The notes under the pieces were generated by a model that saw only the letters and a program-made list of their open reading frames with translations, ran no database searches and was not told the DNA's origin. Position numbers and translations under genes: made by a program. Positions 1-32,000 of a stretch of 32,000 nt of DNA are shown piece after piece (the stretch's first letter is position 1; each line of letters begins with the position of its first letter). Source of the stretch: Gemmata obscuriglobus (GTDB lineage Bacteria > Planctomycetota > Planctomycetia > Gemmatales > Gemmataceae); assembly GCF_008065095.1 (NCBI RefSeq), contig NZ_CP042911.1, positions 1,050,001 through 1,082,000 on the forward strand, given 5' to 3'.

Positions 1-716
1 GGCACCGGCCGGACGTACTTGTCATTGAGGTGCTGCCCGCGCTGCTCTCGGATGCGCCCGCGGGACCGATCGAGACGCGCGTGCTGACCGGCGACCGGCT
101 GGCGCGCGACGAAGTGGAACTGCTGGCCGGGTACGGGTTCCCCGCCGACCGGCTGCGCCGGCAGTGGCGGGAGGCCGCCGTACTGCCGGTCCACGCGCAC
201 CGGTTCAAGTTGGTCAGCCGGGTGGCGCCGGACGCGCTGCCGTGGTCGCTCCAGACCCAGGGCGGGCGCACCCCGGACCCGCACGGGTGGCGGCCGACGC
301 TCGTCGATCAGGTGGGCGACGAGGAGCGCGCCCGGCGAACGACGGACGCCGCGATCGAGTACCGTGAGGCGTTCGCGCACGAACTCCCGGCCGGTCCGGC
401 GGCGGCGGCCCTGCGCGACCTGCTCGCGCTGTGCCGCCGCGAGCGGCTACCGGTCGCGCTGGTGCTGTTCCCCGAGGGGACAACGTTCCGCGCGCTGTAC
501 GCGCCGGGCGCCGAGTTACGGTTGCAGCAGTTCCTGGCCGGGCTGAGCGCCGAGTTCGGCTGCCCGGTGACGGACGCGCGGGGGTGGGCCGCCGACGACC
601 AGTTCGTCGACGGCCACCACCTTTTGCGCCCCGGTGCGGACGCCTTCACGGACCGGCTCATCCACGACGCGCTGATCCCGCTACTGAAGTCCCAAGCGGT
701 CGGGGGGCACGAATGA
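1..716 (+). CDS. SGNH/GDSL-like hydrolase superfamily protein (DUF1574-like), paralog 1; 5' end lies outside the window
   Basis: Frame 3 is open from nt 3 (HRPDVLVIEVLPALLS...). That sequence aligns with the internal (A/R)PD(A/V)V(V/L)(I/L)E segment of the next two paralogs (paralog 4 has the weaker SPAAVLVEV), so the listed start at 30 is internal. Shares the C-terminal motifs PEGTTFRALY and DGHHLLRPGADAFTDRL with the three downstream genes. Stop TGA 714-716 overlaps the next ATG (ATGA). Confidence 0.8.
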   Translation, partial: HRPDVLVIEVLPALLSDAPAGPIETRVLTGDRLARDEVELLAGYGFPADRLRRQWREAAVLPVHAHRFKLVSRVAPDALPWSLQTQGGRTPDPHGWRPTLVDQVGDEERARRTTDAAIEYREAFAHELPAGPAAAALRDLLALCRRERLPVALVLFPEGTTFRALYAPGAELRLQQFLAGLSAEFGCPVTDARGWAADDQFVDGHHLLRPGADAFTDRLIHDALIPLLKSQAVGGHE

Positions 717-1843
717 CGGCCGCGCCGCCCAACACCCGATTCGCGTTCCGCACCCGCGGGGCTACCGCGCCGGGGCACCGGGAGCGGTCCAGTGCGGCGG
801 CGCTGGCGATCGGCTTCGTGGCGACCGTCGTCGTTCAGTTCGGGATCGGTCAGGCGGTTCGGAGCGCGCCGGAGGCGTTTTCCGACCCGCTGTACCACGA
901 CAAGCGCGAGCGGTTGCGGGCGCACCCGGCGGGCGCGCCGGCCGGGGCCGGACGGCCGTTCGCGCTGCTGTTCCTGGGCAGCTCACGCACCTACGACGCG
1001 GTCAACGCCGGCGCGGCGGCGGCCGCGCTCACACACGACCTCGGGCGCCCGGTGGCGGCGTTCGACTTCGCGACGTCCGGCGCCGGCCCGGTCACGCTCG
1101 CGCTGCACCTGCGCCGGTTGCTCGCCGACGGGGTGGCCCCGGACGCGGTGGTGATCGAGGTGCATCCGGCGTTTCTCGCGTCCCAGGTGTGGCCGCCGTT
1201 CGAGACGTGCTGGCTGCGGCCGATCCGGTTGCGCCCCGGCGAAACGTCACTGGCGCGCGACCTCGGCTTCCCGACCGACGCGCCGGGGGCGCACGGCCCC
1301 CGGGGGCGGTTGCTCGCCGGGTACGAGTACCGCACGCACCTGCTGGAGCGGTACTGCCCCGAGCTGTCCCCGCTCCCGTACCGGCTCACGAGCGGCCCCG
1401 AGACCGACCGGCACGGGTTCGTCCGCGTGCCGGACTTGCTGCCGCGCCAGCGCGAGCGGCTCCGCGCCTGGACCCGCGAGCAGTACGCCCCGTGCTGGAC
1501 CGGCTACAGCCCGGGCGGCTGCGCCCTGGCGGCGCTGCGCGACGCACTCGGCACGTGCCGCGCGGTCGGCGTTCGCACCGCCCTGCTCGTCACCCCGGAG
1601 TCCGCCGAGTTCCGGAACTGGTACGCGGAACCCGGACGGGCACGCATCGCGCCCCTGTTGAACGAACTCGCCCGCGAATTCGAGGCCCCCTTTGTGGACG
1701 CACGCGAGTGGCTCCCCGACGACCTGATTGCGGACGGTCACCATTTGACCGGAACCGGCGCGGACGTGTTTACCGAGCGGCTGGTGCGTGACGCGCTCGC
1801 GCCGTGGCTGCGCGCTCAAGAGGGGGCCAACCATGAGCGCTGA
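713..1843 (+). CDS. SGNH/GDSL-like hydrolase superfamily protein (DUF1574-like), paralog 2, N-terminal membrane anchor
   Basis: ATG at 713 overlaps the upstream stop. Has an N-terminal hydrophobic segment (AALAIGFVATVVVQFGIG). Block-I-like LFLGSSRT, PESAEFRNWY, and block-V-like ADGHHLTGTGADVFTERL near the C-terminus. The longer ORF from 431 would overlap gene 1 by 285 nt, so I prefer 713. Confidence 0.8.
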   Translation: MTAAPPNTRFAFRTRGATAPGHRERSSAAALAIGFVATVVVQFGIGQAVRSAPEAFSDPLYHDKRERLRAHPAGAPAGAGRPFALLFLGSSRTYDAVNAGAAAAALTHDLGRPVAAFDFATSGAGPVTLALHLRRLLADGVAPDAVVIEVHPAFLASQVWPPFETCWLRPIRLRPGETSLARDLGFPTDAPGAHGPRGRLLAGYEYRTHLLERYCPELSPLPYRLTSGPETDRHGFVRVPDLLPRQRERLRAWTREQYAPCWTGYSPGGCALAALRDALGTCRAVGVRTALLVTPESAEFRNWYAEPGRARIAPLLNELAREFEAPFVDAREWLPDDLIADGHHLTGTGADVFTERLVRDALAPWLRAQEGANHER

Positions 1844-3035
1844 ACCGTGCGAAACGGACCCGACCGCGGTTCCGGGCCGCCGTCCGCAGATCGGCGCGGC
1901 GGTCCGGTGGACCGGCCTTCGCCCGCGGGCGGTCCGGCTCCGGCTGGTGGGGCTGGTCCGCGCGCCCCGGTCCCGAACGGTTCGGGCGCCTCAGGCGCGG
2001 CGCGCCCGCGCCGCCGTCCTCTGGTTCGCGCTCGCGGTGCTGGTGACCAACGGCGCCGCCCTCGCGGCGCTGGACGCGCCTTGGCCCAACCTGCGCGACC
2101 CGGAGTACGGGTGGCGGGTCCGGCGGTTGCACGCCCGCGCCGCCGAGCACCCGGGGCGGCCGCTCGTGCTGGTCGTCGGCTCGTCGCGCACCGGGATGGG
2201 GGTGCGCCCGGCGGCCTGGGAGGCGGTCCGCCCCGGAACGGGTGACGACCCGCTCATATTCAACTTCGGCGCGGTCGGCGCCGGCCCGATACAGCAGCTC
2301 ATCGCGGTGCGGCGGCTGTACGCCGACGGGCTCCGCCCGGATGTCGTGCTGCTCGAGTACTGGCCGCCGCTGCTGCGCCAGGACGGCCAGTTCGCCGAGC
2401 AGCACCGCTCGTGGACCCGGTTGCGGTTCGACGACTGGCCCGTCATGCAGGATTACTTCCCAGAACCCGAGCAGACGCGGCGGTTGATGGTGTCATCGCG
2501 CGTAAACCCGATTGCCGGGAACCACGCCCGGTGGGCCGCGCTGGCGCTGCCGCGGCACCTGTTAGCGAACCGCCACGCGGACGTGGCGTGGCGCGACCTG
2601 GACCGCTGGGGGTGGCTCCCGGGGCCGGACGTCCGCCCGGACGATTCCAAAACCCGCGAGGGCTTTTTGAAGCACCACCGCGAGGACTACCGGCGCCACT
2701 TTGACGGCCACACGATTCACCCGGCCTCGGACCGTGCCCTCCGCGAAGCCGCCGGGCTGGCGCGGGCGCACGGTGCACGGGTCGGGTTGCTGTTCTTGCC
2801 CGAAGCGAGCGAGTTCCGAACCTGGTACCCGCCGGAGGTGGAGCGGAGCGGGCGCGAGCACCTCGTGACGCTCGCGCGGGACCTGGACGCCCCTGTGATC
2901 GACGCCCGCGAGTGGATGGGGGACGAGCTGATCGCCGACGGGCACCACCTGTCGCGGGTCGGTGCGGCGGCCTTTACCGAGCGGCTCGGCCCGGCGGTCG
3001 CCCGCGCGTTCCCGGCACCAGGAGGCGCACCGTGA
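1833..3035 (+). CDS. SGNH/GDSL-like hydrolase superfamily protein (DUF1574-like), paralog 3, N-terminal membrane anchor
   Basis: ATG 1833 is preceded by AGAGGGGG and overlaps the gene-2 stop (1841-1843) by 11 nt. TM segment AAVLWFALAVLVTNGAALAAL, then LRDPEYGWRV...PLVLVVGSSRT, PEASEFRTWY, ADGHHLSRVGAAAFTERL. Confidence 0.8.
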   Translation: MSAEPCETDPTAVPGRRPQIGAAVRWTGLRPRAVRLRLVGLVRAPRSRTVRAPQARRARAAVLWFALAVLVTNGAALAALDAPWPNLRDPEYGWRVRRLHARAAEHPGRPLVLVVGSSRTGMGVRPAAWEAVRPGTGDDPLIFNFGAVGAGPIQQLIAVRRLYADGLRPDVVLLEYWPPLLRQDGQFAEQHRSWTRLRFDDWPVMQDYFPEPEQTRRLMVSSRVNPIAGNHARWAALALPRHLLANRHADVAWRDLDRWGWLPGPDVRPDDSKTREGFLKHHREDYRRHFDGHTIHPASDRALREAAGLARAHGARVGLLFLPEASEFRTWYPPEVERSGREHLVTLARDLDAPVIDAREWMGDELIADGHHLSRVGAAAFTERLGPAVARAFPAPGGAP

Positions 3036-4162
3036 CGACCGACGCCCGTCTCAAAGGCCCTTGGGCACGCGCCCCGCGGTGGCTCCGGCGCCCCGACACG
3101 CCCCGACCGTTTTCGCCCGCGGCCCCGCGGCGCACCCGCGCCGTGCGCGCGCTCGGGTGGGGAGCGGCGGCGCTCCTTCTGGCGACTGCGGCGTTCTCCG
3201 GGGCGATCGAGACGGTTCTGCCGCAGGTGCGAGACCCGGAGTACGGGCACCGCGTGCTGCGCGCGCGGGCGCTCCAGCGCGCGCACCCGGACCGCCCGCT
3301 GGTGCTGGCGCTCGGCACCTCGCGGACGCAGAACGCGCTCGACGCCCGCGCGATGGAATTTCCGGACGCGCCCGGGGCGCCGCTGGTGTTCAACTTCGGG
3401 CTGTCGGGGGCGCGCCCGCCGAACCTGCGGCTCGCGCTCCAGCGGCTCCGGGCCGACGGCGTGAGCCCGGCGGCGGTGCTGGTCGAGGTGCTGCCCGGGA
3501 CGCTCGCGGTGAGCGGAGCGGCGGACCCGCTCGTGTTCGACACGGCCGACCGGCTGACCGCGGCCGACCCGGACCGCCTCGCCCCGTACCTCGCCTCCCC
3601 GGGGGCGCTGCGCCGCGAGTGGCTCGCGAAGCGGGCGAACCCGTGGGCCGCGCACCGGGTGGCGCTGCTGAGCCACTTCGCCCCCGAATGGCAGCCGTGG
3701 CAGGCACGCATCGACGCGATGTGGGAGCAACTCGACGACCGCGGGTTCGGGCGGTACCCCCACGGGAACGTTTCCGACGCCGACCGCGAGCGGCGCCGCG
3801 AGCGCGCCCACGAGGCGTACCGCGTGATCGAAGGCGACTTCCGGGTCAGCGAACTTTCGTACCGGTGCTTCCGTGATCTGGTCGCCGACTGCCGCGCCGC
3901 GGGGACGCCGGTGGCGTTCTTCCTGGCGCCCGAGTCGCCGGTGTTCAGGAGCTGGTACGGCCCGCAGGCGCGGGCGGAACTGGCGGCCTTCTGCCGGGTG
4001 CTGCGCGACGAGTTGGGGTGCCCGGTGTTCGACGCGCCCGATGGTTTTGCGGAGGACGATTTCGCCGACGGGCACCACATGCTCCCGGGCGCCGCCGCGC
4101 GGTTCAGCCGGCAACTGGCCGCCACGCACCTCCGCGCGTGGCTCGCAGAGGTGCTCAAGTAA
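3032..4162 (+). CDS. SGNH/GDSL-like hydrolase superfamily protein (DUF1574-like), paralog 4, N-terminal membrane anchor
   Basis: GTG 3032 overlaps the gene-3 stop (GTGA) and is preceded by CAGGAGG (3019-3025). TM segment ALGWGAAALLLATAAFSGAI, then VRDPEYGHRV...PLVLALGTSRT, PESPVFRSWY, ADGHHMLPGAAARFSRQL. Confidence 0.8.
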   Translation: MTTDARLKGPWARAPRWLRRPDTPRPFSPAAPRRTRAVRALGWGAAALLLATAAFSGAIETVLPQVRDPEYGHRVLRARALQRAHPDRPLVLALGTSRTQNALDARAMEFPDAPGAPLVFNFGLSGARPPNLRLALQRLRADGVSPAAVLVEVLPGTLAVSGAADPLVFDTADRLTAADPDRLAPYLASPGALRREWLAKRANPWAAHRVALLSHFAPEWQPWQARIDAMWEQLDDRGFGRYPHGNVSDADRERRRERAHEAYRVIEGDFRVSELSYRCFRDLVADCRAAGTPVAFFLAPESPVFRSWYGPQARAELAAFCRVLRDELGCPVFDAPDGFAEDDFADGHHMLPGAAARFSRQLAATHLRAWLAEVLK

Positions 4163-4176
4163 CGCCGCAGGCGCCG

Positions 4177-5067
4177 TTACTTCGCCTTCGGCAGTAGTTC
4201 GCGAGCCGTCAGCCAGTCGGAAAGCCGGTCGGGCCAGGTCCCGACCGACTTCTCCCCGCCGGTCCACTTCGGGTCGCTGCCCAAGCCGACGCCGTGCCGC
4301 CCCTTTTCGTAAATGTGCATCTCGACCGGTACGCCGGCCTTCTTGCACGCGAGGTAGAAGCGCACCGCGTTCTCCGGCACCACCGCCGTGTCCGCGCTGG
4401 TGTGGAAGATGAACGCCGGCGGCCCGTCTTTCTTGACCTGCTTCTCGTTGGAATACAGCTCGATCAGCTTGGCGTCGGGCTTGTCGCCGAGGAGGTTCTT
4501 GCGCGAGCCGCCGTGCGTCACCCCGTCCTCCATCGAGATCACCGGGTACGCCAGGATCGCGAAGTCCGGGCGGCAGCTCTCCTTCTCAACGTCGTAGCCG
4601 TTCTTAGGATCGCCCTTTTCATAGTGCGTGGCGGCGGTGCTCGCGAGGTGCCCGCCGGCGGAGAACCCCATGATCCCGACGCGGTGCGGGTCGATGCCGT
4701 AGTCCTTCGCCTTCGCGCGGACCAGCCGGAGCGCCCGCTGCGCGTCCAGGAGCGGCGCCTCACCGAGCGGCCCCGGCCGGTCCTTCGTCACGATCCGGTA
4801 CTTCAGCACGAACGCGGTCACGCCCTGTTTGACGAAGAACTCGGCGACCTGCTTCCCTTCGTGGTCGTTGGCGAGGAACCCGTACCCGCCGCCCGGGCAG
4901 ACGACGACCGCGGTGCCGTTCGGCTTCTCGGGACGGTACGCGGTCAGTTCGGGCTTGTCGGTGGGCGAGTCGCCGACCGCCAGGGGGGCTTTCCCGGGCC
5001 ACAGGGGGAACGTTTGCGGCGCCGGGTCGGCCGCGGCGGTCGCGGTCAGGAGCAGCAGGGGCAGCAT
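4177..5067 (-). CDS. secreted alpha/beta hydrolase (esterase/lipase type, carbohydrate-esterase-like)
   Basis: Signal-peptide-like N-terminus MLPLLLLTATAAADPAP from ATG 5067 (GGAG upstream). Oxyanion-type VVCPGGGYGF, nucleophile elbow GFSAGGH, C-terminal HGVGL histidine region. The ORF's upstream extension to 5130 has no signal-peptide logic. Confidence 0.85.
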   Translation of the reverse strand: MLPLLLLTATAAADPAPQTFPLWPGKAPLAVGDSPTDKPELTAYRPEKPNGTAVVVCPGGGYGFLANDHEGKQVAEFFVKQGVTAFVLKYRIVTKDRPGPLGEAPLLDAQRALRLVRAKAKDYGIDPHRVGIMGFSAGGHLASTAATHYEKGDPKNGYDVEKESCRPDFAILAYPVISMEDGVTHGGSRKNLLGDKPDAKLIELYSNEKQVKKDGPPAFIFHTSADTAVVPENAVRFYLACKKAGVPVEMHIYEKGRHGVGLGSDPKWTGGEKSVGTWPDRLSDWLTARELLPKAK

Positions 5068-5234
5068 GACGGACTCCGGATGGAGAAAAGAAGCGGTGCT
5101 GATGATACCCGGCGTCCGTGCAACCGCCACGCGCCGTTTTCGGTTACGTTCTCGCGGGGCGCAACCGAACTTTTTTCCGCACGGTTGAACCGTATACTAC
5201 CTGTGCCGCTCTAACGAAGCGGGCACGGTAACTC

Positions 5235-5643
5235 GGGGGCGATCTGGTATCGACCGGGTGTCGGAAGTGTTCGGTGGCGTGTCGTGGTTGATCAGCTGGC
5301 CACGTAAAAAGCCGATCAAAATTTAACTGCTGAACCGCAGTACTCCCTCGCGGCTTAAGTGCCGAGAGCCGTTCTGGCAGCTTCGCCTGAGAGGTGCTAG
5401 TCCGGACGCAAGTCAGGCTCGCGGGAACTCGAGGAGAGGGGACAACCACCCGATCCGCCTCGGCGGCCGTTCCTGCTAAAAAAATCTGGCCGATAGTTGT
5501 GTCGGGGTCCCGCTCGTAGGAACCCGGTAACAACGAACGTGCGGCGGCCCGTTAAACGGTGCGCCGCAGGAATATACGAGCTACACACGTAGATGCCGGC
5601 GCGGAAGCGCCTCGGGACCGGGGTTCGATTCCCCGCGCCTCCA
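5235..5643 (+). ncRNA. ssrA: tmRNA (transfer-messenger RNA)
   Basis: 5' GGGGGCGATCTGGTATCGAC and 3' GGGGTTCGATTCCCCGCGCCTCCA tRNA-like end. 5' GGGGGCG pairs with 3' CGCCTCC (one G-U pair) to form the acceptor stem. Internal GTAAAAAGCC... is followed by a tag reading frame ending CAG TAC TCC CTC GCG GCT TAA (..QYSLAA*, stop 5356-5358). CCA is not fully encoded. Confidence 0.9.
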
Positions 5644-5646
5644 CTC

Positions 5647-5680
5647 AAACGCCACTTGCGCACCCGCGCAAGTGGCGTTT
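5647..5680 (+). terminator. intrinsic terminator of ssrA
   Basis: Perfect 15-bp stem AAACGCCACTTGCGC / GCGCAAGTGGCGTTT with a 4-nt loop ACCC. Begins 4 nt after the tmRNA 3' end and is followed by TTTGTCATT. Confidence 0.65.
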
Positions 5681-5758
5681 GTCATTGGGTTCTCGCTGAT
5701 TCCGATTGTTCTGTACGTCACCCTTTTGCTCTGAACTGGTCTGAAGTCAGGCCGCTCT

Positions 5759-5873
5759 CAGTAGTTTCAAGTTTCACGTTCCAGGTTCCAAGTCGGAACT
5801 TGGCTCGTCAAAAAGCTCCGGCGAGTCGTGTCGCTCGTGACTCCACTTGGAACCTGGAACGTGAAACTACTGG
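5759..5873. mobile_element. MITE-like element whose termini match the IS remnant at 18825-19619
   Basis: Left end CAGTAGTTTCAAGTTTCACGTTCCAGGTTCCAAGT. The right end is its inverted copy ACTTGGAACCTGGAACGTGAAACTACTGG. The left arm carries a 5-nt AGTTT insertion (it reads GTTTCA-AGTTTCA). The first 15 nt CAGTAGTTTCAAGTT are identical to 18826-18840. No ORF inside. Confidence 0.5.
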
Positions 5874-5965
5874 GTACTGGAAGAACTAATGGCGACGGCC
5901 GCAGAAACGCAAACAGCCCCGGCACCGCCGGGGCTGTTCCGTCGTTGATAACCTTCACGCCGCCC

Positions 5966-7930
5966 TTACGGGCACGGGTTGCAGGTCGGCACGCACACCG
6001 GGACGTACCGCTTTACGCAGGTGGTCACCGTGTACGGCTCCATCGAGCAGGTGGTGTGCGGGACCATCCGGCAGTGGGTTTCGGGCACCACCTTGCAGGT
6101 GGTCACCGGCACGCAGCGGACCCGCTCCTCGCACACGTAGTTCACGCGGCACTGGCGGACCACCTGCTGCTTCTCCTCGCACACCCAGCGGCAGGTGGTC
6201 ACGGGCACGTGCCGCACGCACACCTCCGGCACCTTCTCCACCACGCACCGCGTCTCGTACCGCACGTGGTCCTCCTTCACCAGCCGGCACGTGGTGTAGC
6301 ACACCTGCCGGGTGATCGTCTCGGGGACCATCGTGCACGTCCGCTTGGTCACATAGCGGACGTGCTCTTCCTTCTCCCAGCGGCACGTCTTGTACGGGAT
6401 CTGGCACGTCTTCACCTCCGGCACCGAGTAGCACCGGGTGCGGGTCACCATCTTCACGTGCTGCTCGGGCACCATCCGGCAGGTGGTGTACGGCTGGTAG
6501 CGCACGTGGTGCTCCGGAACGGTGTAGCACCGGTACCGGGTCTCGGTACGGCTGCACTGCTCGGGCACCATCCGGCAGGTGGTGTACGGGACGCGCTGGA
6601 CGTGGTGCTCGGGCACCTTGTAGCAGCGGGTCCGGGTCTCGTACCGCACGTGCTGCTCCTTCACCAGCCGGCAGACGGTGCGGCTGCACGCCTTCATCTC
6701 CGTCTGGGCCACCTTGCGGCACACCGGCACCTGCACGGTGGTGCAGACCGGCTTGCACACCGTCTTGCACTCCTTCACCACGCGGCACTCTTCCGTCGGC
6801 ACCCACACCTTCTTGCACACCGTCCGGCCGGGGCACTGCACGGTCTCGTGCGTCAGGCAGCCCGGGACGTACCGGCTGGTGCAGGTGCAGGGGTCGAACA
6901 CGCACGTGCCCGGGGAGCGCACCGCGCGGGTCACCACGGGGCCGGGCACGTACTCCGTCACCGTCTCGTAGTGGCCGCCGCACACCTTCTCGACGCGCTC
7001 GGTGACCACCGGCTCGGTCACGTAGCTGACCCGCTGCTGGGTGACGTAATCGACCTCGGTGCGGTAGGTGGTGACGGGCACGTAGTACGTCTGCGTCTCG
7101 TACTCGGGCCGCACCGTGCAGTACGGGATGGCGACCTGGTACTGCTGCGTTTCCGTTCGCCAGGTGGTGTACGGGATCTCGCGCACGTGCTGCTCGTACA
7201 CCGGCCGCATCACCGTGTACGGGATCTCCACCTGGTACGGCTCGCGGACCGCGCGGTAGGTGGTGTACGGGATCTCGCGCACGTGCTGCTCGTACACCGG
7301 CCGGTTCACCGTGTACGTGACGGGCTCCTGGTAGTGCTCCACCACCGGGCGGTTGACCACGTAGCTGTGCGTGCGGACGTGGTGCTCCACCACCGGCTTC
7401 ATCACGCAGTACGGGACCGCGACCTGGTACTCGTTGACGACCGGCTTCATCACCGTGTGCGACACGTCGCGGACGTGTTGCTCGTACACCGGCCGGGTGG
7501 TGCAGTACGGGATCGCCACCTGGAAGCTGCGCGTCACCGGCTTCAGCACCGTGTACTGCTGCTCTTGCAGGTGCGTCTCGTGGACCGGGCGGTTCACCGT
7601 GTACGTGCGGACGGTGTCGAAGTGCTCGACGACCGGGCGCTGCACCGTGTACTTCTCGGTGGTGTAGTTGGTCTCTTGAACGGTCTTGTACGTCGTGTAC
7701 TGCTCGGCCCGGTACTCGGTCTTGTAGACCGGGCGGTAGCACACCTGCTGGTGCTGCTCGACGACCGGCTGGTACTGAACGGTGCTGGTCACGACCGGGG
7801 CGGCGCACTGGTCCGGGGTGACGCAGCCGCGCGGGTACCGGCACACGCCGCAGTGGCCCGCGAGGGCGGGGTCCGCCAGCCCCGCCAGGCCGCCCAGCGC
7901 GAGCAGCCACAGCCCGAGTTGCTTCCTCAT
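5966..7930 (-). CDS. secreted cysteine-rich repeat protein with YTV-type repeats (Planctomycete-specific repeat family)
   Basis: ATG 7930 gives the signal peptide MRKQLGLWLLALGGLAGLADPALA. The N-terminal half is made of PV(V/Y)E(Q/H)HV...(Y)TV units (EKYTVQRPV, RTYTVNRPV, VTYTVNRPV, IPYTVMRPV). The C-terminal half is made of Cys-rich TCR(M/L)V(P/K)E.HVRY units. The two other long ORFs covering this span are shadows. Confidence 0.85.
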   Translation of the reverse strand: MRKQLGLWLLALGGLAGLADPALAGHCGVCRYPRGCVTPDQCAAPVVTSTVQYQPVVEQHQQVCYRPVYKTEYRAEQYTTYKTVQETNYTTEKYTVQRPVVEHFDTVRTYTVNRPVHETHLQEQQYTVLKPVTRSFQVAIPYCTTRPVYEQHVRDVSHTVMKPVVNEYQVAVPYCVMKPVVEHHVRTHSYVVNRPVVEHYQEPVTYTVNRPVYEQHVREIPYTTYRAVREPYQVEIPYTVMRPVYEQHVREIPYTTWRTETQQYQVAIPYCTVRPEYETQTYYVPVTTYRTEVDYVTQQRVSYVTEPVVTERVEKVCGGHYETVTEYVPGPVVTRAVRSPGTCVFDPCTCTSRYVPGCLTHETVQCPGRTVCKKVWVPTEECRVVKECKTVCKPVCTTVQVPVCRKVAQTEMKACSRTVCRLVKEQHVRYETRTRCYKVPEHHVQRVPYTTCRMVPEQCSRTETRYRCYTVPEHHVRYQPYTTCRMVPEQHVKMVTRTRCYSVPEVKTCQIPYKTCRWEKEEHVRYVTKRTCTMVPETITRQVCYTTCRLVKEDHVRYETRCVVEKVPEVCVRHVPVTTCRWVCEEKQQVVRQCRVNYVCEERVRCVPVTTCKVVPETHCRMVPHTTCSMEPYTVTTCVKRYVPVCVPTCNPCP

Positions 7931-8261
7931 GGTGATTCCTGCGTCCCGGTGCAAATCCGTGATGAACGGGGCGACGAGCCGGCCCGCTGATGAGAAATGT
8001 GCATGACGTTGCGGCGTCACAACAGGCGGCTTGTGCGGTTCGTGCGCAGGTCGGCGCGTCCGGTAACGGCGGAACCCGCCCAAAGGCGCCAACCGGACCA
8101 GCTCGCGCGCTCCGCACAAGCGGCACAATGCGACGAGTCGCGCTATCCCCACCAAATTCGGGGCGGGCGGGTGGCGCGCGGCTCGCGATTGCTCAACACA
8201 CGACCGGCGGGAGCCGACCGGCGCACTCGGGGCTTCCGCCCCTCATTCGCCCCGGAGTATC

Positions 8262-9125
8262 ATGAAGCCCATGAGCACCCCGACCGTTCTCGACCGCGAA
8301 GAGTACATCGAGCAGGCGTACCTGTTCCGCACCGTGCGCGAGCGGGTCGCCGACAACCAGCCGGCGCAGGAGGTGTTCCAGCGCGTCGCGGACGAACTGC
8401 TGTCCACCACCCGCCTCCCCTACGCCGTGCAGTTCGTGGCGTCGGAGCTGAAGCACACCGGCCTGTTGGCGAACGGGTTCGCCAAGCTCCCCCACTACTT
8501 CACCGCGTTCCAGGCGTTCGTCATTCAGCAGGCCGAGGACGAGAAGTCCCGGCTGCCGATGCCGACCGCCTTTCTGATCCTCGAGCGCGAGGCCGCCTAC
8601 CGGGCCAACCAGCCCACGCGGCCGGGGCTGTTCGTGTACCAGTTCGAGACGATCGCGCGCAACCGGCTCGGCTACATCGACGGCCTGGAGGCGATGGCCA
8701 GCGACCCGTTCTACGACGCCGACTGGCGGGGCTACTTCGACCAGTTGCGGCGCCTGGTGGGCGAGAAGGACTTCAGCGATCTGGTGTACACGCACTCCGA
8801 ACTGTTCGTGATCGAGGAGCGGCGCCGGAACCCGGCGTTCGAGCCGCGGCGGCCGGTCATTTTCGGCGAGAAGGAGGGGAAGATCGCGAAGGCGAGCCGC
8901 ACGCGCGACCCGCTGTACCTGTTCGCGGCGCTCCAGCGGCAGTTGGGCTACCCGGAGGTGCCCCGGTACCGCATCCGCGACGACGCGACCACGAAGATGG
9001 AGATCCTGCAAACGAAGCTGCGCGACCTGGAGATGCGGCTGAAGCTGGTGGAGGGCGAGTTGCGCGGGAGCGTCGACCTGAGCCAGTTCGGCAAGCCGGA
9101 CCTATTACGCGAGAAAGATGATTGA
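8262..9125 (+). CDS. conserved hypothetical protein (no recognisable domain)
   Basis: 287-aa ORF with non-repetitive, balanced composition. GGAG lies 4 nt upstream of ATG 8262. The antisense ORF 8193-9011 is Arg/Pro/Gly-rich shadow. Confidence 0.75.
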   Translation: MKPMSTPTVLDREEYIEQAYLFRTVRERVADNQPAQEVFQRVADELLSTTRLPYAVQFVASELKHTGLLANGFAKLPHYFTAFQAFVIQQAEDEKSRLPMPTAFLILEREAAYRANQPTRPGLFVYQFETIARNRLGYIDGLEAMASDPFYDADWRGYFDQLRRLVGEKDFSDLVYTHSELFVIEERRRNPAFEPRRPVIFGEKEGKIAKASRTRDPLYLFAALQRQLGYPEVPRYRIRDDATTKMEILQTKLRDLEMRLKLVEGELRGSVDLSQFGKPDLLREKDD

Positions 9126-9242
9126 TTCGACAAGCGATAGCTTCCGCCGCCCCTGCCCTGCCCTGCGCTCGTGCTCACCGGACGGGGGCAACCGCGCGTT
9201 CAGCTCTCGTTCACGGTGCAGGTCTTGGTGCCTGTCTTGGCT

Positions 9243-9280
9243 TTTTTGTGGCACAGACAGGAATGTCTGTGCCACAAAAA
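9243..9280 (+). terminator. perfect stem-loop downstream of 8262-9125 (possible terminator)
   Basis: 17-bp perfect stem TTTTTGTGGCACAGACA / TGTCTGTGCCACAAAAA with loop GGAA, 118 nt after the stop. The T- and A-tracts are inside the stem and no free U-tract follows, so terminator function is uncertain. Confidence 0.35.
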
Positions 9281-9643
9281 CAAAAACCGCCGCGTGTTCG
9301 GCTCTGAACAGGAAAAGTGAGTGCCCGCCGAACGTTCGCCGGACACAAGCCTCGGGGCGGCGCCGGCCGGCGTGTGCGGGCGATCAATTGCTATGAACAA
9401 TTCGAGAATTATTAGCGCATATTTACAGAGAGGTGGCCGTACCGCCGCACGAGAGCTATATTAGATTGCAATCGACGTGACGGCGCTCAGGCGCCGCGTG
9501 CGTCGGCCGTCGGCTCGAACCGGGCCGGCGTGGAACCGGTGCGTCGCCGCTCAGGCGCCGCCCGTGCGAGCAGGCTCCCCCCCTTGAATCGGCCCGCGGG
9601 ACCATCTTTCACCCGATTTTCGCCGACTCCCCGAGCACAGAAC

Positions 9644-10708
9644 ATGATTGGCACCCCGAACGCGCGCCCGCCGCGGCGCGGCTTTACCCTCATTGAGCTG
9701 CTGGTGGTGATCGCGATCATCGCGGTCCTGATCGGGCTGCTGCTGCCCGCGGTGCAGAAGGTGCGCGAGGCCGCCGCCCGCATGAAGTGCTCCAACAACC
9801 TCAAGCAGTGGGCGCTGGCATGCCACAACTACCAGAGCTCCAACAACACCTTCCCGCGGCTCCATAACGACGCGCGCCGGGTGGGCTGGATGGTGGCGGT
9901 GCTCCCGTTCACCGAACAAGAGGCGATCAACAACCTCATCAGGCAGGGCGGCACCGCCGCGTCCGTGGACGGCACCACCGCCTTCGCCGCCGGACCCGCG
10001 GACGCCTGGAACACCAACTACCGGCCCTGGATGCAGGACATGTCGATCCGCGTGTGCCCGTCGGACCCGCAGGCCGGCCAGGGTGGCGGGACGACCTACT
10101 TCACCCGCAACTCGAGCTACCGCGCGTCCCTGGGCGACTACTCGGGCGACTTCGGCCGGACGGACTATCAGCCGAACTTCCGCGGCGCCTTCCGCGAGGA
10201 GCGGGGCCTGACGTTCGCGGACTTCACCGACGGCACCAGCAACACCTTGCTGCTCGGCGAGGTGGCGATCTGCGCCGCCGGCGACACCCAGAACGCGAAA
10301 ACGTCGCTCTGCCTGAACGCGTCCACCCCCGCCGGCGCGCTGGCGGCCGTCGACACGGCGAACCGCCGGAAGCTGCGCAACCCGGGGGCCGACTGGTCCG
10401 GCCGGCGCTGGAACGACGCCATCCCGGTCTACAGCGGGTTCCACTCCGCCACGGCGCCCAACACGCCGTCGTGCCTGGGGTGGGGCAGCTCGGACACCAA
10501 CGCCCCGCTGCTGAGCCTCGGGAGCTACCACTCCGGCGGCGCGATGGTCGCCCTGGGCGACGGCTCGGTGCGGTTCCTCGCCGATTCCATCGACGCCGGG
10601 AACGGGACCATCGCCATCTGGGACCTCAAGAGCGGCAAGAGCCCCTACGGCGTCATCGGCGCGATGGGGACCGTTCAGGGCGGCGAGACGGAGAGCTTTG
10701 GCGGCTAA
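9644..10708 (+). CDS. DUF1559 family protein with prepilin-type N-terminal cleavage/methylation domain and H-X9-DG C-terminal motif
   Basis: From ATG 9644: MIGTPNARPPRRGFTLIELLVVIAIIAVLIGLLLPAVQKVREAAARMKCSNNLKQ. C-terminal SYHSGGAMVALGDGSVRFL has H, nine residues, then DG. Confidence 0.9.
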   Translation: MIGTPNARPPRRGFTLIELLVVIAIIAVLIGLLLPAVQKVREAAARMKCSNNLKQWALACHNYQSSNNTFPRLHNDARRVGWMVAVLPFTEQEAINNLIRQGGTAASVDGTTAFAAGPADAWNTNYRPWMQDMSIRVCPSDPQAGQGGGTTYFTRNSSYRASLGDYSGDFGRTDYQPNFRGAFREERGLTFADFTDGTSNTLLLGEVAICAAGDTQNAKTSLCLNASTPAGALAAVDTANRRKLRNPGADWSGRRWNDAIPVYSGFHSATAPNTPSCLGWGSSDTNAPLLSLGSYHSGGAMVALGDGSVRFLADSIDAGNGTIAIWDLKSGKSPYGVIGAMGTVQGGETESFGG

Positions 10709-10714
10709 GGGGCC

Positions 10715-10786
10715 GGTAGTTCCAAGTTCCAGGTTCCAGGTCCGGAAAGGCCGCGTCGGAAAGCGGTCGGCTGTGGAACTTGGAAC
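10715..10786. repeat. degenerate copy of the GTAGTT..GTTCCAGGTTCCA repeat family, hairpin-forming
   Basis: GGTAGTTCCAAGTTCCAGGTTCCAGG resembles 5761-5793. GTTCCAAGTTCCA (10719-10731) has a perfect inverted partner TGGAACTTGGAAC (10774-10786). Starts 7 nt after the DUF1559 stop. Confidence 0.45.
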
Positions 10787-10902
10787 GCTGACACGCGGTA
10801 TGCTGCGGCGTTCGAACCCACCAGCCGCACACCACATCACAACACTCCTCGCCCCGCCAACGCGCGGGCGCACGTTGGCGGGGCAATTCACAGCGAAAGA
10901 AG

Positions 10903-11403
10903 ATGAAAGAAGATCGAATGGGTCACCGATTTTCCGGCCCGCTGCGGCGGGCGCTCGGCCTGCTCCTGCTGGCGTCCCTCGGGCCGCTGGCGTCCGGGTG
11001 CGGGGGCGGCGATGCGGTCGAGGTGAAAAAGGTCACGGGCCGGGTGACGTACAAGGGAGAGCCGCTCGGCGGGGCGCTTGTCATGTTCAAGCCGAAGGGC
11101 GGCTCCCGCGTGGCCTCCGGGACCACGAACCCGGACGGGTCGTTCGAACTCGTCACGTCGGGGGCGACCCGCAACGGGGCGATGCCGGGCGACTACGACG
11201 TGCTGATTTCCAAAGTGGTCGAGGTCGATGCGAAAGGGAACGTGGTCGAGCCCGCGAAGCAGGAGTACAGCCCAACAGCGCGCCAGGAGCGCACGAAGCA
11301 GAAGTCGGTGATCCCCGAGAAGTACAACAACCCGAAGGCCCCGCTGCTCTCGGCGACCGTAACCGACAAAGGCAACACGTTCACCTTCGAGCTGACGGAC
11401 TGA
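10903..11403 (+). CDS. lipoprotein with carboxypeptidase-regulatory-like (CarboxypepD_reg-type) beta-sandwich domain
   Basis: Lipobox LLLASLGPLASGC. VTGRVTYKGEPLGGALVMFKPKGG...GTTNPDGSFEL is typical of the small partner genes of DUF1559 proteins. An alternative start ATG 10918 (MGHRF) is possible. Confidence 0.8.
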   Translation: MKEDRMGHRFSGPLRRALGLLLLASLGPLASGCGGGDAVEVKKVTGRVTYKGEPLGGALVMFKPKGGSRVASGTTNPDGSFELVTSGATRNGAMPGDYDVLISKVVEVDAKGNVVEPAKQEYSPTARQERTKQKSVIPEKYNNPKAPLLSATVTDKGNTFTFELTD

Positions 11404-11423
11404 CGTCGTTTGGTACCCACGCC

Positions 11424-11613
11424 GGAGGTGGTTCGCGCGTCGGGCGTAGACCTACCCCCCGGCCCCCTCCCTGAAGGGAGGGGGAGGAAGACACGGGCGA
11501 ACGCGAAGCGAGGCGCGCGCCTTCCGTGCCGGGACCACTCCTCCCGGCGCCACCCCCTCCCTTCAGGGAGGGGGCTGGGGGGTAGGTCTGCGCCCGACGC
11601 CCGAACCACCTCC
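11424..11613. repeat. 190-bp inverted repeat (two ~61-nt arms, each with a nested palindrome) between convergent genes
   Basis: Arm 11424-11484 is GGAGGTGGTTCGCGCGTCGGGCGTAGACCTACCCCCCGGCCCCCTCCCTGAAGGGAGGGGG. Arm 11553-11613 is its reverse complement with 3 mismatches. Each arm contains CCCCCTCCC-TGAA/TTCA-GGGAGGGGG. Confidence 0.8.
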
Positions 11614-11626
11614 ACGCGCGGGAGTC

Positions 11627-13111
11627 TCACGCGAGCAGTTCGCTCCGCACGCGCCCGACGCCGCCGATCGCGTAGGGGCGGCCCACGCGGTCGTGAATCT
11701 CCGCCTGCGGGTCGATTCCGAGCACGTGGAACAGGGTCGCCACCACGTCCTTCGGCGAGAACGGCGTTTCGGCGACGGTGCCGCCGATGCGGTCCGTCTT
11801 GCCCACCACGCGGCCCTGCGCGAACCCGGCGCCGGCGAACAGCCCCGAGTACGCCCCCGCCCAGTGGTCGCGCCCGCCGCCGGCCACGTTCTGCACCCGC
11901 GGCGTGCGGCCGTGCTCGCTCATCACCACCACGGCGGTGTCGGCCAGCATCCCCCGGGCCTCCAGGTCGCCCAGCAGCGCGGTCAGCGCCGTGTCGAGGC
12001 CCGGCCCGAGTTCGTCCTTGAGGCGCGGGGTCTGGTGGACGTGGGTGTCCCAGCCGGTGTTCACGAGGCCGTACTCGTCCCAGCACACTGTCACGAACTT
12101 CCCGCCCGCCTCCAGCACCCGCCGCGCCGCCAGGCACGACTGACCGAACAGCGTCATGCCGTACCGGTCGCGCACCTTTTCCGGTTCGCGCTGAACGTCG
12201 AGCGCGTCGCGGAGCTTGCTGGAAACCAGCACCGTGCGGGCCATCGCCCGGTGCCGGTCGAACGGCGTGTCTTCGCTCCGCGAGTCCGCGACGCGGCGCG
12301 CGGCGTCGAGCTGGTCGAGCAGCGACGTGCGGTCGTTGAGCCGGTCGAGGGTGATGGCGTCGTCCGGCTTCACCGACTCGAACCGGTCGGTGGGGCGGAT
12401 GCCCGCGTAGGGGTCGGCCACAACCTTCTTGGGGTTGCCCGGGTCGCCGGAGTCGCGCTCGATCTCGCGCGTGCCCGACGCGCGGAACTCGGCCCAGACG
12501 GTGTCGTAGGCCGGCCCGAGGAACCCGCCGAACGGCCCGGGCCGGGACGGCCCGCGCTTCGAGCCGAACGGGAACGGCAGCCAGTAGTTCCGCGGCACCG
12601 CCGGCCGCGGGTCGTCCTTCGCGCCGAGGTAGTCCACCACCGACCCGATGAACGGCCAGTGCCGCGGGTCGCGCACGTTCCCCTCAAGGGGCAGGTCGGT
12701 CGTCGGGACGCCGGTGAACGCGAACGCGGTGCCGTGGATCGGGCTGTTGTGCGTCAGCGACCGCAGCACGGTGACGCGGTCGAGCTGCCGCGCGAGCTTC
12801 GGGAAGATCTCGCCGACGCGCACCCCGGGGAGGGCGGTCTGAATCGAGCCGAGGGGGCCGCGAACCTCCGCGGGCGCGTCGGGCTTGGGGTCGAAGGTGT
12901 CGATCTGGCTCGGCGAGCCCCACAGGTACAGGAGGACGCACCGCTTCGCGCTGCCGAAGCCGTTCGCGGTCGGGTTGGCAGGTTCGGGCGCCGCCGCGCG
13001 GGACCACCCTTCCAGCGACAGCCCCAGCGGGGCGAGCGCGCCGACGTGCAGGAGGTCGCGCCGCGTGAGGCCGTCGCAGAACACCTTTTTCGAGCCGAGG
13101 ACGCGCAACAT
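11627..13111 (-). CDS. DUF1501 domain-containing protein (sulfatase-like fold, Tat signal)
   Basis: MLRVLGSKKVFCDGLTRRDLLHVGA twin-arginine N-terminus. Conserved DUF1501 blocks: TFDPKPDAP, GRTPR, GGRDHW. ATG 13111 is preceded by GAGG; a GTG at 13123 is an alternative start. Confidence 0.9.
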   Translation of the reverse strand: MLRVLGSKKVFCDGLTRRDLLHVGALAPLGLSLEGWSRAAAPEPANPTANGFGSAKRCVLLYLWGSPSQIDTFDPKPDAPAEVRGPLGSIQTALPGVRVGEIFPKLARQLDRVTVLRSLTHNSPIHGTAFAFTGVPTTDLPLEGNVRDPRHWPFIGSVVDYLGAKDDPRPAVPRNYWLPFPFGSKRGPSRPGPFGGFLGPAYDTVWAEFRASGTREIERDSGDPGNPKKVVADPYAGIRPTDRFESVKPDDAITLDRLNDRTSLLDQLDAARRVADSRSEDTPFDRHRAMARTVLVSSKLRDALDVQREPEKVRDRYGMTLFGQSCLAARRVLEAGGKFVTVCWDEYGLVNTGWDTHVHQTPRLKDELGPGLDTALTALLGDLEARGMLADTAVVVMSEHGRTPRVQNVAGGGRDHWAGAYSGLFAGAGFAQGRVVGKTDRIGGTVAETPFSPKDVVATLFHVLGIDPQAEIHDRVGRPYAIGGVGRVRSELLA

Positions 13112-13218
13112 ATCGAACCTCACGCGAAACGGTTGCGGCGTGACGGGAGCGCGGCACGCTGGCCCTCACGCAACCATCCCCGTGAAGCCAGCGCGGCCGA
13201 AGTCCTACCGGTAAGGCC

Positions 13219-14553
13219 TCACTTGTTCTGGAACAAGATGTCCATCGGCGTGCCGGGGCAGACGCGGGTGGGGCGGTTCTGCGGGTCGCGGATCTCGCTC
13301 TCGGGATCGACGCCGAGGGCGCGGTAGATGGTCGCCCCGATGTCGAACGGGGTGTACGAGGTGGTCACCGGGCTCGTGCCGCTGCGGTCGGACTTGCCGA
13401 TGACGCGCCCGCCGACCACCCCGCCGCCGGCGAACAGCCCCGAGTAGACCCGCGCCCAGTGGTCGCGGCCGGGGATCGTTTCGCCGGGCAGCGTCGAGAC
13501 CTTGGGCGTGCGCCCGAACTCGCCCGACACCACCACGAGGGTTTCGCTCAACCGGCCGAGCGCGTCCAGTTCGTCGACGAGCGCCGCCAGCGACTGGTCC
13601 AGCCACGGCAGCAGCCGGGTTTTGAGCTTGCCCCAGTTGTCGACGTGCGTGTCCCAGCTCTGCACGATGCCCATGTTGGCCTGGACGATCGGCACGCCGC
13701 TCTCGATCAGCCGGCGCGCGAGAAGGAGCGACTGCCCGAACTGGTTGCGGCCGTACCGGTCGCGAATTTTGTTCGGCTCGCGGTCGAGGCGGAACGCGCC
13801 CGCGACGCGGCCCGAGTTGAGCAGCTCGAACGCCCGCCGCTGGTGGTCGCGGAACGCGGGGTCGCCGGTGCCGGTCGATTCGAGCTGCTCCAGCAGCCCG
13901 CGCCGCCCCTCGACGCGCACCGGGTCGGTGCCGTCCGGCAGCGCGAACGCGTCCATCTTGAAGTTCGGCGCGCTGGGGTCTTGCGCCACGAGCATCGGGT
14001 CGGCGCCCGGCCCGAGGAACCCGGCGTGCTGGCCGGGCCAGGTGAGCGGCCCTTCGATGAGCGCGTGCGGGAGCACCACGCCGTTGGGGATGCCGTCCTT
14101 GCGCGGGCGGAGGTGGTTCAGCCCGGCGGCGTAGCACGGCCAGTCGCGGCGCGAGAGGACGTTGTCGAGGTCGGTCTGCCGCTGGTTGGGCATGGTCGAG
14201 CCGGTCAGCAGCCGGTGCGTCCCGGGCAGGTGCCCGTTCTCGCCGTGCGACAGCGACCGCACCAGCGCCCAGTGCCGCATGCGCGCGGCGAGCAGCGGCA
14301 GGTGTTCGCAAATCTGGACGCCCGGGAGGGTGGTCTGGCGCGGCGTGAATTCGCCGCGCACCTCGGCCGGCGCTTCCGGCTTCATGTCGAGCGAGTCGAG
14401 GTGACTCAGCCCGCCGGTAAGGTTCACGAGGATGACCTGCTTCGCCTTGCCTTCCGTGCTGGCGAGCGCGGGGCGCGGGAGGGCCAGCCCGACGGCGGCA
14501 CCGGCGCCGAGTTTCAAGAAATCGCGCCGTGCGAGGTGTGAAAGGAGTGACAT
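13219..14553 (-). CDS. DUF1501 domain-containing protein (sulfatase-like fold, Tat signal)
   Basis: MSLLSHLARRDFLKLGAGAAVGLALP Tat motif. Blocks SLDMKPEAPAEVRGEF, SGEFGRTPK, GRDHW. Paralogous to 11627-13111. GGAG upstream of the ATG. Confidence 0.9.
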   Translation of the reverse strand: MSLLSHLARRDFLKLGAGAAVGLALPRPALASTEGKAKQVILVNLTGGLSHLDSLDMKPEAPAEVRGEFTPRQTTLPGVQICEHLPLLAARMRHWALVRSLSHGENGHLPGTHRLLTGSTMPNQRQTDLDNVLSRRDWPCYAAGLNHLRPRKDGIPNGVVLPHALIEGPLTWPGQHAGFLGPGADPMLVAQDPSAPNFKMDAFALPDGTDPVRVEGRRGLLEQLESTGTGDPAFRDHQRRAFELLNSGRVAGAFRLDREPNKIRDRYGRNQFGQSLLLARRLIESGVPIVQANMGIVQSWDTHVDNWGKLKTRLLPWLDQSLAALVDELDALGRLSETLVVVSGEFGRTPKVSTLPGETIPGRDHWARVYSGLFAGGGVVGGRVIGKSDRSGTSPVTTSYTPFDIGATIYRALGVDPESEIRDPQNRPTRVCPGTPMDILFQNK

Positions 14554-15251
14554 CGCGACTCCGGCGGGATGGCGTGGAAGCGGGAATTACTGGCGGGGCA
14601 CCAACTGTACCACAAAACGGCCGACGAAAGCAACCGCCGATTCCGGACATTTGCGCGAGGTTTTGAGCGCGGAGAAGTGAGCCAGGAGCGTGAACCGCTG
14701 GGTGATACCGCCCGATCAGACGGCGTGTCGAAACGGGTCGGCGTGTCGGCGGGCCGTTCCCTGGGACCGCGGACATCCCGTCCGCTGTTACGCGGGTGGT
14801 GTCGGACCGGCCCGGGCGGAATCGGGTGCGCACACCGGGTGCCCCGTTGGTGGCGGCCGGTGATCGTCAGTTGGGGGCTCGGTCCGACGGACGGGGGCTG
14901 GCCGGGTGGTTCCGGTCGAGGTGGCGGCGGTGCGCGGGGCCGGTGCGGCCGAGCGGGCGCCAGATGAAGCACCGGGGCGAGCACACCGCACCGGCCGGCC
15001 CCCGGACGGGACGAGCGGCGAGCGGCTCTCGACCGGATGCGCACACACGACCTCGCGGAACTCGTGGCCCGGGCCAAACGGGGCCGGCCCAACATCATCA
15101 GGCCGTAGTCTCTTGACCGCCCGTGCGGGTTCCACCGCCTCGATCAACCCCATCGCCCGCAACCTTGTCCGGGCGGGTTTGAGCCGTGGGCGTGGCCGCG
15201 TCTCACTCCCACCGTGCTCTCCCACAGCGACGAGGCGAAAACGACTCATCC

Positions 15252-15279
15252 TTGACATGTCTAAATGTCGAGATATATT
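15252..15279 (+). promoter_or_regulatory. sigma70-like promoter of the ArsR-family gene, with an embedded operator-like motif
   Basis: TTGACA (15252-15257), a 16-nt spacer, then TATATT (15274-15279), 20 nt upstream of ATG 15299. It sits in an unusually AT-rich patch. The spacer contains ATGTC-TAA-ATGTC-GAGAT. Confidence 0.4.
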
Positions 15280-15298
15280 TCATTGCAGAGGAGACGGT

Positions 15299-15610
15299 AT
15301 GACCTCCGACACCCTGATTGACCTCGACCGTCTGAGTCAGGCGGCAGAATGCCTGAAGACGCTCGCCCACCCGCACCGGTTGCGGATCGTGGAGATGCTG
15401 CTCAGGGATCGGTACACGGTCGGGGAACTGGCCGAGGCGTGCGATATTCCCAGCAACATCGCTTCCGGCCACCTTCGGTTGATGCAGAGGTGCGGGTTCC
15501 TCGCCCCCGAGCGTGACGGGCGGAAGGTCTACTACAAGATCACCGAGCCGTGCCTGGGTAAGTTCCTCGGTTGCATCCGCGAGCGGTTCGCCGGCCCCCC
15601 AGCCGGCTGA
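15299..15610 (+). CDS. ArsR/SmtB-family winged-helix transcriptional regulator (YgaV/BigR/SqrR-like by context)
   Basis: AAECLKTLAHPHRLRIVEMLL...YTVGELAEACDIPSNIASGHLRLMQRCGFL...GRKVYYKI is the canonical ArsR HTH plus wing. GAGGAG lies 5 nt upstream of ATG 15299. The long ORF from 14906 is an upstream read-through artefact. Confidence 0.9.
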   Translation: MTSDTLIDLDRLSQAAECLKTLAHPHRLRIVEMLLRDRYTVGELAEACDIPSNIASGHLRLMQRCGFLAPERDGRKVYYKITEPCLGKFLGCIRERFAGPPAG

Positions 15611-15623
15611 TTTCGCGCCGCAT

Positions 15624-15644
15624 ATGTCTTTAGATCTCGACATT
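15624..15644 (+). promoter_or_regulatory. operator-like site upstream of the membrane rhodanese gene
   Basis: ATGTCTTTAGATCTCGACATT has ATGTC...GACAT inverted ends. ATCTCGACATT (15634-15644) is the exact reverse complement of AATGTCGAGAT at 15264-15274 in the arsR promoter. Confidence 0.35.
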
Positions 15645-15666
15645 AACACCTTTCGGGAGGGCTTTC

Positions 15667-16248
15667 ATGGAAGTCACGACCATTAGCCCGCACGACCTCG
15701 CCGCGAAGCGGCAGGGCGGCGAGGCGGTCGAACTCATCGACGTGCGGACCCCGGTCGAGTACCGCGAGGTCCACTGCCCGTTCGCCCGCAACGTGCCGCT
15801 GTCCGATCTCGACCCGGCGGCGGTCATGTCCGCCCGCACCGGCCCGGCGGACGCCCCGCTGTACGTCATCTGCAAGTCGGGCGGTCGGGGGCGGCAGGCG
15901 TGCGAGAGGTTCCTCGCGGCGGGGTACGCGAACGTGGTCAACGTCGCGGGCGGCACCGCGGCGTGGGTGGAGTGCGGGCTGCCCACGAACCGGGGCAAGA
16001 AGGCGATCGCGCTCGAACGGCAGGTGCGGATCGCCGCCGGCCTGCTGGTTTTACTGGGCGCAGTGCTGGGCGCGTTCGTTCACACGTACTTTATTGGGCT
16101 GTCGGCGTTCGTCGGGGCCGGACTGGTGTTCGCCGGCGCCACCGACACCTGCGGCATGGGGATGGCCCTGGCCCGGATGCCGTGGAACCGGGTCGCTCCG
16201 ACGGCGAGCGGGGCCGGCGGGCCGTCCTGTGCGGTCAACCGGCCCTGA
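15667..16248 (+). CDS. rhodanese-domain sulfurtransferase with C-terminal DUF2892 membrane domain (E. coli YgaP-like)
   Basis: Rhodanese fold motifs LIDVRTPVEYREVH and active-site loop CKSGGRG. C-terminal ERQVRIAAGLLVLLGAVLG...FVGAGLVFAGATDTCGMGMALARMPWN is the two-helix DUF2892 pattern. GGGAGG lies 6 nt upstream of the ATG. Confidence 0.9.
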   Translation: MEVTTISPHDLAAKRQGGEAVELIDVRTPVEYREVHCPFARNVPLSDLDPAAVMSARTGPADAPLYVICKSGGRGRQACERFLAAGYANVVNVAGGTAAWVECGLPTNRGKKAIALERQVRIAAGLLVLLGAVLGAFVHTYFIGLSAFVGAGLVFAGATDTCGMGMALARMPWNRVAPTASGAGGPSCAVNRP

Positions 16249-16338
16249 GCCCCGGCCGGCGCGGCCCGGGAGACGTACTCGTTCTGAAGCCGCCGGCGGG
16301 CGGTGGCGACGTGGGGCGGCAACTCGGAGGAGATGGCG

Positions 16339-16740
16339 ATGCGGATTTCGATCCTGTTCGGCGCGACGGTCGTGGGCTTGACCGTGCTGGTGGCCCCGGC
16401 GGGTGCGGCGGACCACACGAAGGACACAACCGACGCGGTCAAAAAGGCACTCGCCGACGATAAGGCGGTGCTGCTCGACGTGCGCGAGAAGGCGGAGTGG
16501 GACGACGGCCACCTCAAGGACGCCAAACTGCTCCCGCTGAGCACCCTCAAGGGCGGGGCGAAAGCCGAGAACGTGGCCAAGATCGTCCCGAAGGACAAGG
16601 TCGTCTACCTGCACTGCGGGTCCGGCGTCCGGTGCCTGAAGGCGGCGGACGAACTGAAGAAACTCGGCTACGACGTGCGCCCCCTGAAGCCCGGCTATGC
16701 CGACCTGCTTAAGGCCGGATTCGCCCCCGCCGGCAAGTGA
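16339..16740 (+). CDS. secreted single-domain rhodanese (sulfurtransferase)
   Basis: Signal peptide MRISILFGATVVGLTVLVAPAGAAD. LLDVREKAEWDDGHL and active-site loop CGSGVRC. GGAGGAG ends immediately before ATG 16333, so ATG 16339 (6-nt spacing) is preferred. Both starts are in frame. Confidence 0.85.
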   Translation: MRISILFGATVVGLTVLVAPAGAADHTKDTTDAVKKALADDKAVLLDVREKAEWDDGHLKDAKLLPLSTLKGGAKAENVAKIVPKDKVVYLHCGSGVRCLKAADELKKLGYDVRPLKPGYADLLKAGFAPAGK

Positions 16741-16960
16741 CCCGCCCCCGAGATCGCCGTTCCCCGAGCGAACGAGAAGTTGACTGCGGGGCCGGGACCG
16801 CGCTGTTCGCGGACGTGGTCGAGTAAGGGCCTCGCCGGGTGCGGGTTCCACGTCAAGCAGAGCCACATGATGGCCTTCGAGACGGTCGGTCCAAAGGCCA
16901 CGAGCGAAACGTGAGCACGCCGCACCGGAGCCGCCCGCCTGAACCTGAAAGGACACTCTC

Positions 16961-18622
16961 ATGAAGCTCGTCATTGTCGGCGGCGTGGCCGGCGGCGCGT
17001 CGGCTGCGGCCCGCGCCCGCCGCCTGTCGGAGGACGCCGAGATCCTGCTGCTCGAACGCGGCCCGGACGTGTCGTTCGCCAACTGCGGGCTGCCGTACCA
17101 CATCGGCGGGGTCATCCCGCAGCGGGACAAGCTGCTCGTCACCACCCCCGAGCGGCTCCGCGAGCGGTTCCGGCTGGACGTGCGGACGCGGAGCGAGGTG
17201 GTGGTCATCGACCGGCGGAAGAAGGCCGTCCGCGTTCGCGATCTCACCTCGGACCGCGAATACGAGGAGACCTACGACAAGCTGATCCTCGCGCCCGGTG
17301 CCGCCCCGATCCGCCCGCCGGTGCCGGGGGCCGACCTCCCGAACGTGTTCACCCTCCGTGCCCTCGCGGACACCGACCGCATCAAGTCCCTGGCGGACGG
17401 CGGCATTCAGCGGGCCGTCGTCGTCGGGGCCGGGTTCATCGGCCTGGAATTGGCCGAGAACTTCGTGCACCGGGGCATCGCCACCACGGTTCTCGACCGC
17501 AACCGCCAGGTGCTCCCCCCGTTCGACGCGGAGATGACCACGCCCCTGCTCGCGGCGCTCCGCGAGAAGGGCGTCGAGGTGCTGCTCGGCCAGACCGCCG
17601 AGGCCATCGACCCGGACCGGGACGGCCTGAGAATCACGCTTACGTCCGGTGACACCCGCACCGCCCAACTCGTCGTGCTGGGCGTCGGCGTGCGGCCCGA
17701 GAACGCCCTCGCGGTCCGGGCCGGACTCGAAGTCGGGCCGCGCGGCGGCGTCCGGGTCAACGAGTACCTTCAGACCACCGACCCGGACATCTTCGCGGTC
17801 GGGGACGTGATCGAGACGACGGAGGTGGGCACCGGGGAACGCACCCAGGTGCCGCTCGCCGGCCCGGCGAATCGTCAGGGCCGGATCGCCGCCGACAACG
17901 CCTTCGGGCGGGCAACGAAGTACCGCGGCACGCAGGGGACCGCCATCCTCGGCTGCTTCGGCACGACGGCGGCGATGACCGGGCAGTCGGAGAAGGCGCT
18001 CCAGCGGTCGGGGCGGCCGTACCGCAAGGTGTACGTCCACCCGGCCCACCACGCCGGGTACTACCCCGGTGCCGAGGGCATGACGCTGAAGGTGATCTTC
18101 GACCCGGCGACGGGCAAGCTGCTCGGCGCGCAGGGCGTCGGCGGGGCCGGGGTGGACAAGCGGATCGACGTGCTGGCGGTGGCGGTCCAGGCGGGGATGA
18201 CGGTGCTCGACCTCGAAGAGACGGAGCTGTGCTACGCCCCGCAGTTCGGCTCGGCGAAAGACCCGGTCAACATGGCGGGCTTCGTGGCCGGCGGGCTGCT
18301 GCGCGGCGACCACCCGCAGACCGACTGGGAGTCGGTCGCGGCGGCGGCGGACAAGCCGCTGCTCCTCGACGTGCGGACGCCCACGGAGTTCGCGAGCGGT
18401 CACATCCCCGGCGCCCTGAACATCCCGGTGGACGACCTCCGCCGTCGGCTCGCCGAACTGCCCAAGGGCCGGCCCATTGTCGCGTACTGCCAGGTCGGTC
18501 AGCGGGGCTACCTCGCCACCCGCATCCTGATGCAGGCCGGGTTCGCCGTGTCCAACCTGGGCGGCGGCTACAAGACGTACCTGTTGCACGCGCCCGCTCC
18601 CCCGACGGCAACCACCCGATGA
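16961..18622 (+). CDS. CoA-disulfide reductase with C-terminal rhodanese domain (CoADR-RHD; NADH-dependent persulfide/CoA-persulfide reductase type)
   Basis: N-terminal FAD fold KLVIVGGVAGGASAA and redox Cys in SFANCGLPY (Cys42). Second dinucleotide fold VVVGAGFIGLE. C-terminal rhodanese LLDVRTPTEFASGHIPGA and active-site loop YCQVGQRG. Confidence 0.92.
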   Translation: MKLVIVGGVAGGASAAARARRLSEDAEILLLERGPDVSFANCGLPYHIGGVIPQRDKLLVTTPERLRERFRLDVRTRSEVVVIDRRKKAVRVRDLTSDREYEETYDKLILAPGAAPIRPPVPGADLPNVFTLRALADTDRIKSLADGGIQRAVVVGAGFIGLELAENFVHRGIATTVLDRNRQVLPPFDAEMTTPLLAALREKGVEVLLGQTAEAIDPDRDGLRITLTSGDTRTAQLVVLGVGVRPENALAVRAGLEVGPRGGVRVNEYLQTTDPDIFAVGDVIETTEVGTGERTQVPLAGPANRQGRIAADNAFGRATKYRGTQGTAILGCFGTTAAMTGQSEKALQRSGRPYRKVYVHPAHHAGYYPGAEGMTLKVIFDPATGKLLGAQGVGGAGVDKRIDVLAVAVQAGMTVLDLEETELCYAPQFGSAKDPVNMAGFVAGGLLRGDHPQTDWESVAAAADKPLLLDVRTPTEFASGHIPGALNIPVDDLRRRLAELPKGRPIVAYCQVGQRGYLATRILMQAGFAVSNLGGGYKTYLLHAPAPPTATTR

Positions 18623-18645
18623 CGCGAAATACACGCGGGGTTGCG

Positions 18646-18793
18646 ACCAAATCCGGTTGAAGAGTAACCGCTCGGCAGGGTGTCGGTTGCACCCGCCCGC
18701 TGACGCAGGCGGTTCGACGAACCATGGTCGAACCGCCTGCGTTAGCGGGCGGGTGGCGCTCCCAACCACCGTTACTCTTCAGTCGGATTTGGT
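18646..18793. repeat. 148-bp near-perfect palindrome (REP/terminator-like) after the CoADR-RHD gene
   Basis: Outer arms are ACCAAATCCGGTTGAAGAGTAAC and GTTACTCTTCAGTCGGATTTGGT. Inner arms are CACCCGCCCGCTGACGCAGGCGGTTCGAC and GTCGAACCGCCTGCGTTAGCGGGCGGGTG around GAACCATG. Starts 24 nt after the stop at 18622. Confidence 0.75.
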
Positions 18794-18824
18794 ATGAGGC
18801 AACAGTCCGGAAACGCGAAGGGGG

Positions 18825-19619
18825 CCAGTAGTTTCAAGTTGGCGATCCGGGATTGTGGCTCTCATGCACGACGGAAAATGTATGGCTCGCGCCTGCTTCT
18901 GATATCAAACCATGAGCCAGCAAGAGCGGGCAAGCGGTGGCCAGTGCCCACTGCCGCCCACAGCAGTCGCACCACCCCGTCCGTTGTCGAGACCCGTCAG
19001 TTGATCCAGCAACCGGGCGGCCACGTCCGCCATGGGCTCCTTCTCGCCCGCCGCGGTCAGCCCGAGGGGGTACCGGTCGGGCGCCCCGATGAGGCAGGCG
19101 GTGGCGTCGGTGTGGAACGTGTGGGTGCACCCGTCTCCTCGGCCCGGGTGGTGTCCCGGTTCGGTTTCCCGAAATACCCGGTCCGGTGGTAATCGATCGC
19201 GACCCGGGCGGCCCGTTTCCGTTTCCCGAGCGGGGCGCGACGTGCCGGCTGGAGCCACCGCTCGAGGGTGCGACTACGCTCGGGGGGCGCGAGGTACAAG
19301 CAATCCCAGATGGCTTGCCCGGATGGGGCCGACGCGATGGCCGCACACGCGGCAGCTACCGACCGGGCAAACGCGGCCGCGAGACCGCCCGCCACACGGC
19401 CCCGGGGCGCAAGTGCGGCGCCGCTTGGGCAACTGGACCGGCGACCGAGCCAGTCGGTGAGAACCGGGCGCAAGTGGCGGGTGGCGTGAACCGGGGTTGC
19501 TCGGATAGACTGATTTGCGGGCCGCATGGGGCCTCCGACAGTGGAGGCGTGGTAACCACCATTGACCGGTAAACCCACCCGGTCCGCTACTCCTAAATCG
19601 ACCAAATTGAAACTACTGG
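18825..19619 (-). mobile_element. internally deleted/decayed IS element (IS4/ISH3-like DDE transposase remnant) with ~25-bp terminal inverted repeats
   Basis: Ends are CCAGTAGTTTCAAGTTGGCGAT (18825-) and the inverted ATCGACCAAATTGAAACTACTGG (-19619). At 795 bp it is too short for an intact IS. No target-site duplication is visible. Confidence 0.55.
18905..19605 (-). pseudogene. frameshifted, truncated DDE transposase gene
   Basis: ORF 19057-19605 ends in ...KRKRAARVAIDYHRTGYFGKP, which resembles the first-Asp region (VAIDxxxxxYYG) of IS4/ISH3-type transposases. The continuation ...GCTHTFHTDATACLIGAPDRYPLGLTAAGEKEPMADVAARLLDQ is in another frame (18905-19258). The C-terminal catalytic half is absent. 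Confidence 0.45.
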
Positions 19620-19733
19620 ATTCGGTCTCAATCGTTCGATACCGAACGCTCCAGCGGCACCAAACGCCCTTCGCAACACCGCTCGTGTGCTAAACATTGG
19701 GACGCGCGCCACGATAACTTGCGGAGCTTGCGA

Positions 19734-20444
19734 ATGCTTGCCGCCATCGACTGGAATCAGGTGCTGGCAAAGGCCGTGACCGGAGGGATCATCGGAGGGG
19801 TCGCCGGCGGCTGCGTCGGCCTCGTGTGGTACCTGGTGCCAAAATCGAATGAAAACAAGCAGGAAAGGGCCGGGGCGAATGGCCGCGCGCGGCCGCCCGC
19901 CAAAGCACTACCGCCCCTGGTCCTTTTCTTCTTCATCGCGGCGGTTACCTTCGTCCCCTTTGTCGTCGAGAAACGGTTTCTCAACGCCCTGCGGGTCCGC
20001 GTCTCGGGTGACGCGACGGCCCCCACCGTCACGATTTCTGATTACGGGCGGTATCGTGTCGCGGGTCCGGATCGCGCCACGCCGGGTGGCGCCGCCAACG
20101 CCGGTGAGCGCGAGTACGTGCTGTTGGAGCAGACCGATCAGGTTCCCTGCCGGGTCGGGGAAACCTGGGGCGTCCGGATTCGCGGTTCCGTTGCGCCCCA
20201 GGACGACCGGTCGCACCTCGTTCGGGAAGAGATCCACCATCCCCCCATCAAGCACCCCGACGGCTCGGTCCGAACAACCGACGCCCGCGAGTTCAGAACC
20301 CCGCCGGGGGCAGCTTTCGGCAGCACGAACTGCTGGCAATTTCTAAAAGGGCACGAGCACGAACTGGTCCCCGGCGACTGGACCTGGGTTGTGTTCGTCG
20401 ACGGTGTTGAAGTGGCACGCCGGACGTTCAGAGTTTGGAAATAG
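19734..20444 (+). CDS. membrane protein with C-terminal DUF3859-like domain
   Basis: Two N-terminal TM segments (VTGGIIGGVAGGCVGLVWYLV; LPPLVLFFFIAAVTFVPFVV). The C-terminal pattern ETWGVRIRG...IHHPPIKHPDG...HELVPGDWTWVVFVDGVEVARRTFRV resembles DUF3859. ATG 19734 is preferred over TTG 19719. Confidence 0.7.
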   Translation: MLAAIDWNQVLAKAVTGGIIGGVAGGCVGLVWYLVPKSNENKQERAGANGRARPPAKALPPLVLFFFIAAVTFVPFVVEKRFLNALRVRVSGDATAPTVTISDYGRYRVAGPDRATPGGAANAGEREYVLLEQTDQVPCRVGETWGVRIRGSVAPQDDRSHLVREEIHHPPIKHPDGSVRTTDAREFRTPPGAAFGSTNCWQFLKGHEHELVPGDWTWVVFVDGVEVARRTFRVWK

Positions 20445-20572
20445 CTTAAGGCTTCGAGTCGAAAGTCGTCCGGTCAGCAAGTCGTAACGTCACGAACTAT
20501 GATTATCACTGGATTTGTGACTGTACGACTTTCGACGGTCGGACTTTTGACCCGAAGTCCTTGACGTGGCAA

Positions 20573-20628
20573 GCGGACCGCCGTGGTTGCGCGGCTCGTT
20601 AAAGTGCCGCGCAACCACGGCGATCCGC
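20573..20628. repeat. strong stem-loop (23 bp, one mismatch)
   Basis: GCGGACCG-CCGTGGTTGCGCGGC, loop TCGTTAAAGT, GCCGCGCAACCACGG-CGATCCGC. The 15-bp core is perfect. Confidence 0.7.
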
Positions 20629-20633
20629 TCGGA

Positions 20634-20679
20634 CCCGGCAACCGGTTCAGGGGCGATTTCCTGAACCGGTCGTGCCGGG
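20634..20679. repeat. strong stem-loop (18 bp with a 2-nt bulge)
   Basis: CCCGGCA-ACCGGTTCAGG, loop GGCGATTT, CCTGAACCGGT-(CG)-TGCCGGG. Lies immediately 3' of the previous stem-loop. Confidence 0.7.
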
Positions 20680-21024
20680 CTCGATACTTGGTCCGCGCGC
20701 TGTTAAACTCGCGAACGCGACCCGGCGGGACACGGATAGCTTCAACTGCGATGCAACGTCGCGGGGTGGTTCTTGGTGCCGATCCGGAGCGTAGTGTCTC
20801 CCGACGCCAGCGTTTGGGGTTTCTGCGCTCGCCTGGAGGATGTCCACACGATGTACCTGGTCACGTGAAAGACCGGCGTGTACGGAAAGTGCCCGCCCGC
20901 CGGGTCGCATTTGTTCGCCTCAACGCTGCCGCTCACATCGCTCCAACCTCAGCCGGCCTTTCCCTCCGTTCCGTCCGGTGCTATCTCGCGGCTCGCATGG
21001 TCGCCTCGGGTCCGGAGGAAACGC

Positions 21025-21801
21025 ATGAAGGCCGGTTTTGCGGCGCTCGCCGTCCTGTTGACCCTCAGCTCCGTTGTTCCCGCCCAGCCGGCGCGGGCGA
21101 ACGATCCCAAGCTCGATGCCCACCTCGAGGCGTGGGAAAAGAAGATGGCCGGCGTCGTGAACCTGCGGTCCGATGTCACGCTCACGCGCACCGATTCCGT
21201 GCTCAAACGCGCCACGACCTTCAAGGGGGCGGCCCTGTGCATGAAGCCGACCTTCGCGCGCGTGCGGCTGGAGAACGCGGCCGACCAAACGAAGCGGGAT
21301 TACGAGGCGTGGATCTGCAACGGGAAGGCGGTGTACGTGTACAACGGGCTCGCGAAAACGGTCACCGAGTTCGAGCTGCCCAAGTCGGGGCGCGGGGCCG
21401 ACAACCTGCTGCTCGACTTCCTCGCCGGTATGAAAGCCAAGGACGTGAAGGAGCGGTTCAAGGTCGCCCTGTCTGCCACGGACGAGCACTACGTCTACCT
21501 GGCCATCGAGCCGGTGCTCGGTACCGACCAGCGCGAGTTCAAGCACATCCTGCTCGCCCTTTACGGCCCGGGTCCGAAAACCGCCGCCGTCTCGTACCTG
21601 CCGGCCGAGATCCGCATCCTCAAGCCGAACGACGATCTGGAGTCGTGGAAGTTCTCGGGCCTGAAGGTGGACGTGCCGAACGTGGACGCCAAGCTCTTTC
21701 AGTACGAGGAAATCAAGGGCTGGGCGCGCCTCAGGCCGCCCCCGCAGCCGATCGCCGGCGGCCCCACGCCGGGCGCCCCGGTGCGGCCAAATAAGCCTTG
21801 A
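21025..21801 (+). CDS. LolA-like outer-membrane lipoprotein carrier family protein (secreted)
   Basis: GGAGGA lies 5 nt upstream of ATG 21025. Signal peptide MKAGFAALAVLLTLSSVVPAQPARA. LolA-like pattern FKGAALCMKPTFARVRL...WICNGKAVYVYNGLAKTVTEFEL...DFLAGM...ERFKV. Pro-rich C-terminal tail. Confidence 0.7.
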   Translation: MKAGFAALAVLLTLSSVVPAQPARANDPKLDAHLEAWEKKMAGVVNLRSDVTLTRTDSVLKRATTFKGAALCMKPTFARVRLENAADQTKRDYEAWICNGKAVYVYNGLAKTVTEFELPKSGRGADNLLLDFLAGMKAKDVKERFKVALSATDEHYVYLAIEPVLGTDQREFKHILLALYGPGPKTAAVSYLPAEIRILKPNDDLESWKFSGLKVDVPNVDAKLFQYEEIKGWARLRPPPQPIAGGPTPGAPVRPNKP

Positions 21802-21875
21802 GAAACGATGGCGGAACGGCGGTCCGGTCGCGGCTTCGTTGCTGCCCACGCGGACCCCGCGTTTACGAAAACAGA

Positions 21876-22000
21876 TTTTGACAGGATCGACAGGATGAAC
21901 AGGATCAAGACCGATTGATTTTTAATCCTGTTTATCCTGTCGATCCTGTCAGAATATCCTGCTTTTGACGGGATCGATTGAATTCAGACCGATCGATTTG
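21876..22000. repeat. ATCCTGT-type octamer repeats forming a 27-bp-arm hairpin, plus a partial direct duplication
   Basis: TGACAGGATCGACAGGATGAACAGGAT (21879-21905) pairs with ATCCTGTTTATCCTGTCGATCCTGTCA (21925-21951) with one mismatch. TTTTGACAGGATCGA (21876) is repeated as TTTTGACGGGATCGA (21964). GACCGATTGATTT (21910) is repeated as GACCGATCGATTT (21987). Confidence 0.6.
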
Positions 22001-22029
22001 AAATCCAGTCTTTTCAAGTTGTTGGTTGT

Positions 22030-22105
22030 GCGCCACCCGCCTGCTGCGCAGGCGGTTCGACAAGCCACGTTACACCGGCCTGCTGACGCAGGCCGGTGTA
22101 ACGTG
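22030..22105. repeat. REP-like hairpin pair; the first unit is a copy of the inner arm of the 18646-18793 palindrome
   Basis: GCGCCACCCGCCTGCTGCGCAGGCGGTTCGAC (22030-22061) closely matches the reverse complement of 18727-18759. It is followed by a perfect 18-bp stem CACGTTACACCGGCCTGC / GCAGGCCGGTGTAACGTG (22066-22105) with loop TGAC. Confidence 0.7.
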
Positions 22106-22226
22106 TTCTGGTTCTGTGAGCGATCTCATCTCGGCTGCCGCTAACTTGAAATTAATGAAATCGGAATCGACCCAGGCACCGGACCGCGAATACACTTCGC
22201 TGCCCGAGCCGATTTAAGGAGCGACC

Positions 22227-22304
22227 ATGATCGCATTTGTACTCTGGATCGCGATGGGTGGCGGGCGCAGGCTCAGTCGCGTCCAGTGTGGCGGGATTTG
22301 TTAG
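22227..22304 (+). CDS. candidate small ORF (25 aa, hydrophobic N-terminus, CGGIC C-terminus)
   Basis: Textbook SD AAGGAG (22216-22221) lies 5 nt upstream of the ATG. Peptide MIAFVLWIAMGGGRRLSRVQCGGIC, stop TAG 22302-22304. Too short to evaluate statistically and not in the supplied ORF track. Confidence 0.25.
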   Translation: MIAFVLWIAMGGGRRLSRVQCGGIC

Positions 22305-22620
22305 GGCGTGTGGACAGTCAATTCGGGCAATCGACGTAAGTCCTGAATTTGCAAGGACCAGTGACTGGAGAGCTGAAAGCCCGCCAATCGTCACAACCAC
22401 TAGGGCAATAGCGACTTACGCCATGACTGTCCACACGGCCTAGTTTTTTAGCGAGATTTCCAACCATTTCCGGCCAGTTCGGAGATAGTCCTGAGGCGTG
22501 CAGGTAGGGCAAAGTCGCGTTCCCCGCACGTCGGAGAGCGCGAGCTACGAAGCTTGGCGCGATCGCTACCGCGTTCGTAAAATCGTTTCCACTGGCCATA
22601 CCGACCACGTGGAGGCTGTC

Positions 22621-22995
22621 ATGTCCAAGCCCGTCGTTTACATCGCCTCGCCCTACACCAAGGGCGATGTGGCGATGAACACGCACTTCCAGTGCAAAAC
22701 CTTCGACACGCTGCTCACCGACGGCAAGGTCTGGCCGATCGCCCCGCTCTGGTCGCACTTCCAGCACACCGTTTTTCCACGCCCCTACGCTGACTGGATC
22801 GCTTACGATCAGGCCCTCCTACCGCTTTACGATGCCTGCCTCCGGCTCACCGCGCACTTGCCGCAGGTCGGGTACACGCAGACAGAATCGTCTGGGGCTG
22901 ACGGAGAAGTCGAGACCTTCAAGCGTCTCGGCAAGCCCGTGTTTTACAGCGTCGAGGAACTTTACCGGTGGGTTGACTCGCGAAACGCGGGCTGA
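22621..22995 (+). CDS. DUF1937/DUF4406-type nucleoside 2-deoxyribosyltransferase-like protein
   Basis: GGAGG lies 6 nt upstream of ATG 22621. MSKPVVYIASPYTKGD (N-terminal strand plus SPY motif). Internal (P)LWSHF. C-terminal ESSGADGEVETFKRLGKPVF fits the S-x-G-x3-E-x3-A/F-x3-G-x-PV pattern of this clan, recalled from memory. Confidence 0.7.
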   Translation: MSKPVVYIASPYTKGDVAMNTHFQCKTFDTLLTDGKVWPIAPLWSHFQHTVFPRPYADWIAYDQALLPLYDACLRLTAHLPQVGYTQTESSGADGEVETFKRLGKPVFYSVEELYRWVDSRNAG

Positions 22996-23039
22996 ACCCG
23001 CGCCAGGCCATCCCTCCACCCCCGCCGAGGCTGATTGCG

Positions 23040-23756
23040 ATGCCGCCCACCCCGCCGAAGGACATCGAGAAATCGATCGACAGCCTCCAACGAATTCACG
23101 CGCTGGTGTCGGCGCTGGCATTGGGTGAAGCGGTCCGGCGACTGGTGCTCAACCCTGGGGCTGCGGATGCCGCCTTCAACACCGAGGCGCTTCCCCAGTT
23201 CCTTGCACTCGTTTGCACGATCGTGCCATTCTACCACGGCATGCACCGGCACCTCGAAGATACTTATCTGTTCGCAACCGACGCGCGTCATCCGAAAGGC
23301 GTGCTCCTGATCGACTTCGTGGTTTTCTTGGCTGAGGCGTCAACCTTCTTCGCGCTGGCGGCCCTGTTCAAGTCGCCGAACTTCTTCTGGCTGCTCGCCG
23401 GGCTTCTCACCTTCGATGCGCTGTGGGGCGGGGTAACGGCACTCATCAACCCGGCAACGAAATTCCGGTGGTGCCTGCTAAACTTCGGTGCAGCAGTGGC
23501 CATGTTCGTGGTGCTCTCGCTCAACGTCTTCCGGCCTGGAATGGACGTGTGGTTGCTGACTCTCGTTGCGGGGGTGCGCACGATCCTCGATTACTCGACA
23601 CACTGGCGGTTTTACTTCCCGTTCGGGGATGAGCAGCCGCCGAGCGCCCAAACGGTCGGCGAAGAAAACAAAGCGGCCGTTGGCCCCACGGCGAACGGCC
23701 GCAACCACAAGCCTGAAGAGTCGCCGACCACGTCAAGCGAGACCCAACGGGTGTAA
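23040..23756 (+). CDS. multi-pass membrane protein, unknown function (5-6 predicted TM helices, disordered C-terminal tail)
   Basis: Hydrophobic segments LPQFLALVCTIVPFY, VLLIDFVVFLAEASTFFALAALF, FFWLLAGLLTFDALWGGVTAL, WCLLNFGAAVAMFVVLSL, VWLLTLVAGVRTIL. Starts 44 nt after the upstream gene and ends 2 nt before the next start. Confidence 0.75.
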   Translation: MPPTPPKDIEKSIDSLQRIHALVSALALGEAVRRLVLNPGAADAAFNTEALPQFLALVCTIVPFYHGMHRHLEDTYLFATDARHPKGVLLIDFVVFLAEASTFFALAALFKSPNFFWLLAGLLTFDALWGGVTALINPATKFRWCLLNFGAAVAMFVVLSLNVFRPGMDVWLLTLVAGVRTILDYSTHWRFYFPFGDEQPPSAQTVGEENKAAVGPTANGRNHKPEESPTTSSETQRV

Positions 23757-23758
23757 CT

Positions 23759-26700
23759 GTGCGAGCCGAAATCCGCGATCTTGAGCTGGCATTTAAGAGC
23801 AACGGACAGGAGTTCGAAGCCTTCGTACACGATTTGATTCGTGCCGTTGGAGCGGCCTGCGGGATTGCAGCGCACCAGATTAATTACGATCGCCGCAGCA
23901 ACGTGGCAGACGGTGGGAGAGACATCATCGTTCGTGTCGGGGGCCAGGGTAGCAGTTACGGCTTTATTCCAGATCGGCCGTCGCACTGGTCGGTCAAGGC
24001 TGGGGAGGAGGGGATTAAACCCAGCCAGTTGAAAAAGGAGATTCTCAAGCAGGAAAAAGAAGACCATCCAAAGGTGAGGGATGCGCTACTGGCGGGTGAA
24101 ACGTATGTTTGGTGTGCGGTTTACCCCGCGACCGTGGATCAGCGAGACAAGATGTGGGAGGCGGCGAAGGAAGTCGCCGAGGAGTTGAAATTCCCAGCCG
24201 ATCTCATTGAATTCCGCTGGCAAGACGCACTCAGGACGGTGCTAAATGGATACCCGAACGTTATCCCCCAGCACCTGCCGAACGTGGACAATCGATGGGC
24301 AGGTGTTCGCCTACTCAGTGAATGGCGACGGGAACCATATCTCAACACTCCCTGGAGCGATTTTGGCTCTCGGGCCGCCCTTGTCACGCGAATAGCGAGC
24401 CATCTGCGAGGCAACGGGGCTCCTAACCTGCTTCACATCGCCGGCCTATCTGGCATCGGTAAGAGTCGCGCCGTCCTTGAGGCGTGCCAAAGCGATGTCG
24501 AGCTGCAAGGCGTTTTTTATCTTCAGCGATATCAAGACTTAACACAGAGGATCGAGCGATCGCTACAGGGGGCGAACAGGGTCTACGTCGTTATCGACGA
24601 GACACCGCTGCACGTCGTTGAGTCCCTCATCTCTCAGTTCTCCGAATGCGTCGATCAGGTCCGCATTGTCACGATCGGGCCGGCGAGTCGACAACGGGTC
24701 ATATCCAGCAGAGAGATAGTCGTCGTTCCTGAGCCGCAGACAGAAGAAGAGGTGCTCGCCGTTATCCAGGCCCCCGGCAACGGGCTGTCGGAGACCGTGT
24801 TGCGAAGCATCGCCTCCCTCTGCGCGCATGATTTGCGGCTCGCGCTCATGCTTGTTCGGGCGAGCCTGCAAAATCTAGCGCTGCAAACCGTTCCGATCGT
24901 TGACTTCGATGGGGTGTGGACTCGCCTGATGAGTCTGTACCCAAACGAGATACCCGATGTCGCCGCGTATCGGCGGAACTACCAATCGCTCGCAGTTGCC
25001 ATTGATGTAGGTGTCGAAGGCGAGTTTCGGGAAGAGTTACGGGCGCTGGCCCGCTACTTCGGGTGCCAAGAAAGTGACCTGCTCGTCTGCTCCAATGTCT
25101 CCGTTAGTTGCGGCCTCGGGCTACGCGCCGGAAGATTTTTTGAAACCACGCCGCACGCGCTTGCGATTGACGCATTCCGCTCGCTCTTCCGTAACCACCT
25201 ACGCGATCGTCTTTCCGAGTTCCTGGCAGTATTGCCAGCCAGGCTTCAGATGAAATTTCTGGAGCGGTGCCAGGAATGCCCTGACGGTTTGCGTGAGGAG
25301 GTGGCTGCCCGTGTGGGCGGCGTCTTTCTTGGGTGGCTCAGCCACTCCAACGTGAGCATCCTGACTGGCCGTGAAGCCTCGCGCATCTTCCAGGCGTGGG
25401 CTGAGTTCGATCCGGTTCGGGGGCTCGACTGGCTCCGCCACGCAATTGAGATTGCCTCGCCCGAACAACTCGTCGCATTGGACGGCGAGCCGGACGGGTC
25501 AGGAGGCTGGCGGGGGCGACGCCAACTCGTTTGGCTGTGCCAGAATCTGGCCTGTTTTCGGGAGAATTTCTCGGCCTGTGAAGCCGTGCTCTTCCGCTTG
25601 GCCCAGCACGAGAACGAGGACATCGGCAACAACAGCACGGAAGTGTGGCAGTCGCTTTTTGGGATAGTGCTGTCCCACACAGAGCTGCCATTTCAAGATC
25701 GCTTCCCGCTCCTCTTAAGACGTCTGCGAGAGGCGAGCCCGGAGACCGTCAGGTTGCCATTGCGCGCTGCCTTCCGGTGCTTGGTGTCCGAAGTGATCGG
25801 GATGGCCGTTCCGCCCCGCGTGGTCGGCGGGAGGATTGTCCCCGAACAATGGCGCCCATCGACCAACGGAGAATGGAGAAGCTTGCGTCGGAGTGCTGGC
25901 GAACAGGTGATCGAGGCTATCGGTCAGCTTGCCACCACACAAAGAGGGGTCGCCCTCAACGAATTGACGGGGCAAATCAGATCTTTCCGTGATCTCTGGT
26001 TGATGGAACAACTCCGAGGGGTCTTCCGTGATGATTGGCTCACGCCAGACATCCGGCTATCTCTCGTCCTGGAACTCCAGCGCGGCATCGATACCTATCG
26101 CCGCGCCGAGCAAGAGGAAGGACAGCCAACTCACCCTCAAGTTCTCGCCCAAGAAGCGTGGCTGGCGGCACTGTCGCCGAAGGATTTGGCGACGCGGGTT
26201 CAGGACTCGACAGCTCGTGCCCAGCACGAACTCTGGGATGGGGATAACCCGGATTCGTTCTACGCCGGCATGGCGGAGGAGCTGATTGTTTCGCCCGACA
26301 CGTTCCGCGGCCTCGCGCAGTGGTTCGACTCCCCACGAGCGAGTGCGGTGGAATACCTCGGATTTAGTGTCGGAAGGCGCGACCAGCGAGGCAACCTCGC
26401 GGACATCATCACTGACTGGCTGCGGGCAGACCAGTGCCGTAAGGTTGCAGTCACCTACCTAAATGGCATCGCGGCAGCAGAGGCCAAGTTGCCTGATCGA
26501 TGGGCCGATGTACTCGACGCAGTGGAGGGGGCACAGCCCGAGCTGACGATCATTGCCACGCTTACGGCGGATGTCAGCGCGAAGGGCTATGAGCGTGTGA
26601 TGCGCGCGATAGGCAAAATGGCCCCACCAGCCGCGCGGTTGTTGCGTGGGTTTGCTTACGATCGCTGGTCATATGTTCTATCCGATGAACAGCAAAAAGT

Positions 26701-27487
26701 CATTCTCTGGAGACTAGTCGAAATGTCGGACGGTGGAGCCGCCCCTCTCGTCGGCATGGATCTGATTCACCGCTGGTGCCACATTGCGAAGAAGCCCCTC
26801 GACGCCCAGCTTGTGCCCGCAGCCTTTGAGTTGGCGGCCAAGGCACCCCAGTACCCTAAGGATCAGACCGGATACAACTGGCGTGAGACCCTCCGCTTAC
26901 TGCATAGGCACGATCCGGTGCGAGTGGCTGAGATCGCCCTGGACGTGATGACCTCGCCGGAAAGTCACCCGTGGAGATTCGGCGACGAGAACGTCTCACT
27001 CCTTGCCGAATGCGCCGCCATTGCCCCTGACCAGATCATGGAAACGGTCGGGCGGTATATTCTGAACCGCCAGCGACGGACCATCTTCGCCGTTTCGGTC
27101 TATCACGGCCTGTTCGAGGCCATTGGAGTGGATGCCGTCCGGCGTTGGGTGGACAATCATGGTCGGGAGAACCTGCGCTGGATTGCGAGGCATTTCAACT
27201 CGCCGGGCCGAAATGCACGCGGAGAGACGATCCTCCCTCCGCTAACCGAATGGCTGTTCACCGAACGCGAGGACGACCAAGAAGCGTTCGAGTGGTTTCT
27301 GATGGGTAGGCGAAGTGGTGCGCGGATGTGGTCGGGAAATCAGTCCGCTGCAAAGCAGGCGGAAATGCAGCCTTATCTTCATCACCATCTGCGCCGCGTC
27401 AGAGAATGGGCTCAAGACGAAATCAGGTTCTTCGTTAACGAAGACGCGCGGTTCCGGGAATTCGAAGACGAGTCTGAGCGGCTTTGA
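23759..27487 (+). CDS. 1242-aa protein: Mrr/PD-(D/E)xK-like nuclease N-domain + P-loop (STAND/AAA-type) NTPase + ~870-aa helical C-terminal region (Avs/NLR-like architecture)
   Basis: GTG 23759 starts 2 nt after the upstream stop. N-terminus: FEAFVHDLIRAV...NVADGGRDIIV (D51 at 23909-23911)...HWSVKAG (K80 at 23996-23998). Walker A GLSGIGKS (24443-24466). Walker B RVYVVIDE (24578-24601), then VRIVTIGP and VVVPEPQTEEEVLAVI. The remainder is Leu/Trp/Arg/Glu-rich and helix-like. Single uninterrupted ORF with no competing frame. Confidence 0.85.
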   Translation: MRAEIRDLELAFKSNGQEFEAFVHDLIRAVGAACGIAAHQINYDRRSNVADGGRDIIVRVGGQGSSYGFIPDRPSHWSVKAGEEGIKPSQLKKEILKQEKEDHPKVRDALLAGETYVWCAVYPATVDQRDKMWEAAKEVAEELKFPADLIEFRWQDALRTVLNGYPNVIPQHLPNVDNRWAGVRLLSEWRREPYLNTPWSDFGSRAALVTRIASHLRGNGAPNLLHIAGLSGIGKSRAVLEACQSDVELQGVFYLQRYQDLTQRIERSLQGANRVYVVIDETPLHVVESLISQFSECVDQVRIVTIGPASRQRVISSREIVVVPEPQTEEEVLAVIQAPGNGLSETVLRSIASLCAHDLRLALMLVRASLQNLALQTVPIVDFDGVWTRLMSLYPNEIPDVAAYRRNYQSLAVAIDVGVEGEFREELRALARYFGCQESDLLVCSNVSVSCGLGLRAGRFFETTPHALAIDAFRSLFRNHLRDRLSEFLAVLPARLQMKFLERCQECPDGLREEVAARVGGVFLGWLSHSNVSILTGREASRIFQAWAEFDPVRGLDWLRHAIEIASPEQLVALDGEPDGSGGWRGRRQLVWLCQNLACFRENFSACEAVLFRLAQHENEDIGNNSTEVWQSLFGIVLSHTELPFQDRFPLLLRRLREASPETVRLPLRAAFRCLVSEVIGMAVPPRVVGGRIVPEQWRPSTNGEWRSLRRSAGEQVIEAIGQLATTQRGVALNELTGQIRSFRDLWLMEQLRGVFRDDWLTPDIRLSLVLELQRGIDTYRRAEQEEGQPTHPQVLAQEAWLAALSPKDLATRVQDSTARAQHELWDGDNPDSFYAGMAEELIVSPDTFRGLAQWFDSPRASAVEYLGFSVGRRDQRGNLADIITDWLRADQCRKVAVTYLNGIAAAEAKLPDRWADVLDAVEGAQPELTIIATLTADVSAKGYERVMRAIGKMAPPAARLLRGFAYDRWSYVLSDEQQKVILWRLVEMSDGGAAPLVGMDLIHRWCHIAKKPLDAQLVPAAFELAAKAPQYPKDQTGYNWRETLRLLHRHDPVRVAEIALDVMTSPESHPWRFGDENVSLLAECAAIAPDQIMETVGRYILNRQRRTIFAVSVYHGLFEAIGVDAVRRWVDNHGRENLRWIARHFNSPGRNARGETILPPLTEWLFTEREDDQEAFEWFLMGRRSGARMWSGNQSAAKQAEMQPYLHHHLRRVREWAQDEIRFFVNEDARFREFEDESERL

Positions 27488-28188
27488 GCACCCACGAAGA
27501 TGCTGCGGCGGCAAGCCGTCACGTCCCCGCCCGACAGAACGCGATTTTCGATCAACAACAGGTGCAGTGGGGTGGTGCGACACACACCCGTGTACCACCG
27601 GCCTCACCGAGGCCGGCTACAGAATACGGAGCGGATACCGAACGATCGGATTCGGTATGGGTCCGCTGTCATCTGCCGGGTGTGCTCCGGGCGCTGTTTC
27701 GGGTGTTGGGGCTCGCCGAATGGCGTGCCAACCGGCGGACCGGCCGGCCGCGGTCCCGGAAAATCGGAACGGGGCGCCGACTGGACATTCGCTGGCGGTT
27801 GATGGGTCAAGAACTACCCGTTCGCTGGCTCGCTGCTACCCGCGAATCACACGATCGGACCTGGCGTGAGAGGTTCAGAGGCGCTCCCGGTCGGTACCGA
27901 TGGCGTTCGGGTGATAGGTCGTAATGCCTTGTAGTAATGTCGCTTGTGGCGAATTGCTTCCGTCGATTGGTTCGCTTGGCTGGGGAGGAAACGGTGCCAA
28001 TGGCTGCGCGAGTTGTGGGTTGCGGCGTGGGGAAAACTTCTGGAAGCGATTTGAGGGGGATTAGGGTGGGGAAATGCCCGATGTGCCGACCGGACGGTCG
28101 GCGGCGGCGGTGCGGTGGCGGTTGCGTTTCCTGTGCCGTTCGCGGTTCTTAAAATGACGACAGACGCCGTCGGAAAGGCCGCAACTGC

Positions 28189-28992
28189 ATGACTACCCCA
28201 CTGCGCGTCGGCGCGGTCAACTACCTGAACACCAAGCCCCTGATCGAGCGGCTCACCGACTTCGCGCCCAACATCGACCTCACGCTCGACCTCCCCAGCC
28301 GGCTCGCCGACCGGCTCGCGGCCGGGGAACTGGACGTCGGACTCATTCCGGTGGTCGAGTTCTTCCGCGGCGGCAACTACAGCTTCGTCCCCAACGTCGC
28401 GATCGGCTCGCGCGGTCCGGTGCTGAGCGTCACGCTGTTCAGTAAGGTGCCGTGGGAGCAGATCCGCTCCGTGTCGCTGGACGAGGGGTCGCGGACAAGC
28501 GCCGCGCTCACGCGGATCATACTCCAGAAGCGGTACGGGGTGCGGCCGACCTTCGAGCAACTGCCGATCGATGCTGGTGCCGACGACCTTGCCACCGACG
28601 CCGTGCTGCTGATCGGCGACCGGGCGATGCGGGCGTGCCTGCCGGGCTACCGGTTCGCCTACGACCTCGGCGAGGAGTGGACCGCGTGGACCGGCCTGCC
28701 GATGGTGTTCGCGGTGTGGGCCGTCCGCGGCGGGGTGGAACTGGGCGCGGCCGAGACCGCGTTCCACCGGGCGAAGGAGTACGGGCTGGCGAACGCCGGG
28801 CTGATCGCCCAGCGCGAGGCGCCGGCGCTGGACCTCGACCCGGGGTACTGCCGCCGGTACATGACGAACATCATCCGCTACGACCTCGGCCCGACCGAAC
28901 TCGCGGGCCTGCGGAAGTACCGGGAACTGGCCGAAGAACTGGGACTGGTGGCGCCCGCCCCGCGCCACCCGCACGCCGGGAGAGCGCAGTGA
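28189..28992 (+). CDS. mqnA: chorismate dehydratase MqnA (futalosine pathway of menaquinone biosynthesis)
   Basis: LRVGAVNYLNTKPLIERL, ELDVGLIPVVEF and SLDEGSRTSAALTRIIL are characteristic MqnA (periplasmic-binding-protein-like fold) blocks. The stop overlaps the next start (GTGA). Confidence 0.85.
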   Translation: MTTPLRVGAVNYLNTKPLIERLTDFAPNIDLTLDLPSRLADRLAAGELDVGLIPVVEFFRGGNYSFVPNVAIGSRGPVLSVTLFSKVPWEQIRSVSLDEGSRTSAALTRIILQKRYGVRPTFEQLPIDAGADDLATDAVLLIGDRAMRACLPGYRFAYDLGEEWTAWTGLPMVFAVWAVRGGVELGAAETAFHRAKEYGLANAGLIAQREAPALDLDPGYCRRYMTNIIRYDLGPTELAGLRKYRELAEELGLVAPAPRHPHAGRAQ

Positions 28993-30110
28993 GCACCATC
29001 GACACCATTCTCGCGAAGGCCGCGGACGGCGTTCGGATCACCCCCGACGAGTGCCTGGAACTGTTCGCGTGCCGCGACCTGCACAAGCTCGGGCGCGCCG
29101 CGCACGCGGTGACGATGCGGCTGCACCCCGAGCCGTACCGCACCTACAACATCGACCGGAACATCAACTACACCAACGTGTGCGCCGCGGTGTGCGACTT
29201 CTGCGCGTTCTACCGCAAGTCGGCCGACGCCGACGCCTACGTCCTGTCGCGCGAGGAGCTGTACAAGAAGATCGAGGAGACGATCGCGCTCGGCGGCGAT
29301 CAGGTGCTCATGCAGGGCGGGATGCACCCGTCGCTGAAGCTCGAGTGGTACGAGGAGCTGCTCCGGGACCTGCGGGCGCGGTTCCCGGGCGTGAACCTGC
29401 ACGCGTTCAGCCCGCCCGAGATCTGGCACTTCAGCAAGCTGAACAAGCTGCCGCTCGAAACGGTGCTCCGGCGCCTCAAGGACGCCGGGCTGGGCTCGCT
29501 CCCCGGCGGCGGCGGCGAGATCCTGGTGGACCGCGTGCGGAAGGAGCTGACGAAGGGGAAGGCGCTCACGAACGAGTGGCTGGAGGTGTGCCGGGTGTGG
29601 CACAAGCTCGGCGGGATCGGGAGCTGCACCATGATGTTCGGCCACATCGAGACCGACGCCGAGCGCGTGGAGCACCTCACCCGCCTGCGCGACCTTCAGG
29701 ACGAGACGGGCGGGTTCAGCGCGTTCATCTGCTGGACCATGCAGCCGGGCCACAAGATGGCCGATTACCCCGAGCGGGGGGCGTTCGAGTACCTGCGCAC
29801 GCAGGCGATCGCGCGGCTGTTCCTGGACAACATCAAGAACATCCAGTCCTCGTGGGTGACGCAGGGCGGGAAGATCGGCCAGGTCGCGCTGTTCTTCGGG
29901 GCCAACGACATGGGGTCGCTGATGATCGAGGAGAACGTGGTCGCGTCCGCCGGGACCGTCCACTACCTCACGCTGGAGGAGATCAAGCGCAGCATCCGCG
30001 AGGCCGGGTGGGAGCCGCGGCAGCGGAACGTGTTCTACCAGCTCATTGACGAGAAGCCGGCGGCGCCGCGCCCCGTGGCTCGTGAGCTGGCGCTGCCGGT
30101 GCTGAACTGA
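28989..30110 (+). CDS. radical SAM menaquinone-biosynthesis enzyme of the MqnC/MqnE family (cyclic dehypoxanthinyl futalosine synthase or aminofutalosine synthase)
   Basis: GTG 28989 overlaps the mqnA stop. Radical SAM cluster motif NVCAAVCDFCAFY (Cx3Cx2C), GGDQVLMQGG, SLPGGGGEI, FGANDMGS. I cannot separate MqnC from MqnE by eye. The ORF extension back to 28452 overlaps mqnA and is rejected. Confidence 0.85.
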   Translation: MSTIDTILAKAADGVRITPDECLELFACRDLHKLGRAAHAVTMRLHPEPYRTYNIDRNINYTNVCAAVCDFCAFYRKSADADAYVLSREELYKKIEETIALGGDQVLMQGGMHPSLKLEWYEELLRDLRARFPGVNLHAFSPPEIWHFSKLNKLPLETVLRRLKDAGLGSLPGGGGEILVDRVRKELTKGKALTNEWLEVCRVWHKLGGIGSCTMMFGHIETDAERVEHLTRLRDLQDETGGFSAFICWTMQPGHKMADYPERGAFEYLRTQAIARLFLDNIKNIQSSWVTQGGKIGQVALFFGANDMGSLMIEENVVASAGTVHYLTLEEIKRSIREAGWEPRQRNVFYQLIDEKPAAPRPVARELALPVLN

Positions 30111-30221
30111 CGGGAGCGCGGCCGCCGGGCGGAACCGGACACATTCCCGTTTCCGATCCCGCTCGCGCTCGGCACAATGAACCCGAGCCCGTTTACCACC
30201 CGTTGTGCCACCGAGACGTGA

Positions 30222-30989
30222 ATGTCCGACGAATTCACCATGCGCCTGCGGCTCCAGACCGTGGCCGCGTACCGCGACCTGCGCCGGGGCGTGCAGCGGA
30301 GCGGGCGCGAGAACGTCGTGTTCGCGGTCATCATGTTCGGCATCGCGTACTTCTACCACTCGGCGGGCGTGCCCCTGCTGGTGATCGCGCTGTACTGCCT
30401 GCTGGCCGCCGGGGAGGTGCTGGTCGGGCTGTTCAAGTGGCTGTTCCCGTCGGCCGAGGGCGTCCTGCTCGACGGGCTCGTGCTGCTGAGCTTCGCCGGC
30501 TGGAACCTGGGCTGGCAGGGGCTCGGGGTGGCCGCGGGCGGGCGGCCGCCCAACGTGTTCGTCGTGCTGCTGGGCCTGTACATGCTGAGCGGGGCGGTCA
30601 GCCGGTTCCGGAGCTACGCGCACCTGCGGCGCCTGTTCGCCGAGCGCCCGGCGCCCGAGCACCTCGCGTGGTTCGACGAGCTGGTGGTGGACATCCTGAC
30701 CGCCGACCCGCACACCGATCGGCTCGCGCTGGACCTGCCGACCTCGCCGCACTGGCGGGCGAAGCTGATCGGCGGCACCGCGTTCTTCGTCGCGGGCAGC
30801 GGGGGGCAGGTGTGGATCGCGGGGGCGGACGACTTCAGCCTGAGGCGCGAGAAGGAGGGCCGCGGCGACGGCCGCCGCAAGGCCCTGCTCCGCATCTACG
30901 GCGAGGCGTACCCCGAGTTCGACCTCGACGACGCGAGCTGGGCCAACTACGCGAACTGGATGGCCGAGCAGACCGACTCACGCCCGTAG
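30222..30989 (+). CDS. hypothetical membrane protein (four hydrophobic segments plus soluble C-terminal domain)
   Basis: [67 protein letters not shown]. The C-terminal ~120 aa are polar. No recognisable family. Confidence 0.65.
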
Positions 30990-31134
30990 CCGGGGTGAGG
31001 AGGCCGGAGCAAACGCCGGGTGCGGGACGCGCACGTGTGTCGTCGTTCCGGCCTCGCGTTTTTTGACACGGGCGTTTCACGCTTCTTTACTCATTCCGCA
31101 CTCTCAACATTTCCCTCCTGCCCTCCGGACGCGC

Positions 31135-31863
31135 ATGATCGAAGTACGCGATCTGTCGAAGTGGTTCACCGGCCCCGGGGGGCTGCGCGTCACCGCCGTG
31201 GACGCCTTGCGGTTCACCGTCCGCCCCGGCGAGGTGTTCGGCCTGCTGGGGCCGAACGGGGCCGGCAAAACGACCACCCTGCGCATGCTCTGCACGGTGC
31301 TCACGCCCACCGACGGGACCGCGACCGTCGCGGGGTACGATGTCGTCCGGGAGCCCGGCGCGGTGCGCCGCCACGTCGGGTTCCTTTCGGCGAACACCGG
31401 CGTTTATGACCGGATGACCGCGTGGGAACTGGTCGAGTACTACGGCCGGCTGCACCAGGTCCCGCCGGACGAACTGCGTCCGCGCATGGAGGAGCTGTTC
31501 GACACGCTCCAGATGAAGGCGTTCCGGGACGTGCGCGGCGGGAAGCTCAGCACGGGGATGAAGCAGAAGCTCTCGATCGCCCGGGCGATGGTGAACGACC
31601 CGCCCGTGCTGATCTTCGACGAGCCCACCGCCGGCCTTGACGTGCTGGTGCAGCGGGCCGTGCTGAACAACATCAAGGCGCTGCGCGACCGGGGCAAGAC
31701 GATCATCTTCTCCACGCACATCATGCGCGAGGTGGAGCGGCTGTGCGACCGGGTCGCGGTGATGTCGAAGGGGAAGCTGGTGGCGTGCGGGACGCTCGAC
31801 GAGCTGCGCGAGATGTACAAACAGGACGACCTGGAGGAGCTGTTCTTCGAGCTGGTGCGCTGA
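31135..31863 (+). CDS. ABC transporter ATP-binding protein (ABC-2/NatA-like exporter type)
   Basis: Walker [10 protein letters not shown], signature [12 protein letters not shown], Walker [14 protein letters not shown]-loop STHIM. ATG 31135 (MIEVRDLSK) is the conserved start position for this family. Confidence 0.9.
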
Positions 31864-31875
31864 CAGCCATGCCCG

Positions 31876-31903
31876 CCGGCGCCCTTCGACCACAGGGCGC
31901 CGG
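31876..31903 (+). terminator. GC-rich stem-loop after the ABC ATPase gene (weak terminator candidate)
   Basis: CCGGCGCCC, loop TTCGACCACA, GGGCGCCGG (9-bp stem), 13 nt after the stop. No U-tract. Confidence 0.25.
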
Positions 31904-32000
31904 GGCGTTGAACCAGCGAGCGGTCGGGCCGGCGCCAACACATCGCCGCTTTTACCTCTTGCTCGCGGCCGGCTGACGGAACCCGCGCTCCTCGGCGTCG

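Follow-up and report, generated by a model that had tools for sequence, protein, structure and literature searches.

Three genes packed closely on one strand of the Gemmata obscuriglobus genome raise the question of whether they encode a single antiviral system or separate units that lie side by side. They are located in a window of 32,000 nt (contig NZ_CP042911.1, positions 1,050,001 to 1,082,000), and the preliminary description, which had read them as a three-gene defence cassette, was accurate in its open reading frames, shared strand, spacing and lower GC content. The genes g1 (22621-22995, 124 aa), g2 (23040-23756, 238 aa) and g3 (23759-27487, 1242 aa) all lie on the + strand, with gaps of 44 nt between g1 and g2 and 2 nt between g2 and g3 (junction sequence TAA-CT-GTG). 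The ATG at 22621 was taken as the start of g1 on the basis of homologue alignments and of the 124-aa protein WP_010039322 in the public annotation; a mechanical ORF list starts this gene earlier, at 22498. The GTG start of g3 is backed by the family consensus MRxxxxDLxxxF. GC content over 21.5-28 kb was 0.57-0.62 in comparison to 0.64-0.76 in the rest of the window, and GC3 values (0.77 for g1, 0.77 for g2 and 0.67 for g3) were below those of the flanking host genes (0.87-0.99). Judged by homology, all three are true genes and chance ORFs can be ruled out, because searches returned 52 homologues of g3, 22 of g2 and more than 980 of g1.

The three genes are also confined to one species-specific segment. 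When the window was compared by blastn with the syntenic region of Gemmata algarum (L166), 95% identity was found for 19626-21941 and 27654-31864, and 332 nt stood in place of the intervening 5.7-kb segment (21942-27653), so that the variable position named earlier as a point to check was borne out. The segment consists of ~680 nt of non-coding DNA, g1, g2, g3 and a 166-nt tail, with GC3 below that of host genes, and is a variable islet that was horizontally acquired. A palindromic element (21875-21955) with 34-nt arms, each containing three GACAGGAT-type 9-mers, sits at its left boundary (four pattern matches versus zero expected); G. algarum has related copies of this element at the corresponding site. 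A weak promoter-like site (22554-22583, + strand, 38 nt 5' of the g1 start, 9/12 positions) was detected by a consensus scan, in which the count of such sites in the region was no higher than the shuffled expectation. No terminator was predicted between g1, g2 and g3. Together with the 2-nt g2-g3 gap and the common strand, this fits co-transcription of g1-g2 and g3, which is probable and may allow cross-talk between them in this genome.

This compact arrangement within a single insertion could be taken to indicate one three-component system, in which the STAND protein g3 would sense infection and the deoxyribosyltransferase-like g1 and the membrane protein g2 would serve as co-effectors or anchor. 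Furthermore, g1-g2 abuts an Mrr_cat gene at another locus (L008), as it abuts the nuclease-like region of g3 in this window, and at L010 the ORF upstream of g1-g2 looks GIY-YIG/T5orf172-like by eye; the recurrence of nuclease or nuclease-like neighbours in three planctomycete loci could reflect a functional link instead of island clustering. The distribution of the genes nevertheless argues against a cassette. Neither g1 nor g2 was found within 8 kb of g3 homologues (0/7 loci, L001-L007), and no g3 relative occurred at 84 g1 loci or at 69 viral g1 loci. Co-occurrence of the trio elsewhere had been set beforehand as one test of the cassette proposal, and it was observed in none of the loci sampled. 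Even g3 homologues with 80% and 75% identity stand alone, and the seven g3 loci present seven different neighbourhoods. At the DNA level, homology to L004 spans exactly 23756-27488 and homology to g1-g2 loci stops by 23633; these breakpoints place the module border at the g2/g3 junction, across which GC3 also shifts from 0.77 to 0.67. In addition, the Avs proteins characterised so far function in the absence of partners of this kind (10.64898/2026.01.04.697583). A single three-component system is thus improbable, and the sequence comparisons indicate that the locus comprises two evolutionarily independent units, g3 and g1-g2, that abut each other.

For g3, a described family could be assigned, where the preliminary description had been unable to name one. 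The PADLOC profile PD-Lambda-4_A (Avs8A) matched g3 itself with an E value of 1.2e-5 over ~100 residues only, and it matched 35/35 aligned g3 relatives, with a best E value of 5e-21. A member of a bridging clade (P0262) aligned to model positions 4-1171 of 1283 (E 2.7e-35), and hhalign connected the g3 clade to this clade over 1219 columns (probability 100%, E 2e-166). These similarities indicate that g3 is an antiviral STAND protein and a distant member of the PD-lambda-4A/Avs8A family. The clades bridging g3 to Escherichia coli Avs8 were only ~21-25% identical to g3, and the bridging clade scored only 119 bits against the profile; this score and the ~100-residue match mark g3 as lying on a remote branch, which may respond to a different trigger. 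Among 1.84 billion representative proteins searched, 2953 relatives were found, 690 of them at E<=1e-30, and the full-length relatives among the 150 matches listed were mostly about 1220-1300 aa.

The earlier proposal that g3 is built, like antiviral STAND (Avs) proteins, in the order effector-NTPase-sensor was likewise supported, and each of the motifs quoted for g3 (FEAFV, ADGGRDIIV, WSVKAG, GLSGIGKS and VYVVIDE) was found. The N-terminal domain (aa 1-180, 23759-24298, + strand) is a putative Mrr-type PD-(D/E)xK nuclease effector with the motif residues E20, D51-G-G-x-D55 and S78-x-K80, corresponding to DGGVD...WQYKA in the family consensus. Among 40 distant relatives with 21-37% identity to g3, D51, G53 and D55 were invariant and K80 was invariant or nearly so. 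The motif blocks are collinear with those of EcoKMrr, with an hhalign match that was not significant, and Pfam Mrr_cat matched none of ~75 family members. In sister clades, this type of N-terminus is replaced by an LmuA/Cap4-like domain, an exchange of effectors that is characteristic of Avs proteins. The following P-loop STAND/AAA+-type NTPase (~aa 200-400, 24356-24958, + strand) contains Walker A (G229-S236, nt 24443-24466) and Walker B (D280-E281, nt 24596-24601), in which G232, G234, K235 and D280 were invariant and E281 nearly so in the same 40 relatives, and a sensor-like R302. Pfam AAA_16 matched 19/35 and 24/40 family members, nSTAND_NTPase5 and NB-ARC matched a few, and a profile search against the PDB matched RFC subunits and, weakly, Apaf-1. 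The remaining ~840 aa (24959-27484, + strand) are homologous over their whole length across the family, retain an invariant W1217, and show weak matches to HEAT, alpha-Rep and TPR-like proteins; by analogy, this helical region is presumed to be the sensor, and its ligand-binding role is assigned by inference.

A housekeeping or regulatory role for g3, for example as a signal-transduction STAND protein, would agree with the existence of large STAND regulators in bacteria and with the absence of any curated Pfam or NCBIfam family above threshold. This is very improbable, however, given the homology of g3 to an experimentally validated defence protein (10.1101/2025.07.02.662641), the conserved nuclease-type motifs and the exchange of the N-terminus for an LmuA-like domain in relatives. 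The context of the gene also argues against such a role: g3 is missing from the 95%-identical sister genome region, and its homologues occupy variable, island-like neighbourhoods with adjoining DISARM-like, WYL, HicB and transposase genes.

The assignment of g1 as deoxyribosyltransferase-like was supported by structure prediction. In a Foldseek search of the PDB with its AlphaFold2 model (pLDDT 89), ranks 1-18 were all nucleoside 2'-deoxyribosyltransferases (NDTs) and rank 19 was DNPH1, with 7o62_A as the best match (probability 1.0, TM 0.65). The protein also matched PHROG 355 'nucleoside 2-deoxyribosyltransferase' (E 3.8e-7) and, below the family cut-off, Pfam DUF7768 (E 7.6e-4). Invariant residues in an alignment of homologues (A4) include Y12, D63/D71 and E96, the last within SSGADGE, as candidate catalytic residues. 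With NDTs and DNPH1, g1 shares the predicted fold, a Tyr close to its N-terminus, conserved Asp positions and a G-x-x-x-E context for the Glu, whereas identity to these enzymes is only 12-16%, and g1 is shorter and adjoins a membrane-protein gene. On the strength of the model, g1 is probably an N-glycosidase or transglycosylase.

The partner protein g2 is a multi-pass membrane protein, as had been proposed, with six long helices in its AlphaFold2 model (pLDDT 79) and a variable, disordered C-terminal tail (aa 199-238). Its alignment (A5) contains the invariant polar residues R70, D92, N148, R180 and D184, and g2 matched nothing in Pfam, NCBIfam, PADLOC or PHROGs. The sole fold hint from Foldseek was the bacterial TMEM175 channel 5vre_A (E 0.13, probability 0.92, TM 0.39-0.46), a weak match that shares the six-helix bundle of TMEM175/DUF1211 potassium channels; no RxxxFSD motif was visible in g2. 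In a second membrane family associated with g1, helix 1 resembles by eye what we take to be the TMEM175 signature.

These two genes form a conserved cross-phylum pair in their own right, according to their genomic distribution, which the preliminary description had overlooked. An adjacent membrane partner, in both gene orders, accompanied g1 in 61 of 73 informative loci, 44 with a g2-family gene and 17 with the second multi-pass family. The g1-g2 pair was found in genomes of Planctomycetota, Armatimonadota and Thiotrichaceae; it was absent from PADLOC, and a literature search found no paper describing it. In 18 loci, a type III Mod gene lies directly 5' of g1-g2 and is itself preceded by a Res gene wherever the contig extends that far; a UvrD/GajB-like helicase gene lies 3' in 11 loci. 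PD-Lambda-5_A, a TIR protein and an Mrr_cat protein are among the other neighbours. The pair is usually located in or beside restriction-type systems, often between a type III R-M operon and a UvrD-like helicase.

What the pair does is less certain. It may encode a transporter and an N-glycosidase for salvage or detoxification of nucleosides or nucleobases, hitch-hiking on mobile DNA, with g3 as the sole defence gene. This is a minority possibility in our estimation, favoured by the metabolic role of its NDT and DNPH1 relatives, by the invariant polar residues inside the g2 helices, as in transporters and channels, and by the 70-80% identity of g1 across phyla, which is unusually high for a defence gene and suggests a universal small-molecule substrate. 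Relatives of g1 are also common on viral contigs as stand-alone genes, and at two metagenome loci the ORF adjoining a g1 relative has, by eye, a dNMP-kinase-like P-loop N-terminus. At L009, a g2 homologue comes after a gene with a match to Q_salvage (queuosine salvage), although this assignment is weak and was not confirmed by a PDB sequence search. Salvage is also hard to reconcile with the wedging of g1-g2 between type III Mod and the helicase, where many loci show spacings from -3 to +37 nt, with its PD-Lambda-5, TIR, Mrr and Avs8-like neighbours, and with the variable islet. The same recurrent, overlapping or nearly overlapping Res-Mod-g1-g2-helicase order would suit a restriction-nuclease accessory co-opted by g3, for example one destroying or exchanging the modified (deoxy)nucleotides with which phages evade restriction, as would the adjoining Mrr_cat, possibly GIY-YIG-like, and Mrr-STAND genes. 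DNPH1-type enzymes, to which g1 is linked by its modelled fold, hydrolyse modified dNMPs. If so, the pair would raise the efficacy of whichever nuclease system it neighbours. We regard this wholly inferential role as unlikely, since it leaves the membrane partner without a role, and the 17 loci with the other membrane family have no recurrent restriction-modification neighbours.

Our preferred explanation, which we consider probable, is a small acquired defence islet in which an Avs8-like g3 and a separate g1-g2 pair abut by chance and are probably co-transcribed; the role of g1-g2 is held at much lower confidence than the identity of g3. By analogy with characterised Avs proteins, g3 would act solo: its C-terminal helical domain would bind a conserved phage protein (in Avs8, the HK97-fold major capsid protein), which would free the P-loop NTPase (K235, D280/E281) from autoinhibition and lead to oligomerisation, whereupon the Mrr-type domain (D51, D55, K80) would cut DNA and abort infection. 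The g1-g2 unit, travelling across phyla, would most likely cleave or convert nucleotides through g1 with its membrane partner, as a separate defence module or restriction accessory.

In comparison to known systems, g1-g2 resembles type II Thoeris, Pycsar and CBASS with TM effectors in layout only, namely a small nucleotide-acting enzyme whose gene adjoins that of a multi-pass membrane protein within defence islands. Neither g1 nor g2 showed sequence or profile similarity to any component of these systems, and g1 lacks a sensor domain and is conserved to a far greater degree than is usual for enzymes of this kind. Retron-Eco1 (Ec86) uses an NDT-superfamily N-glycosidase that hydrolyses NAD(P)+ as its anti-phage effector (PMC12673091; PMC7736814). 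The predicted fold of g1 places it in the same superfamily; however, it has a membrane protein as partner, no neighbouring reverse transcriptase or msDNA gene, and no match to PADLOC retron models. Avs1-4 (AVAST) and other STAND NTPases with Mrr or Cap4 effectors share with g3 the effector-NTPase-sensor logic as single-gene systems, and the Avs1-4 proteins share effector swapping with the g3 family, whereas g3 matched no PADLOC Avs1-5 model and its sensor region is unrelated in sequence. Avs8 is defined as a two-gene operon (A+B), in which Avs8A combines an Mrr nuclease with a STAND NTPase and is triggered by the phage major capsid protein (10.1101/2025.07.02.662641; 10.64898/2026.01.04.697583). 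In contrast, no Avs8B-like gene was found at this planctomycete locus, and g3 carries S-x-K in place of the consensus Q-x-K in the nuclease motif. The closest counterpart of g3 is nevertheless E. coli Avs8A, with which it shares a length of ~1240-1280 aa, detectable profile homology and a collinear arrangement in which N-terminal nuclease motifs are followed by a P-loop STAND NTPase and then by a long helical C-terminal region.

The three + strand genes, g1 (22621-22995, 124 aa, GobsT_09000), g2 (23040-23756, 238 aa, GobsT_09010) and g3 (23759-27487, 1242 aa, GobsT_09020), are all annotated as 'hypothetical', and their coordinates and same-strand arrangement in a lower-GC segment agreed with the preliminary description. 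The intergenic gaps are 44 nt between g1 and g2 and 2 nt between g2 and g3, where the junction reads TAA-CT-GTG. GC content is 0.57-0.62 within ~21.5-28 kb of the window versus 0.64-0.76 outside, and third-position GC, which is 0.87-0.99 in the flanking genes, amounts to 0.77 in g1, 0.77 in g2 and 0.67 in g3. Database searches retrieved 52 homologues of g3, 22 of g2 and more than 980 of g1, and by these relatives all three are genuine genes. NCBIfam contained no match for any of them, and Pfam returned only sub-threshold matches.

To what extent the three genes belong together was judged from their relatives elsewhere. Seven g3 homologue loci with 31-80% identity to g3 were compared, and their neighbours differed completely, comprising a WYL regulator, a DISARM-like helicase-MZB-PLD trio, HicB with Uma2, transposases and an Imm33-like gene. 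No g1 or g2 relative was detected within 8 kb of the g3 homologues in any of the seven loci, either by gene calls or by tblastn. Reciprocally, g3 relatives were found in none of the 84 cellular loci of g1 relatives (three genomic ones, which came from a genome-contig scan by exact g1 peptide patterns, 80 metagenomic ones and the locus L008) and in none of the 69 viral g1 loci. DNA similarity to an 81.5%-identical g3 homologue spans exactly 23756-27488, DNA similarity to g1-g2 loci spans 22620-23633 and ends in the variable tail of g2, and the homology breakpoints lie at the g2/g3 junction. The g1-g2 and g3 modules are independent, and the proposal that the trio constitutes one defence system is not supported, given that it recurred in none of the seven g3 loci or the 84 + 69 g1 loci and that homology breaks at the junction. 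Co-transcription in G. obscuriglobus is plausible, since a promoter-like site was located at 22554-22583 and no terminators were predicted between the three genes; co-transcription is in itself no evidence of joint function. In this species, the g1-g2 pair may also be expressed together with its Avs8-like neighbour g3 or modulate it.

The genes reside in a 5.7-kb islet (21942-27653) bordered by ordinary planctomycete genes. Its 5' flank contains two DUF1501 genes, rhodanese-domain genes, a DUF3859 gene and one for a pyridine nucleotide-disulphide oxidoreductase that also carries a rhodanese domain, and its 3' flank contains MqnA, a radical-SAM MqnC/E-type gene and an ABC ATPase. At window positions 19626-21941 and 27654-31864, identity to the orthologous region of Gemmata algarum (L166) was 95%; the stretch 21942-27653 was missing there, with 332 nt in its place. 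Since G. algarum lacks this segment, the three genes sit at a variable genomic position, as is usual for defence islets. Such a location is uninformative on whether g1, g2 and g3 arrived together. An exact look-up of the window MqnA returned only the same strain with the same trio, and it was the orthologue in G. algarum that gave the informative comparison.

The left breakpoint of the islet falls in a palindromic element at 21875-21955, whose 34-nt arms each carry three GACAGGAT-type 9-mers (the pattern matched 4 times against 0 expected), and related copies of this repeat palindrome occupy the same site in G. algarum (L166 ~9080-9230). The element could be REP/MITE-like or a protein-binding array marking a recombination hotspot. 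As for mobile-element signatures, no tRNA, integrase or flanking direct repeats were present at the islet boundaries. A tmRNA gene at 5235-5646 (ARAGORN; Rfam RF00023, 131.7 bits; tag peptide AEPQYSLAA) was ruled out as an integration site by its position 16 kb upstream of the islet, and the Rfam scan of the window revealed nothing else. At 22066-22105, in the 680-nt non-coding stretch 5' of g1, a perfectly paired 18-bp hairpin precedes a T-rich tract; it is terminator-like, yet there is no convincing ORF with its end immediately in front of the hairpin.

The AF2 model of g1 (pLDDT 89) predicts a Rossmann-like fold of the nucleoside 2'-deoxyribosyltransferase (NDT) type. The best Foldseek matches in the PDB (probability ~1.0, TM 0.5-0.67) were NDTs at all of the top 18 ranks and DNPH1 at rank 19, and g1 also matched PHROG 355 'nucleoside 2-deoxyribosyltransferase' (E 3.8e-7). 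Residues Y12, D63, D71, G92 and E96 were invariant in 34 sequences, and from motif position these include candidate NDT-type catalytic residues, a Glu nucleophile with supporting Tyr/Asp. The earlier view of g1 as a DUF1937/DUF4406-type NDT-like protein held for the fold and failed for the Pfam membership: neither DUF4406 nor DUF1937 matched at E<=1, DUF7768 reached 20.2 bits, below its cut-off of 26, and the UniRef label of the protein reads 'DUF4406 domain-containing'. The protein is 68-80% identical across records of Planctomycetota, Armatimonadota, Thiotrichaceae, Kangiellaceae and Saccharimonadales. No g1 match was found among the PLSDB plasmids, and isolate phages yielded one weak match. 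In two loci (L063 5980-7320 and L064 223-1563), the g1 domain forms the N-terminal part of a 446-aa ORF and may be fused to a C-terminal region of ~320 aa.

The multi-TM nature previously proposed for g2 was borne out by its AF2 model, which comprises six long helices and a disordered tail. Pfam, NCBIfam, PADLOC and PHROGs gave no family assignment for this protein. Its best Foldseek match was the bacterial TMEM175 channel 5vre_A, a weak one (E 0.13, TM 0.39-0.46), and searches of the model against the PDB and the viral BFVD produced no convincing relative. The TMEM175 TM1 signature motif was not evident in g2, nor did Pfam match the protein. No PADLOC v2 component model matched g1 or g2 at E<=1.

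Pairing of g1 with a membrane protein gene was assessed with local HMMs run on the 84 g1 loci. A g2-family gene stood beside g1 in 44 of them (3' of g1 in 32, 5' of it in 11 and on the opposite strand in 1), a second membrane family, with six to seven predicted TM segments, did so in 17 further loci, and the remainder consisted of 11 loci on too-short contigs and 12 without a partner; a membrane partner thus accompanied g1 in 61 of the 73 informative loci. Independently of g3, g1 and g2 form a conserved pair. Members of the second family replace g2 directly 3' of g1 relatives (L040 6388-7083, L045 521-1231, L055 6388-7086, L069 6388-7083 and L082 5566-6339, among others), and they have ~231-257 aa with 5-7 TM segments by crude hydropathy. 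No homology between this family and g2 was detected by hhalign, and Pfam returned only noise for 22 members of the two families. By eye, the first helix of the second family (LhltFVemlFaLaigqiAi) resembles the TMEM175 signature. At the locus L016 (3-2413), a 375-aa ORF that appears transposase-associated by eye lies between the g1 and g2 homologues, which suggests that an insertion split the pair.

Viral relatives of g1 were present on 69 IMG/VR contigs (L097-L165) with 36-66% identity, and none of these loci contained g2 or the second membrane family. In two metagenomic loci (L071 and L076), the gene after g1 encodes a protein whose P-loop N-terminus resembles a dNMP kinase by eye. The viral g1 genes and these neighbours jointly hint that phages have a form of the enzyme for nucleotide metabolism. 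Because the viral relatives occur without a membrane partner, the g1-g2 pair may have been derived from, or be related to, such a phage enzyme.

A recurrent restriction context surrounds the pair. In 18 loci, a type III Mod methyltransferase gene was found directly 5' of g1-g2, and the measured gaps were -3 to +12 nt; a type III Res gene lay further 5' in all seven loci with long enough contigs, and a UvrD/GajB-like helicase gene (~700 aa) followed g1-g2 in 11 loci. The resulting Res-Mod-g1-g2-helicase cassette, whose neighbouring genes overlap or lie a few nt apart, recurs in different phyla and was observed in Armatimonadota, Thiotrichaceae and many metagenome contigs (L011 1426-10107, L012 1142-14007, L033 123-9163, and L026, L054, L065, L073 and L089). 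Armatimonadetes Uphvl-Ar1 (CP021423.1) and Thiotrichaceae UBA4486 are two genomes that carry it. In L012 and L026, extra genes precede the helicase, including PD-Lambda-5_A with a D12 methyltransferase and an ORF that is Fic/DOC-like by eye. Further neighbours of g1-g2 included a TIR protein, an Mrr_cat protein, and a trypsin-like protease with an HNH protein.

Two individual loci deserve separate mention. The locus L009 (6983-9833) carries a g2 homologue (71% identity) without g1 and lies close to a phage integrase; a TIR-domain protein (PADLOC PDC-S66 / ThsB-like) is encoded 3' of the g2 homologue, and a 332-aa gene with a weak Pfam Q_salvage match is located 5' of it, a label that a PDB sequence search did not confirm. 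At L010 (6327-6932), from another planctomycete, the gene just 5' of g1-g2 is GIY-YIG/T5orf172-like by eye (...YKIGRS...EWFEL...).

An NDT-like N-glycosidase is a known defence effector of Retron-Eco1, where it hydrolyses NAD(P)+ (PMC12673091; PMC7736814). Full-text searches returned no paper on the g1-g2 pair, and literature searches for DUF7768, DUF4406/DUF1937 and NDT in defence or restriction-modification contexts returned nothing relevant. With low confidence, we regard g1-g2 as a nucleotide N-glycosidase that works with a membrane protein in defence or as an accessory pair to restriction; a role in salvage or transport is the chief alternative. That the NDT-fold N-glycosidase and the six-helix channel-like protein form an undescribed, widely transferred defence module or restriction accessory is a possibility to which we give somewhat less credence than to its being wrong. 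The pair spans at least Planctomycetota, Armatimonadota and Gammaproteobacteria, and it is a more useful lead than g3, being compact, unusually conserved and able to move between phyla. It is not represented in PADLOC (2023) and g2 has no Pfam family. Of the locus, it is the part that merits follow-up as a candidate undescribed module. If functional in immunity, g1-g2 would add a nucleotide-glycosidase-plus-membrane-protein logic to defence strategies, and it might explain an accessory function of a widespread restriction cassette.

Turning to g3, every motif quoted in the preliminary description was found in the sequence, and residue conservation was evaluated across 40 relatives with 21-37% identity. 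Walker A residues G232, G234 and K235, Walker B residue D280, and R302 were invariant, and G229 and E281 nearly so. By these motifs, the P-loop STAND NTPase of g3 is intact. Pfam AAA_16 was matched by 19/35 and 24/40 family members, with g3 itself sub-threshold, and nSTAND_NTPase5, NB-ARC and HEAT were matched by a few members each. Profile searches of the PDB with g3 family alignments gave only RFC subunits (generic AAA+) and, weakly, Apaf-1 for the NTPase, and designed alpha-repeat proteins for the C-terminal part.

At the N-terminus, D51, G53 and D55 were invariant in the 40 relatives, with W77 and K80 nearly so, and the family consensus DGGVD...WQYKA corresponds to the Mrr-type D...D...QxK pattern, g3 having S for Q. 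The conserved blocks FE..V, DGGxD and [Q/S]xK are collinear with EcoKMrr, and FE..V and DGGxD of the g3 profile align with the corresponding E. coli Mrr motifs at an hhalign probability of just 3%. Comparison of the N-terminal profile with EcoKMrr and the Mrr_cat protein of L008 by hhalign and hmmsearch aligned the right motifs with no statistical support, and Pfam Mrr_cat had zero matches across 35, then 40 g3 relatives. In the sister clades represented by P0225 and P0243, alignment to g3 starts at about residue 185, and an LmuA/Cap4-like domain (PADLOC LmuA, E 5e-38 and 2e-31) stands at the N-terminus instead of the Mrr-like one. Avs proteins typically swap their N-terminal effectors in this way. 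Homology in the C-terminal region extends throughout the family. An Mrr-type nuclease domain in g3, whose nuclease-type motifs are intact, is therefore putative, on the basis of the conserved motifs, of what has been published on Avs8A and of the domain swapping seen in the sister clades.

Two g3 homologues have distinctive neighbours. At L007 (1-5752), the g3-related protein P0004 is encoded directly 3' of genes on the same strand for a 1040-aa protein, an MZB (DUF1998) protein and a PLD nuclease, a trio that looks like a DISARM-like core. At L002 (7048-7947), an HTH + WYL regulator gene lies 53 nt 5' of the g3 homologue of Novipirellula rosea; regulated defence genes commonly have a WYL regulator in this position.

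The single PADLOC match of g3 was PD-Lambda-4_A (E 1.2e-5), in which g3 residues 575-675 aligned with model positions 581-682 of 1283; the matched segment is collinear and the two proteins are of similar length. All 35 aligned g3 relatives matched this model (best E 5e-21), and P0262, from one of the more distant clades, matched it across positions 4-1171 of 1283 (E 2.7e-35). The g3 and P0262 clades aligned in hhalign over 1219 columns with a probability of 100% (E 2e-166). Because of the family-wide PD-Lambda-4_A matches and the full-length bridging through the P0262 clade, g3 is on sequence grounds a PD-lambda-4A family member, remote yet full-length and collinear. When 1.84 billion representative proteins were searched with a profile covering the first 1000 residues of the g3 family, 2953 relatives were identified, of which 690 reached E<=1e-30; among the 150 listed, full-length relatives mostly had 1220-1300 aa and matched nearly the entire profile.

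PD-lambda-4 has been renamed Avs8, a system first defined as a two-gene operon of Avs8A and Avs8B, in which Avs8A combines an Mrr nuclease with a P-loop STAND NTPase and is triggered by HK97-fold major capsid proteins (10.1101/2025.07.02.662641; 10.64898/2026.01.04.697583). The effector-NTPase-sensor architecture of the Avs type envisaged for g3 accords with its homology to Avs8A as seen with PADLOC and the hhalign bridging clade, and g3 falls in a named family where the preliminary description could name no described system for the three-gene combination. The PADLOC model PD-Lambda-4_B, which represents the Avs8B partner, had no match in g1 or g2, in one ORF tested 3' of g3, or in the downstream ORFs of L005 and L007, which makes the g3 branch look like a solo gene. 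By analogy with Avs8A, the C-terminal helical region of g3 would bind a conserved phage protein, g3 would then oligomerise in an NTP-dependent manner, and the Mrr-like domain of the oligomer would cut DNA. The major capsid protein provides the precedent for the trigger; that of g3 may differ, because the clades bridging to the E. coli protein are only 21-25% identical to g3. The former 'hypothetical protein' GobsT_09020 of the model planctomycete G. obscuriglobus can accordingly be assigned, as a new, distant and apparently solo member, to the known Avs8/PD-lambda-4A family. This family is very large, with 2953 representative clusters found, and includes solo and nuclease-swapped forms far beyond Enterobacteria, and its diverged sensors provide material for testing how the capsid recognition described for Avs8A evolved.
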